IMG/VR virus record: IMGVR_UViG_643348544_000005 | Source of the DNA: a virus | Lineage: Duplodnaviria; Heunggongvirae; Uroviricota; Caudoviricetes | DNA length: 49,714 nucleotides | Strand: one strand, 5' to 3' | Part shown: positions 1 through 49,714 of the stretch, one piece after another | Numbering within the stretch: the stretch's first letter is position 1 | How the letters are laid out: the number at the start of each line of letters is the position of its first letter | Made by a program: the position numbers and the translations under genes | Notes under the pieces: generated by a model | Seen by the model: the letters and a program-made list of their open reading frames with translations, nothing else | Databases searched by the model: none | What the model was told of the DNA's origin: nothing

Positions 1-1131
1 TCAAATGACCAGTTTTTTCCATTCCTTACCGCGTGCGTCGTTGTAAATATCGGTCATTTTTTGATTCGAATGGCCTAGCAAAATTTTGGTATCAACCCCC
101 TGCTCTCTGAACAATCGCTCTGATAAAGATCTCTGCTCATGGAAAGAGGGAGGGGTGCCATTAGCACGCCAGTTGTAATCCACAGAATCCCGGGCTTTTT
201 TAAATGCAACGGTTAATGTTGCTGGCTTAACCATCCCGCCGCGCTTAGCTGTCCCTTTCGCGTGATGGTGGTGCAATAGCCACGGACTAAGAACGCAATC
301 GCGGCAGGATGACACCACATCATCCAGGGTGAGATTTAATTTATCGCAACGCAGAGCCAGAGGGATGGCAATCCGGGTTCCTGTTTTTTGCTGTTCGACA
401 TGAAGATAACCATCCCGGATATCCGAAAATTGCATTTTGCAAATATCTGAAAGGCGCTGGCCTGTCATCAGTGCCAGCAGCATACCGTGCTGTAAAAAGT
501 AACCATCCTTTTCCGCTGCGTTATAAATCATCATCCACTCATCAAAAGTCAGTCGCTGTCTTGATATCCGCACCTGCGGTTTTTTTGCCGATTCTGCAGG
601 GTTAAAGCCTGGCGGGACATCGCCCGTTTGCTGAGCTTCCCGGAAAACATCGATCAGTACTTTCCTGAAAATTTGTCCCATTCTGTTATGTCCTCTGGCC
701 TTGTACTCTTCCAGTACTGATACCACATCTTTTACGGTTATGGCATCTAACGGTCTGGTGCCAAAACGTTCATCAAATACCCTGAGAGGGGCCGCTTTCT
801 GTTTCAGCGTGTTGAGTTTGATCTCGCCGTTTTCATATCTTTCCTGTTGAATTTTTCTGTAATTATTCAGAAAAATGGTAACGGTTGATGAACCGCCGGT
901 ATCACTAATAATTTTCTCCTGCAGACTGAGCATTTGTTCCATTTGCTGCCGGGCAAGACGGCTGTTCGCTTCTGCTGCAATAGTTTCTGCCAGTTTCTGG
1001 TCAATACTGCCGAGACCGTGATTTTTGCCTGTTATGGGATGCCTGTAACGCCAGTAAACTTTGTTATTTCTTTTGTCAAAATACGGAGATAATCCCGGAA
1101 CATCGGTTTTATATTTTCGCGGGCGCGCCAT
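1..1131 (-). CDS. int: Phage tyrosine integrase (site-specific recombinase)
   Basis: 376-aa ORF, ATG at 1129-1131, stop at window position 1-3; C-terminal region ...LLGHSNQKMTDIY... typical of the tyrosine recombinase catalytic region; overlaps upstream xis-like ORF by 23 bp in classic int-xis arrangement. Confidence 0.9.
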   Translation of the reverse strand: MARPRKYKTDVPGLSPYFDKRNNKVYWRYRHPITGKNHGLGSIDQKLAETIAAEANSRLARQQMEQMLSLQEKIISDTGGSSTVTIFLNNYRKIQQERYENGEIKLNTLKQKAAPLRVFDERFGTRPLDAITVKDVVSVLEEYKARGHNRMGQIFRKVLIDVFREAQQTGDVPPGFNPAESAKKPQVRISRQRLTFDEWMMIYNAAEKDGYFLQHGMLLALMTGQRLSDICKMQFSDIRDGYLHVEQQKTGTRIAIPLALRCDKLNLTLDDVVSSCRDCVLSPWLLHHHHAKGTAKRGGMVKPATLTVAFKKARDSVDYNWRANGTPPSFHEQRSLSERLFREQGVDTKILLGHSNQKMTDIYNDARGKEWKKLVI

Positions 1132-1357
1132 CTTCCAGTATCCTCTTCAAAGCAGGGTGATCTGTGGCGATCACCTCCGGCTTGTTTACCATTCCTACAA
1201 AGCGAGCTTGCGGATCCACTCGCCAGCGTCTTCCAACTTTTTTGGGGAGAGGAAATATCATTCCGGCTTTAGCGTATTTACTTAACGTACTCGGAGTAGG
1301 GACCGGTTCACTGAATTCCTCTTTTGCCCACTCAGTGAGCAGAATAAGTCTTGCCAT
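1109..1357 (-). CDS. xis: Excisionase-like small DNA-binding protein
   Basis: 82-aa ORF immediately upstream of and overlapping int on the same strand; small basic protein (…KKVGRRWRVDPQ…); assignment mainly by position. Confidence 0.6.
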   Translation of the reverse strand: MARLILLTEWAKEEFSEPVPTPSTLSKYAKAGMIFPLPKKVGRRWRVDPQARFVGMVNKPEVIATDHPALKRILEDGAPAKI

Positions 1358-1421
1358 GAGCGTCGTTCGCTAATCATGGTCGCCGCCACTATAGCTGGTG
1401 GGCAACGACCGGGGTTGAACA

Positions 1422-3893
1422 TTAAAAATCAGCCTGATTCGGGATCAGTTTTTGCCAGATAGTTGAAACGTATTTTGCCTGGTAACGGGCATCATCCAGC
1501 GCATTGTGGCGCTCACCTTCGAATGGAATAGCCGCCCTGGCATCGAAGTCCATGGCTTTTCCCAGCTCAACGATTGTGCGTACATCGCGATCGTTGTAGT
1601 AACGCCACGGGCAGGGGATCCCCTGCCGTTCGTATGAACGGCGCAAAATCGTGTTGTCGAAGTTGGCTCCATTTCCCCAGACCTGAACAAAAAATTCGCC
1701 GGAGTTTTCGTCGATAAATTCCCGCAATTGCAGCAGTGCATCATCTAACGGGATTTCATCGGTCAGAATGGCAGATTGCGCCTCCCGTGATTGCTTAAGC
1801 CACCATTTAATGGTGCCACGATCAATGACTCCGCCAGCAGTATCCATATCGATGGTCTTACTAAATTCCGGCCCCATATCTCCGGTTTGCGGATCGAAAA
1901 ATATTGCACCTATTGAGATAAGCGGGGCATCGGGATTTTTTCCCATGGTTTCAAGGTCGATCATCATGTGGTGCCACATTCTGCTGGTGGATGTGATTTC
2001 TTGATGACCGTTCACCTTAATTGAGTGATCTGCCGTCTCGCCAGTTTCATTATCGCTATCGTGATGCTGATTGCCGCCAGTGTTCTCCTTGTGTGGATGT
2101 TCAGCGCCTTCCATTTCCTCCGGATCATCTTCCTGAACTTCAGGCTGATACTCTTCATCGAATGTTTCCTGGTATGTTGCGTCGCCCATTACCGCGCCAC
2201 AATCAGGGCAGTTGCCGCCGCCGGTCTGACCGCAGGCGGTGCAGACTTTTTCCACTTCCTGTTGCGCCACTGATTCAGGCTGTTTCGTTTCTGGCTCGTT
2301 TTGTAACGCATTTGGGCTGTTTTGTTCCGCTTTCTGGTCGTTCTGTTCCGTTTCTTGCTGGTTCTGGTTCACAGAATCGCGGGTCTGGTTCCCCTTAACC
2401 CATTTCGGATCATTCGGGTCGCTAATCCCTTCAACAAATTCACCACGTGATACTGCAAGCAGTTCATCGGCGTCAGGCTGGCTGATATTGGCTGCCTGCA
2501 TAATTTTGTTTACTTCGTCAGCGGTAACTTTTACTGGCTCTGGTTGTGCGGTCGTGTCAGATGCACCAGTATTTTGTTGTGAACCTGAGTATGTACCGTT
2601 TTTACGTGCGAAGTATTCCTCTTTTGTGATTTCCGTAGCTCCCAGGGCCAGTGCTTTTTCCAGACCAGAAAGTTTGTTTGCGCGACCGTATTTTTCGCCG
2701 TCCTTATCGGTGAAGAGGAAGTAGAACGGCCCCTCACGCTCTACAGATGGTTCGACTTCCACTTTGCATTCGGTTTTTTCGTTGCCCGGAATTGCCGTTT
2801 CCACTGCATCAGTTTCTGGTACTGGCGACGAGAGAGTATCAGTTGCGCTCTGATTTCTTCCTTCATCTTCAAACACGCCCTTTGTAGTCAGGTATTCAGT
2901 AATGTATTTGTTCAGTGCCACAGGGTCTTTGTGAATGTCGATCGGACGTTCACGGACAAGGCCAAAAATAGTCTGGCGGTCGTAGCGAAGGGCATCAGGC
3001 TGTTTGCGCATTGATGCCGAGATACGCTTCCAGTCTTCGCGGTCGTTGTCGATAACTTCATTTTTTGCCCAGCGATGGATGCTGCCGTCAATGTTTCCGG
3101 CATCCACATCACCAGGCCAGAGAGCGTAGGCCAGTTCGTCATCCAGTGTTTTCCATGTCTGCTTGTATTCGCGATGAATGGCAGCAATGACCGGGCTGAT
3201 TTTTCCTGTTGAATTTTCACTGTGCTGTTGATTGGTTCTGGCGCGGGCGAGATCAACAACAGACGTGTATTTTCCGGTTTCCTTGCGTTCACCTTCGCGA
3301 CGTTTTTTCCAGATGCGCATCTCTGCCTGAATTTCGGGCCATTTGGCACCAGGCTTACATTTATGCTTAACCCACCCGATGGCATGCAGCTTAAGCTCCG
3401 GATACATGGCGTTAACTTCTGGCATTTTCATCAACGCTTCAACGATATGTCCGTCGAATGTTGCCATGTCTTCCTGCAACAATTCCTGTGCGCTAATAAC
3501 CATATCAACGGTGATGTTTTCACATGTGTCGAACTTAACCATGACAGCGTTCTGTACTTCAGGGGCCAGCTTGTCAAAAGTGACGTTCATCGGATCGGAT
3601 TCAGTCTCAACCGGGACAAAGGAAGCAGACTCCTCATCCCAGCGGTTTTCCTGCATATATTCAGCATCCCAGGAATCGAGGGCAGGGCGGGGTATACCGG
3701 GTTTATCCTCGCAGACAAGAAATTTATAAGCGCAGTCCTGAGCAGCCGGATAATGCTCCAGGAATTGCCAGTGAAATTTTGCGCGGGCGCGACGTTCATC
3801 ACCGGCTTCAATGGCAGTGGCTACAGCGACGGCACCTTCTTCCTTTATTGCCTGTTCGTCCGGAATGGCGGCGCAAATAAAGACTTTACTCAT
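1422..3893 (-). CDS. Large prophage exonuclease-family protein (C-terminal DnaQ-like 3'-5' exonuclease domain)
   Basis: 823-aa ORF, ATG at 3891-3893; C-terminal segment …HMMIDLETMG…FDNTILRR…HNALDDARY… resembles DEDDh exonuclease motifs; central CxxC…CxxC cluster (…CTACGQTGGGNCPDCG…). Confidence 0.75.
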   Translation of the reverse strand: MSKVFICAAIPDEQAIKEEGAVAVATAIEAGDERRARAKFHWQFLEHYPAAQDCAYKFLVCEDKPGIPRPALDSWDAEYMQENRWDEESASFVPVETESDPMNVTFDKLAPEVQNAVMVKFDTCENITVDMVISAQELLQEDMATFDGHIVEALMKMPEVNAMYPELKLHAIGWVKHKCKPGAKWPEIQAEMRIWKKRREGERKETGKYTSVVDLARARTNQQHSENSTGKISPVIAAIHREYKQTWKTLDDELAYALWPGDVDAGNIDGSIHRWAKNEVIDNDREDWKRISASMRKQPDALRYDRQTIFGLVRERPIDIHKDPVALNKYITEYLTTKGVFEDEGRNQSATDTLSSPVPETDAVETAIPGNEKTECKVEVEPSVEREGPFYFLFTDKDGEKYGRANKLSGLEKALALGATEITKEEYFARKNGTYSGSQQNTGASDTTAQPEPVKVTADEVNKIMQAANISQPDADELLAVSRGEFVEGISDPNDPKWVKGNQTRDSVNQNQQETEQNDQKAEQNSPNALQNEPETKQPESVAQQEVEKVCTACGQTGGGNCPDCGAVMGDATYQETFDEEYQPEVQEDDPEEMEGAEHPHKENTGGNQHHDSDNETGETADHSIKVNGHQEITSTSRMWHHMMIDLETMGKNPDAPLISIGAIFFDPQTGDMGPEFSKTIDMDTAGGVIDRGTIKWWLKQSREAQSAILTDEIPLDDALLQLREFIDENSGEFFVQVWGNGANFDNTILRRSYERQGIPCPWRYYNDRDVRTIVELGKAMDFDARAAIPFEGERHNALDDARYQAKYVSTIWQKLIPNQADF

Positions 3894-3985
3894 TTTGTTT
3901 TACCTCATTACAGATTTAAGGGTGAACAAATCCCTGCCATTGCTGGCATATAAGAATGAAACCGGATATTTATTACGGAACTGTT

Positions 3986-4177
3986 TTAAAGACCTGCCGG
4001 GATTTCGTTATTATCCTGGTGAATAACTTTATCGACCGGGTAACAGTTACCGGGAATTTTCTGTTCGGTTGCTGCAGTCACACACTCCTGCATTGTCCTG
4101 TGAACACTGACTGCAATATCAACTGGCTCTCCGGAAACAAGAAAAACTGTCAGAACAAGTGCAAATGCTGTATTCAT
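3986..4177 (-). CDS. ydfD: YdfD-like small membrane/lysis protein
   Basis: 63-aa reading frame MNTAFALVLTVFLVSGEPVDIAVSVHRTMQEC… from internal ATG (4175-4177) of the 81-aa track ORF; matches recollected Qin YdfD; start overlaps dicB stop (ATGA). Confidence 0.8.
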   Translation of the reverse strand: MNTAFALVLTVFLVSGEPVDIAVSVHRTMQECVTAATEQKIPGNCYPVDKVIHQDNNEIPAGL

Positions 4178-4362
4178 TGCCAGCATCCTTTTTGTATCGG
4201 ACGTAAACGGGCCAGCATTGAAAGAATGCATATTTTATTTAATAGCTCCCGTTCGTGTTTTCTCTTGTTAATGGCATCTTCAGTAAATACAGGGTTACTG
4301 ATAGTGACACCAATTTCAAAACAACCTTCAGACGTATTAACGTTTGGTAATAACGTTTCCAT
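4174..4362 (-). CDS. dicB: Cell-division inhibitor DicB
   Basis: 62-aa frame METLLPNVNTSEGCFEIGVTISNPVFTEDAINKRK…KGCWQ from ATG at 4360-4362 within the 97-aa track ORF; near-identical to recollected E. coli DicB (62 aa). Confidence 0.9.
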   Translation of the reverse strand: METLLPNVNTSEGCFEIGVTISNPVFTEDAINKRKHERELLNKICILSMLARLRPIQKGCWQ

Positions 4363-4536
4363 TATCGCGTCCTCAACAATGAATTTTGTGATGCGGTGCC
4401 TGGTGCCTCCAGGTGACGTTAACCAGTTAACAATTAACGCCGGATACAGAGAATCCACCCATAACACTGTTTTTGGTTTTAACTGTTCCGCGTGCGCTCA
4501 GCCGCATTCACCACATCACAAAATTCACTTTAAAAA

Positions 4537-4589
4537 GGGCGGCAGAGCAGTCACGGAGTAAAACTGATACCGCCAAACGTCACCAGAAA
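4537..4589 (-). ncRNA. dicF: DicF small regulatory RNA
   Basis: Minus-strand sequence TTTCTGGTGACGTTTGGCGGTATCAGTTTTACTCCGTGACTGCTCTGCCGCCC followed by a T-tract matches the recollected 53-nt DicF RNA; lies upstream of dicB as in the Qin dicBF operon. Confidence 0.85.
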
Positions 4590-4928
4590 ATTGATAACAG
4601 AGGGCGTTGCAGCGGGGTTGTCACTTAAGCGTATGGTCAACCTGACAACCCGGTGTCCTCAACGGGGGAAGGAATAACCCCGCCATACTTACCGCCGCGC
4701 CATTTCGCGGATTGCCACAACCGGAAGCGCACGGTCGACGAAAATTTAACGACAGGCTATCTATGAACCAGCTACCTCGCCGTGCGCTTTCGCGTTATGG
4801 TCTGACTTTTCAGGGAAATATCCTTTCAGTAAACTGTCAGTGCCGGATTCTTATCCGTGTCCGGCGCACGACCACACGCTGTCACGAGAGGTCTCCATTC
4901 TCAACCAGTAACCTCAATGGAGGATAAA

Positions 4929-5123
4929 ATGTCAGAGCAGGAGTTAAAACTTGGTGCATGTTATTGTGTTCTCAAGGAGCTGGTACACATGCTTCCATCT
5001 ACTCAGTATCAACAGTTAGTTGGCAATTTAAATCAGCGAATCGAAGCTATGTTAAAATCTGATGGTTTTAATAACGTAGAAACGCTGATGCTAAAAAGAT
5101 ATCTTGATGGATTAATCAGATAA
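4929..5123 (+). CDS. Hypothetical small protein encoded antisense inside the dicBF operon spacer
   Basis: 64-aa frame MSEQELKLGACYCVLKELVHML… with SD GGAGGA (4917-4922) 6 nt before ATG 4929; converges on and overlaps the 3' end of the minus-strand gene 5112..5462 by 12 bp. Confidence 0.3.
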   Translation: MSEQELKLGACYCVLKELVHMLPSTQYQQLVGNLNQRIEAMLKSDGFNNVETLMLKRYLDGLIR

Positions 5124-5462
5124 CATTTTTTTACGGCGTTCATATTCGTTAATATTTATGAAGCCTGTTGCCAGAAGCAGTTCGTTAATTTCATGGTTGT
5201 TTGGCTGTTTCTGGCTCTTTGAGCTGGGATCTTCCACTTCTTTTTCTGCAAATTGTTTTGCTGTATCCTCTGTGCCATGGATATTTAAAGCTGTATCTGA
5301 AAACAGCCCAGTAAACGCATCGCGCACATTACGAGCCATATTATCAGTGTCTTTTTTTGTTACCGATTCCAATTCAAGTTCGTTCAGACGATGACGAAGT
5401 GTGTGTGCTGCAATCTCCTGGATTGAAGGAGGTAAATCTTTAAATTCCATCGTCAACCTCAT
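5112..5462 (-). CDS. dicBF-operon protein (position equivalent to YdfB/YdfC)
   Basis: 116-aa ORF directly downstream of ydfA with start overlapping the ydfA stop (ATGA at 5462); second in-frame ATG at 5450; identity beyond operon position not established. Confidence 0.5.
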   Translation of the reverse strand: MRLTMEFKDLPPSIQEIAAHTLRHRLNELELESVTKKDTDNMARNVRDAFTGLFSDTALNIHGTEDTAKQFAEKEVEDPSSKSQKQPNNHEINELLLATGFININEYERRKKMLSD

Positions 5463-5614
5463 CAGTCAGTGTTTCTTGCTAACCAGCGATGCGCGCCAGC
5501 TGCGGTTTTAAACGTTTTACTTTTGGTATACGTCATCGCGGTGAAGGTGCCGTCCTGGTTAGGGAACACACCGCATACCAGAGATTCGTTGTTGCCAAGA
5601 TCGATAGTATCCAT
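5462..5614 (-). CDS. ydfA: YdfA-like small protein
   Basis: 50-aa frame MDTIDLGNNESLVCGVFPNQDGTFTAMTYTKSKTFKT… from ATG 5612-5614 with GAGG SD; matches recollected Qin YdfA. Confidence 0.8.
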   Translation of the reverse strand: MDTIDLGNNESLVCGVFPNQDGTFTAMTYTKSKTFKTAAGAHRWLARNTD

Positions 5615-5730
5615 GCTGACCTCATTTCCCCTTAACGCCGGGGTAGCGGAACTGTTTGCGGAGAACACCGTGCGGTGTGTTGATGGAAGTAATTTAGTTT
5701 TCTCATTATTTTTCGTCAAGGCTTTTTGAT

Positions 5731-5742
5731 GAGAAAACTCAA
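5731..5742 (+). promoter_or_regulatory. Operator-like motif GAGAAAACTCAA (copy 1, leftward dicBF-operon promoter region)
   Basis: Same 12-mer recurs at 6267-6278 on the other side of the repressor gene, with extended similarity (GAGAAAACTCAAGTGTTGG vs GAGAAAACTCAATATTGG); OL/OR-like placement. Confidence 0.3.
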
Positions 5743-5806
5743 GTGTTGGCGCAAGATAAAGCCAATACATTGAAATGTAAGGCTTTAAAATTTTGTGAAG
5801 GGATGA

Positions 5807-6214
5807 TTATTGATGCTTGTTGCGTTTGCGAGCCTCTAATAGCTCGGTGAACAGGCGATTAAAATTCTCAACGCGGGCGCGGAGTTCGCTGAGTTGTGCT
5901 TGTTGCTCTGATTTAGGAAGTGCGCGATACAAACGCAGCATCTCTAACTCATCTTCCGATAAGTCTAGGGTACTATCGAGTGAAACAGGGGGAGCTGGTG
6001 TTTTGTCCTCGTCGCCAAACAGTATCCAGGTTGGTGAACATTGCAATACCTCGGCGAGGCGATGCAAATTTTGCCCGCGCGGGGCTGTATGGTCACTTTC
6101 CCATAATGAAATTGATGAGCCAGATACGCCAGCAGCTTTGCTTAAACCGTTTTGACTTAAGCCTACCTGCTTACGTCTTTCTCTAATGCGTTGACCTAAA
6201 GTTTTCTCGTTCAT
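5807..6214 (-). CDS. dicA: DicA-like HTH repressor (CI analogue)
   Basis: 135-aa frame from ATG 6212-6214 (MNEKTLGQRIRERRKQVGLSQ…VLQCSPTWILFGDEDK…) closely resembles recollected E. coli DicA; divergent from dicC-like gene. Confidence 0.85.
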   Translation of the reverse strand: MNEKTLGQRIRERRKQVGLSQNGLSKAAGVSGSSISLWESDHTAPRGQNLHRLAEVLQCSPTWILFGDEDKTPAPPVSLDSTLDLSEDELEMLRLYRALPKSEQQAQLSELRARVENFNRLFTELLEARKRNKHQ

Positions 6215-6266
6215 ATTTAGATATCTTAATAATCCTTGACTTGAGATTCCTTGAGTGATTAGCATT

Positions 6267-6278
6267 GAGAAAACTCAA
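6267..6278 (+). promoter_or_regulatory. Operator-like motif GAGAAAACTCAA (copy 2, dicA/dicC divergent promoter region)
   Basis: Second copy of the 12-mer found at 5731-5742; lies between dicA start and dicC start. Confidence 0.3.
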
Positions 6279-6291
6279 TATTGGAGGTGCG

Positions 6292-6519
6292 ATGTTTAAA
6301 TCAGACGTAATTAATTTTTACGGTACGAAAGCCAAAGTAGCGAAAGCTGCTGGCGTTGACCCATCTGCTGTTTCTCAATGGCAAGAGCTAGTTCCTGAAG
6401 GTCGCGCGATGCGTCTACAGGAGGCATCTGGCGGCGAGCTTCTGTATGATCCCAAGGTTTATGACGAATATCGTAAGACGAAGCGGGCGGGGCGGTTGAA
6501 CAATGAAAATCACTCCTGA
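6292..6519 (+). CDS. dicC: DicC-like Cro-type regulator
   Basis: 75-aa frame MFKSDVINFYGTKAKVAKAAGV…PEGRAMRLQEASGGELLYDPKVYDEYRKTKRAG from ATG 6292 preceded by GGAGG; resembles recollected DicC. Confidence 0.8.
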   Translation: MFKSDVINFYGTKAKVAKAAGVDPSAVSQWQELVPEGRAMRLQEASGGELLYDPKVYDEYRKTKRAGRLNNENHS

Positions 6520-7024
6520 ACAGGCTCGTGAGGCTCTGGATGCCTGGATATGTCGACCAGGAATGACACAGGAGCAGGCGACGATATTAATCACTGAAGC
6601 ATTCTGGGCTTTGAAAGAGCGCCCGAACATCGATGTTCAGCGTGTCACAGATGAAGGTGGCGCGGTTGATCAGCGAGCGCTTGGCGTTAATCGAGTGAAG
6701 ATATTCGAACGCTGGAAGGCTATCGACACCAGGGATAAGCGTGAAAAGTTCACGGCGCTAGTGCCTGCAATTATGGAGGCTATCCGGATTAATGATTTCA
6801 GGTTGTATCGTGAAATTAGTGACGGAAAAAGCATCACGTACATGATCGCCGGGTTAAACAAAGAATATGGCGATGTGGTGGAGTCCGGACTGCTTTTTGC
6901 TGATCCTGCCGTAGTGGATCGTGAAACTGACGAACTTATAGAAAAAGCAATTGCTTTCAAACTTGCGTATCGACAGCAATACCAACAAAAAGCTGGATGG
7001 AATTATGAGCCTTCTTTTTGCTGA
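6503..7024 (+). CDS. YdaT-like phage regulatory protein (CII-position)
   Basis: 173-aa ORF overlapping dicC stop; loose resemblance to recollected Rac YdaT (…KFTALVPAIMEAIR…); assignment tentative. Confidence 0.45.
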   Translation: MKITPEQAREALDAWICRPGMTQEQATILITEAFWALKERPNIDVQRVTDEGGAVDQRALGVNRVKIFERWKAIDTRDKREKFTALVPAIMEAIRINDFRLYREISDGKSITYMIAGLNKEYGDVVESGLLFADPAVVDRETDELIEKAIAFKLAYRQQYQQKAGWNYEPSFC

Positions 7025-7970
7025 ACGCCCACTGGTTATAAACACACAGCTTGCGATGAAGATTGGCTTAAATGAAGCCATTGTGTTGCAGCAGTTGCAT
7101 TACTGGTTGAGAGATACCAATTCCGGCATGGAATGTGATGGTGTTCGCTGGATTTACAACACAACGGAACAATGGCTGGAACAGTTCCCATTCTGGTCAG
7201 AGTCAACGTTAAAGCGCGCGTTTGCAAGTCTGAAAACGCTGGGGCTCTTGCGTTGTGAAAAGCTCAATAAATCAAAGCGCGATATGACCAATTTCTACAC
7301 GATTAACTATGGGAGCGAGCTTTTAGATGATGGCAAATTGAGCGAATCCATCGGTTCAAAATGCGCCGCTCCATCAGGTCAAAATGACACGATGGAAGAG
7401 GTCAAAATGAAACGCTCCATTGGTTCAAAACGACCCAATGTCATCGGGTCAAAATGGCCCGATGATCCTACAGAGAATACAACAGAGATTACTACAGAGA
7501 ATAAAAACACTTTTCGTCCGGAAGCTTCGCAACCGGACCCGCAGACGGCTGAACAGGATTTTTTAATCCGGCACCCTGGCGCAGTTGTGTTTAGTGCGAA
7601 AAAACGCCAGTGGGGTAGCCAGGAGGATCTGGCGTGTGCGCAGTGGATATGGGGGCGGATCGTGGGTCTCTACGAACAGGCCGCCAGTGATGATGGCGAG
7701 ATCATGCGACCAAAAGAGCCTAACTGGACTGTCTGGGCCAATGATGTGCGCACAATGCGGATGCTGGATGGCAGAAGCCACAGACAAATTTGTGAAATGT
7801 TTGGTCGGGTACAGCGGGATCCGTTCTGGGTAAAAAACATCATGAGCCCGTCAAAGCTCCGCGAAAAATGGGACGAACTGGTCATCCGCCTGGGGCGTTC
7901 ACCTGTACAGCGTTGTGTTAATCATATTTCTGAACCGGATACAGAAATTCCGCCTGGTTTCAGAGGATAA
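7005..7970 (+). CDS. Replication initiation protein (lambda O-like), contains origin iterons
   Basis: 321-aa frame from ATG 7005 (MSLLFAERPLVINTQLAMKIGLNEAIVLQQLHYW…); five iterons inside the gene encode repeated IGSK/GSK motifs; followed by AT-rich stretch, as in lambdoid ori-within-O. Confidence 0.65.
   Translation: MSLLFAERPLVINTQLAMKIGLNEAIVLQQLHYWLRDTNSGMECDGVRWIYNTTEQWLEQFPFWSESTLKRAFASLKTLGLLRCEKLNKSKRDMTNFYTINYGSELLDDGKLSESIGSKCAAPSGQNDTMEEVKMKRSIGSKRPNVIGSKWPDDPTENTTEITTENKNTFRPEASQPDPQTAEQDFLIRHPGAVVFSAKKRQWGSQEDLACAQWIWGRIVGLYEQAASDDGEIMRPKEPNWTVWANDVRTMRMLDGRSHRQICEMFGRVQRDPFWVKNIMSPSKLREKWDELVIRLGRSPVQRCVNHISEPDTEIPPGFRG
7348..7520 (+). repeat. Replication origin: five GGT(T)CAAAATG iterons plus AT-rich region
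   Basis: Directly seen: catcGGTTCAAAATG (7348), catcaGGTCAAAATG (7372), gaagaGGTCAAAATG (7395), cattGGTTCAAAACG (7418), catcgGGTCAAAATG (7442) at ~23-24 bp spacing, then acagagaatacaacagagattactacagagaataaaaacactttt. Confidence 0.7.
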
Positions 7971-8010
7971 GTTTTGATTTCAGGTCATGAGGTAATTTTA
8001 AGGGGGACTT

Positions 8011-8433
8011 GTGGCAAAAGTTTTTACACAAGAAGAGCGGGAAAAAATTAAAGGGCAGGTGGTGGAACTCGTGCGCCAGAGCGGTCGTGAGACGTTACGG
8101 CAACTGGAAGTCAAGACAGGTGCGACAAGATATCTGATGAGCGTTCTCGCAAGAGAGCTGGTTGCCAGCGGCGATGTATACAACTCTGGTTACGGGTTAT
8201 TCCCGTCTGAACAGGCGCGTAAGGACTGGCAAAATGCCCGTAAAAAGCTCTCAAGGGCAAAGCTGAAGGAACCATCTGCGGTTGATCCGGACCTTATCTG
8301 GTCATTACCTGACGGAGAAATACGTCGCTACGACAGGCGTCAGAACATAATCTGTCGCGAGTGCCGGAAGAGTGAAGTTATGCAGCGCATACTAGCATTC
8401 TATCAGGGAAATGCTCGATATTTATTGAAGTGA
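8011..8433 (+). CDS. Hypothetical phage protein (replication-module neighbour)
   Basis: 140-aa ORF with GTG start preceded by AAGGGGGA SD; function unknown. Confidence 0.4.
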   Translation: MAKVFTQEEREKIKGQVVELVRQSGRETLRQLEVKTGATRYLMSVLARELVASGDVYNSGYGLFPSEQARKDWQNARKKLSRAKLKEPSAVDPDLIWSLPDGEIRRYDRRQNIICRECRKSEVMQRILAFYQGNARYLLK

Positions 8434-8685
8434 TGAGATTAAAGTTTATTAGTTCAGATATTGATTGGCTCTTTTGTGGAGTAGGGTAGAGTTAGTGTGT
8501 TTGTCTGCTTGGTGCCAGCAGCGGATATGTTTAACAACAGAAAGCATTCAGCATGGTTAGTGGATTTGCAAAGTGGATTAGGATTTGAGAAACTTTGATG
8601 AAGTTGTAAAGCTTGTTTCTATAAAAATAGAAATTTAACTAATAGTTAAACACACCTCCAGCTTCATTGAAAAGGATTATTAGCT

Positions 8686-9585
8686 ATGATTGATCCACTT
8701 ATTAGAAACTTACAGAGTGATATTGCACTACTCCAGCTTTATATCGCGCAACGCAAACAGGCAGGCTTTCATGACATGGAAAGAATAATTGAGTCATTGA
8801 CCATCTTTATGTTTCGCGCGCTGAAAATGGGTGAACTGGTAAACATGAATCAGATTAAAGTTAATTTTCCCGCCATTGATTTAGCTGATAATAAAAACAT
8901 GATAGCAGTTCAAGTTACTACGAATGCAAGTCCAGCAAAAATTAAAAAAACTATCGAATCTTTTGAGGAAACAAATGAAATAGGAGAGAGTCTGAAAGAT
9001 AAATACTCTACTTTATATATTTTTGGTTTTTGTAAAGCCTCAAGATACCTAACTCCAAGTTATTGTAAAATAATCGACCCCAGCCATTTCGTGAATGAAC
9101 TTTGCGATAAAGCAGATGAAGATATGGTCCAGGATATGATTGACGCCATTCGACGCCATCATGATTATACATCATTACATCCATGGAGTGATAAAGATTC
9201 ACTCGAAATTATACTCAATATTATTAATCGCAATGCAATAAAACATCGGATGAGTTGCGAAGGCAGTCTGTCTGATATGCTTACTGGTTTAAAAGAAATT
9301 AATGAAGTAATTACAAAAGGAACAATTCAACGTAAGCAACGTTCAAAATCGATATCTGACTTCAAAGATCAAAGCATGGTGAAATTTATGAGAGGTGTAA
9401 TGGATGATTTGTCTGTTATTCAAGCCATAGTGAACAAATCTAAAGTTAACCAAGGTGATATGGTTTATATAAGCCATGAAGATATGATTAATATTGATAA
9501 ATTAAAAGCTAAAATAGCAAGTGATTCATCAGAGATTGCAAGGCTAAATAATATTGATATAACACTAAATGTTGTTGATTTATAA
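8686..9585 (+). CDS. SMEK-like domain protein (candidate accessory/defence gene in AT-rich island)
   Basis: 299-aa ORF, ATG 8686 with AAGGA SD; AT-rich codon usage unlike flanking phage genes; N-terminal …VNFPAIDLADNKNMIAVQVTTNASPAKIKKTIESFEE… resembles, from memory, the SMEK N-terminal domain family; unverified. Confidence 0.6.
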   Translation: MIDPLIRNLQSDIALLQLYIAQRKQAGFHDMERIIESLTIFMFRALKMGELVNMNQIKVNFPAIDLADNKNMIAVQVTTNASPAKIKKTIESFEETNEIGESLKDKYSTLYIFGFCKASRYLTPSYCKIIDPSHFVNELCDKADEDMVQDMIDAIRRHHDYTSLHPWSDKDSLEIILNIINRNAIKHRMSCEGSLSDMLTGLKEINEVITKGTIQRKQRSKSISDFKDQSMVKFMRGVMDDLSVIQAIVNKSKVNQGDMVYISHEDMINIDKLKAKIASDSSEIARLNNIDITLNVVDL

Positions 9586-9899
9586 TTGTCGATTTAGCAA
9601 AACAGAGAATGCTTTGAAAGTTTCACCGAGAAATATTTATTGTGAACCTCCTTATTGTTTATCGACTTTTACTCTCCGCTCATTGCAGTACTGTCGGAGA
9701 AGGCTACTATGTACAAGAAGCAGCTAACATAAGCGAGCATCACTATTGATATTAGGAAGAGTATATAAAAACTTCATGCTGAACCTTACAAAAGTAGGTA
9801 AACCGGCAATGGCCTAAGTGGCAGGGTCATGTTGATCCGGCACTGCCGAGCTAATAATTAACAAGCAAATCACTCTTTCTAATAATTTGTTGAAATAAA

Positions 9900-10559
9900 C
9901 TAAATATGTATATGTTTACCAACAACCACATATGAACTACCTGCTTTGCTCCATGATTTTATTATTTCTAAATTATTATCTGAGCATATTTTACTTACAG
10001 TATCCACATCTAATAAACCATAGTAGAAAGCATTACGAGAGTTTTGGTATATATACCCATGCAAATGTTTAATACCGCTCTCGTACCTCTTGAAATAAGA
10101 ACTTTTGTATTGATTGACAATCAGTGCTTCACCATCACTCTTTAATAATTCTCTAATCGCACTGAGGACTTTGTGAATTGTGGATTCACATGGAATTGCG
10201 GAAAGCACGTTTGCGCAAAGTATGAAATCATAATGATTTGTTATTTTATCTATATTTTCATAAGAAACAATATTAGCATTCTTATAGTTATTTATCACGT
10301 AATCTGGAATCGTGGTTTGTACACCTCTGATAATTTGCACTCTTTCTAGTTGTCTTCTGGAATCTAAAAATGTCACAGTTTCAAATTTATTTACTAATTG
10401 TTCTGAATATCTAAGTTTTCCACATCCAAAATCAAGGGCATTGCCATTTTTATTAGTGCTTTCAATCTGTTTACAGAGATAGTTAGATGGCATAGTGTGC
10501 GGTTTCGCTGCATTTTCTGAACGTATGTTTATTCCATTTATTTTGTAATTCAAAATCAA
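9900..10559 (-). CDS. Class I SAM-dependent methyltransferase
   Basis: 219-aa ORF (track start is TTG at 10559; alternative ATG at 10493); glycine-rich SAM motif …ALDFGCGKLRY… followed by acidic …VTFLDSR…; begins 7 bp after the stop of the upstream membrane-protein gene. Confidence 0.65.
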   Translation of the reverse strand: MILNYKINGINIRSENAAKPHTMPSNYLCKQIESTNKNGNALDFGCGKLRYSEQLVNKFETVTFLDSRRQLERVQIIRGVQTTIPDYVINNYKNANIVSYENIDKITNHYDFILCANVLSAIPCESTIHKVLSAIRELLKSDGEALIVNQYKSSYFKRYESGIKHLHGYIYQNSRNAFYYGLLDVDTVSKICSDNNLEIIKSWSKAGSSYVVVGKHIHI

Positions 10560-10565
10560 CCTCGT

Positions 10566-11261
10566 TTAAAAAATATTGTTATTGTTAAAGAATTCTTTTA
10601 TTTTGCTATCAGGTATTTGTCTTACTTGGCTTTCTGTTCTTGGTTTAACTGATGCTATGAAAATAAGGAAGTCAAATGCGACAAGAGAAATAATCCACAA
10701 CCAAAGATTAATTAAAGAGCCAGTAACAGAGAATATATTTGTTAATTTGGCGATACTTATTATTAAAATAGTAACAAATGCGATTACTGTATGTTCAAAG
10801 AAAACCCAAAAGTAATAAACTTTGTTCCAGAAAAGTTCAACGTAATGTTTGTCTTTTAACTCTTTAACTTCTGGGTAATACAGTTTACTCATTACCTTGT
10901 GAGATTCATCAGTAGTTAATTTTCTCGTAACGCCTGCAATTTTTGCTAATGGTTTAATAATTAAATGACTATCCCACATCTTCCTTATTCCAATAATTTT
11001 TGCTACATTATTATGTAGATCTAAAGCTCCACTAATTACTGACCAAAAAACTGAAGATGCAATTGGTAATATGCCAAAGGTTAATATCCATTTAATAAAT
11101 TCCTCGTAGTCTTTAACGGGGGGGATATACTTGGCATTAATGCCAACCAATGGCATGTAGCCATAAATGACTAATGATAGGTAAAATATAAATGTAGTAA
11201 TAAAAGTCGCCTTATGGAGCATAGGCAACATTTCATTATAACTCTTTGGTGGTTCTAACAT
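10566..11261 (-). CDS. Hypothetical 4-TM membrane protein
   Basis: 231-aa frame from ATG 11259-11261 with GGAGAG SD (MLEPPKSYNEMLPMLHK…); four long hydrophobic segments; AT-rich; co-directional and tightly linked with the methyltransferase. Confidence 0.65.
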   Translation of the reverse strand: MLEPPKSYNEMLPMLHKATFITTFIFYLSLVIYGYMPLVGINAKYIPPVKDYEEFIKWILTFGILPIASSVFWSVISGALDLHNNVAKIIGIRKMWDSHLIIKPLAKIAGVTRKLTTDESHKVMSKLYYPEVKELKDKHYVELFWNKVYYFWVFFEHTVIAFVTILIISIAKLTNIFSVTGSLINLWLWIISLVAFDFLIFIASVKPRTESQVRQIPDSKIKEFFNNNNIF

Positions 11262-12003
11262 TTTACTCTCCAAACATTCAAAAAAAAGCTAATCTTCTAT
11301 AATAACGAAATTCAGCTGGCACAATTAAAGATTAATTGCCACCAATTTCTTGATTTTATAATTTTATCTAAATGTTTTTGATTAATCTAGTCCTAAAAGA
11401 AACCTACTGCATAAATATTTATGCTGATGACCCACTCCCTGTTCGTTAACACATAGCAACGTTAGTAATGCATCCTAAGTGATCAATATTTTTGCTAGCT
11501 TCATCTGCTCGCTCAAAGGGAACTATAATGTTGGCTTGCGTGTGACTTGGCATGTTTAAAGAAGTGCTGGTGGTGACTGGTTGCTGTTTTCCATTTCCAC
11601 AGAACAAAATCATAGAAACTATACCCAGTAGTTGTATTGAATCACTGACGAGACAGCCTCATATTTATCAGGACTGGTGTACGTCCAATACAGGAGGTTG
11701 TGGTGCTGGTTCTCAAATGTGCGCTGGCTATTGCTGCTGTAATGGCAATTTATTGTCTTGCTGTTGTTCTTATGGATCACCTTTCTGATTGATTTCATAT
11801 TGGCGAGGTAACGGTAGTTAAGTAGAATTGCTGCGGGTGCTTGAGGCTATCTGCCTCGGGCATCAACACCAAAGGCAGATAGAGAAAAGCCCCAGTTAAC
11901 ATTACGCGTCCGGCAAGACGCTTAACATTAATCTGAGGCCATATCTATGCTCTACACACGTAGGTTAGCCTCTTACGTGCCGAAAGGCAAGGAGAAGCAG
12001 GCT

Positions 12004-12159
12004 ATGAAGCAGCAAAAGGCGATGCTAATCGCCCTGATCGTCATCTGTTTAACCGTCATAGTGACGGCACTGGTAACGAGGAAAGACCTCTGCGAGGTAC
12101 GAATCCGAACCGGCCAGACGGAGGTCGCTGTCTTCACAGCTTACGAACCTGAGGAGTAA
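12004..12159 (+). CDS. hokD: Hok/Gef-family type I toxin (HokD/RelF-like)
   Basis: 51-aa frame MKQQKAMLIALIVICLTVIVTALVTRKDLCEVRIRTGQTEVAVFTAYEPEE matches recollected HokD; upstream leader has hok-mRNA-like inverted repeats; in-frame upstream extension (from 11947) is the mok-like leader, not a separate gene. Confidence 0.85.
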   Translation: MKQQKAMLIALIVICLTVIVTALVTRKDLCEVRIRTGQTEVAVFTAYEPEE

Positions 12160-12229
12160 GAGACCCGGCGAGGGAGAAATCCCTCGCCACCTCTGATGTG
12201 GCAGGCATCCTCAACGCACCCGCACTTAA

Positions 12230-12250
12230 CCCGCTTCGGCGGGTTTTTGT
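12230..12250 (+). terminator. Intrinsic terminator after hok
   Basis: CCCGC-TTCG-GCGGG hairpin followed by TTTTT. Confidence 0.6.
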
Positions 12251-12375
12251 TTTTATTTTCAACGCGTTTGAAGTTCTGGACGGTGCCGGAATAGAATCAA
12301 AAATACTTAAGTAGCGCGCAGGGATAAGAGGGATGGTCCCTTAAAGGGGAGAGCTAATTATCCGGAAGGATTCTG

Positions 12376-12627
12376 ATGATGAACATCGAAGAACTGCGTA
12401 AAATTTTTTGTGAAGATGGCCTCTATGCTGTGTGCGTTGAAAATGGAAATATTGTTAGTCATTACCGCATTGTGTGTTTGCAAAAAAATGGGGCTGCGTT
12501 AATTAATTTTGTGGATGCCCGAGTGACGGACGGATTTATCTTGCGCGACGGTGAGTTTGTCACTTCATTACAGGCATTGAAAGAGATCGGAATAAAAGCT
12601 GGCTTTTCTGCTTTTTCAGAAGAATAA
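12376..12627 (+). CDS. Hypothetical small phage protein
   Basis: 83-aa ORF, ATG 12376 with GGAAGGA SD. Confidence 0.5.
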   Translation: MMNIEELRKIFCEDGLYAVCVENGNIVSHYRIVCLQKNGAALINFVDARVTDGFILRDGEFVTSLQALKEIGIKAGFSAFSEE

Positions 12628-12693
12628 ACTCATCTACAATCTTGCGCGGGGCTGAACTCCCGCTGAGTAACACCGTGCCACCGGAGAAAACCG

Positions 12694-12972
12694 ATGGCAC
12701 GCAACGCAAAATATTACAATCATGATAATTCGACCGTTCTTGCCCACACGCACGAGCGGTATTCTCATGCATTTAAGTCAGACTGGTACCAGCATCCCCC
12801 ATGCACTGAAGAACAGGCCGAATGGCTCATTCAGTGTTACCGCAGGCGCGGATGCGAGGTTAAAAAAGCCCTTAGCCTCGACTACCGTCACTGGATAATC
12901 TCCGTCAGGCTCCCTTACTCCGAACGGCCACCGCGTCCGTCCCGCACATTCCAGCAACGTATCTGGAGGTAA
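12694..12972 (+). CDS. Hypothetical phage protein (nin-region)
   Basis: 92-aa ORF; its stop (12970-12972) is followed after one nucleotide by the GTG start of the next gene (coupled). Confidence 0.45.
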   Translation: MARNAKYYNHDNSTVLAHTHERYSHAFKSDWYQHPPCTEEQAEWLIQCYRRRGCEVKKALSLDYRHWIISVRLPYSERPPRPSRTFQQRIWR

Positions 12973-12973
12973 C

Positions 12974-14023
12974 GTGCGGGTATTACTTCGACCTGTTCTG
13001 GTACCGGAACTCGGGCTGGTGATCGTTAAGCCGGGCCGTGAATCCATGCCGGTATTCCACAATACCCGGGTACTGGTGGAGCCGGAACCGAAAAGCATGC
13101 GTAATCTGTCGTCCGGGGTCGTTCCTGCCGTTCGCCAGCCGCTGGCGGAGGATAAATCATTACTGCCATTTTTCAGCGACGAACGAGTGATTCGTGCTGC
13201 TGGTGGCGCTGGCGCATTGTCTGACTGGTTACTGCGCCATGTTAAATCCTGCCAGTGGCCACACGGCGATTATCACCACAGTGAAACCGTCATTCACCGT
13301 TATGGTACCGGCGCAATGGTGTTGTGCTGGCACTGCGACAACCAGCTGCGCGACCAGACCTCCGAATCACTCGGGCAACTTGCTCACCAAAACCTGTCTG
13401 CATGGATGATTGACGTCATACTCCATGCAATGAATGGCTCGCAGGAACGGGAATTATCGCTGGCTGAATTATCCTGGTGGGCGGTCCGCAATCAGGTGGC
13501 GGACGCGCTACCGGAAGCGGTATTACGTCGTTCGCTGGGGTTGCGTGCGGAAAAAATCCGCTCAATGTACCGTGAAAGCGACATCGTACCGGGAGAGCAG
13601 ACCGCCACCAGCATACTGAAACAGCGCACAAAAAATCTTGCGCCGCTGCCTCACGCCCACCAGCAACAGAACCCACCACAGGAAAAGACGGTGGTCAGGA
13701 TTGCCGTTGATCCTGAGTCTCCGGAATCTTTCATGAAACGACCTAAACGTCGCCGCTGGGTTAACGAGAAATACACTCGCTGGGTGAAGACACAGCCGTG
13801 TGCGTGTTGTGGTAAGCCAGCCGACGATCCCCATCACCTGATTGGTCATGGTCAGGGCGGAATGGGGACAAAATCTCACGATATTTTCACGCTACCGCTG
13901 TGTCGGGAGCATCACAACGAGTTTCATGCGGATCCGCTGGCGTTCGAAGAAAAGCATGGTTCTCAGGTTGATTTAATTTTTCGTTTTCTTGATCACGCCT
14001 TTGCAACTGGCGTGCTTGGGTAA
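12974..14023 (+). CDS. DUF968-like phage protein with C-terminal Cys/His (HNH-like) cluster
   Basis: 349-aa ORF, GTG 12974 with GGAGG 4 nt upstream; C-terminal …CACCGKPADDPHHL…CREHHNEFH…; conserved position upstream of rusA. Confidence 0.6.
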   Translation: MRVLLRPVLVPELGLVIVKPGRESMPVFHNTRVLVEPEPKSMRNLSSGVVPAVRQPLAEDKSLLPFFSDERVIRAAGGAGALSDWLLRHVKSCQWPHGDYHHSETVIHRYGTGAMVLCWHCDNQLRDQTSESLGQLAHQNLSAWMIDVILHAMNGSQERELSLAELSWWAVRNQVADALPEAVLRRSLGLRAEKIRSMYRESDIVPGEQTATSILKQRTKNLAPLPHAHQQQNPPQEKTVVRIAVDPESPESFMKRPKRRRWVNEKYTRWVKTQPCACCGKPADDPHHLIGHGQGGMGTKSHDIFTLPLCREHHNEFHADPLAFEEKHGSQVDLIFRFLDHAFATGVLG

Positions 14024-14035
14024 AAGAGGTGACTG

Positions 14036-14395
14036 ATGCTCATAGATTTGGTTTTACCTTACCCACCGACGGTGAACACTTACTGGCGACGCCGTGGCAG
14101 CACATATTTTATCTCGGAGGAGGGAAAGCGTTATCGCCGGACTGTGGCGCTTATTGTTCGCCAGCAGCGGCTGAAATTAAGCCTGTCCGGAAGGCTGGTA
14201 ATCAGGATTATTGCAGAGCCACCGGATAAGCGCCGTCGCGACCTGGACAATATCCTGAAAGCACCACTGGATGCGCTGACGCATGCAGGACTGTTAATGG
14301 ACGATGAGCAGTTTGATGAAATCAATATTGTACGTGGCCAGCCAGTATCAGGTGGACGGCTGGAGATAAAAATTACAGATGTGGGGTGTGCATGA
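14036..14395 (+). CDS. rusA: Holliday junction resolvase RusA
   Basis: 119-aa ORF MLIDLVLPYPPTVNTYW…RRDLDNILKAPLDAL… matches RusA family; AGAGG SD. Confidence 0.9.
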   Translation: MLIDLVLPYPPTVNTYWRRRGSTYFISEEGKRYRRTVALIVRQQRLKLSLSGRLVIRIIAEPPDKRRRDLDNILKAPLDALTHAGLLMDDEQFDEINIVRGQPVSGGRLEIKITDVGCA

Positions 14396-15081
14396 ATAAC
14401 CAGTATTTACAGTTTGTTCGTGAGCAACTCATGATTGCCACAGCGGATCTCAGTGGGTCGACAAAAGGCCAGCTGGAAGCCTGGCAGGAAAATGCCCTGT
14501 TCGATACGGGGCGTTACAGGCGTAAAAAAATCCGGTACCGCGATGAAGTGACCGGAAAAATGATCACGCGGGATAATCCACCAATCCCGGGAAAACAATC
14601 GCTGGCGAAGGGGACGTCAATTCCTCTGGTCAGTCAGGTTGCTTTTTCTACATCATCATGGCGGCGGGCTGTTTTGTCTCTTGAAGAACATCATAAAGCC
14701 TGGTTGTTGTGGTGTTACAGCGGAAATACTTGCTGGGAGTATCAGATCGCGATAACGCAGTGGGCATGGACAGAATTTAAGACTCACTCTGGTACCAGGA
14801 AAATTGCAGGGAAGACACAGGAACGCCTGAAAAAATTAATCTGGCTGGCTGCACAGGATGTCAGGAGATGGGTTATAGGACATGATATCTACCAGCAACA
14901 GGAGCTTGCCCGTCTGTGTGGGATTAAGCCTGACAACTGGAGCCACAATTATGTGAGCTACTGGCGTGAAATACTCGACATTTTTATGAACCTCGATACC
15001 GAATCTCTGATTTGCACTGTGAAAAGGAGAGCTCAACAAAAAGCGGCATTTTTGCAGCGAGATATTGCAAAAGTCAATTAG
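14392..15081 (+). CDS. Late-gene antiterminator Q-like protein
   Basis: 229-aa frame from ATG 14392 overlapping rusA stop; sits between rusA and a PR'/tR'-like promoter-terminator, the standard Q position; family assignment by position and size. Confidence 0.6.
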   Translation: MNNQYLQFVREQLMIATADLSGSTKGQLEAWQENALFDTGRYRRKKIRYRDEVTGKMITRDNPPIPGKQSLAKGTSIPLVSQVAFSTSSWRRAVLSLEEHHKAWLLWCYSGNTCWEYQIAITQWAWTEFKTHSGTRKIAGKTQERLKKLIWLAAQDVRRWVIGHDIYQQQELARLCGIKPDNWSHNYVSYWREILDIFMNLDTESLICTVKRRAQQKAAFLQRDIAKVN

Positions 15082-15130
15082 ATAGCATATATTTTATGTA
15101 AATGTGATATATTGCTGTAAAGTGTATAAA

Positions 15131-15154
15131 CCCGCTCAAATGTGCGGGTTTTTT
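15131..15154 (+). terminator. tR'-like intrinsic terminator downstream of Q
   Basis: CCCGC-TCAAATGT-GCGGG hairpin followed by TTTTTT; candidate -35/-10 (TTGCAA…TATATT) lies ~40-60 bp upstream, consistent with a late promoter and short leader. Confidence 0.5.
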
Positions 15155-15227
15155 GCTTAACTCTGTGGACCTTTTTATCTGTAGTTGTAATATATGGATA
15201 TTGTTACAATTTAGGTCGGTGAGCTTA

Positions 15228-15992
15228 ATGGAAGAACAGCACGGTAATTACTTTATAAAACGAATTCAGTTGATTGGAAGAGGGGCATTTGGCTTTGTTG
15301 AACACGTTAAGGTTTACAACCTCAATAAAGGTGAATGCGGGGATTATGCTAGAAAGGTCTTAGCACCCGAAAAACCAGAGCTTTTGGCGCAAATAGAGCA
15401 GTTTAGAAGGCGTTTTAAAAGGGAGGTTGTGTATCAATCACATTGCGTACATAGCAATATTGTTCCTATTTATTTGTGCGATTTGTTTGTTGAGAATCCA
15501 TGGTTCATTATGGATAAAGCAGAATGTGATCTTGAGCACGAAATAACGAACAACCTTCTTACAACAGATCAAAAAATTTCAATAGTGAAAATGGTATTAG
15601 ATGGTGTAGCTTACATCCATGCCAAAGGCTATTTACACAGAGATATAAAACCCTTTAATGTTTTGCGATTTAGCGACGGAACATACAAGGTGTCTGATTT
15701 TGGTCTGGTAAAAGATACGAATCCCGAAGGGGATACCACTAAATTGACCGAGATCGGTACCCGTATGGGAAGTACAAGATATATGGCTCCCGAGATTTTA
15801 TATAATGCAGAGTATTCAGTTAAGACTGATGTTTATGCTGTGGGACGGTTAATTGAAGACTTAAATTTAGATGATAAAAAAATAAAGCCTATCATAGCTA
15901 AGTGCACAAGGATGGATAAAGATGATAGATATCAGACAATAGATGATGTGGCGTTTGATTTTGCGCATTCTTTTTTAAGGAGTGAGTCATGA
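15228..15992 (+). CDS. Hanks-type (eukaryotic-like) Ser/Thr protein kinase
   Basis: 254-aa frame from ATG 15228; kinase subdomain motifs read directly: GRGAFGFV (Gly loop), YARKV (Lys), HRDIKPFNV (catalytic loop), DFG, APE; AT-rich. Confidence 0.85.
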   Translation: MEEQHGNYFIKRIQLIGRGAFGFVEHVKVYNLNKGECGDYARKVLAPEKPELLAQIEQFRRRFKREVVYQSHCVHSNIVPIYLCDLFVENPWFIMDKAECDLEHEITNNLLTTDQKISIVKMVLDGVAYIHAKGYLHRDIKPFNVLRFSDGTYKVSDFGLVKDTNPEGDTTKLTEIGTRMGSTRYMAPEILYNAEYSVKTDVYAVGRLIEDLNLDDKKIKPIIAKCTRMDKDDRYQTIDDVAFDFAHSFLRSES

Positions 15993-16732
15993 TTCAGCTG
16001 ATAGCAACTTCATCATTCTCGTATCCAAAAGAACCAGGTAGGGTCAACGAAGATTCATTGCTTCCTCCAAAAATTGTAGGAGACGGCATCTTATTTGCCG
16101 TAGCTGATGGTGTAGGTTCATACTCTGGTGCCAGTTATGCTTCATCCATGGCAATCGCTGAACTTTCAGCATTGACAAGTTTATCTTTTGATGCAGTTCC
16201 GAATGTATTTGCTGAAGTTAAGCGAAAAGTTATGTCGTTAGCTGAAGTTAATGATGAGTTCGATAAAGCTGCTACTACACTTACCTTTTGTTATGTTTGT
16301 GATAGCGGAATTATTATTGGTCATATTGGTGATTGTCGCTTGTATTGCATTGGAGAAAAGAAAGCATACCAATTGACGAAGGACGATACCAGACATCAGA
16401 TGTTAATTGATCAGAATATTTTTAAACCCAGAGATTTGAAGAATAAACCGGGAAAAAATATCTTAACGACTGCCATAGCCTCAAATGTTGATATGGAATA
16501 CGACTGTGATTTTATCCCGTGGAAAGATTTGCCTGGTATTAACGGGTTGTATCATCTGTGTATCATGTCTGATGGAGTTCATAACGTTTGGGAAAAACGC
16601 CCCAGATTTACATCAAATACTATGAGTAATAGTCAGAAGTTTTCTAATGGTATTTTGCGTCGTATAGAGAGAGCCGGACCTGATGATGACTTTTCTTTAG
16701 TAAGTATAATGGTGCGTGTGACGTCAGATTAG
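15989..16732 (+). CDS. PP2C-family Ser/Thr protein phosphatase
   Basis: 247-aa ORF, ATG 15989 overlapping kinase stop (ATGA) with AAGGAG SD; PP2C-like motifs …RVNEDS…, …FAVADGVGSYSG…, …MSDGV…. Confidence 0.85.
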   Translation: MIQLIATSSFSYPKEPGRVNEDSLLPPKIVGDGILFAVADGVGSYSGASYASSMAIAELSALTSLSFDAVPNVFAEVKRKVMSLAEVNDEFDKAATTLTFCYVCDSGIIIGHIGDCRLYCIGEKKAYQLTKDDTRHQMLIDQNIFKPRDLKNKPGKNILTTAIASNVDMEYDCDFIPWKDLPGINGLYHLCIMSDGVHNVWEKRPRFTSNTMSNSQKFSNGILRRIERAGPDDDFSLVSIMVRVTSD

Positions 16733-16805
16733 TTGTATAAACCCAGTAGGGAATGCTAATTTCCCATACTACAGAGTAAAGAAAAACTTAATTTTAATGT
16801 GAAAA

Positions 16806-16828
16806 GGCTGCTATCAGGCGGCCTTTTT
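16806..16828 (+). terminator. Intrinsic terminator after kinase-phosphatase operon
   Basis: GGCTGC-TATCAG-GCGGCC hairpin followed by TTTTT. Confidence 0.5.
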
Positions 16829-16842
16829 ATGTCTGAAAAGCT

Positions 16843-17169
16843 GTGCAGTACGTTAAACACGCTTGTGGTTGTGAATGCCGACTGCGGCGGTATTTTGGCG
16901 TGACAGCGCAGGTGCCGTATACCGATGTCTGGACGCATAAACCGGTGCAGTTCTATCCCGGGAAACATCCGTGCGAAAAACCGGCAGAAATGCTGCAGCA
17001 GATAATCAGCGCAAGCAGTCGTCCGGGAGACCTGGTTGCAGATTTTTTTATGGGCTCAGGTTCAACGGTAAAAGCGGCACTGGCGCTCGGGCGTCGTGCG
17101 ATTGGCGTTGAACTGGAGACCGGACGTTTTGAGCAGACAGTCAGGGAAGTTCAGGATTTAATCGTTTGA
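16843..17169 (+). pseudogene. 3' remnant of a DNA (N6-adenine/N4-cytosine) methyltransferase
   Basis: 108-aa frame ending …DLVADFFMGSGSTVKAALALGRRAIGVELE… (SAM-binding motif-I region as found near the C-terminus of some phage DNA methylases); no N-terminal catalytic region; begins immediately after the kinase/phosphatase terminator. Confidence 0.5.
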
Positions 17170-17218
17170 AACGGATGAGATTGCAGAATTAATTACGCAC
17201 CATTATTATTCTGCTCCC

Positions 17219-17294
17219 GGCCCTTTAGCTCAGTGGTGAGAGCGAGCGACTCATAATCGCCAGGTCGCTGGTTCAAATCCAGCAAGGGCCACCA
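17219..17294 (+). tRNA. tRNA with CAU anticodon (Ile2/ileZ-like or Met)
   Basis: Cloverleaf read directly: acceptor GGCCCTT/AAGGGCC (7 bp), D-arm GCTC…GAGC, anticodon loop CTCATAA, T-arm GCTGG-TTCAAAT-CCAGC, encoded CCA. Confidence 0.85.
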
Positions 17295-17301
17295 TCACAT
17301 A

Positions 17302-17378
17302 CCGCCATTAGCTCATCAGGAAAGAGCGCCAGCCTTCGAAGCTGGTTGCGCGGAGTTCGGGTCCCCGAAGGCGGTCCA
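17302..17378 (+). tRNA. tRNA-Arg-like (anticodon UCG), imperfect stems
   Basis: D-arm GCTC…GAGC and anticodon arm CCAGC-CTTCGAA-GCTGG are clean; acceptor (CCGCCAT/AAGGCGG) and T-stem (CGGAG/CCCCG) each carry one mismatch and T-loop is TTCGGGT; may be degenerate. Confidence 0.55.
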
Positions 17379-17391
17379 TTATCTGTATCCT

Positions 17392-17468
17392 GCGTTGTTA
17401 GCTCAGCCGGACAGAGCAATTGCCTTCTAAGCAATCGGTCACTGGTTCGAATCCAGTACAACGCGCCA
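17392..17468 (+). tRNA. tRNA-Arg (anticodon UCU)
   Basis: Acceptor GCGTTGT/ACAACGC perfect, D-arm GCTC-AGCCGGACA-GAGC, anticodon arm ATTGC-CTTCTAA-GCAAT, T-arm ACTGG-TTCGAAT-CCAGT, encoded CCA. Confidence 0.85.
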
Positions 17469-17481
17469 CACTTATTTTCCC

Positions 17482-17508
17482 TGGCTCGCTTTTGTGGGCC
17501 TTTTTTTT
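17482..17508 (+). terminator. Intrinsic terminator after tRNA cluster
   Basis: GGCTCG…TGGGCC hairpin followed by TTTTTTTT. Confidence 0.5.
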
Positions 17509-17514
17509 AAATGT

Positions 17515-17730
17515 CTCACAATTTAGGCGGTTGACTGTTGTCTGGTTTGCGGGGAGTTTGTTAAAAGAAACTGGCATGGTGAATCCCCCTGTGCGGAGGG
17601 GCAATCAGCGAGTAGGTATATGGGATAATCGCGGATTCAGGTGCTGGTACTGAATTCACCGGGAGGCACCCGGCACCATGCAATGGCACATAGCGCCACT
17701 CTCCAGCCCCTCTCCGGAGGGGCTTTTCTG
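17515..17730 (+). repeat. Copy 1 of a diverged ~215-bp non-coding module (promoter-like box, conserved hairpins, terminator)
   Basis: Shares with copy 2: CTCACAATT, TTGAC(T/A), GCATGGTGAATCCCCCTG(T/A)GCGGAGGGGC, CACCGGGAGGCACCCGGCACCATG, and CCCCTCTCCGGAGGGG + T-tract. Confidence 0.6.
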
Positions 17731-17982
17731 TGCCGGATACATCACAGTTTCTGGAACCTTAGGTACTACAGTATCAGTCAGGGTGCTATATTTTCAGATG
17801 TGATGAAAGCCTGTCAGCAGGCAGGGCGTATCGGAAATGACCCAGTAGAGAAAACGTTGACTCAGATACCGGTGCTGAGTTACCGGGAAACCGGCATCAC
17901 ATGACCGCTATCCTTCCAGGCCCATCCGCTCCGGTGGGCCTTTTTACTGCAGAAAACAGGTTCCCCGTTAAATGCTATGTTG

Positions 17983-18215
17983 CTCACAATTCAGTAAGTT
18001 GACAGTTGCCTGTCAGACTGGGCATTTGTTAAAAAAATTTCGCATGGTGAATCCCCCTGAGCGGAGGGGCGACTGGTGACGGTATAATCTCTGATTATCA
18101 AAACGAGAATGACGCGGGTTTAGTGGCACCGGGCTGAACTCACCGGGAGGCACCCGGCACCATGTGCATGATGATACAGATACGCGGCTTTAGCCCCTCT
18201 CCGGAGGGGTTTTCT
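17983..18215 (+). repeat. Copy 2 of the diverged non-coding module
   Basis: Same ordered blocks as copy 1, 468 bp downstream; contains an additional TATAAT-like element (GGTATAATC) and extra downstream hairpins (CCCGCG…CGCGGG). Confidence 0.6.
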
Positions 18216-18444
18216 TGTGGGCAAAAAAAGCCCGCGCTGGGAGACGCGGGCGGCAAGGAATAAACAATAAAACGTGAAGTAATATTTCAGCTGGCGAATA
18301 ATACCCCATAGTAATCACTCTGCGCAACTGCGCGGTCTTTTTCGAATTGCGGGCTGTCGTCTCTCTTCTGCCATTGTCCTGTAACTTCCGGACTTCAGCC
18401 CGCTCCTTATTTTACTCACAATATTATCCCGGCCGGGAGGATTC

Positions 18445-20301
18445 ATGGCATTTAAACACTATGACGTGGTCAGGGCGGTATCGCCGTCAGACCTTGCGAA
18501 ACGACTGACACAAAAACTGAAGGAGGGCTGGCAGCCGTTTGGTAGTCCGGTGGCCATAACCCCTTATACCCTGATGCAGGCGATTGCAGCAGAAGGTGAT
18601 GTGGTGGTCAGTGGTGCAACTGAGCCGGATTGGTACTACGTCATCGTACTGGCCGGGCAGTCCAATGCCATGGCTTACGGTGAAGGGCTTCCGCTTCCGG
18701 ATTCATACGATGCGCCCCATCCGCGCATTAAGCAACTGGCCCGTCGTAACACAGTGACTCCCGGTGGTGAAGTATGCGTATTTAACGACATCATTCCTGC
18801 TGACCATTGTCTGCATGATGTTCAGGATATGAGTACGATTAACCATCCCCGGGCTGACCTGAGCAAAGGGCAGTACGGCTGTGTCGGCCAGGGCTTACAT
18901 ATTGCCAAAAAACTGCTTCCGTATATCCCTAATAATGCGGGGATCCTGCTGGTACCATGCTGTCGTGGTGGTTCGGCATTCACCCAGGGCACGGAGGGGA
19001 CATTCAGCGAGTCCACGGGGGCCAGTCAGGATTCGGCTCGCTGGGGAGTGGGTAAGCCGTTATATCAGGATCTGCTTTTCCGCACGAAGGCAGCATTGCA
19101 GAAAAACCCGAAAAACGTTTTGCTGGCGATATGCTGGATGCAGGGGGAATTCGATATGACGAATGCCAGTTACGCCCAGCAGCCAGCAGCATTTCTTGCA
19201 ATGGTACAGCAGTTCCGTGCTGACCTTGCCGGGCTGGCGGCGCAGTGTCACGGTGGAAGTCCGGCATCAGTCCCCTGGATTTGTGGCGACACGACATACG
19301 CGTGGAAACAAGAACACGGTACGCAATATGAAGTGGTATATGGTGCATATAAAGGTAAAGAATCCCAGCAGATTTATTTTGTTCCCTTTATGACCGATGG
19401 TAGCGGAGTTAATACACCGACAAACAACCCGTCAGAAGATCCTGATATTGCCGGGTCTGGTTATTACGGTTCGGCATCCCGAACGAACAAAAACTGGGTA
19501 TCATCAAATCGCCCGACGCATTTCAGCTCATGGGCGCGTCGTGGCATTATTCCCGATCGTATGGCAACTGCTATTCTGAACGTAGCCGGTCGCACCTTAG
19601 CCTTCATTAGTGGTAAGGCACCGGAAATCAAACCCTCGCCCGGCGGCGACACGCCATCGGGGCCGTCTGATGGTGACACATCCGTTCGTACAGTCTCCCT
19701 GCTGCCGACAGCCGGAGAGGCTGCTGCGCAGGGCTGGACCATCACCGGCGGCAGTGTTGCGCTGGAAGATGGTGTGTTTAAGGTTACCAAGCAGAGCAAT
19801 AAAACTTGGTCCCTGATGCATCCGGTGGATGACGCAGTCTCCCTGCTGACACGGGGTGGCAGACTGAGCTGTAAGTTTCGACTGTCAGGCGCACTGACCA
19901 ACAATCAGTTCGGTCTGGGAATTTATCTGTATACCGATGTAGCGTTACCTGACGTCGTGGCGATGACCGGGACTGGTAACCCGTTCCTGATGTCGTTCTT
20001 CACCCAGACCACAGACGGCAAACTGAATCTGATGCATCACAGGAAAGCAGGAAACACAAAGTTGGGCGAGTTCGGGAATTACAGTAACGACTGGCAGACG
20101 CTGGAGCTGGTGTTCACCGCCGGCAGTGCCACGGTTACTCCGAAACTGAATGGAGTGGCTGGCCCGGCATTCCAGGTCATAAAAGACAGTCTGACACTGG
20201 GGCTGAATGCGCTGACGCTGACGGATATTACCAAAAATGCAGCGTATGGCGTTGAGATAGAAAGTCTGGTGCTGGAGATAAATGCACCAGCATCATCATA
20301 A
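18445..20301 (+). CDS. nanS: NanS-p/YjhS-like sialate O-acetylesterase (SGNH hydrolase)
   Basis: 618-aa ORF, ATG 18445 with GGGAGGA SD; N-terminal …VIVLAGQSNAMAYGEG… (GQSN motif); occupies the position downstream of the tRNAs where the esterase gene lies in Stx phages. Confidence 0.8.
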   Translation: MAFKHYDVVRAVSPSDLAKRLTQKLKEGWQPFGSPVAITPYTLMQAIAAEGDVVVSGATEPDWYYVIVLAGQSNAMAYGEGLPLPDSYDAPHPRIKQLARRNTVTPGGEVCVFNDIIPADHCLHDVQDMSTINHPRADLSKGQYGCVGQGLHIAKKLLPYIPNNAGILLVPCCRGGSAFTQGTEGTFSESTGASQDSARWGVGKPLYQDLLFRTKAALQKNPKNVLLAICWMQGEFDMTNASYAQQPAAFLAMVQQFRADLAGLAAQCHGGSPASVPWICGDTTYAWKQEHGTQYEVVYGAYKGKESQQIYFVPFMTDGSGVNTPTNNPSEDPDIAGSGYYGSASRTNKNWVSSNRPTHFSSWARRGIIPDRMATAILNVAGRTLAFISGKAPEIKPSPGGDTPSGPSDGDTSVRTVSLLPTAGEAAAQGWTITGGSVALEDGVFKVTKQSNKTWSLMHPVDDAVSLLTRGGRLSCKFRLSGALTNNQFGLGIYLYTDVALPDVVAMTGTGNPFLMSFFTQTTDGKLNLMHHRKAGNTKLGEFGNYSNDWQTLELVFTAGSATVTPKLNGVAGPAFQVIKDSLTLGLNALTLTDITKNAAYGVEIESLVLEINAPASS

Positions 20302-20451
20302 AAAGTGAGCCAGTCAAATGGAAGGTATCGTTAAACTCACCGGTAGTGTTAGTGGGTCGTCTGAGATGCCTGCATGAGTTATCAGAGCCATCAGTACTTA
20401 ACTGGTGGCTTTTTTTATTGTTGTCAGCTTCCGGATAACGGGAGACGGGGT

Positions 20452-20667
20452 ATGTACCAGATGGAAAAAATCACAACAGGTGTGTCATACACCACGTCAG
20501 CGGTGGGAACGGGCTACTGGTTCCTGCAGTTGCTGGACAGGGTTTCCCCGTCTCAGTGGGCGGCAATAGGCGTGCTGGGGAGTCTGCTGTTTGGGCTGCT
20601 GACATATCTGACTAACCTGTATTTCAAAATCAGAGAGGACCGTCGTAAGGCTGCACGGGGAGAGTAA
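20452..20667 (+). CDS. S: Phage-21-type pinholin (S21-like) with dual-start motif
   Basis: 71-aa frame [71 protein letters not shown] closely matches recollected S21; Met1/Met4 dual start. Confidence 0.85.
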
Positions 20668-20671
20668 TTCA

Positions 20672-20986
20672 ATGACTCAAAACTATGAACTGATTGTGAA
20701 AGGGATCCGCAATTTTGAGAATAAAGTTACGGTAACTTTAGCGTTACGGGACAAAAAACGCTTTGACGGTGAAATTTTTGACCTGGACATCTCGCTGGAC
20801 CGTGTTGAAGGTGCCGCGCTGGAGTTTTATGAGGCAGCAGCCAGAAGGAGCATCAGACAGGTCTTCCTGGATGTTGCTGCCGGGTTATGTGAAGGGGACG
20901 AGCTGTTGCCAGAAACGCGCCCCTGTTCAGAGGCGCGGTATACCATAAAAATTAACAGTTCTGATAACTCGATTACGGGTTGTTAG
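20672..20986 (+). CDS. YdfR-like (DUF1327-type) small protein between holin and endolysin
   Basis: 104-aa ORF with ATG 20672; position matches ydfR between essQ and rrrQ in Qin; family assignment from memory. Confidence 0.55.
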   Translation: MTQNYELIVKGIRNFENKVTVTLALRDKKRFDGEIFDLDISLDRVEGAALEFYEAAARRSIRQVFLDVAAGLCEGDELLPETRPCSEARYTIKINSSDNSITGC

Positions 20987-21041
20987 CTTTTTGCAGTTGG
21001 CTTTCCAGTATCTTTCATTGGTAGCATCCTGATAAATATCC

Positions 21042-21575
21042 ATGAGCGCAAAAATCAAATACGGCCTGTCAGCTGCTGTTCTGGCGCTGATTGCTGCAGG
21101 CGCGTCTGCTCCTCAAATACTTGACCAGTTTCTGGATGAAAAAGAGGGTAACCACACTACGGCATACCGCGATGGTTCCGGTATATGGACTATCTGTCGT
21201 GGTGCCACAATGGTGGATGGTAAGCCCGTCATACCGGGAATGAAGCTGTCGAAGGAAAAATGCGACCAGGTTAACGCTATTGAACGTGATAAGGCGCTGG
21301 CATGGGTGGAGCGCAATATTAAAGTACCACTGACCGAACCACAGAAAGCGGGTATAGCGTCATTATGTCCCTATAACATTGGCCCCGGTAAGTGTTTCCC
21401 GTCGACGTTTTATAAGCGGCTGAATGCCGGTGATCGTAAGGGCGCATGCGAGGCGATTCGCTGGTGGATAAAAGATGGTGGGCGCGATTGCCGCATACGT
21501 TCAAATAACTGCTATGGACAGGTTATTCGTCGTGACCAGGAAAGCGCATTAGCCTGTTGGGGGATAGATCAGTGA
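21042..21575 (+). CDS. R: SAR endolysin (R21-like lysozyme)
   Basis: 177-aa ORF; N-terminal signal-anchor-release segment …[18 protein letters not shown]… and lysozyme-like body; follows pinholin as in phage 21 lysis cassette. Confidence 0.9.
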
Positions 21576-22030
21576 GCAGAGTCGCAGCGATTATTTATAC
21601 TCTGGTTATCTGCACCATCGTCTGCCTGTCATGGGCTGTTAATCATTACCGCGATAACGCCATTACCTACAAAGCCCAGCGCGACAAAAATGCCAGAGAA
21701 CTGAAGCTGGCGAACGTGGCAATTACTGACATGCAGATGCGTCAGCGTGATGTAGCAGAACTCGACGCCAGATACACAAAGGAGCTTGCTGATGCTAACG
21801 CGACTATCGAAAGTCTTCGTGCTGATGTTTCTGCTGGGCGTAAGCGCCTGCAAGTCGCCGCCACCTGTGCAAAGTCAACGACCGGAGCCAGCAGCATGGG
21901 CGATGGAGAAAGCCCAAGACTTACAGCAGATGCTGAACTCAATTATTACCGTCTCCGAAGTGGAATCGACAAGTTAACCGCTCAGGTCAACTACCTGCAG
22001 GAGTACATCAGGACGCAGTGCTTAAAATAA
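21572..22030 (+). CDS. Rz: i-spanin Rz
   Basis: 152-aa frame from GTG 21572 overlapping endolysin stop (GTGA); N-terminal TM then coiled-coil-like sequence; contains embedded Rz1. Confidence 0.8.
21792..21977 (+). CDS. Rz1: o-spanin Rz1 (lipoprotein) embedded in Rz in +1 frame
   Basis: 61-aa frame [27 protein letters not shown]… with lipobox (VSAC) and Pro-rich body; AGGAG SD 8 nt upstream of ATG 21792. Confidence 0.7.
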
Positions 22031-22071
22031 TTTTAATTTCACTGAAATTTAATACGTGACTTTCAGGAAAA

Positions 22072-22096
22072 TGCCTCGCAGATGCGGGGCATTTTT
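22072..22096 (+). terminator. Intrinsic terminator after lysis cassette
   Basis: TGCCTCGC-AGAT-GCGGGGCA hairpin followed by TTTTT. Confidence 0.55.
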
Positions 22097-22446
22097 GTAC
22101 AGGTATTTCACCGCGCACCGCAGCGCACTCAACCACGTCGAACCAAACCCTTTGGAATGAGCCTTTGAGTAGTCAGTTAGTGCTGGTGAGCCTTGACGGG
22201 CTGATCTCCTATGCAGCAAAGGTTCATCTCAAAGTAAGACGAACGCTATGACAAACCAAGATTCTATAGACCTATCTGATCTTCGTGGAATGGTCATTTT
22301 TCCAGACAAAAGGTAATCACCATAGTCGTATGGCTATGAATCTTGTTGCTGCAGATAAGCATTTTGTGATTGAAGTGGTCAAATCTCTCAAATGCAGTAA
22401 AATGCAGTGCGCTATAATTCAATAACGGAGGGAGTAAGGAGAAGTC

Positions 22447-23067
22447 ATGAAAGATCAAGATGTTAGGTTCGCGGTGCATCATAAGCTTTTGAAAGAATCG
22501 CATTTAGATCCAGACTGCCTTGTGGTCGATGAATTTTCCATATCCCTTGGCGCCAGTAGAGCAGACATTGCTGTAATAAATGGTGTTATACACGGGTACG
22601 AGCTCAAAAGTGAATATGACTCTTTGGAGCGTTTGCCTCTTCAAATCAAGCATTATTCTTCTGTAATGGACAAGGTTACTCTTGTCGTAGCTGAGAAACA
22701 CCTTGAGGGAGCATTAAAGTTAATCCCAGGTTGGTGGGGCGTTAAAACGGTTTCTGTTGGGCCAAAAGGCGCCATTCTTATAAAGCACATGCGTGGAGAA
22801 AAGCTTAATCGAAACCATGACACATTGATGCTCGCTCAATTGCTTTGGAAAGATGAATGTATCGACGTACTTGAACGATGGGGCTATTCCAAAGGAATCA
22901 AAAGCAAGCCCCGATTTGAGTTATGGAATATTATTGCGGAAAATATTCCAATAGCGAATCTCAGGCCTGAAGTCAGAACAGCCTTAAAGAAACGCGTAGG
23001 CTGGAAAGTTAAGGCTTGGCAGGCTGAGTCTGCGCCAACCAATAAAGCTGTCTCACGACTAACGTAA
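22447..23067 (+). CDS. PD-(D/E)xK nuclease-like protein (candidate defence/accessory gene)
   Basis: 206-aa ORF, ATG 22447 with AAGGAG SD; …CLVVDEFSI…RADIAVIN…IHGYELKSE… fits a D…ExK restriction-endonuclease-like motif; AT-rich; resemblance to sce7726-type family is by memory only. Confidence 0.6.
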   Translation: MKDQDVRFAVHHKLLKESHLDPDCLVVDEFSISLGASRADIAVINGVIHGYELKSEYDSLERLPLQIKHYSSVMDKVTLVVAEKHLEGALKLIPGWWGVKTVSVGPKGAILIKHMRGEKLNRNHDTLMLAQLLWKDECIDVLERWGYSKGIKSKPRFELWNIIAENIPIANLRPEVRTALKKRVGWKVKAWQAESAPTNKAVSRLT

Positions 23068-24076
23068 TATGGTGCGTATGTGCAACTTTACGCCATTCTT
23101 TAGAGCCGCCAGATTTGTTAGCGCCTAATGATCTTTGGTAAATGTAATCATCCCCCCAACTAAATTTGGAGCCAAAGACTTGATACTCTGGCGAACTAAC
23201 AAGGGTAGTACATAAGTTTTTAGTTTGGCCCCATCCATTTCCTTTAACTGCGGTACCTTTTACAAAGATCCATGAGGTATCGTTCGAATATCTCACTGAG
23301 ACATACTGAGACATGAAGCGTGGGTCTACGCTCGTAATGGTAGAGCTAGCGGTGGGATAATCACTAAAACTTGGCGTTCTTCCATTGCTAAAATTCTGTA
23401 CTACGTACATCCAAAGATCGTATTCATGGCGCGGAATATGATGAACTTGATGTTGCGGTATCCCTGCCTGTGATGCCGGGTATGCGGTTGAAGATAAAAT
23501 CAAGTTTCTCCACGGAGCTTGGCCTGATAATGTGTTGACCATGCTTAATGCTTGTTGTTTTAAACTATCAGTTGCGTTTTGAATATCTCCAAAATCAATG
23601 ATTACATCAATTAAACTAGGATGAATATTTAAGTGGTTAACCAGACTTGTGAATTGGTGCCATGTCTGGGGGGTGATAGATATAGCGAGCCCATTGATTA
23701 AGTTGCGTTGAACAGCATGTATATAGTTTGTTGAATATGCGGGAGAAACAACAGGGATAATTTCCTTACCATTTACTCTAGCATCTTGGATACACATATC
23801 TAGAGGATGATGGCGGCTCGAACCATGTTTATCTAAATATTTAACATCCAGCAAAACAGGACGATTGGCTTTCCAGGATGCCGCAAGGTTAATACCGAAG
23901 TCAGATAAGTAAGAACTCAAATTCTTCTTGTAGCATTCGTTTTCATAATCCCAGTCTATGTCTGGAATGGTAATGATCGGAGTAAAACCAGAGAGCGTAG
24001 TTTGATCTAAAAGCATCAGAGATTCATATTCAGCAGGCTTCCATTTCAGCTGTGGATAATATTGATGTTGACTCAT
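23009..24076 (-). CDS. Hypothetical 355-aa protein (possibly beta-protein/sce7725-like), convergent partner of the nuclease-like gene
   Basis: ATG 24074-24076 with AAGGAG SD; 3' end overlaps the convergent gene by 59 bp (23009-23067); AT-rich; no motif recognised by eye. Confidence 0.6.
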   Translation of the reverse strand: MSQHQYYPQLKWKPAEYESLMLLDQTTLSGFTPIITIPDIDWDYENECYKKNLSSYLSDFGINLAASWKANRPVLLDVKYLDKHGSSRHHPLDMCIQDARVNGKEIIPVVSPAYSTNYIHAVQRNLINGLAISITPQTWHQFTSLVNHLNIHPSLIDVIIDFGDIQNATDSLKQQALSMVNTLSGQAPWRNLILSSTAYPASQAGIPQHQVHHIPRHEYDLWMYVVQNFSNGRTPSFSDYPTASSTITSVDPRFMSQYVSVRYSNDTSWIFVKGTAVKGNGWGQTKNLCTTLVSSPEYQVFGSKFSWGDDYIYQRSLGANKSGGSKEWRKVAHTHHITLVVRQLYWLAQTQPAKP

Positions 24077-24299
24077 TAAAACTCCTTAAAATCTTTACTT
24101 ATCCTAAGTATAGTGTTATGGCGTAACGCCAATTGTTTTTATACACTTGAAAACATTGGGAAAAGTTGAGCTATATCTAAATTTACAAAATTGGATGTTA
24201 TAGAAATCGAGGTTTCAACTAGGCATGGAACTGCAAAATTTTTAATGCCTGCACGCGAAAGTCGTTGGCGGGTCCTTTCCGGTGATCCAGATCGTTACG

Positions 24300-24311
24300 G
24301 GGCGGCGACCT
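24300..24311 (+). other. cosN cohesive-end sequence (GGGCGGCGACCT), within cos region ~24240-24480
   Basis: 12-mer GGGCGGCGACCT followed by CGCGGGTTTTCGCTATTTATGAAAATTTT matches recollected lambda left end; lies just upstream of Nu1. Confidence 0.75.
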
Positions 24312-24480
24312 CGCGGGTTTTCGCTATTTATGAAAATTTTTAGGGAAAAATCAGATCCGTTCTTCTTCTTTTTAACTGATTGATTATCAATAGAATTTTA
24401 AAAATATAAAAGGATCTGACAAAGGCTATTTTTGTTAGAAAACGCCATTTTCAGATCCTTTCTGGTTCCCGGGGGAGTGT

Positions 24481-25029
24481 ATGAACGTCAATAAGAAAAA
24501 ACTGGCCGATATTTTTGGCGTTGATGTCAGGACCATCACCGCCTGGCAGAGTCAGGGGTTACCACTAGTTTCTGGTGGAGGAAAAGGGACTGAATCAGTT
24601 TTTGATACAACTGCTGCCATTCAGTGGTATGCGCAGAGGGAAGCTGATATTGAAAACGAAAAACTCCGTAAAGAGATCGAGGATTTGAGGGCTGCCAGCG
24701 AATCAGACCTTCAGCCCGGCACCATTGATTACGAACGTTACCGACTGACGAAGGCACAGGCCGATGCACAGGAGCTGAAAAATGCTCGTGAGGAAGGCCT
24801 TGTCCTCGAGACGGAGTTATTTACCTACATCTTTCAGCGAGTGGCACAGAATATATCAGGGATCCTTGTCCGTGTCCCTCAGACACTGCAGCGTAAATAC
24901 CCTGATATATCACCCGTACATCTTGATGCTGTGAAAACTGAAATCGCGAAAGCATCCGATGTGGCTTCTGAAGCCGGTGAGAATGTGCGCAGGTGGATTG
25001 ATGATTTCAGACGAACTGAGGGCGGCTAA
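24481..25029 (+). CDS. nu1: Terminase small subunit Nu1
   Basis: [36 protein letters not shown]… closely matches recollected lambda Nu1. Confidence 0.9.
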
Positions 25030-26929
25030 TTCTGCAGGAGCGATAGCAACCGGCCTCCTTGCGCTAAAAATTCCTGTCCCTCTGACGACAGTTCAGTGGG
25101 CAGATCGACATTATTACCTTCCGAAAGAGTCATCTTACACCCCGGGGCGGTGGGAAACACTGCCGTTTCAGGTTGCCATCATGAACAGCATGGGGAATGA
25201 CCGGATCCGCACTGTTAATCTGATTAAATCTGCCCGTGTTGGTTATACAAAGATGTTGCTGGGAGTGGAGGCTTATTTTATTGAGCATAAATCACGCAAC
25301 AGCCTTCTTTTCCAGCCCACGGATTCTGCTGCTGAAGATTTTATGAAATCTCATGTGGAACCCACGATCAGGGATGTGCCGGTTTTACTCGATCTTGCAC
25401 CGTGGTTTGGGCGTAAACATCGTGATAATACCCTCACGCTGAAACGTTTTTCATCGGGCGTGGGCTTCTGGTGCCTGGGCGGGGCTGCCGCTAAAAACTA
25501 CCGTGAAAAATCCGTGGACGTGGTCTGCTATGACGAACTTTCCTCGTTCGAACCGGATGTCGAAAAAGAGGGTTCGCCAACCCTGCTTGGGGATAAACGT
25601 ATTGAGGGCTCTGTATGGCCCAAATCCATTCGCGGCTCGACGCCTAAAATCAAAGGCACCTGCCAGATCGAAAAAGCGGCCAACGAGTCGGCGCATTTCA
25701 TGCGTTTTTATGTGCCCTGCCCACACTGTGGGGAGGAGCAGTATCTGAAATTTGGCGATGAATCCACGCCTTTTGGCCTTAAATGGGAGAAGGACAGCCC
25801 CGAAAGCGTTTTCTACCTCTGTGAACATCATGGCTGCGTGATCCATCAGTCTGAGCTTGACCAGAGCAACGGGCGGTGGATCTGTGAAAACACGGGGATG
25901 TGGACCCGTGACGGTCTGACGTTTTTCAGCTCCGCGGATAATGAAATTCCGCCGCCGCGCTCCATCACGTTCCATATCTGGACGGCGTACAGTCCGTTCA
26001 CCACCTGGGTACAGATAGTCTATGACTGGCTGGATGCACTGAAAGATCCCAACGGCCTGAAAACCTTTGTGAACACCACGCTGGGCGAGACCTGGGAAGA
26101 GGCCGTGGGCGAAAAACTCGATCACCAGGTACTGATGGATAAGGTCGTGCATTACACGGCGGCGGTGCCAGCCCGGGTGGTTTATCTGACGGCGGGCATT
26201 GACTCGCAGCGAAACCGTTTTGAGATGTATGTCTGGGGATGGGCACCGGGAGAGGAAGCTTTTCTGGTGGATAAAATCATCATTATGGGCCGTCCCGATG
26301 AGGAAGAGACGCTGTTACGTGTGGATGCGGCGATCAACAAAAAATACTGCCATGCAGACGGAACCGAAATGACCATTTCCCGTGTCTGCTGGGACACCGG
26401 GGGAATCGATGGTGAAATTGTCTATCAGAGGTCAAAAAAACACGGTGTTTTCCGGGTGCTGCCGGTAAAAGGCGCATCTGTCTATGGCAAGCCGGTGATC
26501 ACCATGCCGAAAACCCGCAATCAGCGGGGCGTGTATCTGTGTGAAGTGGGGACGGACACCGCAAAAGAAATTCTCTATGCCCGTATGAAAGCCGATCCCA
26601 CGCCTGCGGATGAAGCCACGTCGTATGCCATCCGTTTTCCTGATGATCCGGAGATTTTTTCGCAGACAGAGGCGCAGCAACTGGTCGCGGAAGAGCTTGT
26701 GGAGAAGTGGGAAAAAGGAAAGATGCGTCTGCTGTGGGATAACAAAAAGCGGCGTAACGAAGCGCTGGACTGCCTGGTGTATGCCTATGCGGCATTACGT
26801 GTGTCCGTGCAACGCTGGCAGCTTGATCTGGCTGTACTGGCAAAATCCCGGGAAGAAGAGACGACCCGGCCAACCCTTAAAGAACTGGCAGCGAAGCTGT
26901 CCGGAGGAGTGAATGGTTACAGTCGCTGA
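25001..26929 (+). CDS. A: Terminase large subunit A
   Basis: Frame from ATG 25001 ([11 protein letters not shown]…[12 protein letters not shown]…) matches recollected lambda gpA over its length; overlaps Nu1 3' end. Confidence 0.9.
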
Positions 26930-27119
26930 ACTACAGGCGCTGCGTCAGGCGCGCCTTGATTTATTAACCGGTAAACGGGTGGTGTCTGTCCAGAAAGATG
27001 GTCGCAGAATTGAATATACGGCGGCTTCTCTGGATGAGCTTAACCGGGCGATCAATGATGCGGAGTCGGTACTGGGGACAACCCGGCGTCGCCGTCGTCC
27101 GCTGGGAGTGAGGTTATGA
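26913..27119 (+). CDS. W: Head-tail connector protein W
   Basis: 68 aa, …LLTGKRVVSVQKDGRRIEYTAASLDEL… matches lambda gpW. Confidence 0.85.
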   Translation: MVTVAELQALRQARLDLLTGKRVVSVQKDGRRIEYTAASLDELNRAINDAESVLGTTRRRRRPLGVRL

Positions 27120-28708
27120 AACGAACGCCTGCCCTGATTGATGTGAACGGCGTTCCGCTTCGTGAGAGTCTCAGCTACAACGGGGGCGGTGCAGGATTTG
27201 GCGGGCAAATGGCTGAGTGGTTGCCACCGGCGCAGAGTGCCGATGCGGCCCTGCTACCCGCGTTGCGTCTGGGGAATGCCCGGGCAGATGATCTGGTGCG
27301 CAATAACGGAATAGCGGCTAATGCGGTGGCTCTGCATAAGGATCACATTGTCGGGCATATGTTTCTGATCAGCTACCGTCCGAACTGGCGCTGGCTGGGG
27401 ATGCGGGAGACCGCAGCAAAAAGCTTTGTCGATGAGGTGGAGGCGGCCTGGTCGGAATACGCCGAAGGGATGTTTGGCGAGATCGACGTGGAAGGAAAAC
27501 GCACGTTCACGGAATTTATCCGTGAAGGTGTGGGCGTTCATGCGTTTAACGGCGAAATCTTTGTGCAGCCGGTCTGGGATACGGAAACCACGCAGTTATT
27601 CCGTACGCGTTTTAAAGCCGTGAGTCCGAAACGGGTGGACACGCCTGGACACGGTATGGGGAACCGTTTTCTGCGGGCCGGTGTGGAGGTCGATCGATAT
27701 GGCCGTGCCGTCGCGTACCATATTTGTGAGGATGATTTTCCGTTCTCTGGTAGTGGACGATGGGAACGGATCCCGCGTGAACTTCCCACCGGACGTCCGG
27801 CCATGCTGCATATTTTCGAGCCGGTGGAGGACGGGCAGACCCGTGGGGCTAATCAGTTTTACAGCGTCATGGAACGGCTGAAGATGCTCGATTCCCTGCA
27901 GGCAACACAGCTTCAGTCGGCCATAGTGAAGGCGATGTATGCAGCGACGATTGAAAGTGAACTTGATACCGAAAAGGCCTTTGAATATATCGCCGGCGCG
28001 CCACAGGAGCAGAAGGATAATCCGCTTATTAATATTCTGGAGAAGTTCTCCAGCTGGTATGACACGAATAACGTGACACTGGGCGGTGTCAAAATTCCGC
28101 ACCTTTTCCCTGGTGATGATCTGAAACTACAGACTGCGCAGGATTCAGACAATGGATTTTCTGCGCTTGAACAGGCGCTGCTGCGGTATATCGCCGCCGG
28201 TCTTGGCGTTTCCTACGAACAGTTGTCCCGTGATTACTCGAAGGTCAGTTACTCAAGTGCCCGCGCCTCCGCCAATGAGTCGTGGCGCTATTTTATGGGG
28301 CGGCGAAAATTTATTGCGGCCCGGCTGGCCACGCAGATGTTTTCCTGCTGGCTGGAAGAGGCACTTCTTCGGGGGATTATTCGTCCGCCACGGGCACGTT
28401 TTGATTTTTATCAGGCGCGATCAGCCTGGTCACGGGCTGAGTGGATTGGAGCCGGAAGAATGGCCATTGACGGGCTCAAGGAGGTTCAGGAATCAGTGAT
28501 GCGCATTGAGGCCGGACTGAGCACGTATGAGAAAGAGCTGGCGCTGATGGGCGAGGATTATCAGGACATTTTCCGCCAGCAGGTCAGGGAATCTGCTGAG
28601 CGGCAAAAAGCCGGACTCTCACGTCCGGTGTGGATAGCGCAGGCGTATCAGCAGCAGATAGCGGAGAGTCGCAGGCCGGAAGAGGAGACAACACCACGTG
28701 AGACGTAA
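27116..28708 (+). CDS. B: Portal protein B
   Basis: 530 aa; extensive similarity to recollected lambda gpB (…FEPVEDGQTRGAN…LQSAIVKAMYAATIESELDT…). Confidence 0.9.
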   Translation: MKRTPALIDVNGVPLRESLSYNGGGAGFGGQMAEWLPPAQSADAALLPALRLGNARADDLVRNNGIAANAVALHKDHIVGHMFLISYRPNWRWLGMRETAAKSFVDEVEAAWSEYAEGMFGEIDVEGKRTFTEFIREGVGVHAFNGEIFVQPVWDTETTQLFRTRFKAVSPKRVDTPGHGMGNRFLRAGVEVDRYGRAVAYHICEDDFPFSGSGRWERIPRELPTGRPAMLHIFEPVEDGQTRGANQFYSVMERLKMLDSLQATQLQSAIVKAMYAATIESELDTEKAFEYIAGAPQEQKDNPLINILEKFSSWYDTNNVTLGGVKIPHLFPGDDLKLQTAQDSDNGFSALEQALLRYIAAGLGVSYEQLSRDYSKVSYSSARASANESWRYFMGRRKFIAARLATQMFSCWLEEALLRGIIRPPRARFDFYQARSAWSRAEWIGAGRMAIDGLKEVQESVMRIEAGLSTYEKELALMGEDYQDIFRQQVRESAERQKAGLSRPVWIAQAYQQQIAESRRPEEETTPRET

Positions 28709-30203
28709 TCTTTCACACATTATTGCCGCAGCATTCAATGAACCGCTGCTTCTGGAGCCCGCCTATGCGCGGGTTTTCTTTTGCGCGCTCGGGCGCGAGA
28801 TGGGAGCAGCAAGTCTTTCGGTACCACAACAGCAGGTACAGTTTGATGCTCCCGGAATGCTGGCTGAAACGGATGAGTACATGGCCGGAGGTAAACGACC
28901 GGCCCGTGTTTACCGGGTGGTGAACGGTATTGCTGTACTGCCGGTGACCGGCACGCTGGTGCACCGGCTGGGTGGTATGCGGCCATTTTCCGGAATGACA
29001 GGCTATGACGGTATTGTCGCCTGTCTTCAGCAGGCAATGGCGGATAGCCAGGTGCGGGGCGTACTGCTGGACATTGACAGTCCGGGCGGGCAGGCCGCCG
29101 GCGCGTTTGACTGCGCTGACATGATTTACCGCCTCCGTCAGCAGAAGCCGGTCTGGGCACTGTGCAATGACACGGCCTGTTCTGCAGCCATGCTGCTGGC
29201 GTCGGCCTGCTCCCGACGGCTGGTTACCCAGACATCCCGTATCGGCTCCATTGGCGTGATGATGAGCCATGTCAGCTATGCCGGTCATCTGGCGCAGGCC
29301 GGTGTGGATATCACGCTGATTTATGCCGGGGCGCACAAGGTGGATGGCAATCAGTTTGAAGCGTTGCCGGCAGAGGTTCGCCAGGATATGCAGCAGCGGA
29401 TTGATGCGGCGCACCGGATGTTTGCCGAAAAAGTGGCGATGTATACCGGGTTGTCTGTGGATGCGGTCACGGGAACAGAGGCCGCCGTTTTTGAAGGTCA
29501 GTCCGGCATTGAGGCCGGGCTGGCGGATGAATTAATCAATGCGTCGGATGCCATCAGCGTGATGGCTGCGGCGCTGAACAGTAATGTCAGAGGAGGCACT
29601 ATGCCGCAATTAACTGCAACGGAAGTCGCCGTGCAGGAGAACCAGCGAGTGATGGGGATCCTGACATGCCAGGAAGCGAAAGGACGTGAACAGCTTGCCA
29701 CGATGCTGGCAGGGCAACAGGGCATGAGCGTTGAACAGGCCCGGGCGATTCTGGCCGCGGCGGCACCGCAGCAGCCGGTGGCATCCGCGCAGAGTGAAGC
29801 CGATCGCATTATGGCGTGTGAAGAAGCGAAAGGTCGTGAACAACTGGCGGCAACGCTGGCGGCGATGCCGGAGATGACGGTGGAAAAAGCCCGCCCGATC
29901 CTGGCTGCCTCACCGCAGGCGAATGCCGGGCCCTCACTTCGTGATCAGATCATGGCCCTGGATGAGGCAAAAGGGGCAGAAGCGCAGGCTGAAAAACTGG
30001 CGGCCTGCCCGGGAATGACCGTGGAGAACGCCCGGGCTGTGCTGGCTGCGGGATCAGGTAAGGCCGAACCGGTCTCTGCATCCACAACCGCCCTGTTTGA
30101 ACATTTCATGGCGAATCATTCACCGGCAGCGGTGCGGGGTGGCGTGTCACAGACGTCAGCAGACGGTGATGCGGACGTGAAAATGCTCATGGCCATGCCA
30201 TGA
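28698..30203 (+). CDS. C: Head protease/scaffold protein C (with nested Nu3-like scaffold region)
   Basis: 501 aa from GTG 28698 with AGAGGAGA SD; …AFNEPLLLEPAYARVFFCAL… matches lambda gpC; C-terminal region carries three tandem ~38-aa repeats. Confidence 0.85.
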   Translation: MRRNLSHIIAAAFNEPLLLEPAYARVFFCALGREMGAASLSVPQQQVQFDAPGMLAETDEYMAGGKRPARVYRVVNGIAVLPVTGTLVHRLGGMRPFSGMTGYDGIVACLQQAMADSQVRGVLLDIDSPGGQAAGAFDCADMIYRLRQQKPVWALCNDTACSAAMLLASACSRRLVTQTSRIGSIGVMMSHVSYAGHLAQAGVDITLIYAGAHKVDGNQFEALPAEVRQDMQQRIDAAHRMFAEKVAMYTGLSVDAVTGTEAAVFEGQSGIEAGLADELINASDAISVMAAALNSNVRGGTMPQLTATEVAVQENQRVMGILTCQEAKGREQLATMLAGQQGMSVEQARAILAAAAPQQPVASAQSEADRIMACEEAKGREQLAATLAAMPEMTVEKARPILAASPQANAGPSLRDQIMALDEAKGAEAQAEKLAACPGMTVENARAVLAAGSGKAEPVSASTTALFEHFMANHSPAAVRGGVSQTSADGDADVKMLMAMP

Positions 30204-30239
30204 AGTCAGTGCTGACCATCAATATGAGGTTTTAACAAA

Positions 30240-30587
30240 ATGGTGACGAAAACCATCACTGAACAGCGTGCGGAAGTACGTATTTTTGCCGGTAATGATC
30301 CGGCTCATACCGCCACAGGCAGCAGCGGGATTTCTTCTGCAACACCGGCTCTGACGCCCCTGATGCTGGATGAAGCCACCGGGAAACTGGTGGTCTGGGA
30401 TGGACAGAAAGCCGGTAGTGCGGTTGGCATACTGGTACTGCCGCTTGAAGGCACAGAGACGGTGCTGACCTATTACAAGTCGGGGACCTTTGCGACGGAG
30501 GCAATCCGCTGGCCTGACAGTGTGGATGAACACAAAAAGGCAAATGCCTTTGCCGGCACAGCCCTGAGTCACACGGCTCTGCCGTAA
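30240..30587 (+). CDS. D: Head decoration protein D
   Basis: 115 aa; …DPAHTATGSSG…TPLMLD…VVWDGQKAGSAVGILV…YKSGTF… matches lambda gpD. Confidence 0.9.
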   Translation: MVTKTITEQRAEVRIFAGNDPAHTATGSSGISSATPALTPLMLDEATGKLVVWDGQKAGSAVGILVLPLEGTETVLTYYKSGTFATEAIRWPDSVDEHKKANAFAGTALSHTALP

Positions 30588-30644
30588 CACGTTATCAGGC
30601 CACCATGGCGGCCTGACTGATTTCTGAATGAAAGGAACTGATTT

Positions 30645-31673
30645 ATGGGATTGTTTACGACCCGCCAGTTACTCGGTTATACCGAACAAAAAGTGAAATT
30701 CCGTGCGCTGTTTCTGGAGCTGTTTTTCCGCCGTACGGTGAATTTCCACACCGAAGAGGTGATGCTGGACAAAATTACCGGAAAAACGCCGGTGGCGGCC
30801 TATGTCTCCCCGATCGTTGAAGGAAAAGTGCTTCGCCATCGCGGTGGTGAAACCCGCGTGTTACGTCCGGGCTACGTCAAGCCCAAACACGAATTTAATT
30901 ACCAGCAGGCGGTTGAGCGCCTTCCTGGTGAAGATCCGGCTCAGCTGAACGACCCGGCCTACCGTCGTCTGCGTATCATTACCGATAACCTCAAACAGGA
31001 AGAGCACGCCATTGTCCAGGTGGAAGAAATGCAGGCGGTGAATGCCGTGCTGTATGGCAAATACACCATGGAAGGGGATCAGTTTGATACTGTCGAGGTG
31101 GATTTCGGGCGCTCTGAAGGAAATAACATTGAGCAGGCTGACGGTAAAAAATGGTCTGAGCAGGACCGTGATACGTTTGATCCGACGCATGATATTGACC
31201 TCTACTGCGATCAGGCCAGCGGCCTTGTGAATATCGCCATTATGGACGGTACGGTCTGGCGTCTGCTGAATGGCTTTAAGCTGTTCCGCGAAAAACTGGA
31301 TACCCGTCGCGGCTCAAATTCACAACTCGAAACGGCAGTGAAAGACCTGGGAGCGGTGGTGTCTTTCAAAGGGTATTACGGTGATCTGGCCATTGTGGTG
31401 GCGAAAACGTCTTATGTGGCAGACGACGGTACCGAAAAACGTTATCTGCCGGTGGGCATACTGGTCCTGGGGAATACGGCAGCAGAGGGCATTCGTTGCT
31501 ATGGTGCCATTCAGGATGCGCAGGCGTTGTCCGAAGGTGTGGTGGCCTCTTCCCGTTATCCGAAACACTGGCTGACTGTGGGCGATCCGGCCCGTGAATT
31601 CACCATGACGCAGTCCGCACCGCTGATGGTGCTGCCGGATCCGGATGAGTTTGTGGTGGTGCAGGTGAAATAA
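30645..31673 (+). CDS. E: Major capsid protein E
   Basis: 342 aa; matches recollected lambda gpE (…YVSPIVEGKVLRHRGG…TGDPAREFTMTQSAPLMVLPDPDEF…). Confidence 0.9.
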   Translation: MGLFTTRQLLGYTEQKVKFRALFLELFFRRTVNFHTEEVMLDKITGKTPVAAYVSPIVEGKVLRHRGGETRVLRPGYVKPKHEFNYQQAVERLPGEDPAQLNDPAYRRLRIITDNLKQEEHAIVQVEEMQAVNAVLYGKYTMEGDQFDTVEVDFGRSEGNNIEQADGKKWSEQDRDTFDPTHDIDLYCDQASGLVNIAIMDGTVWRLLNGFKLFREKLDTRRGSNSQLETAVKDLGAVVSFKGYYGDLAIVVAKTSYVADDGTEKRYLPVGILVLGNTAAEGIRCYGAIQDAQALSEGVVASSRYPKHWLTVGDPAREFTMTQSAPLMVLPDPDEFVVVQVK

Positions 31674-31682
31674 TCCGTGAGC

Positions 31683-31710
31683 GGGGGCGAAATGCCCCCG
31701 TGTCTTTTTT
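31683..31710 (+). terminator. Intrinsic terminator-like hairpin after major capsid gene
   Basis: GGGGGC-GAAAT-GCCCCC followed by GTGTCTTTTTT. Confidence 0.55.
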
Positions 31711-31724
31711 CACAGGAGGCTGAG

Positions 31725-32108
31725 ATGGCAACAAAAGAAGAAAATCTGAATCGTCTTCGTCAACTGGCTGGCCTGCTGGGGCGCGAGGCGGATATGTCGG
31801 GGAGTGCTGCGGATATTGCGCAACGTGTGTCTGAGTGGGAAGAGGAGCTTGCTGTTTCCCCGGAGGGCATTATGCACTCTGATGAGAGCGGGGCTGATCA
31901 AAATCACACAGACGATGGTGAGCAGTTGAACAACACGGATGCTCCGGATGATGTTAAAGCCGTCCGGGTACGGAAGTGCCTGCAAGTAATGGGGTATTGC
32001 CCGGAGACAGGTCGTCCCGTTGAGCTGGCGTTACGGGGTATGCGTGTTCTGGTGCCATCATCACTGGCAACGGCCATGATACAGCACGGAACGGCTGAAT
32101 ATGCGTGA
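31725..32108 (+). CDS. FI: DNA packaging protein FI
   Basis: 127-aa frame from ATG 31725 with AGGAGG SD; acidic linker and C-terminal domain; position between E and FII. Confidence 0.7.
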   Translation: MATKEENLNRLRQLAGLLGREADMSGSAADIAQRVSEWEEELAVSPEGIMHSDESGADQNHTDDGEQLNNTDAPDDVKAVRVRKCLQVMGYCPETGRPVELALRGMRVLVPSSLATAMIQHGTAEYA

Positions 32109-32454
32109 TTTTCAGAATGCCTTTGATGCTGCCCTCGCCGGGGTGGACAGTACGATCGTTGAAGTGATGGGGCTCTGTGCGCAGTTCACCTCGGGGGCAC
32201 AGTGTGGCAGCGAAGTTCAGGGGGTTTTTGACGATCCGGAGTCGCTGGGGTTTGCCGGTGGCGGGGTCCGTATTGAAGGAAGCAGCCCGTCATTATTTGT
32301 GCGGACGGATACGGTTCGTGCCGTGCGGCGTGGTGACACGCTGACCATTAATGGTGAGACATTCTGGGTGGATCGTGTTTCTCCGGATGACGGGGGCAGC
32401 TGTTATCTCTGGCTCAACCGTGGGCAACCACCCGCGGTTAACCGGCGACGATAA
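32101..32454 (+). CDS. FII: Head completion protein FII
   Basis: 117 aa; …SPSLFVRTDTVRAVRRGDTLTINGETFWVDRVSPDDGGSCYLWL… matches lambda gpFII. Confidence 0.85.
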   Translation: MRDFQNAFDAALAGVDSTIVEVMGLCAQFTSGAQCGSEVQGVFDDPESLGFAGGGVRIEGSSPSLFVRTDTVRAVRRGDTLTINGETFWVDRVSPDDGGSCYLWLNRGQPPAVNRRR

Positions 32455-32468
32455 ACGCAGGGTGAATT

Positions 32469-33044
32469 ATGGCGATAAAAGGGCTTGATCAGGCGATTGA
32501 CAATCTGAGCCGGGTTCGTAAAAACGCCATTCCGGCGGCTTCAGCAATGACGATTAACCGCGTGGCCACAACGGCGATTAATCAGTCTTCGTCACAGGTT
32601 GCCCGGGAAACCAGGGTGAGACGGAAACTGGTTAAGGAACGGTCCAGACTGAAACGGGCGACGGTCAGAAATTCGAATGCCAGAATTATCGTTAACCGCG
32701 GTGATCTCCCTGTGATTAAGCTGGGGATCAGAATGCTGGGGCGTCGTCCGGACAGCATACTCAAAGCCGGTCAGCATCGTTATCAGCGGGCATTTATCCA
32801 GCGATTAAATAATGGGCGCTGGCATGTTATGCAACGTCTTCCCCAGGCCAGATATGAGGAGGGCAATGACGACAAGGGCAGGAAAAAGCGTAATCGCCTT
32901 CCCATTCAGGTGGTGAAAATCCCGATGGCGGCCCCACTGAAACAGGCATTTGATGAGAATGTTGACCGTATCCGGCGTGAACGCCTGCCCGGAGAACTGG
33001 CATCCGCGCTGAAACAACAACTGAGGATTGCGATAAAACGATGA
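32469..33044 (+). CDS. Z: Tail completion protein Z
   Basis: MAIKGLDQAIDNLSRVRKNAIPAASAMTINRVA… matches lambda gpZ. Confidence 0.85.
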   Translation: MAIKGLDQAIDNLSRVRKNAIPAASAMTINRVATTAINQSSSQVARETRVRRKLVKERSRLKRATVRNSNARIIVNRGDLPVIKLGIRMLGRRPDSILKAGQHRYQRAFIQRLNNGRWHVMQRLPQARYEEGNDDKGRKKRNRLPIQVVKIPMAAPLKQAFDENVDRIRRERLPGELASALKQQLRIAIKR

Positions 33045-33436
33045 AAAACACTGACATTCGTGCCGCAGTGCTGGATGCACTCGAGCAGCATGAACACGGG
33101 GCGACGCTGTTTGATGGTCGCCCCGTTGTTTTTGACGAAGAGGATTTTCCTGCGATCGCGGTTTATCTGACGGATGCAGAGTATACCGGTGAAGAGCTGG
33201 ATGCAGATACCTGGCGGGCCACGCTGCATATTGAGGTGTTTTTACCGGCACAGGTACCGGATTCAGAGCTTGATCAGTGGATGGAAAGCCGGATTTACCC
33301 GGCGATGACCGCGATCCCGGCACTGGCAGGACTGATTACCACGATGGTTACGCAGGGCTATGAGTATCGTCGTGATGACGATATGGCGTTATGGAGTTCT
33401 GCAGATCTGACTTATTCCATTACATACGAGATGTGA
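33041..33436 (+). CDS. U: Tail terminator protein U
   Basis: 131 aa; near-identical to recollected lambda gpU. Confidence 0.9.
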
Positions 33437-33443
33437 GGACGAT

Positions 33444-34196
33444 ATGGCAACACCAAATCCCCTTGAGCCGGTAAAAGGTGCCGGTACCACTCTGTGGGTT
33501 TACAACGGCAAGGGTGATGCTTATGCAAACCCGTTGTCAGACGATGACTGGCAGCGACTGGCTAAGGTGAAGGATCTGACGCCGGGCGAGATGACGGCAG
33601 AATCCTACGATGATAACTACCTGGATGATGAAGACGCGGACTGGACCGCGACCGGGCAGGGGCAGAAATCTGCAGGTGATACCAGTTTTACGCTGGCCTG
33701 GAAACCGGGAGAGGAAGGCCAGAAAGGGCTTATAGGCTGGTTTGAAAGCGGCGATGTCCGGGCCTATAAAATCCGTTTTCCGAATGGCACGGTGGATGTG
33801 TTTCGTGGCTGGGTCAGCAGTATCGGTAAGGCCGTGACGGCGAAAGAAGTGATCACCCGCACGGTGAAAGTCACTAACGTGGGTAAACCTTCTGTAGCGG
33901 AAGAACGCAGCAAAATTACGCCGGTCAGTGCGATTAAGGTGACGCCTACATCCGGTACGGTGGCAAAAGGGAAAACAACCACCCTGACGGTTTCTTTTGA
34001 GCCGGAAAGTGCAACCGACAAGACGTTCAGAGCGGTTTCCGCCGATCCGTCGAAAGCCACCATTAGTGTGAAAGATATGACAATTACGGTAAACGGCGTG
34101 GCGACAGGTAAGGTGCAGATCCCTGTGGTGAGCGGAAATGGTCAGTTCGCCGCAGTGGCTCAAGTCACCGTTACTGAAGCGGGCGCTGCAGGGTAA
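33444..34196 (+). CDS. V: Major tail protein V
   Basis: 250 aa; matches lambda gpV (…[11 protein letters not shown]…[23 protein letters not shown]…). Confidence 0.9.
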
Positions 34197-34209
34197 ACGG
34201 AGGTAATAC

Positions 34210-34641
34210 ATGTTTCTGAAAACAGAACAATTTGAATATAACGGTGTGTCTGTCACGCTTTCCGAATTGTCTGCGCTGCAGCGTATCGAGCATCTTGCCC
34301 TCCTGAAACGGCGTGCAGAACAGGCAGAATCCAGCGGCAACCTGCAGGTAAGCGTGGAAGATCTCGTCAGAACCGGCGCGTTTCTGGTGGCGATGTCCCT
34401 GTGGCATAACCATCCGCAGAAAACGGGGTCACCGTCAATGAATGAGGCCGTGATGAAGATAGAGCAGGAAGTGCTCACCACCTGGCCTGCCGATGCCATT
34501 GCCCGGGCGGAAGACGTGGTGTTGTGCCTGTCCGGGATGATCGAAGCTGTTCGTCCGGATACTGATATTACTGAAGTGGCGAAAAATAACACGCTGACTG
34601 ATGATGATTTTTCTGCGGGAAAGTCTTCGACGGCGAGCTGA
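34210..34641 (+). CDS. G: Tail assembly chaperone G
   Basis: 143 aa; MFLKTEQFEYNGVSVTLSELSALQRIEHLALLKRRAEQAES… matches lambda gpG; slippery GGGAAAG at 34617-34623. Confidence 0.85.
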   Translation: MFLKTEQFEYNGVSVTLSELSALQRIEHLALLKRRAEQAESSGNLQVSVEDLVRTGAFLVAMSLWHNHPQKTGSPSMNEAVMKIEQEVLTTWPADAIARAEDVVLCLSGMIEAVRPDTDITEVAKNNTLTDDDFSAGKSSTAS

Positions 34642-35081
34642 ACTTTGCCCTCAGACTGGCGCGTGAGATGGGGAGACCCGACTGGCGCGCCATGCTTGCC
34701 GGGATGACATCCACCGAATATGCCGACTGGCACCGTTTTTACCGCACGCATTATTTTCAGGATACCCAGCTGGATATGCATTTTTCCGGGCTGACGTACG
34801 CTGTACTCAGCCTGTTTTTTTGCGATCCGGATATGCATCCCTCTGATTTCAGTCTGCTTGTCCCCCGGCATGAGGAAGAGCAGGTGGAGAGGCCGGATGA
34901 GGACAAAATGCTGATGCAGAAAGCGGCAGGACTTGCCGGAGGCGTCCGGTTCGGTGGGGACGGAGGGCGCGATATTTTATCGTCTGCGGATGTGGCGGAT
35001 GTCATGGTGGATGATGCCGCATTAATGATGGCTTCAGCGGGGATTCCGGGAGGTGTGAGATATGTCCCAGCCGGTTGGTGA
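34623..35081 (+). CDS. T: T portion of G-T tail assembly chaperone (made by -1 programmed frameshift from G)
   Basis: -1 frame opens at the GGGAAAG slippery heptamer and continues to 35081; no independent initiation expected. Confidence 0.7.
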   Translation, partial: VFDGELNFALRLAREMGRPDWRAMLAGMTSTEYADWHRFYRTHYFQDTQLDMHFSGLTYAVLSLFFCDPDMHPSDFSLLVPRHEEEQVERPDEDKMLMQKAAGLAGGVRFGGDGGRDILSSADVADVMVDDAALMMASAGIPGGVRYVPAGW

Positions 35082-37635
35082 TCTTGTTATTGACCTGAGT
35101 CTGGATGCTGTCCGTTTCGATGAGCAGATGAGCCGGGTAAGGCGTCATTTTTCAGGTCTGGATACCGACGCCAGAAAAACCGCCAGTGCTGTTGAACAGG
35201 GCCTGAGCCGCCAGGCGCTGGCTGCACAAAAAGCCGGGATTTCCGTCGGGCAGTATAAAGCGGCCATGCGAACCCTGCCCGCACAGTTTACGGATATCGC
35301 CACGCAGCTTGCCGGTGGTCAGAATCCCTGGCTGATCCTGCTGCAACAGGGCGGTCAGGTGAAGGACTCCTTCGGCGGGATGATCCCCATGTTCAGGGGG
35401 CTCGCCGGTGCGATCACCCTGCCGATGGTCGGGGTCACCTCGCTGGCGGTGGCGACAGGTGCGCTGGTGTACGCCTGGTACCAGGGAGATTCCACGCTTT
35501 CAGCGTTTAATAAAACCCTGGTTCTTTCCGGTAATCAGTCCGGACTGACTGCCGATCGTATGCTGACTCTCTCAAGAGCCGGGCAGGCAGCAGGGCTGAC
35601 GTTTAACCAGGCGAGAGAGTCACTGGCAGCCCTGGTGAATGCCGGTGTGCGTGGTGGTGAACAGTTTGATGCCATCAACCAGAGTGTCGCGCGTTTTGCG
35701 TCTGCATCCGGTGTGGAGGTGGATAAAGTCGCTGAAGCCTTCGGGAAGCTGACCACTGACCCGACGTCGGGACTGATGGCGATGGCGCGCCAGTTCCGTA
35801 ACGTGACGGCAGAGCAGATTGCGTATGTTGCACAGCTGCAGCGTTCCGGAGACGAGGCCGGTGCATTGCAGGCGGCGAACGATATCGCCACGAAAGGCTT
35901 TGATGAGCAGACCCGTCGCCTGAAAGAAAACATGGGAACACTGGAGACCTGGGCGGATAAAACAGGGAAGGCATTCAAATCGATGTGGGATGCCATTCTG
36001 GATATCGGTCGTCCGGAATCCTCAGCGGATATGCTCGCCAGTGCGCAGAAGGCATTTGATGAGGCGGATAAAAAATGGCAGTGGTACCAGAGCCGGAGCC
36101 AGCGCCGGGGAAAAACCGCCTCTTTTCGTGCCAACCTTCAGGGCGCATGGGATGACCGGGAAAATGCCCGTCTGGGTCTGGCAGCGGCAACGCTGCAGTC
36201 GGATATGGAAAAAGCCGGTGAACTGGCGGCAAGGGACAGGGCTGAGCGTGAGTCGTCACAGCTGAAGTATACCGGAGAGGCGCAGAAGGCGTATGAGCGC
36301 CTGCTGACGCCACTGGAGAAATATACCGCCCGGCAGGAAGAGCTGAATAAGGCCCTGAAAGACGGGAAAATCCTGCAGGCGGATTACAACACGCTGATGG
36401 CGTCGGCAAAAAAGGATTATGAGTCGACGCAGAAAAAGCCGTCCGGTGTGAAGGTGTCTGCCGGTGAGCGCCAGGAAGACCAGGCGCATGCAGCCCTGCT
36501 GGCGCTTGAAACCGAGCTCAGGACGCTGGAAAAACACAGCGGTGTGAATGAGAAAATCAGCCAGCAGCGCCGGGATTTATGGGAAGCGGAAAATCAGTAT
36601 GTGGTCCTGAAAGAGGCCGCCACGAAACGGCAGTTATCTGAGCAGGAAAAATCCCTGCTGGCCCATGAGAAAGAGACGCTGGAGTACAAACGCCAGCTGG
36701 CTGAGCTGGGCGACAAGATTGAACACCAGAAACGGCTGAATGAGCTGGCACAGCAGGCGGCGCGGTTTGAACAGCAGCAGAGCGCGAAGCAGGCGGCAAT
36801 CAGCGCAAAAGCCCGCGGACTCACCGACCGTCAGGCGCAGCGGGAGTCGGAAGAGCAGCGCCTTCGTGAGGTGTACGGTGATAATCCGGCTGCGCTGGCG
36901 AAGGCCACATCTGCACTGAAGAACACCTGGTCTGCGGAGGAGCAGCTTCGTGGAAGCTGGATGGCCGGGATGAAGTCCGGCTGGGGCGAGTGGGCGGAAA
37001 GTGCGACGGACAGTTTTTCGCAGGTTAAAAACGCGGCCACGCAGACCTTTGATGGTATTGCACAGAATATGGCAGCGATGCTGACCGGCAGCGAACAGAA
37101 CTGGCGTGGTTTCACCCGTTCTGTGCTGTCCATGCTGACAGAGATTTTTCTGAAGCAGGCGATGGTGGGGATAGTCGGGAGTATCGGCAGCGCCATTGGC
37201 GGGGCTGTTGGTGGCGGCGCATCCGCGTCAGGCGGTACAGCCATTCAGGCTGCGGCGGCGAACTTCCATTTCGCTACCGGGGGATTTACGGGGACGGGGG
37301 GTAAATATGAACCTGCGGGGATTGTTCATCGCGGGGAGTTTGTCTTCACGAAGGAGGCGACCAGCCGGATTGGTGTCGGCAATCTGTACCGCCTGATGCG
37401 GGGCTATGCGGAAGGTGGTTATGTCGGCGGTGCCGGAAGTCCGGCGCAGATGCGGCGGGCGGAAGGCATTAATTTTAATCAGAACAATCACGTGGTGATT
37501 CAGAACGACGGCCCCAACGGGCGGGCAGGGCCGCAGCTGATGAAAGCGGTGTATGAGATGGCCCGCAAGGGGGCACAGGATGAACTCCGGCTGCAGTTGC
37601 GTGATGGCGGTATGTTATCAGGGAGCGGTGGATGA
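35062..37635 (+). CDS. H: Tail tape measure protein H
   Basis: 857 aa, size and position as lambda gpH; follows G-T. Confidence 0.9.
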   Translation: MSQPVGDLVIDLSLDAVRFDEQMSRVRRHFSGLDTDARKTASAVEQGLSRQALAAQKAGISVGQYKAAMRTLPAQFTDIATQLAGGQNPWLILLQQGGQVKDSFGGMIPMFRGLAGAITLPMVGVTSLAVATGALVYAWYQGDSTLSAFNKTLVLSGNQSGLTADRMLTLSRAGQAAGLTFNQARESLAALVNAGVRGGEQFDAINQSVARFASASGVEVDKVAEAFGKLTTDPTSGLMAMARQFRNVTAEQIAYVAQLQRSGDEAGALQAANDIATKGFDEQTRRLKENMGTLETWADKTGKAFKSMWDAILDIGRPESSADMLASAQKAFDEADKKWQWYQSRSQRRGKTASFRANLQGAWDDRENARLGLAAATLQSDMEKAGELAARDRAERESSQLKYTGEAQKAYERLLTPLEKYTARQEELNKALKDGKILQADYNTLMASAKKDYESTQKKPSGVKVSAGERQEDQAHAALLALETELRTLEKHSGVNEKISQQRRDLWEAENQYVVLKEAATKRQLSEQEKSLLAHEKETLEYKRQLAELGDKIEHQKRLNELAQQAARFEQQQSAKQAAISAKARGLTDRQAQRESEEQRLREVYGDNPAALAKATSALKNTWSAEEQLRGSWMAGMKSGWGEWAESATDSFSQVKNAATQTFDGIAQNMAAMLTGSEQNWRGFTRSVLSMLTEIFLKQAMVGIVGSIGSAIGGAVGGGASASGGTAIQAAAANFHFATGGFTGTGGKYEPAGIVHRGEFVFTKEATSRIGVGNLYRLMRGYAEGGYVGGAGSPAQMRRAEGINFNQNNHVVIQNDGPNGRAGPQLMKAVYEMARKGAQDELRLQLRDGGMLSGSGG

Positions 37636-37961
37636 AAACCTTTCGCTGGAAAGTGAAGCCGGATATGGAGGTGAACTCGCAGCCATCGGTGCGTGAAGTG
37701 CGTTTTGGTGACGGGTACTCACAGCGTATGGCGGCAGGGCTGAATGCTGACCTGAAAACATACAGGGTGACGCTTTCCGTGACCCGGGAGGAGGCCCGGC
37801 ATCTGGAAGCGTTCCTGGCAGAGCACGGTGGCTGGAAGGCATTTTTGTGGAAGCCACCCTATGCATACCGGCAGATAAAGGTGACCTGTGCCGGGTGGTC
37901 TGCACGGGTCGGGATGTTGCGCGTTGAGTTCAGCGCGGAGTTTAAGCAGGTGGTGAACTGA
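37632..37961 (+). CDS. M: Minor tail protein M
   Basis: 109 aa; matches lambda gpM. Confidence 0.9.
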   Translation: MKTFRWKVKPDMEVNSQPSVREVRFGDGYSQRMAAGLNADLKTYRVTLSVTREEARHLEAFLAEHGGWKAFLWKPPYAYRQIKVTCAGWSARVGMLRVEFSAEFKQVVN

Positions 37962-38659
37962 TGCAGGATATTCGCGAAGAAAGTCTGAACGAGTCGGTTA
38001 AGTCAGAGCAGTCACTGCGGGTGGTACTCTGGGAAATCGACCTGACGGTACAGGGTGGTGAGCGGTATTTTTTCTGTAATGAGCTGAATGAAAAAGGGGA
38101 GCCGGTCACCTGGCAGGGGCGTAAGTATGAGGCATACCCGATTGACGGCAGCGGCTTTGAGATGAACGGCCGGGGCAGCAGTGCCAGACCGTCGCTGACG
38201 GTGTCCAATCTGTTCGGTCTGGTCACCGGGATGGCGGAAGACCTGCAGAGTCTGGTGGGGGCCACGGTGGTCCGCCGCCGGGTGTATGCCCGTTTTCTGG
38301 ATGCGGTGAATTTCGTTGCGGGCAATCCGGAGGCGGACCCGGAGCAGGAGCTGAGTGACCGCTGGGTGGTGGAGCAGATGTCGCAGCTGACAGCCATGAC
38401 GGCCTCGTTTGTGCTGGCTACACCGACCGAGACGGACGGGGCGCTGTTTCCCGGTCGCATCATGCTGGCGAACACCTGTATGTGGGATTACCGGGGAGAT
38501 GAATGCGGGTATAACGGTCCTGCGGTGGCGGATGAGTTCGACAACCCCACCACGGATATCCGTAAGGACAGATGCAGCAAGTGCATGCGCGGGTGTGAAC
38601 TGCGCAGGAATGTCGGCAATTTTGGCGGTTTCCTTTCCATTAATAAACTTTCGCAGTAA
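37961..38659 (+). CDS. L: Minor tail protein L
   Basis: 232 aa; matches lambda gpL (…CMWDYRGDECGYNGPAVAD…). Confidence 0.9.
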   Translation: MQDIREESLNESVKSEQSLRVVLWEIDLTVQGGERYFFCNELNEKGEPVTWQGRKYEAYPIDGSGFEMNGRGSSARPSLTVSNLFGLVTGMAEDLQSLVGATVVRRRVYARFLDAVNFVAGNPEADPEQELSDRWVVEQMSQLTAMTASFVLATPTETDGALFPGRIMLANTCMWDYRGDECGYNGPAVADEFDNPTTDIRKDRCSKCMRGCELRRNVGNFGGFLSINKLSQ

Positions 38660-38669
38660 ATCCCGGTTT

Positions 38670-39413
38670 ATGACACAGACTGAATCAGCGATTCTGGCGC
38701 ATGCCCGGCGGTGTGCGCCTGCGGAGTCGTGCGGCTTCGTGATAAGCACGCCGGAGGGGGAGTGGTATATCCCTTGTGTGAATATTTCTGCAGAGCCGGA
38801 GGCGTATTTTCGTATCGCACCGGAAGACTGGCTGCGGGCAGAGATGCAGGGGGAGATTGTGGCACTGGTCCACAGTCATCCCGGTGGGCTGCCCTGGCTG
38901 AGCGAGGCTGACCGGCGGCTGCAGATAAAAAGCGCACTGCCCTGGTGGCTGGTCTGCCGGGGTGACATTCACAAATTCCGCTGTGTGCCACATCTGACAG
39001 GACGGCGCTTTGAGCACGGGGTGACGGACTGTTACACGCTGTTCCGGGATGCTTATCATCTGGCGGGGACTGAGATGCCGGATTTTCATCGCGAGGATGA
39101 CTGGTGGCGCAACGGTCAGAACCTTTACCTGGACAATATGGCGGTCACCGGCTTTTACCGGGTGCCCCTGTCCTCTGCACAGGTGGGCGATATTCTGCTG
39201 TGCTGCTTTGGTGCTTCGGTACCGAACCATGCCGCCATTTACTGCGGCAACGGTGAGCTGCTTCACCATCTGCCTGAACAACTGAGTAAACGGGAGAGGT
39301 ATTCCGAAAAATGGCAACGACGAACGCATTCTGTCTGGCGTCACCGCCACTGGCACGCATCTGCCTTCACGGGGATTTACAACGATTTGGCCGCCGCCTC
39401 AGCCTGTATGTGA
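38670..39413 (+). CDS. K: Tail assembly protein K (NlpC/P60-like)
   Basis: Frame from ATG 38670 (MTQTESAILAHARRCAPAESCGFV…) matches lambda gpK. Confidence 0.85.
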   Translation: MTQTESAILAHARRCAPAESCGFVISTPEGEWYIPCVNISAEPEAYFRIAPEDWLRAEMQGEIVALVHSHPGGLPWLSEADRRLQIKSALPWWLVCRGDIHKFRCVPHLTGRRFEHGVTDCYTLFRDAYHLAGTEMPDFHREDDWWRNGQNLYLDNMAVTGFYRVPLSSAQVGDILLCCFGASVPNHAAIYCGNGELLHHLPEQLSKRERYSEKWQRRTHSVWRHRHWHASAFTGIYNDLAAASACM

Positions 39414-39991
39414 ACACGGCAGCGGAAGCCATTCGCGCCCTGTCGATGCAGATGCCGGGCTTTCGCCGTCAGATGAACGAAGGCTGGTACCAGATACGTA
39501 TTGCCGGTTATGACACGGCACCGGAGGCGGTGTACGCCCGTCTTCACGAACAGCTGGGTGAGGGAACGGTCATCCACATTGTGCCGCGACTGGCCGGGGC
39601 CGGAAAGGGTGGACTGCAGATTGTGCTGGGGGCGGCAGCCATCGTGGGCTCTTTCTTCACTGCCGGGGCATCAATGGCGTTATGGGGTTCAGCCCTGGCA
39701 GCCGGTGGTTTTTCTGCCACCACGATGCTGTTTTCACTTGGAGCCAGCATGATTCTGGGCGGTGTGGCCCAGATGCTGGCCCCGAAGGCAAAAACACCGG
39801 ATTACCGCGCAACGGATAACGGCAGACAGAACACGTACTTTTCCTCGCTGGATAACATGATTGCCCAGGGGAACCCGATGCCGGTGCCTTACGGGGAAAT
39901 GCTGGTTGGCTCCCGCCGTATATCCCAGGACATCAGCACCCGTGATGAAGGCGGGGGCGGAAAGGTCGTGGTTATCGGGCGACAGGGATAA
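39311..39991 (+). CDS. I: Tail assembly protein I
   Basis: 226 aa; matches lambda gpI. Confidence 0.85.
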   Translation: MATTNAFCLASPPLARICLHGDLQRFGRRLSLYVNTAAEAIRALSMQMPGFRRQMNEGWYQIRIAGYDTAPEAVYARLHEQLGEGTVIHIVPRLAGAGKGGLQIVLGAAAIVGSFFTAGASMALWGSALAAGGFSATTMLFSLGASMILGGVAQMLAPKAKTPDYRATDNGRQNTYFSSLDNMIAQGNPMPVPYGEMLVGSRRISQDISTRDEGGGGKVVVIGRQG

Positions 39992-40333
39992 AACATAAAA
40001 AAATCCCGCAGTGATCGCGGAGCTGCGGGGACAGACAAATGAAGATCAATGTGAAGGAGTTGTTTTTGTTACTCGGGCAAAAAAACACTAACGCAGCGAA
40101 ATTATAAGCGCCACAGTCAGTGTGTGAAAATGTGAAGATATTCAGAATTTTTATGCCATTACCGGTTTTAACCAACAGGATTATCGGTGGGCATGAAAGA
40201 AAACCCCGGTATCTGCTGATACCGGGGTTTCTCTTTAGCATGGCAGAAATGTGTTTCATGCTTTTCGGGCGAAGGATATCCGACTTCTGTACGGAATGGC
40301 AAGTGGCGGTTAATTTATTCAGGGGAAGGCTGT

Positions 40334-43300
40334 ATGGGAAAAGGTGGCGGTAAGGCACACACGCCTCGTGAGGCGAAGGATAATCTCAAATCCACGCAGA
40401 TGATGAGTGTGATTGATGCGATTGGTGAGGGACCGATAGAAGGTCCGGTGAAGGGACTGCAGAGTATTCTGGTGAACAAAACCCCACTGACGGACACGGA
40501 CGGCAATCCCGTGATACACGGTGTGACGGCGGTCTGGCGCGCCGGGGAGCAGGAGCAGACACCACCGGAAGGCTTTGAGTCCTCCGGAGCTGAAACCGGA
40601 CTGGGCGTGGAAGTGACGAAGGCAAAACCGGTGACGCGCACCATTACGTCCGCGAACATTGACCGCCTGCGGGTTACCTTCGGGGTGCAGTCACTGGTGG
40701 AGACCACGTCAAAGGGTGACCGTAATCCGTCCTCTGTCCGTCTGCTGATTCAGTTACAGCGTAACGGTAACTGGGTGACAGAAAAGGATGTCACCATTAA
40801 CGGCAAGACCACCTCACAGTTCCTGGCCTCGGTGATTCTGGATAATCTGCCTCCCCGCCCCTTTAACATCCGGATGGTCAGGGAGACGGCGGACAGCACC
40901 ACGGACCAGCTGCAGAACAGAACGCTGTGGTCGTCATACACCGAAATCATCGATGTGAAACAGTGCTACCCGAACACGGCCATTGTGGGGATGCAGGTGG
41001 ATGCGGAGCAGTTTGGTGGTCAGCAGATGACGGTGAACTACCATATCCGCGGTCGCATCATCCAGGTGCCGTCAAACTATGACCCGGAAAAACGCACGTA
41101 CAGTGGTATCTGGGACGGCAGTCTGAAACCGGCATACAGCAACAATCCGGCCTGGTGTCTGTGGGACATGCTGACTCACCCGCGCTACGGCATGGGAAAA
41201 CGTCTGGGGGCGGCGGATGTGGACAAGTGGGCGCTGTATGCCATCGGGCAGTACTGCGACCAGATGGTCCCGGATGGTTTCGGGGGGACAGAGCCGCGGA
41301 TGACCTTTAATGCGTACCTGGCACAACAGCGTAAGGCGTGGGACGTTCTCAGTGATTTCTGCTCTGCGATGCGCTGTATGCCGGTATGGAACGGTCAGAC
41401 GCTGACGTTCGTTCAGGACCGCCCGTCGGATGTGGTGTGGCCGTACACCAACAGCGATGTGGTGGTGGATGATAACGGCGTGGGATTCCGCTACAGCTTC
41501 AGTGCCCTGAAGGACCGGCACACGGCGGTGGAGGTGAATTACACCGACCCGCAGAACGGCTGGCAGACCTCCACGGAACTGGTGGAAGACCCGGAAGCCA
41601 TACTGCGCTACGGACGCAACCTGCTGAAGATGGACGCGTTCGGCTGTACCAGCCGCGGTCAGGCCCACCGTGCCGGACTGTGGGTGATAAAGACCGAACT
41701 GCTGGAAACGCAGACGGTGGATTTCACGCTCGGGTCTCAGGGGCTGCGGCACACACCCGGTGACATCATTGAAATCTGTGATAACGACTATGCCGGGATC
41801 CTGACCGGCGGACGTGTCCTGTCCATTGATGCTGCCACCCGCACCCTGACGCTGGACCGTGAGGTTACCCTGCCGGAGACCGGTGCCGCCACGGTGAACC
41901 TGATTAACGGCAGCGGTAAGCCGGTGAGTGTGGACATCACCGAACACCCCGCGCCGGACCGGATACAGGTCAGTACCCTGCCTGATGGTGTGGAGACATA
42001 CGGGGTGTGGGGACTCTCCCTGCCGTCACTGCGCCGTCGCCTGTTCCGCTGTGTCTCCATCCGGGAAAACACGGACGGCACCTTTGCCATCACGGCGGTG
42101 CAGCACGTACCGGAAAAAGAAGCCATCGTGGATAACGGTGCCCGCTTTGAGCCGCAGTCAGGCTCCCTGAACAGCGTCATCCCACCGGCAGTACAGCACC
42201 TGACGGTGGAGGTGAGCGCAGCTGACGGCCAGTATCTGGCGCAGGCTAAATGGGACACGCCGCGGGTGGTGAAGGGCGTGCGCTTCAGTCTGCGCCTGAC
42301 CAGTGGTAAGGGAACGGATGCCAGACTGGTGACCACCGCCATCACCGCAGACACGGAGCACCGTTTCAGCGGCCTGCCGCTCGGGGAATACACCCTGACG
42401 GTGCGGGCGATAAACAGCTATGGCCAGCAGGGTGAGCCTGCCACCACCACCTTCCGGATTGCCGCACCGGCAGCACCGTCGCGGATTGAGCTGACGCCGG
42501 GCTATTTTCAGATAACCGCCACGCCGCATCTTGCCGTTTATGACCCGACGGTACAGTTTGAGTTCTGGTTCTCGGAAAAGCGGATTGCGGATATCAGGCA
42601 GGTTGAAACCGCAGCCCGCTATCTTGGCTCGGCGCTGTACTGGATAGCTGCCAGTATCAATATCAAACCGGGCCATGATTATTATTTTTATATCCGCAGT
42701 GTGAATACTGTTGGCAAATCGGCATTCGTGGAGGCTGTCGGTCGGGCGAGCGATGATGCGGAAGGTTACCTGGATTTTTTCAAAGGAGAAATCGGGAAAA
42801 CACATCTGGCCCAGGAGCTGTGGACGCAGATTGATAACGGTCAGCTTGCGCCGGACCTGGCTGAAATCAGGACGTCCATTACGAATGTCAGCAATGAAAT
42901 CACGCAGACCGTCAATAAAAAACTGGAAGACCAGAGTGCGGCAATCCAGCAGATACAGAAAGTTCAGGTTGATACAAATAATAACCTGAACAGCATGTGG
43001 GCCGTGAAACTGCAGCAGATGAAGGACGGACGCCTTTATATTGCGGGTATCGGTGCCGGTATTGAGAACACCCCTGACGGCATGCAGAGTCAGGTGCTTC
43101 TGGCTGCTGACCGGATTGCGATGATTAATCCTGCGAATGGCAACACAAAGCCGATGTTTGTTGGTCAGGGCGATCAGATATTCATGAACGACGTGTTCCT
43201 GAAACGCCTGACGGCTCCGACCATTACCAGCGGCGGTAATCCTCCGGCATTTTCCCTGACACCGGACGGGCGGCTGACGGCGAAAAATGCCGATATCAGC

Positions 43301-43807
43301 GGTAACGTGAATGCGAACTCCGGGACGCTCAACAACGTCACGATTAACGAGAACTGTCGGGTTCTGGGAAAATTGTCCGCCAACCAGATTGAAGGCGATC
43401 TCGTTAAAACAGTGGGCAAAGCTTTCCCCCGGGACTCCCGTGCACCGGAACGGTGGCCATCAGGGACCATCACCGTCAGGGTTTATGACGATCAGCCGTT
43501 TGACCGGCAGATTGTTATTCCGGCGGTGGCATTCAGCGGCGCTAAACATGAGCGGGAGAATAACGATATTTATTCGTCATGCCGCCTGATAGTACGGAAA
43601 AACGGTGCTGAAATTTATAACCGTACCGCGCTGGATAATACGCTGATTTACAGTGGTGTTATTGATATGCCAGCTGGTCGCGGCCACATGACGCTGGAGT
43701 TTTCGGTGTCAGCATGGCTGGTGAATAACTGGTATCCCACAGCAAGTATCAGCGATTTGCTGGTTGTGGTGATGAAGAAAGCCACCGCAGGCATCAGTAT
43801 CAGCTGA
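40334..43807 (+). CDS. J: Tail tip/central fibre host-specificity protein J
   Basis: 1157 aa; N-terminus [37 protein letters not shown]… and overall length match lambda gpJ. Confidence 0.9.
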
Positions 43808-43825
43808 ATTTTATAACCCATATAC

Positions 43826-43850
43826 GGGCGCCAGAAATGGCGCCTTTTTT
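43826..43850 (+). terminator. Intrinsic terminator after J
   Basis: GGCGCC-AGAAAT-GGCGCC followed by TTTTTT. Confidence 0.6.
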
Positions 43851-43874
43851 ATTGCAGAAAAGCGAGAGGTAATT

Positions 43875-44474
43875 ATGCGTAAAGTTTGTGCAGTCATTTT
43901 GTCCGCAGCCATCTGTCTGTCCGTATCCGGTGCGCCTGCATGGGCGTCTGAACATCAGTTCACACTGAGCGCGGGGTATCTTCATGCCCGTACGAACGCT
44001 CCCGGCAGTGATAATCTGAACGGGATTAACGTGAAATACCGTTATGAGTTTACGGACGCGCTGGGGCTGATTACGTCCTTCAGTTATGCCAATGCTGAGG
44101 ATGAGCAAAAAACGCACTACAGCGATACCCGCTGGCATGAAGATTCCGTGCGTAACCGCTGGTTCAGCGTGATGGCGGGGCCGTCTGTACGCGTGAATGA
44201 ATGGTTCAGCGCGTATTCGATGGCGGGTGTGGCTTACAGCCGTGTGTCGACTTTCTCCGGGGATTATCTCCGCGTAACTGACAACAAGGGGAAAACGCAC
44301 GATGTGCTGACCGGAAGTGATGACGGTCGCCACAGCAACACGTCTCTGGCGTGGGGGGCTGGCGTGCAGTTTAACCCGACCGAATCCGTGACCATTGACC
44401 TTGCTTATGAAGGTTCCGGTAGTGGCGACTGGCGAACGGATGCATTTATTGTTGGTATCGGATACCGTTTCTGA
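43875..44474 (+). CDS. lom: Lom/Ail-family outer membrane protein
   Basis: 199 aa with signal peptide; C-terminal …DLAYEGSGSGDWRTDAFIVGIGYRF matches lambda Lom. Confidence 0.85.
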   Translation: MRKVCAVILSAAICLSVSGAPAWASEHQFTLSAGYLHARTNAPGSDNLNGINVKYRYEFTDALGLITSFSYANAEDEQKTHYSDTRWHEDSVRNRWFSVMAGPSVRVNEWFSAYSMAGVAYSRVSTFSGDYLRVTDNKGKTHDVLTGSDDGRHSNTSLAWGAGVQFNPTESVTIDLAYEGSGSGDWRTDAFIVGIGYRF

Positions 44475-44580
44475 CAACAGACGCCGATTTATCTTCTGTA
44501 AATATTGTTATGATACGCAGGTTCATCCACTTTATGGGGTGAACTGCGTTTGAGGAAACGTAAAGTTACACTGTCCTGAA

Positions 44581-44611
44581 GCCCGTGGCGTCACTGCTGC
44601 GGGCTTTTTTT
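44581..44611 (+). terminator. Intrinsic terminator after lom
   Basis: GCCCGTGGC…GCTGCGGGC hairpin followed by TTTTTTT. Confidence 0.55.
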
Positions 44612-44625
44612 ATTGGTGGAAAAGT

Positions 44626-47600
44626 ATGACAGTAAAAATTTCTGGCGTGCTTAAAGATGGCACAGGAAAACCAGTACAGAACTGCACCATTGTGCTGAAG
44701 GCCAGACGAACCAGCAGCACGGTGGTGGTGAACACGGTGGCCTCTGAAAATCCGGATGAAGCCGGACGTTACAGCATGGATGTTGAGCATGGTCAGTACA
44801 GCGTCACCCTGCTGGTTGAAGGTTTTCCGCCTTCACATGCCGGGACCATTACCGTCTATGAAGGTTCCAGACCAGGTACGCTGAATGATTTTCTCGGTGC
44901 CATGACGGAGGATGATGTCCGACCGGAGGCACTGCGCCGCTTTGAGCAGATGGTGGAAGAGGTGTCACGTAACGCCTCCGCGGTTGCACAGAATACGGCA
45001 GCCGCGAAAAAATCAGCCAGCGATGCCAGTGCATCAGCCAGCGAGGCGGCAACTCATGCAACCGATGCTGCAGCCTCAGCACGTGCCGCCAGCACGTCAG
45101 CCGGACAGGCCGCGTCGTCGGCTCAGTCAGCGTCTTCCAGCGCAGGAACGGCATCGACAAAGGCCCGTGAAGCAGCAAAAAGTGCTGCTGCTGCAGAGTC
45201 ATCAAAAAGCGCGGCAGCTACCAGCGCCAGTGCCGCGAAAACGTCAGAAACGAATGCCGCAGCATCACAAAAATCGGCAGCCACTTCTGCATCCACAGCG
45301 ACCACGAAGGCGTCAGAAGCTGCCACCTCGGCACGGGGTGCGGCGGCCTCAAAAGAGGCAGCGAAATCTTCAGAAACGAATGCATCATCAAGTGCCAGTA
45401 GTGCAGCTTCCTCGGCAACGGCGGCAGGAAATTCCGCGAAGGCGGCAAAGACGTCCGAGACGAACGCCAGGTCTTCTGAAACGGCAGCGGGACAGAGTGC
45501 CTCAGCTGCGGCAGGCTCAAAAACAGCGGCTGCATCATCTGCCAGTGCCGCGTCAACAAGTGCCGGGCAGGCCTCAGCCAGTGCCACCGCCGCCGGAAAA
45601 TCGGCAGAAAGCGCCGCATCATCCGCTTCAACAGCCACAACGAAGGCTGGCAAAGCCACTGAACAGGCCAGTGCAGCAGCAAGGTCTGCTTCCGCAGCGA
45701 AGACATCCGAGACGAACGCGAAAGCGTCGGAAACCAGCGCAGAATCCTCAAAAACGGCTGCCGCATCGTCCGCCAGTTCGGCGGCGTCATCGGCATCATC
45801 GGCGTCAGCTTCAAAAGATGAGGCGACCAGACAGGCGTCAGCAGCGAAGGGCAGCGCCACGACAGCATCCACGAAGGCGACAGAGGCAGCTGGCAGTGCG
45901 ACGGCGGCAGCACAGAGCAAAAGTACGGCGGAATCCGCGGCAACGCGCGCCGAGACAGCGGCAAAACGGGCAGAGGATATTGCATCCGCCGTGGCGCTTG
46001 AGGATGCAAGTACGACGAAAAAGGGGATAGTACAGCTCAGCAGTGCGACCAACAGCACATCTGAAACGCTTGCCGCGACACCGAAGGCAGTTAAAGCAGC
46101 GAATGACAATGCGAATGGCAGGGTACCATCTAACCGAAAAGTTAACGGGAAAGCACTGACTGCGGATATAACATTAACACCGAAAGATATTGGCACTTTA
46201 AATTCAGTAACGATCTCTTTCTCTGGCGGGGCAGGGTGGTTCAAACTGGCAACGGTTACCATGCCACAAGCGAGTTCCATCGTTTACATCGCATTGATTG
46301 GTGGCGCTGGTTACAACGTCGGCTCCCCACAGCAGGCAGGCATTTCAGAACTGGTTCTACGAGCAGGCAATGGAAAGCCCAAAGGGATTACCGGAGCTTT
46401 GTGGAAGCGTACAGCCGTCGGATTAACGAATTTCGCCTGGATCAACACATCCGGCGATACATATGATATTTACGTTGAGATTGGCAATTATGCGACGAGT
46501 GTAAATATCCATTGGGATTGTACTACAAATGCGTCAGTTTCTATTTATACCTCGCCAACATATTCAGCGAGTAAGCCTTCCAGCGTTACCGGTGGTGTTG
46601 TTTATACGATGTATAGCTCACATCAGAAACCTACACCATCAGATATTGGAGCGCTGCCAACGACTGGAGGGACTATTTCAGGTCCGTTGTCTGTTACTGA
46701 TGGGATCACCGGGGCACTGAAGGGGAACGCCGATACCGCGACGAAACTTGCGGCAGCCCCAAAAATTAACGGTGTTAAGTTTGATGGCTCGGCGGATATT
46801 AACCTCACGTCGGAAAATATTGGTGCATTTGCCCGACGTTCGACGGGGGCTTATGCGGATTCGGATGGAGCCGTTCCCTGGAATGCCGAATCAGGCGCTT
46901 ACAATGTCACCCGCTCTGGCGACAGCTATATTCTGGTTAACTTCTATACCGGAGTCGGAAGTTGCCGGACCCTGCAGATGAAGGCGCATTACAGAAATCG
47001 TGGTCTGTTCTACCGTTCTTCAAGAGACGGTTATGGTTTTGAGGAAGACTGGGCAGAAGTTTATACCTCGAAAAATCTTCCACCAGAAAGCTACCCAGTT
47101 GGCGCACCAATCCCGTGGCCATCAGATACCGTTCCGTCTGGTTATGCCCTGATGCAGGGGCAGACTTTTAACAAATCTGCCTACCCGAAACTTGCAGCCG
47201 CTTATCCGTCAGGCGTGATCCCTGATATGCGTGGCTGGACGATTAAGGGCAAACCTGCCAGTGGTCGGGCCGTATTGTCTCAGGAACAGGACGGCATTAA
47301 ATCGCATACCCACAGCGCCAGCGCATCCAGTACGGATTTGGGGACGAAAACCACATCGTCGTTTGATTACGGCACTAAATCCACGAATAACACCGGGGCG
47401 CATACGCACAGTCTGAGTGGCTCTACGGGGTCTGCCGGTGTTCATACTCATGGTAATGGTATTCGTTGGCCAGGAGGCGGCGGTTCTGCGTTAGCATTTT
47501 ATGATGGCGGTGGGTTCACTTATGTCCAGAATTCACAGTATCAAGTAAGCCCGGGGACTTCTTCCTATAGATCGTATTATCAACGTATTCAGACACAGTC

Positions 47601-47796
47601 AGCAGGTGCTCATACCCACTCGCTGTCTGGTACTGCAGCAAGTTCTGGCGCACATGCACATACTGTAGGTATTGGTGCGCATACGCACTCCGTTGCGATT
47701 GGTTCACATGGACACACCATCACCGTTAACGCTGCGGGTAACGCGGAAAACACCGTCAAAAACATCGCATTTAACTATATTGTGAGGCTTGCATAA
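44626..47796 (+). CDS. stf: Side tail fibre protein Stf
   Basis: 1056 aa; N-terminus [28 protein letters not shown]… and C-terminus …[29 protein letters not shown] match lambda Stf; long Ala/Ser-rich low-complexity repeat region. Confidence 0.85.
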
Positions 47797-48380
47797 TGGC
47801 ATTCAGAATGAGTGAACAAGCACGGACCATAAAAATTTATAATCTGCTGGCCGGAACTAATGAATTTATTGGTGAAGGTGACGCATATATTCCGCCTCAT
47901 ACAGGTCTGCCAGCAAACAGTACCGATATTGCACCGCCAGATATTCCGGCTGGCTTTGTGGCTGTTTTCAACAGTGATGAGGCATCGTGGCATCTCGTTG
48001 AAGATCATCGGGGTAAAACGGTTTATGACGTAGCTTCCGGCGACGCGTTATTTATTTCTGAACTCGGCTTATTACCGGAAAATGTTACCTGGTTATCGCC
48101 AGAAGGGGAGTTTCAGAAGTGGAACGGCACAACCTGGGTGAAAGATGCAGAAGCAGAAAAACTGTTCCGGATCCGGGAGGCGGAAGAAACAAAAAACAAC
48201 CTGATGCAGGTAGCCAGTGAGCATATTGCGCCGCTTCAGGATGCTGCAGATCTGGAAATTGCAACGGAGGAAGAAACCTCATTGCTGGAAGCCTGGAAAA
48301 AGTATCGGGTGTTGCTGAACCGTGTTGATACATCAACTGCACCTGATATTGAGTGGCCTACGAACCCTGTCAGGGAGTAA
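47796..48380 (+). CDS. tfa: Tail fibre assembly protein Tfa
   Basis: 194 aa; [54 protein letters not shown]… matches lambda Tfa; start overlaps stf stop (TAATG). Confidence 0.85.
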
Positions 48381-48434
48381 TCATTGGGATTATGCCGCAG
48401 CACGTCTTAAGCAAGAACGTGCTGCGGTTGGATG

Positions 48435-49103
48435 CTATTTTTTCCCTGAAGCGGAAAACATTACTACAGTACCTTGAACCTTGGTTTTAACATTCTCGAA
48501 ATGCTCTGAGAGTATATGTGTTAAGCCTTCTTCGGAATCTTTTGTGTTTGAAAAGATGCCTTTCTGATTGTAAATGCGCATCAGTTTTTGACCGAAGCTA
48601 TTGTGCACAACTCCATCGCCAAGAATTGTGGCTCCGTATAGAGTTCCATCGTCAGTTAAGGCCTGCGCCGCATTGCGTATTACACAGCTTTTTGTAGATA
48701 TATTTCCAGGCAGGCAGTGAAGAAGGTAAAACATGGAAATGGAATCAAATTGACCATGTAACGCCGCGGGATAAGGTTCAAAAACATCATGGCTAATTTT
48801 ATGTTTAATTTTTGATTCCCCAGCCCTTGTAGATGCCGCGTTCAGGCTAGCTTCGTTCAAATCCATTAAAGATATCAGACTACTCTCAGGTACGTGAGTA
48901 AGGTAAAACCCAGTTCCAACACCAATATCCAGATGGTTGTTACCTACATGTTCCAGAAAGTGTGGAAGAAGGTGTTCCTTTGTAGGACATCCCCATGCAA
49001 GCCGATTTGATACTCCCAAAACCCACCAGTCATAAAGCTTTAGGGTAAGTGGTGTGTAAATTTTAGCCCCATCATCTGTGTTTTTTTTCATTGATTTCAC
49101 CAT
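48435..49103 (-). CDS. Class I SAM-dependent methyltransferase (cassette between tfa repeats)
   Basis: 222-aa ORF (ATG 49103; alternative ATG 49091 has better GGTGA SD); SAM motif …HLDIGVGTGFY… and acidic …ISLMDLNE…; AT-rich; opposite strand to tail-fibre genes. Confidence 0.65.
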   Translation of the reverse strand: MVKSMKKNTDDGAKIYTPLTLKLYDWWVLGVSNRLAWGCPTKEHLLPHFLEHVGNNHLDIGVGTGFYLTHVPESSLISLMDLNEASLNAASTRAGESKIKHKISHDVFEPYPAALHGQFDSISMFYLLHCLPGNISTKSCVIRNAAQALTDDGTLYGATILGDGVVHNSFGQKLMRIYNQKGIFSNTKDSEEGLTHILSEHFENVKTKVQGTVVMFSASGKK

Positions 49104-49159
49104 GTTATAGTTTTATTTGTGAATTAAATCAATTATGGCGATGAATTACAAGGGGTTAA

Positions 49160-49429
49160 ATGCTGCCGCAGCATAGCGATATTGAAATAGCCTGGTATGC
49201 TTCGATACAGCAGGAGCCGAATGGCTGGAAGACCGTCACCACACAGTTCTACATCCAGGAATTCAGTGAGTATATTGCGCCACTGCAGGATGCTGTAGAT
49301 CTGGAAATCGCAACGGAGGAAGAAAGATCGTTGCTGGAGGCATGGAATAAATATCGGGTATTGTTGAATCGTGTTGATACATCAACTGCACCTGATATTG
49401 AGTGGCCTGCAAATCCTGTCAGGGAGTAA
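49160..49429 (+). CDS. Tfa C-terminal-domain homologue (short second tail-fibre-assembly-like gene)
   Basis: 89 aa, ATG 49160 with AAGGGG SD; C-terminal 50 aa (…[51 protein letters not shown]) nearly identical to the Tfa C-terminus at 48222-48380. Confidence 0.55.
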
Positions 49430-49543
49430 TCATTGGGATTATGCCGCAGACACGTCGTATGCAGGAACGTGCTGCGGTTAGTTTGTGAGCTTTCGATAGT
49501 GGTTGTTATTTTTGCCCTTATTTGTTCCGGAGGCCATGGTTCA

Positions 49544-49714
49544 ATGGTCCGTCTGCCCCCTGTGGTGATGTCAGCAAAATCAGCCACTGCGCGAACCACA
49601 ATAGCCCGGGAAGATGCTGAAGATCACCAGGTAAAGCTATCAGCGCAGAAACTGGAAGAACTGCTCGCATCAATGGTTAAGGATGAGGTTGATCGCAATG
49701 ATGGGATTTATTGA
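49544..49714 (+). CDS. Hypothetical small protein
   Basis: 56-aa frame MVRLPPVVMSAKSATARTTIAR… from ATG 49544 with GGAGG 10 nt upstream; low support. Confidence 0.25.
   Translation: MVRLPPVVMSAKSATARTTIAREDAEDHQVKLSAQKLEELLASMVKDEVDRNDGIY

What the first reader, a model, noticed from the sequence alone, without database searches (positions are those of the whole stretch)
8440..11500. AT-rich accessory island: SMEK-like protein facing a membrane-protein/SAM-methyltransferase operon
Composition shifts sharply to AT-rich between the replication module and hok. The island holds a 299-aa protein (8686..9585) whose N-terminus (…FPAIDLADNKNMIAVQVTTNASP…) resembles, by memory, the SMEK domain family found at the N-terminus of diverse conflict-system proteins. 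Convergent with it is a two-gene operon: a 4-TM membrane protein (10566..11261) followed 7 bp later by a class I SAM methyltransferase with a GCG SAM-binding motif (9900..10559). None of these are lambdoid core functions, and the slot is a typical moron position. The membrane-protein/methyltransferase pairing has no function I can assign.
Basis: partly seen in the sequence, partly recalled or inferred. Interest (0 to 1): 0.7.

Follow-up and report, generated by a model that had tools for sequence, protein, structure and literature searches.

The report
Prophage cargo: SMEK nuclease plus ymfED
A 3-kb AT-rich insert in a lambda-like E. coli prophage carries a stand-alone predicted SMEK (Mrr-like) nuclease and a copy of the uncharacterised K-12 gene pair ymfE-ymfD (membrane protein plus non-DNA methyltransferase); both are plausible but untested phage-exclusion cargo, and the genes are already auto-annotated in about 150 sequenced E. 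coli genomes.

Summary
About 2.98 kb (8529-11508, GC 0.33 against 0.50) lies between the DUF977 replication-module gene and hok/sok of a Rac/Qin-like prophage at ompW. Sister prophages hold unrelated cargo in this slot.

Gene 1 (8686-9585) is a genuine SMEK_N protein (NCBIfam 106 bits, Pfam 80 bits). Its N-domain matches the solved Mrr/SMEK domain of the Kordia short-pAgo partner. E36, D65, Q76 and K85 are invariant across the family. It has a private helical C-domain found only in this ~300-aa architecture, and no APAZ, pAgo or LmuB partner.

Genes 2-3 (10566-11261 and 9900-10553, minus strand) are diverged homologues of E. coli K-12 e14 ymfE-ymfD: a 4-TM protein plus a non-DNA class I SAM methyltransferase. 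The pair is adjacent in every locus examined (28/28 viral contigs, plus Vibrio, Pseudomonas, Marinobacter, Aeromonas and P2-like prophages).

Each module also occurs without the other, so these are two modules, not one restriction-modification system. In E. coli and Salmonella they travel as one block. Function is inferred, not shown: a single-protein defence nuclease plus a membrane-anchored methylation module. This is a good experimental lead, not a new class of system.

The parts
8529..11508 (.). AT-rich cargo cassette (GC about 0.33) in the variable slot between the DUF977 gene and hok/sok
   Evidence: Homology to sister prophages L030/L031/L033/L034 ends at 8525-8528 and resumes at 11509. 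Colinear at 83% identity with the ECO21 copy over 8514-11427. Composition.
8686..9585 (+). Stand-alone SMEK protein, 299 aa
   Evidence: Pfam SMEK_N 1.6e-22 and NCBIfam SMEK_N 4.9e-31. Full-length family of about 300 aa in Proteobacteria and Bacteroidota. dN/dS 0.30 and 0.18 against diverged copies.
8686..9075 (+). SMEK / Mrr-like PD-(D/E)xK nuclease domain (residues 1-130) with E36, D65, Q76-V-T78, K85
9088..9582 (+). Family-specific all-helical C-terminal domain (residues 135-299), function unknown; inferred regulator or sensor
9586..9899 (.). Convergent intergenic spacer between SMEK and the methyltransferase
   Evidence: Sequence. No significant RNA structure, z = -1.15. No Rfam hit. Conserved as part of the block in ECO21.
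9900..10553 (-). ymfD-like class I SAM-dependent methyltransferase (217 aa from ATG 10553; the TTG 10559 start is less likely)
   Evidence: Methyltransf_12/23 and TehB above cutoffs. Weak TehB, OvoA-C and BioC hits. Nearest PDB relatives are TehB, UbiG and Rickettsia protein-lysine methyltransferases at E 1e-3 to 0.05, with no DNA methyltransferase. 69% DNA identity to K-12 ymfD. dN/dS 0.27.
10566..11261 (-). ymfE-like inner-membrane protein (231 aa): TM1-TM2, cytoplasmic helical domain of about 55-60 residues, TM3-TM4; conserved H83, R93, Y129, H139, W152 and intramembrane E156
11262..11508 (-). AT-rich upstream (presumed promoter) region of the ymfE-ymfD-like operon, inside the cassette
   Evidence: Sequence. 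Lies within the cassette boundaries. The promoter scan is uninformative, no better than shuffles.
8011..8433 (+). Left flank: DUF977 family gene, last gene of the conserved replication module (not part of the cassette)
   Evidence: RefSeq annotation of the identical locus. Present in 4151 of 5426 E. coli genomes.
11835..12159 (+). Right flank: sok RNA match (11835-12009) and hokD CDS (12004-12159), a separate type I toxin-antitoxin (not part of the cassette)
   Evidence: Rfam RF01794, 114 bits. RefSeq hokD annotation, mapped from L001.

Best explanation
The region is a discrete cargo cassette of about 3 kb sitting in a hypervariable slot of a Rac/Qin-like lambdoid prophage. It holds two separately evolving accessory modules that have become physically linked in E. 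coli and Salmonella prophages.

Module 1 is a single-gene SMEK protein. It has an Mrr-like PD-(D/E)xK nuclease domain with an intact E-D-QxT-K signature, the same effector domain used by SMEK-APAZ/short-pAgo (SPARDA) and short Lamassu systems. That domain is fused to a helical C-domain found only in this family. I infer that the C-domain keeps the nuclease inactive or confers specificity, and that a cue from an infecting phage or foreign DNA releases DNA cleavage, giving restriction or abortive infection that protects the lysogen.

Module 2 is a ymfE-ymfD-type operon. A 4-TM inner-membrane protein, whose conserved cytoplasmic helical domain and intramembrane Glu/His face the cytoplasm, is tightly coupled to a soluble non-DNA class I SAM methyltransferase. 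I infer that YmfE recruits or activates YmfD at the membrane to methylate a membrane-associated or small-molecule substrate, giving a prophage-borne exclusion or conversion function.

Shown here: the identities, domain architectures, conservation, gene linkage, mobility and purifying selection. Inferred: nuclease activity, the regulatory role of the C-domain, the YmfE-YmfD interaction, the methylation substrate, and any anti-phage role.
For: - SMEK identity and nuclease signature. The literature describes SMEK as an Mrr-like nuclease effector (PMC10810196, PMC12205087, PMC12663957, bioRxiv 10.1101/2023.06.08.544223).
- Fixed architecture and private C-domain.
- SMEK has no conserved partner in 22 loci of other genera. 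It sits in integrase islands or beside Abi_alpha, SLATT_5, SymE/TacA and DUF4062 genes.
- The pair is homologous to K-12 e14 ymfE-ymfD, which lies next to the Abi peptidase gene lit.
- The methyltransferase is adjacent to the membrane gene in 28/28 viral contigs. The same holds in P2-like prophages, in the Vibrio TA-rich array, next to Hachiman in Pseudomonas, and in Marinobacter and Aeromonas.
- The slot is variable.
- Purifying selection: dN/dS 0.11-0.30.
- The methyltransferase resembles small-molecule or protein methyltransferases, not DNA methyltransferases.
Against: - There are no functional data for any of the three genes.
- PADLOC recognises no system here.
- Neither the C-domain nor the membrane protein has an informative fold match.
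- The K-12 ymfD knockout has no growth phenotype and no specific role in mRNA m6A (PMC12096079).
- None of the genes is found in 50,697 deposited phage genomes, so a role during the phage lytic cycle is unlikely but cannot be assessed.
- In SMEK the canonical ExK is replaced by QxT, with the lysine displaced to K85, so catalytic competence rests on analogy with the weakly active KjAgo partner.
- Cargo in such slots can also be conversion or metabolic genes (QueH and BLUF-EAL were seen nearby).
Confidence: 0.55

Rival explanations
1. The three genes form one functional system, either restriction-modification-like (SMEK nuclease restrained or complemented by the YmfD methyltransferase, with YmfE as a membrane sensor) or a sensor-effector trio.
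For: 150 of 151 E. coli SMEK copies lie beside a ymfED-like pair of the same divergence class. The convergent arrangement is kept in at least three diverged allele classes with congruent divergence: SMEK/MT/MEM about 100/100/100, 88/84/91 and 83/81/85%. It is also kept in ECO21 on a different phage backbone, where the block appears inverted relative to the replication genes, and in Salmonella. A convergent nuclease-methyltransferase layout is typical of restriction-modification systems.
Against: Each part occurs alone in close relatives. SMEK occurs alone at 79-83% identity in E. coli EC05, Pectobacterium and a P2-like prophage. The pair occurs without SMEK at 83-86% identity in four viral contigs, Enterobacter and Cronobacter, in 283 E. 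coli genomes with the e14 allele, and in four other genera. A nuclease that needs a protective methyltransferase could not persist alone in 22 or more lineages. The methyltransferase shows no similarity to DNA methyltransferases.
Confidence: 0.15
2. The ymfE-ymfD-like operon is not a defence system. It is a lysogenic-conversion or detoxification module, for example methylation of a lipid, quinone, envelope precursor or toxic small molecule (TehB-like), benefiting the host independently of phage.
For: The nearest relatives are TehB, UbiG and other small-molecule methyltransferases. The gene positions, at prophage ends, after ogr in P2-like prophages and after O/P in lambdoids, are classic sites for conversion genes. 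Conserved intramembrane E156/H157 suggests an enzyme or transporter rather than a pore toxin.
Against: The pair recurs next to conflict genes: lit, Hachiman, TA arrays and the SMEK nuclease. All similarities to characterised methyltransferases are weak, at E >= 1e-3. No phenotype is reported for K-12 ymfD (PMC12096079).
Confidence: 0.3
3. The SMEK protein is a constitutive type IV (modification-dependent) restriction endonuclease of the Mrr/AspBHI kind, with the C-domain as its DNA or modified-base reader, rather than a triggered abortive-infection nuclease.
For: The domain is Mrr-like, and AspBHI is cited as its closest nuclease homologue (bioRxiv 10.1101/2023.06.08.544223). Its single-gene organisation without a methyltransferase in most lineages matches type IV enzymes.
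Against: The C-domain is purely helical and matched no known modified-base reader fold such as SRA or winged helix. In characterised systems SMEK acts as a triggered collateral effector (PMC12205087, PMC12663957).
Confidence: 0.2
4. The island is decaying or silenced hitch-hiking DNA with no current function.
For: It is AT-rich and therefore likely bound by H-NS. One genome carries an IS5 insertion in it. An unreadable 2026 preprint names ymfE in the context of H-NS-silenced loci.
Against: All three ORFs are intact and under purifying selection, dN/dS 0.11-0.30. The families are conserved down to 17-40% identity across phyla or classes, with invariant residues.
Confidence: 0.05

Closest known systems
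SMEK-APAZ partner of short pAgo (SPARDA-type; Kordia jejudonensis KjAgo system; PDB 26bh Mrr domain)
   Same: Homologous N-terminal SMEK/Mrr-like nuclease domain with the same E...D...QxT...K signature (profile E=1.5e-13; PADLOC Aga_REase 1.2e-20).
   Different: No APAZ domain, and no PIWI/pAgo gene nearby here or in any homologue locus. The C-terminal half is an unrelated helical domain private to this family.
Short Lamassu LmuA with a SMEK effector domain
   Same: Uses the same effector domain type at the N-terminus of a defence protein (PMC12663957).
   Different: No LmuA middle or C-terminal region, and no SMC-like LmuB neighbour. The protein is only 299 aa.
Mrr / AspBHI-type type IV restriction endonucleases
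   Different: The domain order is reversed here (nuclease at the N-terminus). No recognisable DNA or modified-base reader domain. Specificity is unknown.
E. coli K-12 e14 prophage ymfE-ymfD
   Same: Homologous gene pair with the same order and tight coupling (69% DNA identity over 95% of the query). Both are prophage cargo next to another conflict gene: lit in e14, SMEK here.
   Different: A different allele in a different prophage and slot. In e14 the pair is divergent from lit at the prophage end by icd. The function of ymfE-ymfD is itself unknown.
TehB / UbiG-type class I SAM methyltransferases
   Same: Rossmann-fold class I methyltransferase with motif I DFGCG, an acidic motif II and motif IV NVLSAIP.
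   Different: Only weak similarity, E 1e-3 to 0.05. The family has its own invariant N-terminal NAAKP and C-terminal NQxxSSYFK...SYYG motifs and an obligate membrane-protein partner.

Membership tests
SMEK_N domain family (Pfam PF21941 / NCBIfam NF033859) | Score above the curated HMM cutoffs | tested here: met
   Pfam 80.3 bits (cutoff 27); NCBIfam 106.4 bits (cutoff 30).
SMEK_N domain family (Pfam PF21941 / NCBIfam NF033859) | Mrr-like restriction-endonuclease fold with the conserved acidic/Gln/Lys signature | tested here: met
SMEK_N domain family (Pfam PF21941 / NCBIfam NF033859) | Nuclease activity | not testable with these tools
   Needs biochemistry. Only weak collateral nuclease activity is reported for the KjAgo/SMEK-APAZ complex (as cited in PMC12205087).
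SPARDA / short pAgo with SMEK-APAZ | APAZ domain fused to the effector, and an adjacent short pAgo (MID-PIWI) gene | tested here: not met
   The C-domain has no Pfam or PADLOC hit. The neighbours are a DUF977 gene and a methyltransferase. No conserved neighbour in 22 homologue loci.
Lamassu (LmuA-LmuB) | Effector fused to the LmuA core, plus an SMC-like LmuB gene | tested here: not met
   The protein is 299 aa with a private helical C-domain. There is no SMC-like neighbour in the window or in the homologue loci.
Restriction-modification system (nuclease plus cognate DNA methyltransferase) | The methyltransferase belongs to a DNA N6A, N4C or C5 methyltransferase family | tested here: not met
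   Pfam, NCBIfam and PDB hits are only to small-molecule or protein methyltransferases: Methyltransf_12/23, TehB, UbiG and PKMT. The alignment shows no (D/N/S)PP(Y/F/W) or PC...ENV motif.
Restriction-modification system (nuclease plus cognate DNA methyltransferase) | Nuclease and methyltransferase obligately co-occur | tested here: not met
   SMEK has no methyltransferase nearby in 22 loci, in EC05 or in L111. The pair occurs without SMEK in K-12 e14, P2-like prophages, Enterobacter, Cronobacter and four other genera.
YmfE-YmfD gene pair (E. coli K-12 e14) | Sequence homology of both proteins and conserved order (membrane gene upstream, methyltransferase immediately downstream) | tested here: met
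   68.9% DNA identity over 95% of the query to annotated ymfE/ymfD. Same order, with the genes abutting. Adjacent in 28/28 viral contigs.
Class I SAM-dependent methyltransferase | Rossmann-fold motifs I, II and IV and an HMM score above cutoff | tested here: met
   Methyltransf_12 35.0 bits (cutoff 30), Methyltransf_23 34.2 (27), TehB 24.4 (20.4). Motifs are invariant in the family alignment.
Known anti-phage systems in PADLOC-DB v2.0 | Full-length HMM hits to the components of a defined system | tested here: not met
   Only the N-terminal third of an Argonaute-associated REase model matches SMEK. The methyltransferase gives a weak mad2 hit (9.7e-5). The membrane protein gives nothing.

The most novel reading that the evidence does not exclude
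YmfE-YmfD is a previously unrecognised, widely mobile anti-phage or MGE-competition system. In it, a membrane-embedded protein and a non-DNA SAM methyltransferase modify an envelope or small-molecule target to block infection. The solo SMEK protein with its private C-domain is a new single-protein triggered nuclease. The two have been selected to travel together in enteric prophages because they act against complementary phage sets.
Probability: 0.22. Interest if true: 0.7.

Novelty: new variant of a known kind. Interest (0 to 1): 0.45.

Why it matters
If the inferences hold, the cassette provides two compact, experimentally tractable candidates for prophage-encoded immunity. The first is a 299-aa stand-alone version of the SMEK nuclease effector, which so far has been studied only as part of pAgo and Lamassu systems. 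Its private C-domain could show how such effectors are switched on without a partner. The second is ymfE-ymfD, a y-gene pair present in E. coli K-12 itself, so Keio mutants and e14-cured strains already exist. Its strict two-gene linkage across Gammaproteobacteria and its recurrent placement beside Lit, Hachiman, TA arrays and SMEK argue for a conflict-related role involving non-DNA methylation at the membrane. No characterised defence system is known to me that works this way (own knowledge). The analysis also documents the DUF977-hok slot of Rac/Qin-like prophages as a cargo hotspot.

Tried and rejected
- Restriction-modification reading: rejected as the main explanation. The methyltransferase is not DNA-methyltransferase-like, and each part occurs alone.
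- SPARDA or Lamassu membership: rejected. There is no APAZ, pAgo or LmuB.
- Terminal repeats or a transposon-like structure of the cassette: only short, chance-level repeats.
- Structured RNA in the convergent spacer: z = -1.15 and no Rfam hit.
- Promoter and terminator scans: no better than shuffles.
- Deposited phage genomes: no copy of the island or its proteins.
- Literature on ymfD/ymfE: only a 'potential SOS box', no SOS induction, and no growth or specific m6A phenotype (PMC6590174, PMC11002266, PMC12096079). The preprint 10.64898/2026.09.05.749240 mentions ymfE 11 times and 'ymfE and lit' once, but could not be opened.
Full report
OBSERVATION. The three ORFs are present as described: 8686-9585 (+, 299 aa), 9900-10559 (-, 219 aa from a TTG start) and 10566-11273/11261 (-, 235/231 aa). 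GC drops to 0.30-0.35 across about 8400-11400, against 0.45-0.52 on both sides. The island is 0.326 and the whole window 0.502.

The window is a lambdoid (Rac/Qin-like) prophage integrated beside ompW. An essentially identical locus in RefSeq reads: integrase, exonuclease, dicB, ydfABC, repressor/cro, YdaT, a replication gene, DUF977, [SMEK domain-containing protein | class I SAM-dependent methyltransferase | hypothetical protein], hokD, rem, DUF968, RusA, antiterminator.

There are two small corrections. First, RefSeq and the N-termini of distant homologues favour ATG 10553 as the methyltransferase start, giving 217 aa and a 12-nt gap. Second, comparison with sister prophages places the cassette ends at about 8528/8529 and 11508/11509.

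THE SLOT. The DUF977 gene occurs in prophages of 4151 of 5426 complete E. coli genomes. What lies between it and hokD differs between prophages:
- a DUF4209 protein;
- two unrelated hypotheticals;
- an IS element plus ydfW/flxA/ydfV/relBE;
- QueH.

The cassette itself is present at >=99% identity in about 145-150 of 5426 genomes and is absent from 50,697 deposited phage genomes.

GENE 1, SMEK. PADLOC matches only the N-terminal REase part of an Argonaute-associated protein model (1.2e-20). A profile of 64 family members hits one solved structure, 'the Mrr domain from Kordia jejudonensis Mrr-APAZ pAgo' (26bh), at E=1.5e-13, with E36, D65 (FPAIDLAD), Q76-V-T78 and K85 aligned.

The C-domain has no Pfam or PADLOC hit. 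A profile of the C-domain searched against 1.84 billion representative proteins found only 95 clusters. In every full-length hit the domain occupies about residues 130-300 of a 290-320-aa protein. All 57 full-length members tested carry SMEK_N. E36, D65, Q76 and K85 are invariant at 17-49% identity, and D169, R182, E192, G212 and K221 in the C-domain are nearly invariant. This is therefore a small, fixed-architecture family: a nuclease effector plus a private C-domain.

SMEK CONTEXT. In 22 loci from other genera (Pectobacterium, Aeromonas, Xanthomonas, Variovorax, Paraburkholderia, Sulfurimonas, Bacteroidota and others) no relative of the methyltransferase or membrane protein lies within 7 kb. 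No neighbour is conserved at all. The annotated contexts are integrase or resolvase islands and small islets beside other conflict genes:
- Abi_alpha in Vibrio;
- SLATT_5 in Pseudomonas;
- SymE/TacA in Enterobacter;
- a DUF4062 protein in a P2-like prophage;
- an integrase island near CbtA in E. coli EC05.

This is the signature of a stand-alone conflict gene. There is no APAZ, pAgo or LmuB, so it is not a member of SPARDA or Lamassu, although it plausibly works like their effector.

GENES 2-3, THE PAIR. The methyltransferase passes the Methyltransf_12/23 and TehB cutoffs and has only weak equivalog hits (TehB, OvoA-C, CpaM, BioC). A family profile finds only weak PDB relatives: Rickettsia protein-lysine methyltransferases, TehB, MJ0882 and UbiG, at E 1e-3 to 0.05, and no DNA methyltransferase. 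The alignment shows motif I LDFGCGKLRYS, motif II FxDS and motif IV NVLSAIPC. It also shows family-specific invariant motifs (N-terminal NAAKP; NQxxSSYFK...SYYG) and no DNA-methyltransferase motif IV.

IDENTITY OF THE PAIR. One source names a homologue 'ymfD'. A distant DNA search then shows 68.9% identity over 95% of the query to the annotated ymfE-ymfD of E. coli K-12, present in 283 genomes. In e14 the pair lies at the prophage end by icd, abutting and divergent from lit, the cell-death peptidase gene.

The pairing is conserved well beyond E. coli:
- P2-like prophages of Providencia and Enterobacter, right after ogr;
- an Enterobacter lambdoid prophage, right after O/P, which is the equivalent slot;
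- a Cronobacter prophage end;
- a TA-rich array in Vibrio cholerae;
- next to Hachiman HamA/HamB in Pseudomonas;
- among IS and TA genes in Marinobacter;
- an integrative element in Aeromonas.

In those four distant genera the upstream protein is homologous (24-42% identity), with three of the four (Vibrio, Marinobacter, Aeromonas) giving the same or nearly the same hydrophobic-segment pattern; Pseudomonas passed the threshold for only two segments. In IMG/VR the methyltransferase is adjacent to the membrane gene in 28/28 loci.

The literature held here gives no function. There is a 'potential SOS box' at ymfE (PMC6590174) but no SOS induction (PMC11002266). The ymfD knockout has no growth defect and is not a specific mRNA m6A methyltransferase (PMC12096079). 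A September 2026 preprint on H-NS silencing of immunity loci mentions ymfE 11 times and 'ymfE and lit' once. It could not be opened, and phrase probes found no functional statement about ymfE in it.

ONE SYSTEM OR TWO? This needed care. In E. coli the counts coincide. SMEK is in 151 genomes (145 at >=99%, 5 at 80-90%, 1 at 79%). The pair shows the same 145 + 5, plus 283 e14-type copies. The convergent SMEK -> <- MT <- MEM arrangement persists in diverged copies: E. coli ECO21 on a RepO/DnaB backbone (from the gene order, the block appears inverted relative to the replication genes), Salmonella (beside a GT4-conflict glycosyltransferase), and IMG/VR allele classes at about 88/84/91% and 83/81/85% identity for SMEK/MT/MEM. 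The whole 2.9-kb block, spacers included, is colinear between the window and ECO21.

Each part is nevertheless found alone in close relatives. SMEK occurs alone at 79-83% identity in EC05, Pectobacterium and a P2-like prophage. The pair occurs without SMEK at 83-86% identity in L077/L079/L080, Enterobacter and Cronobacter. I conclude that two autonomous modules were juxtaposed once and have since been inherited and exchanged as one cassette. An obligate three-gene or restriction-modification-like system is unlikely (about 0.15). Functional synergy is not excluded.

All three genes are under purifying selection: dN/dS 0.30, 0.27 and 0.11 against ECO21, and 0.18 for SMEK against Salmonella. No terminal repeats, structured RNA or Rfam family was found inside the cassette. 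The only strong Rfam hit is sok at 11835-12009, outside the cassette.

MECHANISM.
- SMEK (inferred, roughly 0.5): a single-protein defence nuclease. The nuclease signature shared with the pAgo-associated SMEK domain is shown. That the C-domain gates or targets the nuclease, and that a phage cue triggers DNA cleavage, is inference by analogy with SPARDA and Lamassu, where the effector is activated on sensing. A constitutive type IV restriction role is a live variant.
- ymfED-like (inferred, roughly 0.35 for a defence or exclusion role): tight coupling and strict co-occurrence are shown. That the cytoplasmic domain of YmfE docks YmfD, and that the substrate is a membrane-associated or small molecule, is inference from the methyltransferase class and the topology. 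A non-defence conversion or detoxification role is the main rival (about 0.3).

COMPARISON AND NOVELTY. The sequences are already in databases and auto-annotated, and the pair corresponds to known y-genes. Nothing here is a new class. What is not described in the literature I could search is:
(a) the solo 'SMEK plus private C-domain' architecture as a distinct, fixed family without pAgo or Lamassu partners;
(b) the strict, wide conservation and MGE/defence-island context of ymfE-ymfD;
(c) their linkage as a mobile cassette in the DUF977-hok hotspot.

I rate this as a new variant of a known kind and a solid experimental lead, with interest 0.45.

Noticed in passing
window 22447-23067 (+) and 23009-24076 (-): A second cargo pair between the lysis genes and the terminase. 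One protein hits PADLOC 'cll' (3.8e-31). The other is a Beta_protein (Pfam 7e-56) hitting PADLOC PD-Lambda-2_C (6e-32). RefSeq calls them 'sce7726 family' and 'beta family protein'. This is probably another prophage-borne defence candidate.
   Followed up: partly
window 11835-12249: An Rfam sok antitoxin RNA match (114 bits) at 11835-12009 overlaps the start of hokD (12004-12159). There is a weak sub-threshold isrK-like match at 12168-12249.
   Followed up: partly
window 11552-11788 (+): An unannotated 78-aa cysteine-rich ORF (many CC/CCC runs) lies in the conserved region upstream of hok/sok, outside the cassette. It may be spurious.
   Followed up: no
NZ_CP127265.1 (hits H4/H33), corresponding to the window island: In strain TW14425 the island is split by an IS5 insertion into the membrane-protein gene region, so at least one lineage has inactivated part of the cassette.
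   Followed up: no
L050 (E. coli ECO21) 4794-7382: The same three-gene block at about 83-88% identity sits in a different lambdoid backbone (RepO/DnaB helicase/ORF6N). From the gene order it appears to be in the opposite orientation relative to the replication genes.
   Followed up: partly
L051/L052 (Salmonella) 50-3364: The Salmonella copy of the block lies next to a GT4-conflict family glycosyltransferase and a phage integrase, which is another conflict-associated neighbour.
   Followed up: no
L002 (contig labelled Streptomyces sp. NPDC088196): A 3-kb contig carries an 87%-identical SMEK gene of enterobacterial type. This is most likely contamination of that assembly.
   Followed up: no
L030 6032-7819 (E. 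coli MS20675): In a sister prophage the same DUF977-hokD slot holds a single 595-aa DUF4209 protein. Other sister prophages hold relBE/flxA, QueH or unrelated hypotheticals, so the slot is a rich place to mine for further cargo.
   Followed up: partly
window 9178-9192 (SMEK residues 165-169): A conserved H-P-[W/Y]-x-D motif at the start of a helix in the C-domain aligns with the Fic motif region of PDB 7cb8 only at E=2, and it lacks the GNGR motif. This is probably coincidental.
   Followed up: partly
L037 386-5334 (Pseudomonas sp. PICF141): The ymfE-ymfD-like pair lies directly downstream of a Hachiman system (HamA plus a DEAD/ResIII helicase) on the same strand.
   Followed up: no

Follow-up and report, generated by a model that had tools for sequence, protein, structure and literature searches.

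Phosphorylation-based immunity is an emerging class that includes Stk of phage 933W, Stk2, PD-T4-6 and the KKP prophage kinase systems. Stk has been reported to exclude phage HK97 (Friedman et al. 2011). Pf6 and further prophages encode the kinase-kinase-phosphatase system KKP (PfkA/PfkB/PfpC), the kinases of which are toxins neutralized by a PP2C phosphatase as antitoxin (Guo et al. 2024, PMC11341870). KKP defends against lytic phages upon inhibition of the phosphatase by a phage protein, and it also governs activation of the Pf prophage via phosphorylation of MvaU (PMC11341870). A C-terminal cold-shock domain (PfkA-like) or an FHA domain (PfkB-like) of the kinases is treated as defining (PMC11341870). 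In case of phage T7, identical chemistry is turned to counter-defence, its kinase being a broad anti-defence factor (PMC13645617).

The kinase/phosphatase pair described here, i.e., one bare kinase domain and one bare PP2C, represents the simplest possible version of such a system. It is encoded in a stretch of 49,714 nucleotides (virus record IMGVR_UViG_643348544_000005; hereafter referred to as the window) that belongs to a lambda-like (lambdoid) prophage of E. coli 55989. Between Q and the lysis genes, in an accessory hotspot of this prophage, lies a moron (about 15116 to 16881), i.e., a horizontally mobile, AT-rich cassette. It comprises a promoter-like element, the kinase gene, the PP2C gene, which is translationally coupled to the former, and a terminator. 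All features are located on the plus strand. The cassette is oriented as the late operon and directly follows the gene for antiterminator Q (14386-15081; PF06323 type, Pfam E=1.1e-83, supported by PGAP) and a tR'-like hairpin; a 3' remnant of an N6/N4 DNA methyltransferase gene (16882-17169) and three tRNA genes of the ileZ-argN-argO type (17219-17468) are located downstream. Its GC content is 0.38, whereas the flanks have 0.51 and 0.53. The stop codon of the kinase gene and the start codon of the PP2C gene overlap in the sequence ATGA at 15989-15992; of 11 loci examined, 10 show this overlap, the exception being a Vibrio locus with TAATG. Thus, the preliminary description of this region as an AT-rich operon behind Q and a tR'-like hairpin, comprising a Hanks-type kinase and an ATGA-coupled PP2C, ending at its own terminator and followed by a methyltransferase remnant, was borne out in each of these points. 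No functional study of the pair was found in the searchable literature, with RefSeq accessions included as queries.

The first gene (15228-15992; WP_000392435.1) encodes a Hanks-type Ser/Thr protein kinase of 254 aa comprising the kinase domain only, as indicated by Pfam, PGAP, alignment and an AlphaFold2 model. Besides Pkinase (PF00069; E=1.5e-33, 116.7 bits with a cut-off of 31.7), the Pfam scan of the 254 aa returned only the PK_Tyr_Ser-Thr profile and no further domain. The translation contains GRGAFGFV, the β3 lysine (YARK), a Ser/Thr-type catalytic loop (HRDIKPFN), DFG and APE, and G17/G19/G22, K43, E66, H137-R138-D139-K141-N144, D157-F158-G159, E189, D201 and R234 are invariant in an alignment of 42 family sequences; T174 of the activation loop is nearly so. 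Since the full set of catalytic residues is invariant, the kinase is not a pseudokinase, a concern raised in the preliminary description; the low pN/pS ratio likewise speaks against this. Comparison of the two E. coli alleles yielded pN/pS ratios of 0.04 (kinase) and 0.11 (PP2C), pointing to purifying selection on both enzymes. The AlphaFold2 model (pLDDT 89.5, pTM 0.87; disorder confined to residues 169-177 of the activation loop) matched kinase domains in Foldseek with TM-scores of 0.7-0.79, including that of PknB from M. tuberculosis, and the kinase is active-looking. ATG at 15228 was retained as start codon, being the choice of PGAP, corresponding to an M1 invariant in the family and preceded by the ribosome-binding site GGTGAG (15218-15223); for the same reasons, TTG at 15153 was rejected.

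The second gene (15989-16732; WP_000615423.1) encodes a PP2C (PPM) Ser/Thr phosphatase of 247 aa, as supported by Pfam, PGAP, NCBIfam and alignment. The match to PP2C_2 (PF13672) is well above the cut-off (E=3.9e-14, 53.1 bits versus 24), and D22, D40-G41-G43, G114-D115, S194-D195-G196 and D233-D234 are invariant among 15 members, so that the metal-binding Asp set of motifs I, II, VIII and XI is complete. A match to phrog_5650 places the phosphatase at profile positions 273-520 of 565, hinting at longer or fused relatives. Neither protein contains a DNA-binding, FHA or cold-shock domain according to Pfam, and a sensor domain is absent from both. An identity as type III secretion effector kinase (NleH/YpkA-like) was dismissed in view of the partner phosphatase, the absence of effector features and the distribution across genera and types of phage that have no relation to secretion systems.

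A profile search for the relatives of the kinase, as proposed in the preliminary description, places it nearest to mad6 (6e-40), PD-T4-6 (1e-34) and Stk2 (1e-27) of the defence library; the kinase was assigned to none of the KKP, 933W Stk and T7 kinase families. These best matches extend over the generic catalytic domain only, with about 200 positions covered in profiles 290-660 positions long; in case of PD-T4-6 (E=1.4e-34, mad6 scoring higher), positions 11-201 of 327, i.e., the catalytic core, are covered. MAD6, PD-T4-6 of E. coli and Stk2 of Staphylococcus are larger kinases with extra regions and without a dedicated PP2C. Moreover, MAD6 is, unlike the present pair, part of a multi-gene methylation system (MADS), and PD-T4-6 is a stand-alone kinase gene, whereas the present kinase is always accompanied by PP2C.

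With KKP, the pair shares the combination of Hanks-type kinase and PF13672-type PP2C as mobile accessory cargo of prophages in Gram-negative bacteria. However, KKP comprises three genes and occurs in P2, P4, Mu-like and Pf prophages, whereas the present pair consists of a single 254-aa kinase-only protein plus PP2C, is bounded by terminators and resides mostly in lambdoid hotspots. The cold-shock and FHA fusions of the KKP kinases are absent here. Sharing the location on mobile elements but neither the three-gene make-up nor the fusions, the pair is a minimal two-gene relative of KKP and not a member. Stk of 933W is likewise a Hanks-type kinase in an accessory slot of a lambdoid prophage, and its repressor-downstream slot is also held by sister clades of the present pair. 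It is, however, a protein of 348 aa without partner phosphatase, and its identity to the present kinase is only 24 % (215 aligned positions, C-lobe, pairwise E=6e-13), for which reason membership in this family was rejected. A tblastn search with the window kinase against deposited phages (E<=1e-8) retrieved no 933W-type phages.

The chromosomal Stk1/Stp1 (PknB/PstP-type) pairs also combine a Hanks-type kinase with PP2C in one operon, and the best NCBIfam matches are Stp1/IreP for PP2C (2e-27) and Stk1 for the kinase, with scores far below the equivalog cut-offs (96 versus 230 bits and 103 versus 450 bits, respectively). The present pair differs by the absence of a transmembrane segment and PASTA domain, by reversed gene order and by being phage-borne and sporadic, whereas Stk1/Stp1 are core. 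Finally, T7 gp0.7-type kinases display a DPV motif and a kinase-shutoff architecture (PMC13645617); with a canonical DFG (residues 157-159) and no extra domain, the present kinase was not assigned to that family.

Comparison of the Q-to-tRNA interval, also suggested in the preliminary description, separates two events. Homology of the window to strain 1532MA stops at 15115 and restarts at 16882. The gene order is Q, small hypothetical gene and methyltransferase gene in 1532MA, and Q, kinase-phosphatase pair, hypothetical gene and methyltransferase gene in E24377A, revealing a clean insertion of the cassette between otherwise adjacent genes. The methyltransferase remnant downstream of the window cassette (PF01555 profile positions 134-219 of 221) had suggested a replacement of the 5' part of this gene by the cassette. 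This does not hold: E24377A-type prophages contain an intact methyltransferase gene downstream of the cassette, in MS8345 the identical truncation joint exists although the cassette is lacking, and 933W, likewise devoid of the cassette, possesses a shorter remnant 3' of a terminator. Judged from these arrangements, the remnant represents a pre-existing recombination joint, independent of the cassette.

Upstream of the cassette, a promoter scan indicates a putative pR'-like late promoter (TTGCAA-17-TATATT, 15065-15093) that overlaps the end of Q and is conserved in the cassette-free relative L095. It is followed, ahead of the kinase gene, by a tR'-like intrinsic terminator (15128-15157) composed of a hairpin (15128-15151) with an 8-bp GC stem and a T run; the alleles of E24377A and L125 retain the stem and differ in the loop. 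This geometry resembles that of the annotated pR'/terminator of 933W. A terminator precedes the cassette in 25 of 27 Q-slot loci, in none of the other classified slots and in 3 of 15 unclassified loci.

The cassette itself carries a putative sigma-70-like element (TGGACC-16-TAATAT, 15166-15193), the -10 hexamer of which ends 34 nt before the ATG. Across slots, a promoter-like motif 30-36 nt before the ATG was found in 11 of 39 diverged cassettes versus 1.4 +/- 1.0 in shuffles, the motif having been defined post hoc, once the data had been inspected. The 76-nt leader of the window contains no sigma-70 match above the scan threshold, and the per-locus sigma-70 scores of the upstream regions are no better than those of shuffles in AT-rich DNA. 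Only two sites differ in the 75 nt before the ATG between alleles with a synonymous divergence of 0.13-0.15, the 5' region of the cassette thus being more conserved than synonymous sites. In the E24377A allele, these two differences (T>G and G>C) affect paired positions of an inverted repeat (TTGTAAT-N11-GTTACAA, 15185-15209) which overlaps the putative -10 hexamer. Despite the inverted repeat, folding of the leader RNA revealed no significant overall structure (z = +0.5), and Rfam yielded nothing convincing in the leader (a Leu_leader match was below threshold and overlapped the tR' hairpin). The cassette is closed by a strong intrinsic terminator (16803-16832; hairpin 16803-16826 plus T run, RNA fold z = -4.5) that, from its flanking A-tract and U-tract, may be bidirectional. 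A terminator is present within 260 nt 3' of PP2C in 69 of 80 viral loci. The presence of an own terminator and a promoter-like element renders expression in the lysogen likely, in addition to Q-driven read-through, which would enhance it.

A moron, in the sense of Juhala and Hendrix, separates genes that adjoin each other in related phages, possesses a terminator and a lysogen-active promoter of its own and deviates in base composition. Insertion, terminator and base composition of the cassette agree with this; as to the promoter, a conserved, position-locked -35/-10-like motif and a constrained leader are found, yet below the threshold of a generic scan. Since an own 3' terminator is usually present and a position-locked promoter-like motif is shared, the cassette can be addressed as a classic moron. 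In these respects it resembles bor, lom, stx and rexAB of lambdoid phages, with which it also has the Q-to-S, Rz-to-terminase and repressor-downstream hotspots in common, while differing in its cargo, a two-enzyme phosphorylation module.

The cassette is an accessory element rather than the core component of lambdoid phages considered in the preliminary description: only 50 of 5426 complete E. coli genomes (~1 %) carry it, including 55989 and E24377A. The pair is intact in 48 of these copies; in one, a truncated kinase is accompanied by an intact PP2C, and in the remaining one both genes are broken. With the phosphatase as seed, a scan of viral contigs yielded 80 viral loci (33 clusters), and the genomic contexts were obtained from exact-protein look-ups; both replaced a kinase-seeded contig scan (patterns HRD[IL]KPxN and DFG) that was swamped by generic kinases and yielded a single true family locus. 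In all 80 phosphatase-seeded contigs the family kinase is encoded directly upstream of PP2C and the GC content of the cassette is lower than that of the flanks; the same order and adjacency were observed in all genomic loci read. The kinase-then-phosphatase pair thus is a compact mobile family; in a set of 1.84 billion proteins, E<=1e-30 was reached by about 19 clusters (50 % identity).

The slots occupied are Q-to-lysis, Rz-to-terminase, head-to-tail and repressor-downstream (rexAB/933W stk). Copies in the Q slot follow Q genes of three unrelated families, with carriers in Raoultella, Yersinia, Hafnia, Cronobacter phage phiES15, Providencia and Aeromonas, and the late-operon slots (Q, Rz and head-to-tail) together comprise at least 14 of the 33 clusters. 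The repressor-downstream position, which accounts for 16 of the 80 viral loci (7 of 33 clusters), is lysogen-expressed; it is occupied by stk in 933W and by rexAB in lambda. Other copies were found beside SieB, in early-left slots, in non-lambdoid elements and in non-phage islands. In a Q-to-holin gap of Aeromonas, AbiEi/AbiEii and a type IV restriction enzyme are encoded beside the pair, and the Rz-to-terminase slot of the 55989 prophage itself contains a cll-like plus Beta-protein-like defence-type pair. Taxonomically, the family extends to Hafnia, Raoultella, P. putida and Vibrio, including isolates from marine sediment, soil and water. A DNA-level search of deposited phage genomes gave no match to the cassette, and a protein-level search of 50,697 deposited phage records retrieved only phiES15 (two records) and Flotzy, both lambda-like with Q and lysis modules (phiES15 having been UV-induced from its host), and no virulent phage.

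By analogy and from the neighbourhood of the genes, we infer a role in defence: the pair most likely constitutes a toxin/antitoxin-like module for abortive infection or exclusion. The kinase would act as effector or toxin by phosphorylating Ser/Thr residues of host and/or phage proteins, while PP2C would keep its output low by dephosphorylating the activation loop of the kinase and/or its substrates, with ATGA coupling providing for synthesis of PP2C in step with the kinase. Such a logic would be type-VII-like, on the model of KKP. In the lysogen, low-level synthesis could proceed from the own promoter and by leakage through tR', with the 3' terminator preventing unmodified transcripts from reaching the genes for tRNAs and lysis. 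[quoted passage not shown] Upon induction, Q-modified polymerase would pass both terminators and co-amplify both proteins. The full version of this reading, i.e., a moron with kinase toxin and PP2C antitoxin, expressed in the lysogen, amplified by Q and defending by abortion or exclusion, is proposed tentatively, with somewhat less than even confidence.

At the level of sequence, complete catalytic sets, purifying selection, fixed gene order and ATGA coupling are consistent with a defence module, as are the low GC content, the clean insertion, the 3' terminator, the promoter-like motif and the conserved leader. Genomic context suggests the same, with repressor-downstream clusters and SieB, AbiEi/AbiEii or type IV restriction as neighbours, with carriers solely of the lambda-like type among the deposited phage records (phiES15, Flotzy) and with the decay pattern in E. 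coli, albeit from too few copies to carry much weight. By analogy, the cll-like/Beta-protein-like pair in the same prophage, the defence-library matches and the KKP precedent point in this direction. Against it speak the restriction of the library similarity to the generic kinase domain, the sub-threshold promoter in the leader, the post hoc definition of the shared motif, the absence of a sensor domain from both proteins and the clusters inside late operons (at least 14 of 33), which would also fit a role in the lytic cycle. If the pair defends, its trigger and substrates would reveal what a minimal kinase/phosphatase sensor needs; experiments are facilitated by its occurrence in ~1 % of the complete genomes of E. 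coli, among them those of the reference pathogens 55989 and E24377A.

Transcription almost exclusively from pR' under control of Q, with the pair acting as a late factor that benefits the phage by reprogramming the host during virion production, is unlikely. Possible effects of such a factor are disarming of defences, a late block of superinfection or tuning of lysis or replication, with the phosphatase limiting or timing the kinase. The preliminary description had emphasized expression from the late promoter rather than in the lysogen, and the position in the window, co-oriented and directly behind Q and tR' with no above-threshold promoter ahead, agrees with it. Co-orientation with the late operon applies to every lambdoid late-region locus seen, the Q, Rz and head-to-tail slots hold a large share of the clusters as given above, two propagated phages carry the pair, and the T7 kinase sets a precedent as broad anti-defence factor (PMC13645617). 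However, late transcription is not a property of the module, since the family also occupies repressor-operon and early-left slots, beyond the reach of pR', as well as non-lambdoid elements. Furthermore, the conserved 3' terminator would be purposeless for a Q-modified polymerase, late timing would miss defences acting at entry, virulent carriers are absent from the 50,697 records, and the canonical DFG is unlike the DPV of T7-kinase relatives.

There is also a small chance that the wiring decides which side the module serves, so that late-operon copies, including that of the window, would act in Q-dependent, self-limiting host reprogramming, and copies behind the repressor in lysogen immunity. 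A late burst of kinase could then phosphorylate defence or housekeeping proteins of the host or bar superinfecting phages, and the co-translated phosphatase could set the amplitude, rendering the pair a temperate-phage counterpart of the T7 kinase. Since one and the same cassette occurs with lysogen- and late-expressed wiring, it offers a natural experiment on expression context versus role of the module.

A regulator of the switch between lysogeny and induction, acting on the own or on co-resident prophages via phosphorylation of phage regulators or of host nucleoid proteins such as H-NS or StpA, is quite improbable. One may point to the second function of KKP in activating the Pf prophage through MvaU phosphorylation (PMC11341870), and a reversible kinase/phosphatase pair would suit a switch. 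Many copies adjoin cI, N or Q regulators, and several lambdoid prophages per E. coli genome are common, with up to 12 places of the Q/methyltransferase/tRNA type. Nevertheless, both proteins are devoid of DNA-binding, FHA and cold-shock domains, and exchange among unrelated phage types and non-phage islands is contrary to a tie to one circuit.

Hanks-type kinase/PP2C pairs regulate physiology in many bacteria, so that altered stress tolerance, biofilm formation or virulence of the lysogen, unrelated to other phages, may be envisaged as well. Carriers in pathogenic lineages (EAEC 55989, ETEC E24377A, APEC BEN2908) and a position analogous to that of stx in 933W-type phages would agree with such lysogenic conversion; it is nonetheless very improbable given the spread in environmental and commensal genera, the absence of a secretion signal and effector features, and neighbours of the defence type instead of virulence genes.

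Least probable is a pure addiction module that stabilizes the prophage by post-segregational killing without a role against other phages: the translationally coupled, toxin/antitoxin-like architecture, an intact copy kept in a heavily deleted, Q-less prophage remnant (STEC388) and the absence of PP2C loss alone among the 50 E. coli copies, a count too small to mean much, are set against the requirement for an unstable antitoxin, with nothing pointing to a labile PP2C, and against a kinase-first order unusual for classical toxin/antitoxin pairs. Loss of the pair is, moreover, tolerated, since both genes are disrupted by IS elements in one E. coli copy.

The lambdoid prophage carrying the pair adjoins ompW in E. 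coli 55989 (NC_011748.1), whose sequence the window matches without difference. Downstream of a DUF968 gene and a RusA gene, it encodes Q (14386–15081; PF06323), followed on the same (+) strand by the genes for the kinase (15228–15992; Pkinase, E = 1.5e-33) and the PP2C phosphatase (15989–16732; PP2C_2, E = 3.9e-14; both over the Pfam cut-offs), a methyltransferase remnant (16882–17169) and three tRNAs (17219–17468), and then by genes for a SASA/DUF6645 esterase, holin, lysozyme and spanin. The kinase and PP2C pair downstream of Q, as reported in the preliminary description, is confirmed: all quoted kinase motifs are found in the translation, kinase stop and PP2C start overlap in ATGA, the pair is AT-rich (GC 0.38 versus 0.51 and 0.53 in the flanks), and terminator-like hairpins are present on both sides (15128–15151 and 16803–16826). 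The kinase start is ATG 15228, with GGTGAG just upstream, since PGAP uses this codon and M1 is invariant in the family; TTG 15153 was rejected on the same grounds. The first tRNA (17219–17294) is predicted as Met (anticodon CAT) by ARAGORN and as Ile by PGAP, and is presumably of the ileZ type, lysidine-modified as in 933W. Between tRNAs and esterase gene, the STnc100 sRNA family (RF02076) occurs in tandem with two strong copies (17545–17735, 136 bits; 18013–18222, 161 bits) and a weak one (17774–17947, 30 bits), each closed by a terminator hairpin.

All Hanks catalytic positions (G17/G19/G22, K43, E66, HRD-K-N 137–144, DFG 157–159, E189, D201 and R234) are invariant among 42 kinase relatives (43–74 % identity), as is every metal-binding Asp residue among 15 PP2C relatives. 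The AlphaFold2 model of the kinase (pLDDT 89.5) is disordered in the activation loop only and resembles kinase domains, PknB among them, in structure comparison; between the two E. coli alleles, pN/pS values are 0.04 (kinase) and 0.11 (PP2C). A pseudokinase is therefore rejected, and both enzymes look active.

Only 50 of 5426 complete E. coli genomes harbour the cassette, while more than 3200 match parts of the flanking Q, methyltransferase and tRNA backbone (many just the tRNA end); thus, the cassette is accessory and not a core component of related phages. It is 99.7–100 % identical in 30 genomes and present as a roughly 95 % allele in 19, including ETEC E24377A; one damaged copy is IS-broken, another has an N-terminally truncated kinase. 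In E. coli STEC388 (L187, 5289–7516), an IS1-bounded deletion removed exo through Q and ends 25 nt before the kinase ATG, leaving a remnant without Q in which kinase and PP2C are both intact. About 200 close relatives of the kinase (240–265 aa) occur in Enterobacterales, Pseudomonas, Vibrio, Aeromonas, Haemophilus and Xanthomonas. PP2C belongs to a compact subfamily: among 1.84 billion proteins, 19 representative clusters reach E ≤ 1e-30. Of IMG/VR, 121 contigs were found via PP2C, 80 of which were examined. Kinase and PP2C genes are directly adjacent, in this order, in all loci read, including 80/80 IMG/VR contigs. No virulent phage carrying the pair was found in the collection searched (50,697 deposited phage records).

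The proposal that the cassette displaced the 5′ part of the methyltransferase gene is not borne out by the METHYLTRANSFERASE remnant and its counterparts. Homology to the cassette-free strain 1532MA (Q, small hypothetical gene, intact methyltransferase, tRNA) breaks at 15115 and restarts at 16882. However, in prophages of the E24377A type an intact methyltransferase lies downstream of the cassette, with the hypothetical gene between them; in MS8345, where Q differs and the cassette is absent, the identical truncation joint is seen from window position 16850 onward; and 933W has a still shorter remnant, likewise behind a terminator. The truncation is a recombination scar common to this hotspot and was not made by the cassette. 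Upstream of methyltransferase genes cut at differing points lies, in each case, a terminator and then TTTTTATGnCnG (window, 16833–16890; L096, 2460–2540; 933W, 20929–20990), which suggests repeated rebuilding of the Q-to-tRNA gap via joins beside terminators.

The pair does recur in the late-operon slot after Q, yet this is only one among several standard accessory-gene hotspots. Among 80 viral loci (33 kinase clusters at 90 % identity), the pair resides after Q in 27 (5 clusters), after repressor or N in 16 (7 clusters), after the lysis genes and before terminase in 9 (8 clusters), in the early-left region or beside SieB in 7 (3 clusters), between head and tail genes in 6 (1 cluster) and in unclassified slots in 15 (11 clusters). 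In Raoultella, Yersinia, Hafnia, Cronobacter phage phiES15 and Providencia, the pair uses the Q-to-holin/lysis slot, and the Q genes in front of it belong to three unrelated families (PF06323, PF06530, PF03589). Escherichia phage Flotzy, Enterobacter and Serratia have it between Rz and the terminase small subunit. In E. coli SCU-113, the pair (kinase 47 % identical to that of the window) lies right behind the repressor, ahead of kil-gam-bet-exo; this is also the position of stk in 933W, within the pM operon, and of rexAB in lambda. Further locations are behind recT and ssb close to integrase (Haemophilus), within an IS-rich island (P. putida) and at the end of a PM2-like prophage (Vibrio). In V. 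vulnificus (L092, 8001–9493), this small prophage encodes a PM2-type coat protein (PF18628/PF25513); therefore, the cassette travels with corticovirus-like elements, too. A divergent pair (about 41 % identical) is situated between major capsid (Gp13-like) and tail-terminator genes of unrelated siphovirus-like phage (contigs L162–164, L177, L179–182). The Q-to-holin gap of an Aeromonas caviae prophage (L102, 2236–13392) is expanded to about 10 kb and holds, besides the pair, umuDC, com with a methyltransferase, an SRA-HNH type IV restriction enzyme and AbiEi/AbiEii, effectively forming a defence island within the late operon.

GC content of the pair is below that of the flanks in 80/80 loci (0.368 vs 0.464), and a terminator follows PP2C within 260 nt in 69/80. 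This terminator has no effect on Q-modified polymerase and is relevant to unmodified transcripts only, which must be kept out of the lysis genes. Upstream of the pair, 25 of 27 Q-slot loci have a terminator, as do 3 of 15 unclassified loci but no locus in any other classified slot; this terminator therefore represents the phage's tR′ rather than cassette cargo. Of 39 non-redundant cassettes, 11 share a promoter-like pattern, T[AG]G[AC][CT][CTA]-N16-18-TAnn[AT]T, whose −10 hexamer ends 30–36 nt upstream of the ATG in every case (shuffles, 1.4 ± 1.0, maximum 6; reverse strand, 2). These cassettes come from the Q, methyltransferase and Rz slots and, in one case, from an unclassified locus. Since it was defined after inspection, this putative cassette promoter (window: TGGACC 15166–15171, 16 nt, TAATAT 15188–15193, + strand) is suggestive, not proven. 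Independently of this pattern, the 75 nt upstream of the kinase ATG differ at only 2 sites between the E. coli alleles (synonymous divergence 0.13–0.15), both being paired positions of an inverted repeat overlapping the putative −10 hexamer (15185–15209; TTGTAAT..GTTACAA in the window, TTGTAAG..CTTACAA in E24377A); this could reflect compensatory change in an RNA stem or operator. Low GC, 3′ terminator, promoter-like pattern and conserved leader fit the make-up of a classic moron, which combines foreign composition with a promoter, gene(s) and a terminator.

In comparison with characterised systems, membership of the KKP, 933W Stk and T7 kinase families was rejected. The closest studied system, KKP, comprises a prophage PP2C and two kinases with cold-shock and FHA domains and is found in P2, P4, Mu and Pf prophages (PMC11341870). 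The cassette has neither a second kinase nor either of these accessory domains and is therefore no KKP member. Identity to 933W Stk is 24 %, and Stk, unlike the cassette kinase, has no phosphatase partner. Matches to mad6, PD-T4-6 and Stk2 in the defence-library profile search are confined to the catalytic core, and NCBIfam scores of the pair are far under the cut-offs. Relatives of the T7 kinase have DPV where the window kinase has DFG (PMC13645617). No study of this kinase–PP2C pair was found in the literature searched. Prophage kinase/phosphatase modules are a known class, and the pair is a new, two-gene variant within it.

The preliminary interpretation is partly supported: it is upheld for an active-looking accessory pair and not for methyltransferase displacement. 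Kinase–PP2C coupling is strict across the loci read, the pair also occurs in lysogen-expressed slots and beside defence-type neighbours, and it is built like a mobile moron. We tentatively favour, at slightly below even chances, a toxin/antitoxin-like moron for exclusion or abortive infection: the kinase would be toxic and neutralised by PP2C, the cassette's own promoter would be active, and a phage trigger would set off the system with a protective effect. The main rival, a Q-dependent function in lytic growth, is permitted by the wiring in the window and appears rather improbable. Regulation of the prophage switch is still less likely, conversion of host physiology marginally less so again, and pure addiction the least credible. 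The pair itself is easy to test.

The same prophage contains other accessory genes. Its early-right region includes a strongly AT-rich island (8686–11261; GC about 0.30) encoding a SMEK-domain protein (PADLOC Aga_REase-PNTD, 1.2e-20), a class I SAM methyltransferase and, on the opposite strand, an unannotated 231-aa protein; this is a further accessory insertion. The Rz-to-terminase slot (22447–24076) holds two convergent, overlapping genes for a ‘sce7726 family’ protein (PADLOC cll profile, 3.8e-31) and a Beta_protein (PF14350, 7e-56; also matching PD-Lambda-2_C and beta profiles), together resembling part of a candidate defence system of the gop-beta-cll / PD-Lambda-2 type.

Follow-up and report, generated by a model that had tools for sequence, protein, structure and literature searches.

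Organization of the intergenic region

In the window (the whole 49,714 nt stretch of phage DNA analysed), the intergenic stretch of ~1 kb at 17470–18440, between the phage tRNA genes and an esterase gene, is a cluster of four putative sRNA genes, of families known from Stx and related prophages (Table 1). The gene order is Q (14386–15081), a terminator, three tRNA genes, a NanS-p-type esterase gene, holin and lysozyme, which up to the esterase gene agrees with that given in a preliminary description of this DNA; Ser/Thr kinase and PP2C phosphatase genes and a methylase remnant all lie between Q and the tRNAs. The argO terminator forms the left edge of the locus, with the module of unit A directly after it, and the esterase gene forms the right edge. 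The setting is a late-region cargo ('moron') slot in a lambdoid prophage of extraintestinal-type (B2-type) E. coli; ATCC 11775, IHE3034 and NU14 are examples of strains with this prophage. The interval had been described as lacking a convincing ORF, and this holds: no ORF within 17470–18440 exceeds 87 aa, and a Pfam search with the three longest gave no match. Existing annotation of the region is blank or consists of a spurious minus-strand pseudo-CDS.

Table 1. Coordinates of genes and signals in and beside the sRNA cluster (positions in the window)
Feature	Position	Strand	Basis
Intrinsic terminator after tRNA-Arg(UCU) (argO)	17483..17508	+	Terminator scan; comparison with L004 2519–2556
TCACAATT box of unit A, at −58..−51	17516..17523	+	39 distinct upstream regions
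Inferred sigma-70 promoter of unit A: TTGTCT, 18 nt, TGtTAAAAG (extended −10), 6 nt to +1	17538..17567	+	
Unit A, STnc100-family sRNA gene	17574..17732	+	RF02076, 136.3 bits as 17545–17735
Inferred extended −10 of unit B: TGcTATATT	17784..17792	+	Read from sequence
Unit B, diverged STnc100/PasD-family sRNA gene	17798..17948	+	RF02076, 30.1 bits, full model length
TCACAATT box of unit C, at −58	17984..17991	+	Alignment with Sp5
Inferred promoter of unit C: TTGCCT, 18 nt, TGtTAAAAA, 6 nt to +1	18006..18035	+	
Unit C, STnc100-family sRNA gene	18042..18219	+	RF02076, 161 bits as 18013–18222
Convergent minus-strand sRNA gene, dyad partner of unit C	18223..18404	−	EPEC orthologue; fold; terminator scan
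Terminator-like hairpin CUGCGCAACUGCGCGG, then UCUUUUU	18320..18345	+	Terminator scan; kept in Sp5 and EPEC
NanS-p-type sialate O-acetylesterase gene (DUF1737 + SASA + DUF6645)	18445..20301	+	Pfam scan

Three tandem plus-strand units

Units A and C are the two copies of a module previously recognized as duplicated, and every block named for it is present where it had been placed. GCATGGTGAATCCCCCTGNGCGGAGGGGC occurs at 17574–17602 and 18042–18070, and CACCGGGAGGCACCCGGCACCATG at 17657–17680 and 18141–18164; for each there are two exact matches, against none in 100 shuffles. Identity between the copies is 78% over 17515–17602/17983–18070, 97% over 17650–17680/18134–18164 and 89% in the terminator hairpins (17705–17732/18192–18219). 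Both are full-length members of the curated family STnc100 (Rfam RF02076), covering model positions 1–206 with scores above the curated gathering score of 47 bits, which bears out the earlier reading of the module as an sRNA gene. The Rfam model starts 29 nt upstream of the +1 assigned here. Unit A comprises a 5' domain (17574–17681), a linker and putative seed, AAUGGCACAUAGCGCCACUCUCCA, and a terminator stem (17705–17724) followed by a U run; its predicted fold, a closing stem with hairpins, has an energy of −66.5 kcal/mol (z −2.1). Unit C comprises a 5' domain (18042–18165), the linker UGCAUGAUGAUACAGAUACGCGGCUUUA and a terminator stem (18192–18211), and is the positional equivalent of EcOnc27/STnc100 in Sp5, where the copy scores 207.7 bits.

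The two copies are real, but the plus strand carries three tandem units, the third of which, unit B, is diverged. An extra hairpin noted at 17920–17947 is indeed present, with a T run, at 17918–17946; it does not stand alone but ends unit B. The RF02076 score of unit B is below the 47-bit threshold, with E 4e-5 in a local 255-nt scan and all helices aligned; by its sequence it is a diverged relative and, at the curated cut-off, not an STnc100 member. It has the closing stem AUGUGAUG/CAUCACAU, the linker GACCGCUAUCCUUCCA and a terminator stem at 17918–17941, and it folds at −53.2 kcal/mol (z −2.15). Among 5426 E. coli genomes, 672 carry unit B, in two alleles that are 91% identical, and it is unannotated in all records listed, save one partial match. 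The sRNA-17 of meningitis strain RS218, encoded within an intergenic region of more than 1 kb in an mEp460-like prophage and unmatched in Rfam, was considered as a candidate for unit B; its sequence, as given by primers, is absent from the window (PMC7719688).

One or more units, unit B especially, could be non-functional duplicates, decaying after unequal recombination between prophages with different alleles. This would fit the low score, the occurrence of just two alleles and the predominance of single-unit loci, of which phi296 and TL-2011a, matching the query over ~885 bp rather than ~1330 bp, may be examples. Yet every helix of unit B is kept, the closing stem and hairpin 1 by compensatory changes, its extended −10 and terminator are intact in both alleles despite a difference of ~9%, and it is carried by hundreds of genomes. 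Decay is therefore considered improbable.

RNA structure and covariation

Minimum free energy folds of units A, B and C and of PasD2 have one common architecture; in the three units, as in STnc100, a long-range closing stem surrounds hairpins and is followed by the terminator hairpin. Covariation, which had been proposed as a check, was supported by 33 distinct 5' domains: 95.8% of cells were paired, compared with 38–48% when partners were slid, and both-side changes were seen at nine pairs (36 cells). No shuffle in 500 matched the data on four of five measures, and 21 did so for further pair types. The covariation is located in the closing stem and helix 3, and RNAalifold independently recovered helix 3 and one covarying base of helix 2. 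For hairpins 1 and 4, the main alignment shows sequence conservation and little covariation, and support comes mainly from unit B and a copy in the dicB leader. RNAalifold run on a MAFFT alignment gave a partly different consensus, with alternative pairing between hairpins 1 and 4, in part owing to misalignment of PasD and L235x at their 3' ends; this alternative was rejected, as unit B and the dicB-leader copy keep the Rfam-like structure and have lost the alternative one. The folding z-scores are modest (−1.3 to −2.2).

The substitutions fit base pairing rather than codons, which argues against small proteins being encoded from the ATG within GCATGG. This ATG, at +3, is conserved, and some EDL933 copies of STnc100 have ribosome footprints, with ribosomal coverage values of up to 3.2 (PMC5331693). 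However, it lacks a Shine–Dalgarno sequence, lies inside the closing stem and has no equivalent in unit B, and the frame that it opens runs to 25 codons in unit A, 11 in unit C and in Sp5, and 8 in PasD2. The small-peptide reading was rejected for this lack of conservation in frame length, and coding from this position is judged extremely improbable.

Putative promoters and 5' ends

The TCACAATT box of unit A is the conserved left end of the STnc100 module. All 39 distinct upstream regions carry its TCACA unchanged, in most of them at −58, exactly where a class I CRP site centred at −61.5 would have its right half. The left half, T(G/T)TTA, is a poor match that lacks the second G, so that a CRP site here is, from the sequence, only half supported. 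The CTCACAAT boxes were also considered as PasD target sites (CUCACA), and this was rejected: the conserved core is TCACAATT and the preceding base is variable.

The geometry TTGyCT-18-TGtTAAAAr-6-G, with the conserved core TTTGTTAAAA, is found in most of 42 distinct upstream regions, and that of unit C is identical in Sp5. PasD-type units have a TTGACT/TTGATT-18-TAAAAA promoter instead. Upstream of the −10 of unit B there is a TCACAGTT box (17742–17749), and the TGcTATATT element is also present in the 91%-identical allele. A TTGAC(T/A) box previously proposed as a promoter element is present, but is probably not the −35: its distance from the conserved −10 region is 25 nt, and the adjoining TTGyCT is better conserved.

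The 5' end of unit A was placed by analogy at the GCATGG-type start; the 5' end of PasD2, mapped by RNA-seq and Northern blotting, is the G of GCAUGG (PMC8550237 Table S6). A strict consensus scan of the plus strand found no sigma-70 promoter, and the −10 hexamers of unit A (TAAAAG) and unit C (TAAAAA) lack the usual T at position 6. Since these elements are atypical and the consensus scan was negative, promoters and +1 positions are assigned here by analogy and conservation. An RpoD/RpoN ChIP-exo study of Salmonella LT2 gives STnc100 promoters as an example (PMC10794520).

The weak −10 of units A and C and the negative scan could also indicate that the RNAs are processed rather than primary, cut at the base of the closing stem from longer transcripts of the tRNA operon or of late PR' read-through, much as DicF is excised from the RNA of the dicBF operon. 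A related 5' domain is found within the dicF–dicB spacer without a promoter or terminator of its own. In addition, processing from a longer transcript has been reported for the neighbouring sRNA family PasA (bioRxiv 10.64898/2026.05.13.724894). Nevertheless, TTGyCT-18-TGtTAAAAr-6-+1 recurs across diverse STnc100-type units, unit B has a good TGcTATATT, the units are kept apart by the argO terminator and by the terminator of each unit, and uninduced cultures contain PasD and several STnc100 RNAs in abundance (PMC8550237; PMC5331693). An origin by processing is therefore judged unlikely.

The convergent minus-strand sRNA gene

The minus-strand gene has a ~70-nt 3' core (18292–18223) with the seed CCUUGCC and the terminator GCCCGCGUCUCCCAGCGCGGGC followed by U7. 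The fold has a z-score of −2.9, and the gene is present in 986 of the 5426 E. coli genomes. Its 5' end is uncertain, and may be at 18404, as estimated from EPEC, or at ~18292, if a candidate TTGCGC-18-TATTAT promoter is used. The plus-strand terminator-like hairpin at 18320–18345 overlaps this candidate promoter. The seed and terminator are nearly identical to those of EPEC E2348C_1409.E2348C_1408.IGR (NC_011601, 1444797–1444978, minus strand; EcOnc42/EcOnc21/EcOnc08 in EHEC), which likewise occupies the slot between an STnc100 unit and nanS-p and from which the window copy differs by a few substitutions. In EPEC, this RNA formed 767 RIL-seq chimeras with the cfa 5' UTR, and its reported targets are the cfa and dppA 5' UTRs, among others.

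Unit C and the minus-strand gene converge, their ends (~18219 and 18223) being a few bases apart, with Q upstream and holin and lysozyme genes downstream, a layout as in Sp5. Together they are an 'sRNA dyad' of the kind already described in EHEC prophages (AsxR/EcOnc27 and AgvB/EcOnc06; Tree et al., 2014, per PMC7873438), where a convergent pair likewise lies between the late promoter and the lysis genes. In contrast to those dyads, the partner here is an EcOnc42/21/08-type allele, neither AsxR nor AgvB, and two more plus-strand units precede the dyad. AsxR (RF02703) and AgvB (RF02702) had no match in 17100–20800 at E up to 5; the AsxR copy of Sp5 scores 88 bits, and the minus-strand gene occupies the AsxR slot. 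The dyad after stx2B, EcOnc27 with AsxR, binds Hfq, and dyads of this kind are found in at least eight Sakai prophages (PMC7873438). Judging only from their orthologues (RIL-seq in EPEC and Hfq-CRAC in EHEC), both dyad RNAs of the window may bind Hfq.

Comparison with Stx phages

Alignment with Stx phage Sp5 identified the module as the sequence found downstream of stx2B. The order in Sp5 is argO, stx2A, stx2B, STnc100, AsxR (minus strand) and nanS; the stx2AB cassette begins immediately past the argO-equivalent terminator, and homology to the DNA downstream of stx2B begins at the unit C TCACAATT box (17984). A tblastn search of the whole window with Stx2A and Stx2B gave chance matches only (E ≥ 0.56). 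Since stx2AB of Sp5 lies past the argO terminator and ahead of the first sRNA module, the toxin slot in the window is, on this sequence comparison, simply empty, and the sRNA region is its normal neighbour, with two extra units here. The preliminary description had non-coding DNA occupying the Stx-locus position, which is not supported, as Sp5 too carries the sRNA, the convergent sRNA and then the nanS leader after stx2B. A scar of toxin-cassette exchange is likewise unsupported: stx2AB of Sp5 is placed ahead of the TCACAATT box with which the sRNA module begins.

Unit C aligns base for base with STnc100 of Sp5 (EcOnc27/sRNA103) from the promoter through the 5' domain. Both A and C share with it the promoter geometry, 5' domain, terminator type and a slot after the tRNAs or stx and before nanS-p. 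The window differs in its linkers, the presumed seeds, which are unlike that of EcOnc27 (the Sp5 terminator is also different), in lacking stx upstream and in having three tandem units where Sp5 has one. The same order, with or without stx, was found in 123 loci, most commonly with a single unit.

Related sRNAs

Several relatives are known as transcripts. EcOnc27/sRNA103, directly downstream of stx2B, is positive by Northern blotting and Hfq-CRAC (reviewed in PMC7873438); STnc100 copies are transcribed in EDL933, one of them (STnc100_4) being Northern-positive (PMC5331693); and PasD1 and PasD2 were detected by Northern blotting and RIL-seq (PMC8550237). The function of the STnc100 family is listed as unknown (PMC9029176), and no target of a linker has been described.

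PasD1 and PasD2 (EPEC E2348/69; EcOnc13 in EHEC) share with the window units the 5' end (GCAUGGUGAAUCC...), closing stem and hairpin 1, the scaffold–linker/seed–terminator layout and a position directly upstream of a sialate esterase gene or holin; PasD2 scores 41 bits on RF02076. They differ in lacking hairpin 4 and in their TTGACT-18-TAAAAA promoter. The PasD seed/probe region CCUUGUGAGUUCUGGCUGCGCAUG (seed UGUGAG) had no match in the window with up to three mismatches allowed; what PasD and the window units have in common is the 5' scaffold only. Common ancestry of PasD and STnc100 has already been proposed in a 2026 preprint. PasA and PasC, which in EPEC lie between the esterase and holin genes, are absent from the window.

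Among 124 units, scaffolds and linkers are variously combined: scaffold S0 is found with at least six linker classes, and linker K0 with three scaffolds. The taxonomic range given here rests on phage, IMG/VR and E. coli collections; matches of the 16-mer GCATGGTGAATCCYCC in genome contigs were chance matches only, in unrelated phyla. Tandem sibling sRNAs are also known from core genomes, as in OmrA/OmrB and PrrF1/PrrF2, neighbouring paralogous genes in which one part is conserved and the rest differs. The conserved part of OmrA/B is the seed end, whereas in the window the structured scaffold is conserved and the presumed seed variable, and the genes are phage cargo rather than core genes.

Proposed mode of action

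We consider it likely that 17470–18440 is an sRNA gene cluster, with units A, B and C as tandem STnc100/PasD-family genes on the plus strand and a convergent sRNA gene on the minus strand, whose RNAs would act in trans. Homology and structure indicate that each plus-strand unit would specify an RNA of ~150–180 nt, the first ~105–125 nt of which would form a closed multi-helix domain with its closing stem starting at the inferred +1; a single-stranded linker of 16–28 nt, different in each unit, would follow, and the predicted 3' end is a GC-rich hairpin with a U tail. By analogy with PasD1/D2, EcOnc27/sRNA103 and EcOnc42, the RNAs would be made in the lysogen from their own sigma-70 promoters, Hfq would be bound via the terminator and U tail, and the linker, as seed, would pair in trans with host or prophage mRNAs or sRNAs. 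If the linkers, which differ in each unit, are pairing seeds, the array therefore presents three seeds on one scaffold. From anatomy only, the 5' domain, a 5'-terminal paired structure, may be mainly a stabilizing or portable scaffold, and the stacked terminators may hold constitutive transcription off nanS-p and the lysis genes until Q-modified polymerase passes. The stx cassette of Stx phages would insert upstream of the cluster, at a position that is empty here.

It is less likely that the units act mainly in cis, as a stack of terminators and structures that insulates nanS-p and the lysis cassette and is passed by Q-modified polymerase alone, the short RNAs being by-products. The stretch of 1.35 kb contains 10 terminator-like sites, compared with 1.5 ± 1.5 in shuffles, and five separate plus-strand terminators lie between argO and nanS-p, of which the hairpin at 18320–18345 would be the last barrier ahead of the nanS-p leader. 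The cluster is downstream of Q and a tR'-like terminator, and the arrangement is kept before nanS-p or a holin gene in the 123 loci. However, a plain terminator needs neither a covarying domain of ~105 nt nor its own conserved promoter-like element, and the RNAs of homologues are discrete, depend on Hfq for their accumulation and have specific RIL-seq partners (PMC8550237). Cis and trans roles are compatible, and the terminators may act as insulators in addition. Nothing was found in support of earlier suggestions that the modules are antitermination or processing sites.

Returning to trans-acting sRNAs, the ~105-nt 5' domain could be a portable RNA chassis of lambdoid phages, which would diversify their regulatory cargo by swapping seeds on a common stabilizing (or protein-binding) scaffold; this is put forward tentatively. 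The suggestion draws on the exact start of the domain at the 5' end, on covariation across scaffold types and on recombination with many unrelated seed-plus-terminator cassettes, and also on the occurrence of the domain as dicB leader just after DicF, with neither promoter nor terminator. If it is correct, the A–B–C array would be a three-seed battery in the slot where stx was later inserted in other phages.

The locus is of an already known kind and mostly ordinary; the three-unit array, unit B and the related domain in the dicF–dicB spacer are modest new details. STnc100 is among the most often annotated bacterial sRNA families, without an established function. When O157:H7 was studied by machine learning in 2025, haemolytic uraemic syndrome was predicted most strongly by variants in the copy that follows stx2 (PMC12711010); under the +1 assigned here, the variants at +90 and +103 after stx2B would be expected to change promoter activity of the Sp5 copy. 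Here the same cargo is found in a toxin-free prophage, with three presumed seeds on one scaffold and an sRNA of the cfa/dppA type, which makes the window a clean natural system for the role of the scaffold and the targets of each seed. It also indicates that the sRNA locus was there before stx, which lies upstream of it and has not replaced it.

Tandem small RNA genes between the tRNAs and the esterase

The preliminary description reported a duplicated promoter/hairpin/terminator module in non-coding DNA upstream of the NanS-p-type esterase gene, and proposed that it was a small RNA gene. A search of the entire window with the Rfam models, using their curated thresholds, supports this reading, as both copies, units A and C, are above-threshold matches to RF02076 (STnc100; threshold 47 bits) over model positions 1–206. 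A permissive local scan identified a third, sub-threshold but full-length match, unit B (E 4e-5). The further terminator described previously is a real hairpin, but represents the 3' hairpin of unit B.

Every other listed element was also present in the sequence. The order Q, hairpin with T run, three tRNAs and NanS-p-type esterase was confirmed by gene, tRNA and Pfam evidence; the longest ORF in the interval is at most 87 aa, and the top three lack a Pfam match. For each of the two long conserved blocks, the 49.7-kb window has two exact occurrences, compared with none in 100 shuffles. A repeat finder detected two pairs of direct repeats and the paired terminator hairpins (89% identity), the two halves having a mean column identity of 74% when aligned pairwise. 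The 1.35-kb stretch contains 10 terminator-like sites, against 1.5 expected.

Features of the small RNA locus and other elements of the window
Feature	Coordinates	Strand	Remarks
RF02076 match	4330–4539	minus	38.7 bits, below threshold
DicF	4537–4588		Rfam
sok antitoxin RNA	11835–12009		Rfam
Q gene	14386–15081
Hairpin AAACCCGCTCAAATGTGCGGGTTTTTT + T run	15131–15155	plus	about 50 nt past Q stop codon
Eukaryote-type Ser/Thr kinase	15153–15992		between Q and tRNAs
PP2C phosphatase	15989–16732		between Q and tRNAs
N6/N4 DNA methylase remnant	16843–17169		C-terminal 108 aa
tRNA genes CAU, UCG, UCU	17219–17468
TCACA(A/G)TT boxes	17516–17523, 17742–17749, 17984–17991		about 56–58 nt upstream of each inferred start
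Direct repeat	17515–17602/17983–18070		78% identity
Direct repeat	17650–17680/18134–18164		97% identity
Unit A, RF02076 match	17545–17735	plus	136.3 bits
Unit B, RF02076 match	17774–17947	plus	30.1 bits
Unit C, RF02076 match	18013–18222	plus	161 bits
Convergent sRNA gene	18223–18404	minus	between unit C and esterase
Hairpin CTGCGCAACTGCGCGG then TCTTTTT	18320–18345	plus	about 100 nt before esterase start codon
Esterase ORF	18445–20301		DUF1737, SASA esterase, DUF6645, as in NanS-p (Pfam)
Hairpin GCCATCAGTACTTAACTGGTGGC then T7	20385–20416	plus	between esterase stop codon and holin coding start
IS009	48139–48337		225.7 bits
IS009	49183–49386		112.5 bits, just below 117-bit threshold

The hairpin downstream of Q sits at the expected position of tR', from which StxS originates in Stx phages. 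The methylase remnant adjoins the kinase/phosphatase pair; strain AR_0017 shares the sRNA locus but has a frameshifted full-length methylase at this position, and the pair therefore looks like inserted cargo. P21-type holin and lysozyme genes lie downstream of the esterase. PasA, which occupies the esterase–holin gap in EPEC, is absent from the window; an element similar to the hairpin in this gap is present in EPEC PP2.

Structure of the units

When folded from their inferred 5' ends, units A, B and C and EPEC PasD2 share one architecture: a closing stem starting at the first nucleotide, three to four enclosed hairpins, a single-stranded linker, and a GC hairpin with a U tail. In unit B, the closing stem AUGUGAUG/CAUCACAU replaces GCAUGGUG/CACCAUGC, and hairpin 1 has GCCUG/CAGGC in place of CCCCC/GGGGG.

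Covariation was assessed in 124 units (44 distinct 5' domains) extracted from 120 IMG/VR contigs, which were found by a pattern spanning the closing-stem 5' strand and hairpin 1, so that variation in these two elements is under-sampled. In an alignment of 33 representatives, including both unit B alleles and PasD, 26 pairs in four helices were standard in 95.8% of cells, compared with 38–48% when the 3' partners were slid by 1–3 columns. Both sides had changed in nine pairs (36 cells). The observed values were reached by none of 500 shuffles on four of five measures, and by 21 of 500 for further pair types. This supports the helix pairing, most strongly for helix 3 and the closing stem; one pair of helix 3 is GC in 16 representatives and AU in 12, and another is AU in 22, UA in six and GC in three. 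The sequences of hairpins 1 and 4 hardly vary. From the same alignment, RNAalifold independently recovered helix 3 and, within the variable helix 2, one covarying base; it also proposes an alternative pairing of hairpin 1 with hairpin 4; hairpins 1 and 4 are kept, and this alternative is not, in both unit B and a further copy in the dicF–dicB spacer.

Relation to the stx locus

The non-coding DNA had been described as occupying the stx position, possibly as the scar of toxin-cassette exchange. Alignment with Sp5, the Stx2 prophage of O157:H7 Sakai (comparison sequence L004), shows that the module does correspond to DNA flanking stx2B there, on its downstream side. The order in Sp5 is argO, stx2A, stx2B, STnc100 (L004 3923–4128, 207.7 bits), AsxR (L004 4130–4182, minus strand, 88 bits) and the nanS-p homologue ECs_1207. 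Homology with the window extends through the argO terminator and is lost at the start of the stx2 promoter region. It restarts about 45 nt past stx2B, at the TCACAATT box, and covers unit C's promoter and 5' domain, then 18318 to the esterase start codon. No Stx homologue was found by tblastn anywhere in the window, and the toxin slot is therefore empty here. Neither occupation of the stx position nor a scar is supported, as the sRNA region lies downstream of stx2AB in Sp5 and follows stx2B there too. The non-coding region is what normally lies downstream of the toxin slot; it measures about 480 bp in Sp5, and units A and B make it longer in the window.

In a survey of 123 loci, the recurring order was argO, one unit, AsxR or the other minus-strand sRNA where present, and nanS. 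In seven loci the unit is preceded by stx sequence: six have argO, stxA and stxB, and the seventh has stxA alone. Ten loci, including the window, have the order unit, unit B, unit.

The 1351 bp from 17150 to 18500 have 100% identity to the chromosomes of a number of E. coli strains, among them AR_0017 and O18:H1 CFSAN067215, and 99.8% identity in ATCC 11775, NU14 and PMV-1; at least 80% of this region is found in one place in 319 of 5426 genomes. Unit B is present in 672 of the 5426 E. coli genomes as two alleles (100% and 90.8% identity), and is annotated in none of the records listed, save for one partial hit. No record in the phage collection has 85% identity across the whole array; PhiR5_2 covers 17504–18494 in one piece at 78%. 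At an identical locus (L001), the RefSeq annotation has no RNA gene anywhere in the interval. A partial pseudo 'hypothetical protein' is annotated there over unit A (L001 6415–6540, equivalent to 17564–17689, minus strand).

A convergent minus-strand sRNA gene

The minus-strand gene ends in a terminator, GCCCGCGUCUCCCAGCGCGGGC then U7, with UUAUUGUUUAUUCCUUGCCG upstream of it, and the region folds with a z of -2.9. Its 5' end is uncertain: analogy puts it near 18404, and a TTGCGC-18-TATTAT promoter would put it near 18292. It is the orthologue of, and near-identical to, the EPEC RIL-seq sRNA E2348C_1409.E2348C_1408.IGR (NC_011601 1444797–1444978, minus strand), which likewise lies between an STnc100 unit and nanS-p. 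The authors of that study equated this sRNA with EcOnc08/21/42 of EHEC, and its listed partners include the cfa 5' UTR (767 chimeras) and dppA. The sequence occurs in 986 of 5426 complete E. coli genomes. In Sp5 the same slot is held by AsxR, whereas the minus-strand sRNA matched neither the AsxR nor the AgvB model in the Rfam scan.

According to a review of EHEC sRNAs (PMC7873438), convergent Hfq-binding dyads lie between the late promoter and lysis genes in at least eight Sakai prophages, and the stx genes have StxS on one side and the AsxR/EcOnc27 dyad on the other. Unit C and the minus-strand gene have exactly this dyad layout. The plus-strand hairpin at 18320–18345, conserved in Sp5 and EPEC, may act as a final barrier ahead of nanS-p or belong to the minus-strand sRNA promoter region.

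Inferred promoters and 5' ends

The 5' end of PasD2, the G of GCAUGG, was placed by RNA-seq coverage and Northern size (PMC8550237 Table S6). Among 42 distinct upstream regions, STnc100-type units have TTGyCT, 18 nt, TGtTAAAAr, 6 nt and then the equivalent G; PasD-type units instead have TTGACT/TTGATT-18-TAAAAA, and in unit B, TGcTATATT lies equally far from the closing stem. The TTGAC(T/A) box reported previously is present, but is 25 nt from the -10 region and more variable. A strict consensus scan found no plus-strand promoter, and the Rfam model starts 29 nt upstream of the inferred +1; the +1 positions of units A, B and C (17574, 17798 and 18042) are therefore assignments by analogy. TCACA is invariant across 39 different upstream regions, in most of them at -58. 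Its position would suit the right half-site of a class I CRP site with its centre at -61.5, but the left half is weak.

Variants downstream of stx2, at +90 and +103 after stx2B, predicted HUS (PMC12711010). These map to L004 ~3938 and 3951, in the TGtTAAAAA -10 region and the 6-nt stretch before the inferred +1 (G3952) of Sp5 STnc100, and may therefore be promoter variants rather than changes in the RNA body.

The STnc100 family and exchange of its parts

The locus is of a known kind, combining the STnc100 family with an sRNA dyad. EDL933 has 11 annotated STnc100 copies, which are transcribed, one being Northern-confirmed (PMC5331693). One copy, lying 75 nt past stx2, has been found in outer-membrane vesicles (PMC12370729); the primers used match the unit A scaffold exactly (93 bp, 17575–17667). 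A 2026 preprint proposed the link between PasD and STnc100 by structure, and places PasD directly upstream of the esterase gene. The function of the family is listed as unknown (PMC9029176). The preliminary description therefore correctly rediscovered a family already known, in the place where it is known to occur. The modest additions are the three-unit array, the sub-threshold unit B, the mixing of scaffolds and linkers, and the copy in the dicB leader, descriptions of which were not found in searchable papers.

The variable interior of the 5' domain (scaffold) was classified into 11 types, and the first 24 nt past the closing stem (linker) into 14. Scaffold S0, of unit A type, is paired with at least six linker classes; linker K0, also of unit A type, occurs on three scaffolds, and K6, of EcOnc27 type, on four. 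Scaffold and linker part at the closing stem's 3' strand. Unit A is of the combination S0/K0 and unit C of S2/K2; they are therefore different alleles, and each also occurs in other surveyed loci. The array is more likely to have arisen by recombination between prophages than by local duplication and drift.

The further RF02076 match, from a permissive whole-window scan, lies directly after DicF and before the dicB start codon. A stretch of 132 nt within it (4388–4519) folds like the 5' domain of the units, into a closed multi-helix structure (-49.8 kcal/mol, z -3.4), a stability matched by none of 200 shuffles. Hairpin 4 is CCUGG-AGGCA-CCAGG here and CCGGG-AGGCA-CCCGG in units A and C, a compensatory change. 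Of 5426 E. coli genomes, 3977 carry the dicF–dicB spacer. It is well established that a base-paired domain at the 5' terminus can protect E. coli RNAs from 5'-end-dependent decay. The dicF–dicB copy lacks its own promoter and terminator, and the dicB ribosome-binding site comes next; this suggests that the STnc100 scaffold is a portable structural module.

What the first reader, a model, noticed from the sequence alone, without database searches (positions are those of the whole stretch)
22100..24240. AT-rich convergent two-gene cassette (PD-(D/E)xK-like protein plus 355-aa partner) between the lysis genes and cos
Between the Rz terminator (22072-22096) and cosN (24300) sit two AT-rich genes foreign to the lambdoid core. 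Gene 22447..23067 carries a D…ExK arrangement (…VVDEF…YELKSE…) suggestive of a restriction-endonuclease-like fold. Gene 23009..24076 is a 355-aa protein with no motif recognisable by eye. Both have strong AAGGAG ribosome-binding sites. They converge and overlap by 59 bp at their 3' ends, an unusual arrangement that implies coupled or antisense-regulated expression. From memory the pair resembles the poorly characterised sce7726-like and beta-protein/sce7725-like families that co-occur; I cannot verify this here. No function is established for such a pair, so a nuclease-based anti-phage or addiction module is a plausible hypothesis.
Basis: partly seen in the sequence, partly recalled or inferred. 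Interest (0 to 1): 0.8.

Follow-up and report, generated by a model that had tools for sequence, protein, structure and literature searches.

The report
Gop-less P4 beta/cII prophage cassette
Two foreign genes sitting between the lysis genes and cos of a lambda-like E. coli prophage are distant copies of the beta and cII genes of satellite phage P4, that is, the shared core of two experimentally validated anti-phage systems, here without any of the known toxin partners, so it is probably a prophage defence module whose mechanism is still unknown.

Summary
ORFs 22447..23067 (+, 206 aa) and 23009..24076 (-, 355 aa) are real and under strong purifying selection. They are AT-rich (GC 0.405 against 0.502 for the window), each has an AAGGAG site, and they converge with a 59-bp overlap.

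The 206-aa protein is sce7726 family / Pfam Phage_P4_cII. It has a PD-(D/E)xK fold with invariant E29, D40, E52-x-K54. The 355-aa protein is Pfam Beta_protein, a TIM barrel with conserved polar residues on the catalytic face.

The P4 gop-beta-cII system protects against lambda and P1, and the third component of PD-lambda-2 is a beta protein.

The window has no gop and no HigB/Xre-peptidase. In more than 120 distinct loci, beta and cII-like genes are always tail-to-tail and nearly always overlap, and gop is never present. About 30% of the metagenomic loci carry a PD-lambda-2 B gene upstream of beta. Some pairs lie beside BREX, Gabija or R-M systems.

The window therefore holds the bare conserved core, carried as cargo in the variable Rz-cos slot. 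It is found in 127 of 5426 complete E. coli genomes.

The most likely function is anti-phage defence with the cII-like nuclease as effector. This is not proven. I rate it a new variant of a known kind, of moderate interest.

The parts
22067..22096 (.). Hairpin terminator after Rz, with an A-run before and a U-run after it (looks bidirectional). It marks the left edge of the slot.
   Evidence: Fold energy -20.4 kcal/mol, z = -5.4, and 0 of 200 shuffles fold as well.
22101..22252 (-). Remnant of the usual slot cargo, a fragment of an Rha/anti-repressor gene. Conserved lambdoid flank sequence ends near 22251.
   Evidence: 82.5% identity to the 'anti-repressor' gene of phage IdasGreatGrand. Other prophages carry a whole Rha gene at this position. 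The flank match ends at query position 695, which is window position 22251.
22252..24262 (.). AT-rich inserted cassette, GC 0.405, holding both genes and their own upstream regions.
   Evidence: Composition. Flank homology to other E. coli prophages stops near 22251 and resumes near 24262-24270. The cassette is 99-100% identical in 127 of 5426 complete E. coli genomes.
22376..22418 (+). Conserved promoter-like and operator-like block upstream of the cII-like gene. It contains TGGTCA, then 16 nt, then TAAAAT; a tandem AAATGCAGT(A/G) repeat at 22390-22408; and TATAAT at 22413-22418.
   Evidence: Promoter scan hit. The block is conserved in the E. coli, Pectobacterium, Pantoea, Klebsiella and Edwardsiella loci while the surrounding sequence diverges. 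Function is inferred only.
22447..23067 (+). cII-like gene (sce7726 family / Pfam Phage_P4_cII), 206 aa. It encodes a PD-(D/E)xK nuclease domain (E29, D40, E52, K54, Q66) and a C-terminal helical domain that resembles a DNA-binding domain. Residues 192-206 are a lineage-specific disordered tail.
23009..23067 (.). 59-bp overlap of the two convergent coding regions at their 3' ends. There is no room for an intergenic terminator.
   Evidence: Neither strand folds like a terminator. The overlap grew from 11 bp through a TAG-to-TGG change.
23009..24076 (-). beta-family gene (Pfam Beta_protein), 355 aa. It encodes a TIM-barrel protein with conserved polar residues on the catalytic face: K11, E16, D77, R133, D161, R216, D239, Y240, Y263, Q284, D309, H335, H336.
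24082..24087 (-). Ribosome-binding site of beta (AAGGAG on the minus strand), 5 nt before the start codon.
   Evidence: Read directly from the sequence. The AAGGA core is conserved in the relatives' alignment.
24135..24186 (-). Conserved non-coding block upstream of beta, on the minus strand: AAATTTAGATATAGCTCAAC...TTTTCAAGTGTATAAAAAC. It is a probable promoter or regulatory region that travels with the cassette.
   Evidence: The alignment of beta upstream regions from E. coli, Pectobacterium, Pantoea, Klebsiella and Edwardsiella shows this block conserved within diverged sequence. Function is inferred only.
24119..24131 (.). Palindrome TGGCGTTACGCCA followed by a T-run on the + strand. It is specific to this window and not conserved in relatives. 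It could be a terminator for + strand read-through or a binding site.
   Evidence: Terminator-like hit. Absent from the aligned relatives.
24300..24311 (+). Lambda-type cosN (GGGCGGCGACCT), the right edge of the slot.
   Evidence: Sequence. The cos region matches 61 lambdoid phage records. Identification of the 12-mer as lambda's cohesive end rests on established knowledge.

Best explanation
The cassette is a horizontally acquired 'moron' in the variable Rz-to-cos slot of a lambda-like prophage. It encodes the bare two-gene core that is shared by the P4 gop-beta-cII system and by PD-lambda-2-type anti-phage loci.

Most likely it is expressed in the lysogen from its own two conserved upstream regions and protects the lysogen against superinfecting phages.

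Proposed working, which is inferred:
- The cII-like protein is the effector. It is a PD-(D/E)xK DNA nuclease with a helical DNA-binding domain.
- The beta protein is a TIM-barrel enzyme or regulator that senses infection or licenses the nuclease. It does not act as an antitoxin, because natural beta-null alleles coexist with an intact cII-like gene.
- The two genes lie tail-to-tail and overlap at their 3' ends, so their mRNAs must be complementary there. This couples their expression through antisense pairing or transcriptional interference.

Shown here: gene reality, folds, catalytic residues, homology, conserved architecture, slot variability and defence-island neighbours. Inferred: defence activity itself, which protein is the effector, the trigger, and the role of the overlap.
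For: Homology to validated systems:
- PADLOC 'cll' 3.8e-31, PD-Lambda-2_C 6e-32 and 'beta' 6.8e-10.
- Pfam Beta_protein and NCBIfam sce7726.
- BLASTP to P4 cII 3e-19 and to P4 beta 3e-7.
- P4 has the same layout, cos-gop-beta -> <- cII.
- P4 gop-beta-cII protects against lambda and P1 (PMC9122126). It behaves as an Abi system triggered by a phage gene (preprint 10.1101/2023.04.06.535777).
- PD-lambda-2C is needed for defence against lambda-vir (PMC9519451).

The pair is a conserved unit:
- 50 of 50 distinct viral or genomic pairs are convergent, and none has gop.
- 76 of 76 metagenomic loci with room have a convergent beta, and 74 of them overlap by 11 to about 150 bp.
- 5 of 5 sampled distant beta representatives have a cII-like partner.

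Defence-type neighbourhoods:
- BREX; Gabija plus a type II R-M.
- Type I R-M, a SIR2-like PDC-S25 protein and a PD-T4-6-like kinase.
- A PD-lambda-2 B gene directly upstream of beta in 13 of 45 loci.

Protein and context evidence:
- The nuclease is catalytically complete.
- Beta has a conserved catalytic-face constellation.
- Purifying selection acts on both genes.
- The slot carries other cargo in related prophages, including Rha/DUF1398/YlcI and Iss-Bor/TonB-like genes. The same cassette occurs in a different lambdoid background.
- Beta-disrupted alleles with an intact cII-like gene are found in at least 5 of 127 genomes.
Against: - No experiment exists for a gop-less pair. In both validated relatives the demonstrably toxic component is an accessory protein that is absent here (Gop, or the Xre-peptidase PD-lambda-2B).
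- The PD-lambda-2 clone seems, from its published coordinates, too short to hold a whole cII-like gene. A beta protein may therefore work without cII in that setting.
- Identity to the P4 proteins is low, 21% and 27%.
- The beta fold gives no specific chemistry; only generic TIM-barrel neighbours were found.
- The P4 cII gene was named for a lysogeny phenotype, not for defence.
- Promoter-like matches in the region are no more frequent than in shuffled sequence.
- The recurrent disruption of beta may simply reflect IS preference for AT-rich DNA.
Confidence: 0.55

Rival explanations
1. Addiction (toxin-antitoxin-like) module. The pair mainly stabilises the prophage or the cassette itself by killing cells that lose it, and has no role against other phages.
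For: - P4 gop and beta were described as a toxin-antitoxin-like pair, and PD-lambda-2 was classed as TA-derived.
- The cassette is mobile cargo found in several element types.
- It contains a nuclease that could act as a toxin.
Against: - The genes are convergent, large (206 and 355 aa) and separately promoted. This is unlike type II TA operons.
- Natural alleles with beta broken by IS1, IS5 or a frameshift keep an intact cII-like gene. Beta is therefore not an essential antitoxin of the nuclease.
- No allele with a disrupted cII-like gene was seen, so the opposite polarity (beta as toxin) is not excluded.
- Several pairs lie inside defence islands.
Confidence: 0.12
2. Restriction-modification-like system. 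Beta is a TIM-barrel enzyme that marks self DNA or a nucleotide pool, and the cII-like nuclease cuts unmarked incoming DNA. The convergent layout would match that of many type II R-M pairs.
For: - A catalytically complete PD-(D/E)xK nuclease with restriction enzymes among its structural neighbours.
- A partner with an enzyme-like conserved active face.
- The convergent architecture is strictly conserved.
Against: - There is no methyltransferase or other known DNA-modification signature.
- Beta-null alleles with an intact nuclease gene are viable in at least 5 genomes. This is hard to reconcile with a protective modification.
- The P4 system behaves as abortive infection and programmed cell death.
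Confidence: 0.1
3. Phage life-cycle function. The pair serves the carrying element itself, for example in lysogeny control, DNA processing or recombination, or in counter-defence. It would not protect the host from other phages.
For: - P4 cII was named for a lysogeny-related phenotype (established knowledge of P4 genetics), and some database names call homologues 'regulatory protein'.
- Most sampled loci are in prophages or satellites.
- In the E. coli, Klebsiella and Yersinia prophages the cII-like gene points the same way as the late operon. It would therefore be read in sense, and beta in antisense, during lytic growth.
Against: - The region is non-essential in P4.
- The slot holds unrelated cargo in sister prophages.
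- The pair also occurs outside phages, next to BREX, Gabija, R-M and RHS loci.
- It is present in only 127 of 5426 E. coli genomes, although lambdoid flanks occur in 5129.
Confidence: 0.12

Closest known systems
P4 gop-beta-cII anti-phage system (DefenseFinder/PADLOC 'Gop_beta_cll'; Ghisotti 1990; Rousset 2022, PMC9122126)
   Same: - Both window proteins are homologues of P4 beta and P4 cII. RefSeq gives all four the same names.
- Both beta proteins are 355 aa.
- The beta -> <- cII layout is convergent in both.
- In both, the genes are non-essential cargo next to cos, with beta on the cos side.
- The cII family is Pfam Phage_P4_cII.
   Different: - There is no gop anywhere in the window. Gop is the only component shown to be toxic in P4.
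- Identity is only 21% for beta and 27% for cII.
- P4 cII is 264 aa, against 206 aa here.
- P4 has a 27-bp gap with a terminator between the genes, where this locus has a 59-bp overlap.
- The host element is a lambdoid prophage and not a P4 satellite.
PD-lambda-2 (Vassallo 2022, PMC9519451): HigB-like A, Xre-peptidase B, beta-like C
   Same: - The window beta scores better against the PADLOC PD-Lambda-2_C models (6e-32) than against the P4 'beta' model.
[quoted passage not shown]
- In metagenomes, PD-lambda-2 B genes sit directly upstream of beta genes that converge on a cII-like gene, in 13 of 45 loci.
   Different: - There is no A or B homologue in the window.
- PD-lambda-2 as published lists no cII-like component, and its clone seems too short for one.
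- HigB plus ImmA/IrrE pairs also exist on plasmids without beta or cII. That pair is therefore a separate module.
'beta' and 'CII phage-like protein' genes of Escherichia phage Rac-SA53 (KU052037)
   Same: It is a gop-less, convergent, overlapping (41 bp) beta/cII-like pair in a lambdoid E. coli phage. Its authors had already annotated the genes by their P4 names.
   Different: - It is a different sub-family, with about 30% identity to the window beta.
- It sits in a different slot, in the nin/Q region beside hok-mok and not between Rz and cos.
- No function has been tested.
MmcB-like and other PD-(D/E)xK nucleases (PDB 3dnx, Can2, NucS, SdaI)
   Different: - Sequence-profile searches find no solved relative.
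- There is no CARF or other sensor domain.
- The partner protein and the genomic architecture are different.
Convergently arranged type II restriction-modification gene pairs
   Same: A PD-(D/E)xK nuclease gene faces a second enzyme gene tail-to-tail, which allows mutual transcriptional interference. This comparison rests on established knowledge of R-M gene organisation.
   Different: The partner is a TIM barrel of unknown chemistry and not a methyltransferase. Natural loss of the partner is tolerated.

Membership tests
Pfam Beta_protein (PF14350) | Full-length match to the family HMM above the gathering score | tested here: met
   190.6 bits against a cutoff of 27. Residues 6-342 match profile positions 1-342 of 342.
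NCBIfam sce7726 family (NF033832) / Pfam Phage_P4_cII (PF26915) | Match above the curated cutoff | tested here: met
   184.1 bits against a cutoff of 70, covering positions 1-182 of 184. PF26915 is precomputed for the 99%-identical cluster representative P0035. PF26915 is not in the local Pfam copy (one search found no family).
NCBIfam sce7725 family | The 355-aa partner matches the sce7725 model | tested here: not met
   NCBIfam gave no sce7725 hit for the 355-aa protein at E <= 1. I could not test whether sce7725 proteins are themselves Beta_protein members.
PD-(D/E)xK nuclease superfamily | Core fold | tested here: met
PD-(D/E)xK nuclease superfamily | Conserved catalytic residues (E/D ... 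D ... (D/E)xK) | tested here: met
   E29, D40, E52, K54 and Q66 are invariant in 48 homologues at 39-85% identity.
PD-(D/E)xK nuclease superfamily | Metal-dependent nuclease activity | not testable with these tools
   Needs purified protein.
Gop-beta-cII defence system (P4 type) | beta homologue present | tested here: met
   PADLOC 'beta' 6.8e-10. BLASTP to P4 beta 3e-7 over the full length.
Gop-beta-cII defence system (P4 type) | cII homologue present, convergent with beta | tested here: met
   PADLOC 'cll' 3.8e-31. BLASTP to P4 cII 3e-19. Layouts.
Gop-beta-cII defence system (P4 type) | gop (toxic component) present upstream of beta | tested here: not met
   No PADLOC gop hit for the small ORFs of the cassette. 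No phmmer hit of P4 Gop in the six-frame translation of the whole window at E <= 1. Only 223 bp of non-coding DNA lie between beta and cos.
Gop-beta-cII defence system (P4 type) | Protects against phage | not testable with these tools
   Needs plaque assays.
PD-lambda-2 defence system | C component (beta-like) | tested here: met
   PADLOC PD-Lambda-2_C 6e-32 and 2.2e-25.
PD-lambda-2 defence system | A (HigB-like) and B (Xre-HTH + ImmA/IrrE peptidase) components | tested here: not met
   An HMM built from six PADLOC-confirmed B proteins finds nothing in the six-frame window at E <= 1. The small flanking ORFs have no PADLOC hit.
TIM (beta/alpha)8 barrel fold | Eight-fold beta/alpha barrel, with conserved polar residues at the C-terminal ends of the strands | tested here: met
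Type II toxin-antitoxin operon | Co-directional, co-transcribed small toxin and antitoxin genes, with the antitoxin indispensable | tested here: not met
   The genes are convergent, with separate conserved upstream regions. Beta-null alleles coexist with an intact cII-like gene.
Restriction-modification system | A DNA methyltransferase or other known modification enzyme paired with the nuclease | tested here: not met
   No methyltransferase family hit in Pfam, NCBIfam, PADLOC or PHROGs. The partner is a TIM barrel of unknown chemistry.

The most novel reading that the evidence does not exclude
The beta/cII-like pair may be an autonomous and very widespread two-gene immune module. The beta family alone comprises about 3,800 clusters at 50% identity.

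In this reading, a TIM-barrel enzyme of new chemistry controls a PD-(D/E)xK nuclease, and the obligatory antisense overlap of the two mRNAs acts as the expression switch. The same pair would be the common chassis onto which different toxin modules have been grafted: Gop in P4 and HigB/Xre-peptidase in PD-lambda-2.

That would unify two catalogued defence systems and change which component is regarded as their core.
Probability: 0.35. Interest if true: 0.7.

Novelty: new variant of a known kind. Interest (0 to 1): 0.5.

Why it matters
- Current defence-system catalogues list Gop-beta-cII and PD-lambda-2 as separate three-gene systems.
- A bare pair such as this one has no gop and no A or B component. 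From memory of the DefenseFinder and PADLOC rules, which I did not run here, it would not be called as a complete system.
- The survey shows that the gop-less, tail-to-tail beta/cII pair is the common form. It occurs in prophages, satellites and defence islands of many bacterial groups.
- The survey also shows that PD-lambda-2-type loci in metagenomes carry a cII-like gene that the published system description does not list.
- If the pair defends on its own, a widespread immune module is being under-counted.
- The toxin-antitoxin reading of P4 gop/beta would then need revising.
- A TIM-barrel enzyme would join the known immune effectors or sensors.
- For E. coli, it would be one more lysogen-protecting moron in the Rz-cos slot, alongside bor/iss.

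Tried and rejected
- Profile searches against solved structures found no relative for either protein.
- Rfam found no RNA family in 21800-24600.
- The overlap region does not fold like a terminator on either strand.
- Promoter and terminator consensus hits in the region are no more frequent than in shuffles. The promoter assignments therefore rest only on conservation.
- Fold searches for beta returned only generic TIM barrels. The DpdA/TGT resemblance was considered and set aside as non-specific. The afdb50 library was unavailable.
- The genome-contig scan returned only 7 loci because its patterns were narrow.
- The diverse beta alignment was too divergent for a metagenome scan, so the cII-like alignment was used instead.
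- I tried to find the E. coli PD-lambda-2 locus in order to look for a neighbouring cII-like gene:
  - blastn with a metagenomic B-beta-cII locus found nothing in E. coli genomes.
  - The plasmid hits were HigB/ImmA pairs without beta or cII.
- Literature searches for sce7726, sce7725, PF14350 and 'beta family protein' gave no functional study of the gop-less pair.
- I rejected the reading that the ORFs are chance or decaying genes.
- I rejected the reading that beta is an essential antitoxin of the nuclease.
Full report
**1. The observation**

One is 22447..23067 on the + strand (206 aa). The other is 23009..24076 on the - strand (355 aa). They converge and share 59 bp.

Each start codon is preceded by AAGGAG at a 5-nt spacing (sequence).

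GC falls to 0.35-0.44 across the cassette, against about 0.50 on either side. It is 0.405 for 22252-24262 and 0.502 for the whole window.

The hairpin after Rz is strong: -20.4 kcal/mol, z = -5.4. The lambda-type cohesive-end sequence GGGCGGCGACCT starts at 24300, in a region shared with 61 lambdoid phage records.

Both ORFs are real genes. Against orthologues from Klebsiella, Pectobacterium and Edwardsiella, non-synonymous differences are 0.08-0.14 per site. Synonymous differences are about 0.7 per site and close to saturation. This gives dN/dS of about 0.04-0.08.

**2. What the proteins are**

*The 206-aa protein.*
- It matches NCBIfam sce7726_fam at 184 bits against a cutoff of 70, the PADLOC model 'cll' at 3.8e-31 and phrog_984.
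- Its 99%-identical database representative carries Pfam PF26915, which is Phage_P4_cII.
- In 48 homologues at 39-85% identity, E29, D40, E52, K54 and Q66 are invariant.
- The AlphaFold model (pLDDT 89.9) has the alpha-beta-beta-beta-alpha-beta core of PD-(D/E)xK nucleases, followed by a helical domain. Residues 192-206 are disordered.
The aspartate is D40 of RADIAV, however, and not D28 of VVDEF.

*The 355-aa protein.*
- It matches Pfam Beta_protein end to end at 7e-56, PADLOC PD-Lambda-2_C at 6e-32 and 'beta' at 6.8e-10, and phrog_9159.
- The NCBIfam sce7725 model does not hit it.
- Its model (pLDDT 93.4) is an alternating strand-helix barrel.
- A full HMMER scan of 1.84 billion representatives finds 3,768 clusters at E <= 1e-3, almost all single-domain proteins of about 360 aa.
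- Across 80 diverse members including P4 beta, P33, P108, D161, P200, D239 and H336 are invariant. K11, E16, D77, R133, R216, Y240, Y263, Q284, D309 and H335 are at least 90% conserved.
- Several of these residues lie at or within predicted barrel strands, which is the usual catalytic face of TIM barrels. Beta is therefore probably an enzyme. Its reaction cannot be read from these data.

**3.

Satellite phage P4 carries cos, then gop (133 aa), then beta (355 aa), and then cII (264 aa) on the opposite strand with a terminator between. RefSeq names P4 beta 'beta family protein' and P4 cII 'sce7726 family protein'.

The window proteins align with them over their full lengths, at 21% identity (E = 3e-7) and 27% identity (E = 3e-19).

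What is known of these relatives:
- P4 gop-beta-cII protects E. coli against lambda and P1. Gop is toxic without beta (PMC9122126).
- A preprint reports that a phage accessory gene, orf184, triggers cell death through this system.
- PD-lambda-2 consists of a HigB-like protein, a toxic Xre-peptidase and a third protein 'related to a P4 phage antitoxin'. The third protein is needed for defence against lambda-vir but not for neutralising the toxin (PMC9519451).

The window has neither gop nor the PD-lambda-2 A or B genes. The small ORFs of the cassette have no PADLOC hit. Six-frame searches of all 49.7 kb with P4 Gop, and with an HMM of confirmed PD-lambda-2 B proteins, find nothing at E <= 1.

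**4. The pair is the conserved unit**

*Closest relatives.* In prophages of Klebsiella, Yersinia and Vibrio, beta and cII-like genes are adjacent, convergent and without gop.

*Viral and genomic loci.* I took 80 viral contigs found with the cII-like protein, 40 found with beta, and the genomic loci. Among them there are 50 distinct pairs.
- All 50 are tail-to-tail.
- Their 3' ends lie between a 14-bp gap and a 68-bp overlap.
- No locus has a gop homologue.

*Metagenomic loci.* 80 loci carry a cII-like gene at 39-56% identity.
- All 76 with enough sequence downstream have a convergent beta.
- 74 of the 76 overlap, by 11 to about 150 bp. The modes are 44 and 59 bp.
- Again no gop is present.

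*Sampling from the beta side.* Five of five sampled distant beta representatives have a convergent cII-like gene. One of these had been missed by the gene caller.

*This lineage.* The 59-bp overlap arose from an 11-bp one through a TAG-to-TGG change. Overlap is nevertheless a hallmark of the family. The overlap region does not fold as a terminator, so the two mRNAs must be complementary at their 3' ends.

**5. Variable add-ons and neighbours**

Of 45 metagenomic loci with at least 1 kb upstream of beta, 13 carry a gene directly upstream of beta on the same strand that matches PADLOC PD-Lambda-2_B, with E as low as 1e-149. Counting partial contigs, the number is 18 loci.

PD-lambda-2-type loci in nature thus often read (HigB)-B-beta -> <- cII-like. 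The published PD-lambda-2 clone leaves only about 400 bp beyond the genes. I infer that it probably lacks an intact cII-like gene, if ECOR42 has one at all.

HigB plus ImmA/IrrE pairs also occur on plasmids without beta or cII, so that pair is an independent module.

Other neighbours of beta/cII pairs:
- BREX
- Gabija plus a type II R-M
- a type I R-M, a SIR2-like PDC-S25 protein and a PD-T4-6-like kinase
- an RHS locus in Burkholderia
- a CI repressor in an Acinetobacter prophage
- a primase-bearing integrative element in Enterobacteriaceae

Phage Rac-SA53 has a gop-less pair that its authors already labelled 'beta' and 'CII phage-like protein'. The homology to P4 is therefore not new to annotators.

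**6. The slot**

The window is 100% identical to a prophage of E. coli 55989 across the 3.5-kb region searched.

The cassette occurs at 99-100% identity in 127 of 5426 complete E. coli genomes. Sequences like the flanking Rz or cos regions occur in 5129 genomes.

Flank homology ends near 22251, after a 150-bp remnant of an Rha/anti-repressor gene. It resumes near 24262-24270.

Sister prophages hold other cargo at this position: Rha + DUF1398 + YlcI/YnfO, Iss/Bor + a TonB-like gene, and KilA-N, PerC or DUF6979 genes. The same cassette also sits in a lambdoid prophage with different holin, lysozyme and terminase genes.

Conserved non-coding blocks lie upstream of each gene and travel with the cassette across genera.

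**7. How it most likely works**

*Shown:* a catalytically complete PD-(D/E)xK nuclease with a helical C-terminal domain that resembles a DNA-binding domain; a TIM barrel that looks like an enzyme; a strict pairing with overlapping convergent transcription units; homology to components of two validated anti-phage systems; recurrent placement in prophage cargo slots and defence islands.

*Inferred:*
- In the lysogen the pair guards against superinfecting phages.
- The nuclease is the effector.
- Beta senses or licenses.
- The antisense overlap couples the expression of the two genes.

*A constraint from natural variation.* At least 5 of the 127 E. coli copies have beta broken: twice by IS1, once by IS5, once by a larger insertion and once by a 1-bp indel. 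The cII-like gene is contiguous in all 127. A viral locus also has IS1 in beta. The nuclease is thus not lethal without beta, which argues against beta being its antitoxin or a protective modifier. The numbers are small, and IS elements favour AT-rich DNA.

I put the defence reading at 0.55. The rivals are a pure addiction module, an R-M-like system and a phage life-cycle function, each at about 0.1.

**8. Verdict**

The pair is not without known relatives, because it is the gop-less core of P4 gop-beta-cII and of PD-lambda-2-type loci.

I rate it a new variant of a known kind, with interest 0.5. The families are annotated and related systems have been validated. The bare pair has not been tested, its chemistry is unknown, and the universal tail-to-tail overlap is unexplained. 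The link between two catalogued systems through a shared beta/cII core is worth following up.

Noticed in passing
window 15153-16732 (+): A 279-aa Ser/Thr kinase lies directly after the Q antiterminator gene (14386-15081). It matches Pfam Pkinase at 2e-33, and PADLOC mad6 at 1.7e-40, PD-T4-6 at 1.8e-34 and Stk2 at 1.6e-27. An overlapping 247-aa PP2C phosphatase gene follows it. This is a second candidate defence cargo in the same prophage.
   Followed up: partly
L060 5001-6810: In one viral contig a cII-like gene is followed on the same strand by a kinase fragment and a PP2C-like gene, with no convergent beta. It is the only clear case of cII-like without beta, and it echoes the kinase/PP2C pair in the window.
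   Followed up: no
window 22101-22252 (-): A fragment of an Rha/anti-repressor gene, 82.5% identical to phage IdasGreatGrand. Sister prophages have the whole gene at this position. The beta/cII cassette therefore seems to have replaced older cargo.
   Followed up: partly
E. coli genomes CP042892, CM129638, CM128593, CP042350, CM136150; viral locus L082: The beta gene is repeatedly broken: by IS1 twice, by IS5, by a larger insertion and by a 1-bp indel, plus an IS1-mediated rearrangement in L082. The cII-like gene is contiguous in all 127 E. coli copies.
   Followed up: partly
window 23040-23067; L004-L007 about 7058-7070: A TAG-to-TGG change in the E. coli lineage removed the ancestral stop codon of the cII-like gene. 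It added 16 disordered residues and lengthened the overlap from 11 to 59 bp.
   Followed up: yes
metagenome loci L183, L193, L199, L210, L217, L218, L221, L224-L226, L228, L232, L233: PD-lambda-2 B-like Xre/ImmA-IrrE peptidase genes sit directly upstream of beta in loci that also have the convergent cII-like gene. The published three-gene PD-lambda-2 description does not list a cII-like component.
   Followed up: partly
window 22390-22408 (+): A tandem 10-bp repeat, AAATGCAGTA AAATGCAGTG, overlaps the promoter-like elements upstream of the cII-like gene. It is conserved in five genera and could be an operator.
   Followed up: no
window 24119-24131: The perfect palindrome TGGCGTTACGCCA lies between the beta start and cos, followed by a T-run on the + strand. 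It is not conserved in relatives.
   Followed up: no
window 17219-17468 and 18445-20301: Three tRNA genes (CAT anticodon, Arg-TCG and Arg-TCT) lie here. RefSeq annotates the CAT-anticodon gene as tRNA-Ile, while ARAGORN calls it tRNA-Met. They are followed by a 618-aa DUF1737 + sialate O-acetylesterase + DUF6645 protein, upstream of the holin gene. This is the slot that holds Stx genes in Stx phages; that last point is from memory.
   Followed up: no
window, L010, L016: In the E. coli, Klebsiella and Yersinia lambdoid prophages, the cII-like gene points the same way as the lysis-to-terminase late operon and beta points against it. Q-antiterminated late transcription would therefore read cII-like in sense and beta in antisense. 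In Yersinia the pair sits inside the lysis cassette, between the lysozyme and Rz-like genes.
   Followed up: no

Follow-up and report, generated by a model that had tools for sequence, protein, structure and literature searches.

The locus examined here raises the question of why two late tail genes, I and J, are held apart in a prophage (IMG/VR record IMGVR_UViG_643348544_000005; its 49,714 nucleotides are referred to below as the window) by a long stretch of DNA, and of what this stretch encodes. In a first-pass annotation, made from the sequence alone, the two genes were said to be adjacent in phage lambda, which is approximately right, the lambda genes lying 60 bp apart, and to be separated here by about 340 bp; this gap is real, I ending at 39991 and J starting at 40334, so that the spacer measures 342 bp. 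The two flanking genes are the following:

39311-39991, plus strand: tail assembly gene I, the upstream flank, an ORF of 226 aa whose homologous loci are annotated "tail assembly protein".
40334-43807, plus strand: tail tip/host specificity gene J, the downstream flank, an ORF of 1157 aa corresponding to gpJ in homologous loci.

In public loci identical or nearly identical to this one, J is annotated as "phage attachment tail tip protein J"; it has no possible upstream extension, 40334 being the first start codon past an in-frame stop. The possibility, raised in the first-pass annotation as one that would speak against its own proposals, that the spacer is part of an extended J or a known small ORF was checked, and the RefSeq records were found to leave the spacer unannotated. 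The four ORFs that can be drawn mechanically within it (77 and 26 aa on the plus strand, 128 and 44 aa on the minus strand) are not preserved in related spacers, in agreement with the earlier view that no convincing ORF is present, and searches of the four against Pfam and PHROG returned no family match. The spacer is non-coding and holds two real inverted repeats. Comparison with related loci shows that it is not one insert, as had been supposed, being composed instead of two independently assorting modules: a first module (39992 to ~40149), which carries the small RNA gene pasB, and a second one (40150-40333), which adjoins J. The finding of a structured I-J spacer is real and, for the most part, already described.

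Three readings had been offered for the spacer at the outset, namely a small RNA gene, an attenuator of J expression and a remnant of a mobile insert. The first of them stands for the I-proximal half, which contains the published minus-strand PasB. The elements of this half are:

39997-40079, minus strand (read from 40079 to 39997): the pasB sRNA gene, 83 nt, with the published ends, identical at 83/83 nt to PasB of strain E2348/69.
39997-40029, minus strand: intrinsic terminator of PasB (the first inverted repeat), with stem 40029-40023/40011-40005, an 11-nt loop and U7 at 40003-39997, as given by repeat search, terminator scan and fold.
40039-40049, minus strand: conserved single-stranded core UUGAUCUUCAU of PasB, the probable seed, with the near-invariant UNAAUCUU, unpaired in the fold.
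40101-40128, minus strand: sigma-70 promoter-like site for pasB (TTCACA, 16 nt, TATAAT; 11/12), found by promoter scan and conserved in variants.
40128-40149, no strand assigned: CRP-like box AAATGTGAAGATATTCAGAATT, upstream of the pasB promoter, agreeing with the consensus at 14 of 16 positions and conserved in variants.

The near-consensus promoter, aimed at the first hairpin, suggested by itself a minus-strand RNA of about 100 nt; the identity of this RNA is given by comparison with enteropathogenic E. coli (EPEC) E2348/69, whose PasB (NC_011601, 1466343 to 1466261) is 100% identical to the minus strand of the window between 40079 and 39997, and by the northern probe used for PasB, AATCCCGCAGTGATCGCGGAGCT, which matches the plus strand exactly at 40002-40024. 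Also in E2348/69 the gene lies between a tail assembly gene and gpJ, antisense to both, and the spacer sequence there does not differ from that of the window between the end of I and ~40147, inclusive of an identical promoter region. Since the 83 nt and the locus as far as ~40147 are the same, the first hairpin is to be taken as the PasB terminator and the gene as running from 40079 to 39997. The two loci thus have in common the RNA, the promoter region, the strand, the terminator and the position, and differ in the J-proximal part, which is 184 bp long and contains the second hairpin in the window, while in E2348/69 it consists of ~85 bp with another hairpin; it is this different module that makes the spacer 342 bp long here and 240 bp there.

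In E2348/69, PasB has been described as an 83-nt RNA encoded on the minus strand of prophage PP6, between E2348C_1436 and E2348C_1437 (Table S6 of Pearl Mizrahi et al. 2021, PMC8550237), and a size of ~83 nt was borne out by northern blot; the RNA is strongly diminished in a delta-hfq strain (log2FC -6.8 and -2.4), reaches higher levels in overnight LB than in DMEM, and takes part in 37 RIL-seq interactions, being nearly always RNA2 of the chimeras (PMC8550237). Among the entries of table S3 of the same paper considered here, the chimera partners are core-genome mRNAs (e.g., yhhX, ygeV, yibT, yhiD and the ydbJ 5'UTR), and the PasB portions of the chimeras span 1466260-1466317, that is, 39996-40053 of the window. 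More recently PasB has been mapped to 1107 chromosomes and presented as an sRNA embedded within a phage structural operon, with a proposed seed immediately 5' of the terminator (Zhu, Shabalina & Storz 2026 preprint). On these grounds the identification of pasB, together with a trans-acting and Hfq-dependent mode of action, is held with high confidence; its expression in the present prophage would be expected from the identical sequence in another strain.

The first inverted repeat, CCCGCAG/CTGCGGG, is real and preceded by an A-tract, as reported in the first-pass annotation; its arms, placed there at 40008-40036, are a few bases off and occupy 40005-40011 and 40023-40029. That it acts as a terminator on the minus strand agrees with the terminator scan, which calls one on this strand, the A7 at 39997-40003 of the plus strand being the U7 that follows the hairpin in the minus-strand transcript. 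Indeed, a G+C-rich stem of 7 bp followed by a U-run, as in an intrinsic terminator, is found on the minus strand only, and on the plus strand there is no T-run 3' of the stem. The predicted folding of this hairpin is modestly better than chance (z = -2.1; 5/200 shuffles equal it), so that the case for its reality is carried by its invariance in 30 sequence variants (see below) and by the published transcript data; in the 22 variants that were aligned, stem and U-run do not change, and the loop ranges from 9 to 16 nt.

Apart from the terminator, the predicted fold of PasB consists of an unpaired seed region, and as a whole it is no better than that of shuffled sequences (z ~ -0.7), a situation common among sRNAs with long unpaired seeds. 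When the alignment of variants was submitted to RNAalifold, no covariation was detected, the 7/7 terminator pairs being invariant and no other helix being called; given that these pairs do not vary, the comparison neither strengthens nor weakens the PasB structure. The core UUGAUCUUCAU is probably the seed, and a complement to the seed, sought elsewhere in the window, was found at the cis locus only.

As for the 5' end, the TATAAT box predicts a start at ~40094 and hence a primary transcript of ~98 nt, while the published estimate, based on coverage and blot size, puts the end at 40079, that is, 15 nt downstream; RNA processing, a rough estimate or a second promoter may explain the discrepancy, and a second conserved TAnnnT element (40090-40085) would fit the published end.

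Taken together, these elements suggest that pasB is an autonomous sRNA moron in antisense orientation, with a sigma-70 promoter of its own (40128-40101) for minus-strand transcription, and that this transcription ends at the first hairpin and its U7, five bases past the stop codon of I. The resulting RNA, of 83-98 nt, would expose a long unpaired middle with the conserved core UNAAUCUUCAU and end in a terminator U-tail suited to Hfq. In lysogens PasB would base-pair in trans with host mRNAs in an Hfq-dependent manner, as shown for the identical EPEC sequence, while in the lytic phase the sRNA may be titrated by the late transcript of I and J, which is complementary to all of PasB, or the two may be cleaved together. 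The concept of the moron goes back to Juhala et al. 2000, as cited in a passage of PMC4104026. Like the morons of lambdoid phages, the first module is an extra promoter-gene-terminator unit between two genes that in lambda are 60 bp apart; unlike them, it yields an RNA rather than a protein and is oriented against the late operon. The module may be counted as a moron, with promoter and terminator predicted and with an autonomous transcription that the published expression in lysogens makes probable.

The distribution of pasB is wide. In BLAST searches, 1808 of the 5426 complete E. coli genomes proved to carry PasB-like modules, a single genome having as many as 10, and none of them is annotated among the matches listed; matches to the initial ~165 bp of the spacer, at 73-78% identity, are also present in Stx1 and Stx2 phages. 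Thirty distinct variants of the module were brought together from E. coli genomes, phage records and contigs of IMG/VR. Common to them are the invariant terminator stem and U-run, a core UNAAUCUU(C/U)(A/G)U, an A(A/C)(C/U)UCC motif, a -10 box, which reads TATAAT, AATAAT or TATCAT throughout, and the stretch that leads from the latter, with no insertion or deletion, to the upstream box AAATGTGAAGAnnTTCAGAAnTT; it is in the loops and in the variable region that the 30 variants differ. A scan of species-representative genomes with the CRP-box pattern gave E. albertii only, in addition to three short, contamination-like contigs; the latter (L015, L016 and L018), from assemblies named Asaia, Parendozoicomonas and Streptomyces, carry the E. 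coli spacer and are most likely contamination.

The same variants bear on a different reading of the module, in which a small protein encoded on the plus strand (MKINVKELFLLLGQKNTNAAKL, 40039-40107) would be the gene product and PasB its antisense regulator, in a manner resembling type I toxin-antitoxin systems. The ATG is preceded by a purine-rich stretch, and the first ~10 codons are similar across variants and include several third-position changes. The ATG, however, becomes ACG in variant types B, F, G and H and is removed by a 4-nt deletion in type E; the predicted length ranges from 15 to 39 aa, with a changing frame and C-terminus; the peptide lacks hydrophobic character and has no Pfam or PHROG match; and the signals of the sRNA are intact in all variants. 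The toxin-antitoxin candidate (plus-strand ORF MKINVKELF..., 40039-40107) was consequently rejected, its start being lost or frameshifted in most variant types and its length variable, and the small-protein reading is considered very improbable.

The family also includes RNAs already known under other names. In enterohaemorrhagic E. coli (EHEC) O157:H7 Sakai, EcOnc22, EcOnc23 and EcOnc24 were described as Hfq-crosslinked RNAs (CRAC) of ~85 nt, destabilised in the absence of Hfq (Tree et al. 2014, PMC4104026). Their sites are the I-J spacers of the Sakai prophages Sp15, Sp14 and Sp11, and the EcOnc probe, over its first 23 nt, agrees perfectly with the tail-gene strand at the place that corresponds by homology to the PasB seed; the shared site and the homologous position of the probe lead to the conclusion that EcOnc22/23/24 are homologues of PasB. 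The assignment was made by probe sequence, since the CRAC peak coordinates of 2014 are not in exact agreement with the record version used, in which they fall 157-159 nt from the I stop. The EcOnc RNAs occupy the same spacer in the same antisense orientation and share with PasB the terminator stem, the U-run, the core UUAAUCUUCAU, the -10 and the CRP-like box; with ~73-78% identity and another variable region and loop, they represent homologues and not the same allele. The link between PasB and EcOnc22/23/24 is stated neither in PMC8550237 nor in the preprint of Zhu et al.

A further comparison is offered by the anti-sRNAs AgvB and AsxR. Both these RNAs and PasB form short, prophage-encoded, Hfq-binding families that combine a conserved 3' part with a variable part devoted to target recognition; AgvB and AsxR, however, are encoded at the PR' moron site downstream of Q, measure 51-60 nt and conserve their 3' 42 nt, while PasB is found in the tail operon. 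Membership of PasB in the AgvB-AsxR group, as an AgvB-like anti-GcvB RNA, is ruled out by its location and by the lack of a match to any Rfam family, those of AgvB and AsxR included; no sequence resemblance was noticed. Between 39000 and 41500, Rfam gave no match even at E <= 1, and in the whole window its gathering-level matches are confined to IS009, two copies of STnc100, sok, DicF and three tRNAs:

48139-48337, 17545-17735, 18013-18222, 11835-12009 and 17219-17465, plus strand, and 4537-4588, minus strand: the matches to Rfam families.

The known small RNA genes of the prophage thus number at least six in addition to pasB. A weaker CRP-consensus-like match, with 3 mismatches, occurs at 17970-17991, a short distance upstream of one of the STnc100 copies (start at 18013).

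The box upstream of the pasB promoter has 2 mismatches out of the 16 specified positions of the 22-bp consensus AAATGTGA-N6-TCACATTT, the chance expectation for matches with up to 3 mismatches being 0.30 per window; in the variants, which were collected by BLAST without reference to the box, it is the best-conserved block of the spacer. Its centre (40138.5) is at -44.5 from the predicted start and at about -60 (-59.5 to -60.5) from the published one, and matches neither the canonical -41.5 of class II nor the -61.5 of class I. Hfq-dependent sRNAs under CRP control include CyaR, which is activated, and Spot 42, which is repressed. Like these two, pasB has a CRP-consensus-like box beside its promoter; it differs from them in the non-canonical spacing between box and start. 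In the EPEC data, PasB behaves reciprocally to the CRP-repressed Spf, the latter being ~5-fold higher in DMEM and PasB being higher in overnight LB (PMC8550237); this contrast is consistent with an activation of pasB by CRP, and growth phase could explain it equally well. The conserved box would place pasB under cAMP-CRP control, a proposal that we consider plausible, with the balance leaning somewhat against it.

The second module, which occupies the J-proximal part of the spacer, is of a different nature. Its features are:

40150-40333, no strand assigned: the second module, a non-coding J-proximal variant of the spacer, diverging from the E2348/69 spacer from ~40148.
40192-40242, no strand assigned: the second inverted repeat (hairpin 2), an extended stem with U-rich tails on both strands and perfect arms at 40201-40213/40218-40230.
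40273-40302, minus strand: weak promoter-like site (TTGCCA, 18 nt, TATCCT; 9/12) found by promoter scan, which together with hairpin 2 could bound a hypothetical RNA of ~70 nt.

The second inverted repeat is terminator-like on both strands, as noted at first reading, and the stem of 9 bp attributed to it was an understatement: 13 perfect pairs enclose a 4-nt loop, and the stem can be extended to ~22 pairs. Its predicted energy is -32.5 kcal/mol on the plus strand and -28.7 on the minus strand (z = -6.8; 0/200 shuffles fold as well), and the tails are UUUCUCUUU on the plus strand and UUUUCUUUC on the minus strand; the A- and U-tracts, however, pair with each other, which weakens the terminator tails, and the scan called no terminator there. 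A literature search for the sequence of hairpin 2 gave no match.

From ~40148 onward, the window diverges completely from the spacers of E2348/69, of Sakai and of most Stx phages. The second module is nevertheless frequent, being present in 1445 genomes, and extremely uniform: 1441 of 1450 E. coli records are at least 99% identical, compared with just 937 of 1843 records for the first 184 bp of J. Divergent homologues were sought in phages, plasmids and E. coli genomes and none was found, all matches being 95.7-100% identical and nearly all at least 99%; the extra match places given by the search are probably the palindrome matching itself. In some loci, the module is 100% identical while the first module is at 80% and the 5' end of J (first 600 bp) at 94-99%, which implies that the modules assort independently. 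The alternative module found at the same position carries a hairpin of its own, CAGGCACCC-TCCG-GGGTGCCTG, followed by UUGUUUUU on the tail-gene strand (z = -5.7), unrelated to hairpin 2 and displaying one compensatory change from C-G to U-A, of which both intermediates are seen. The occurrence of an unrelated hairpin with a T-run in the alternative module indicates that a strong hairpin followed by a sense U-run, between the pasB promoter and J, is a recurrent trait.

What hairpin 2 does may be discussed in terms of several readings. The one favoured here, with low confidence, is that of an intrinsic terminator or an insulator interposed between the pasB unit and J, in which case the hairpin would stop sense transcription that is not antiterminated and, in this variant, also the minus-strand read-through coming from J. 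A polymerase antiterminated by Q normally reads through intrinsic terminators, as in lambda, so that during lytic growth the Q-modified enzyme would ignore such a terminator and its benefit is doubtful; the proposal of a terminator or insulator is a tentative one.

Alternatively, hairpin 2 could be a cis element of the late tail mRNA, acting either as an attenuator of J relative to the upstream tail genes, along the lines suggested in the first-pass annotation, or in processing and stability, with the ~22-bp stem serving as an RNase III site or with a 5' stem-loop protecting the J mRNA after cleavage of the PasB:mRNA duplex. A sense hairpin followed by a U-rich run is the sole feature common to the two unrelated versions of the spacer; hairpin 2 is located between the stretch complementary to PasB and the ribosome-binding site of J; and the module is more conserved than the coding sequence of J. 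The behaviour of the Q-antiterminated polymerase just mentioned weighs against this reading too, and the hairpin of the common variant, with just ~13 pairs, is short for RNase III. On balance, a cis-acting role in the tail mRNA seems doubtful.

The conservation of the module could also have little to do with function. The I-J spacer is a recombination hot spot, as testified by variants with another module, with a second sRNA unit in tandem, with sodC next to PasB, with an IS3-family insertion or with deletions, and the breakpoint falls exactly at the edge of the conserved box; the second module might then be a functionless mosaic joint, or a scar left by the traffic of morons or mobile elements, whose uniformity reflects recent spread and not selection. 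This explanation is at odds with the 100% identity of the module across loci whose flanks differ by 1-20%, with its varying less, across ~1440 genomes, than the coding DNA beside it, and with the absence of terminal repeats and of transposase remnants within it, and it is regarded as unlikely. The proposal of a remnant of a mobile insert is not directly supported either: what adjoins J is a mosaic module that has been replaced, rather than a repeat-bearing insertion, and its conservation is unusually high.

A last possibility is that the second module encodes an sRNA in its own right, a minus-strand RNA of ~70 nt running from ~40266 (TTGCCA-18-TATCCT) to hairpin 2 with its UUUUCUUUC tail. A minus-strand promoter-like site is present at 40302-40273; the predicted fold (40266 to 40194) begins at its 5' end with a stem-loop, continues with the A-rich linker AAAGAGAAA and closes with a terminator-like hairpin; the conservation of the module is extreme; and other phages have a tandem second PasB-like unit at the same place. 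Against such an RNA are the weak promoter match (9/12), a U-tail fully paired with the A-rich tract, and the fact that neither a homologue of the module in phages or plasmids, nor an Rfam match, nor a literature match to the hairpin sequence was found; moreover, the E2348/69 and Sakai loci examined do not have this module at the I-J junction, so that their data sets are silent on the point. A second sRNA is judged rather improbable. A further reading is a combination of several of these proposals, whereby the whole spacer would be a conserved regulatory cassette in which a cAMP-CRP-controlled PasB acts on host mRNAs and on the late I-J transcript, an obligatory hairpin sets the fate of the J mRNA and the second module encodes a further sRNA of ~70 nt; it is given little credence.

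Several observations on individual phages and contigs illustrate the variety of arrangements encountered at this site. In two IMG/VR contigs (L037, at 9960-10147, and L095), a divergent second PasB-like unit of 179 bp is placed in tandem between PasB and J; this unit too is equipped with a CRP-like box and has, in addition, an AACUCC motif and a hairpin followed by U6. In L136 (~4735-6000), an IS3-family element with transposase ORFs of 115 and 248 aa lies within the second module, upstream of hairpin 2, while in L013 (582-870), L020 and L086 the gene sodC, on the minus strand, adjoins the PasB module at the position expected for J, the sodC junction removing the pasB promoter in L020 and L086. 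Phage YYZ-2008 (L010), L089 and Sp15 (L003), all of which have the common spacer module, carry the heptamer CAGACAT in 2-4 tandem copies immediately before the ribosome-binding site of J. The ompW prophage most like the window is Sp9 of Sakai (L014, 37585-37771), the integrase end of which shares 97% identity with the beginning of the window; a deletion has taken away K, I and half of the PasB terminator, leaving a truncated pasB. Sp9 carries the other version of the second module, which makes the Sakai data uninformative on hairpin 2.

The gene pasB has already been published, and its homologues were published in 2014 (PMC4104026); beyond the papers on PasB and EcOnc, what is added here, as far as the literature was searched and in the form of leads, is the equivalence of PasB with EcOnc22/23/24, the conserved CRP-like box, and the recurrent hairpin with its hyper-conserved 184-bp module. 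Genes of the PasB type occur in a third of complete E. coli genomes, and recognition of the locus prevents false calls of novel elements; with no annotation among the matches listed and no Rfam family, those who read sequence alone will keep rediscovering them. The PasB of EPEC and the EcOnc22/23/24 of EHEC represent one family, established at the same site of the tail operon; the CRP-like box provides a testable link between the carbon status of the host and a prophage sRNA, and the hairpin-bearing module of 184 bp, more uniform than the neighbouring coding sequence, merits attention.
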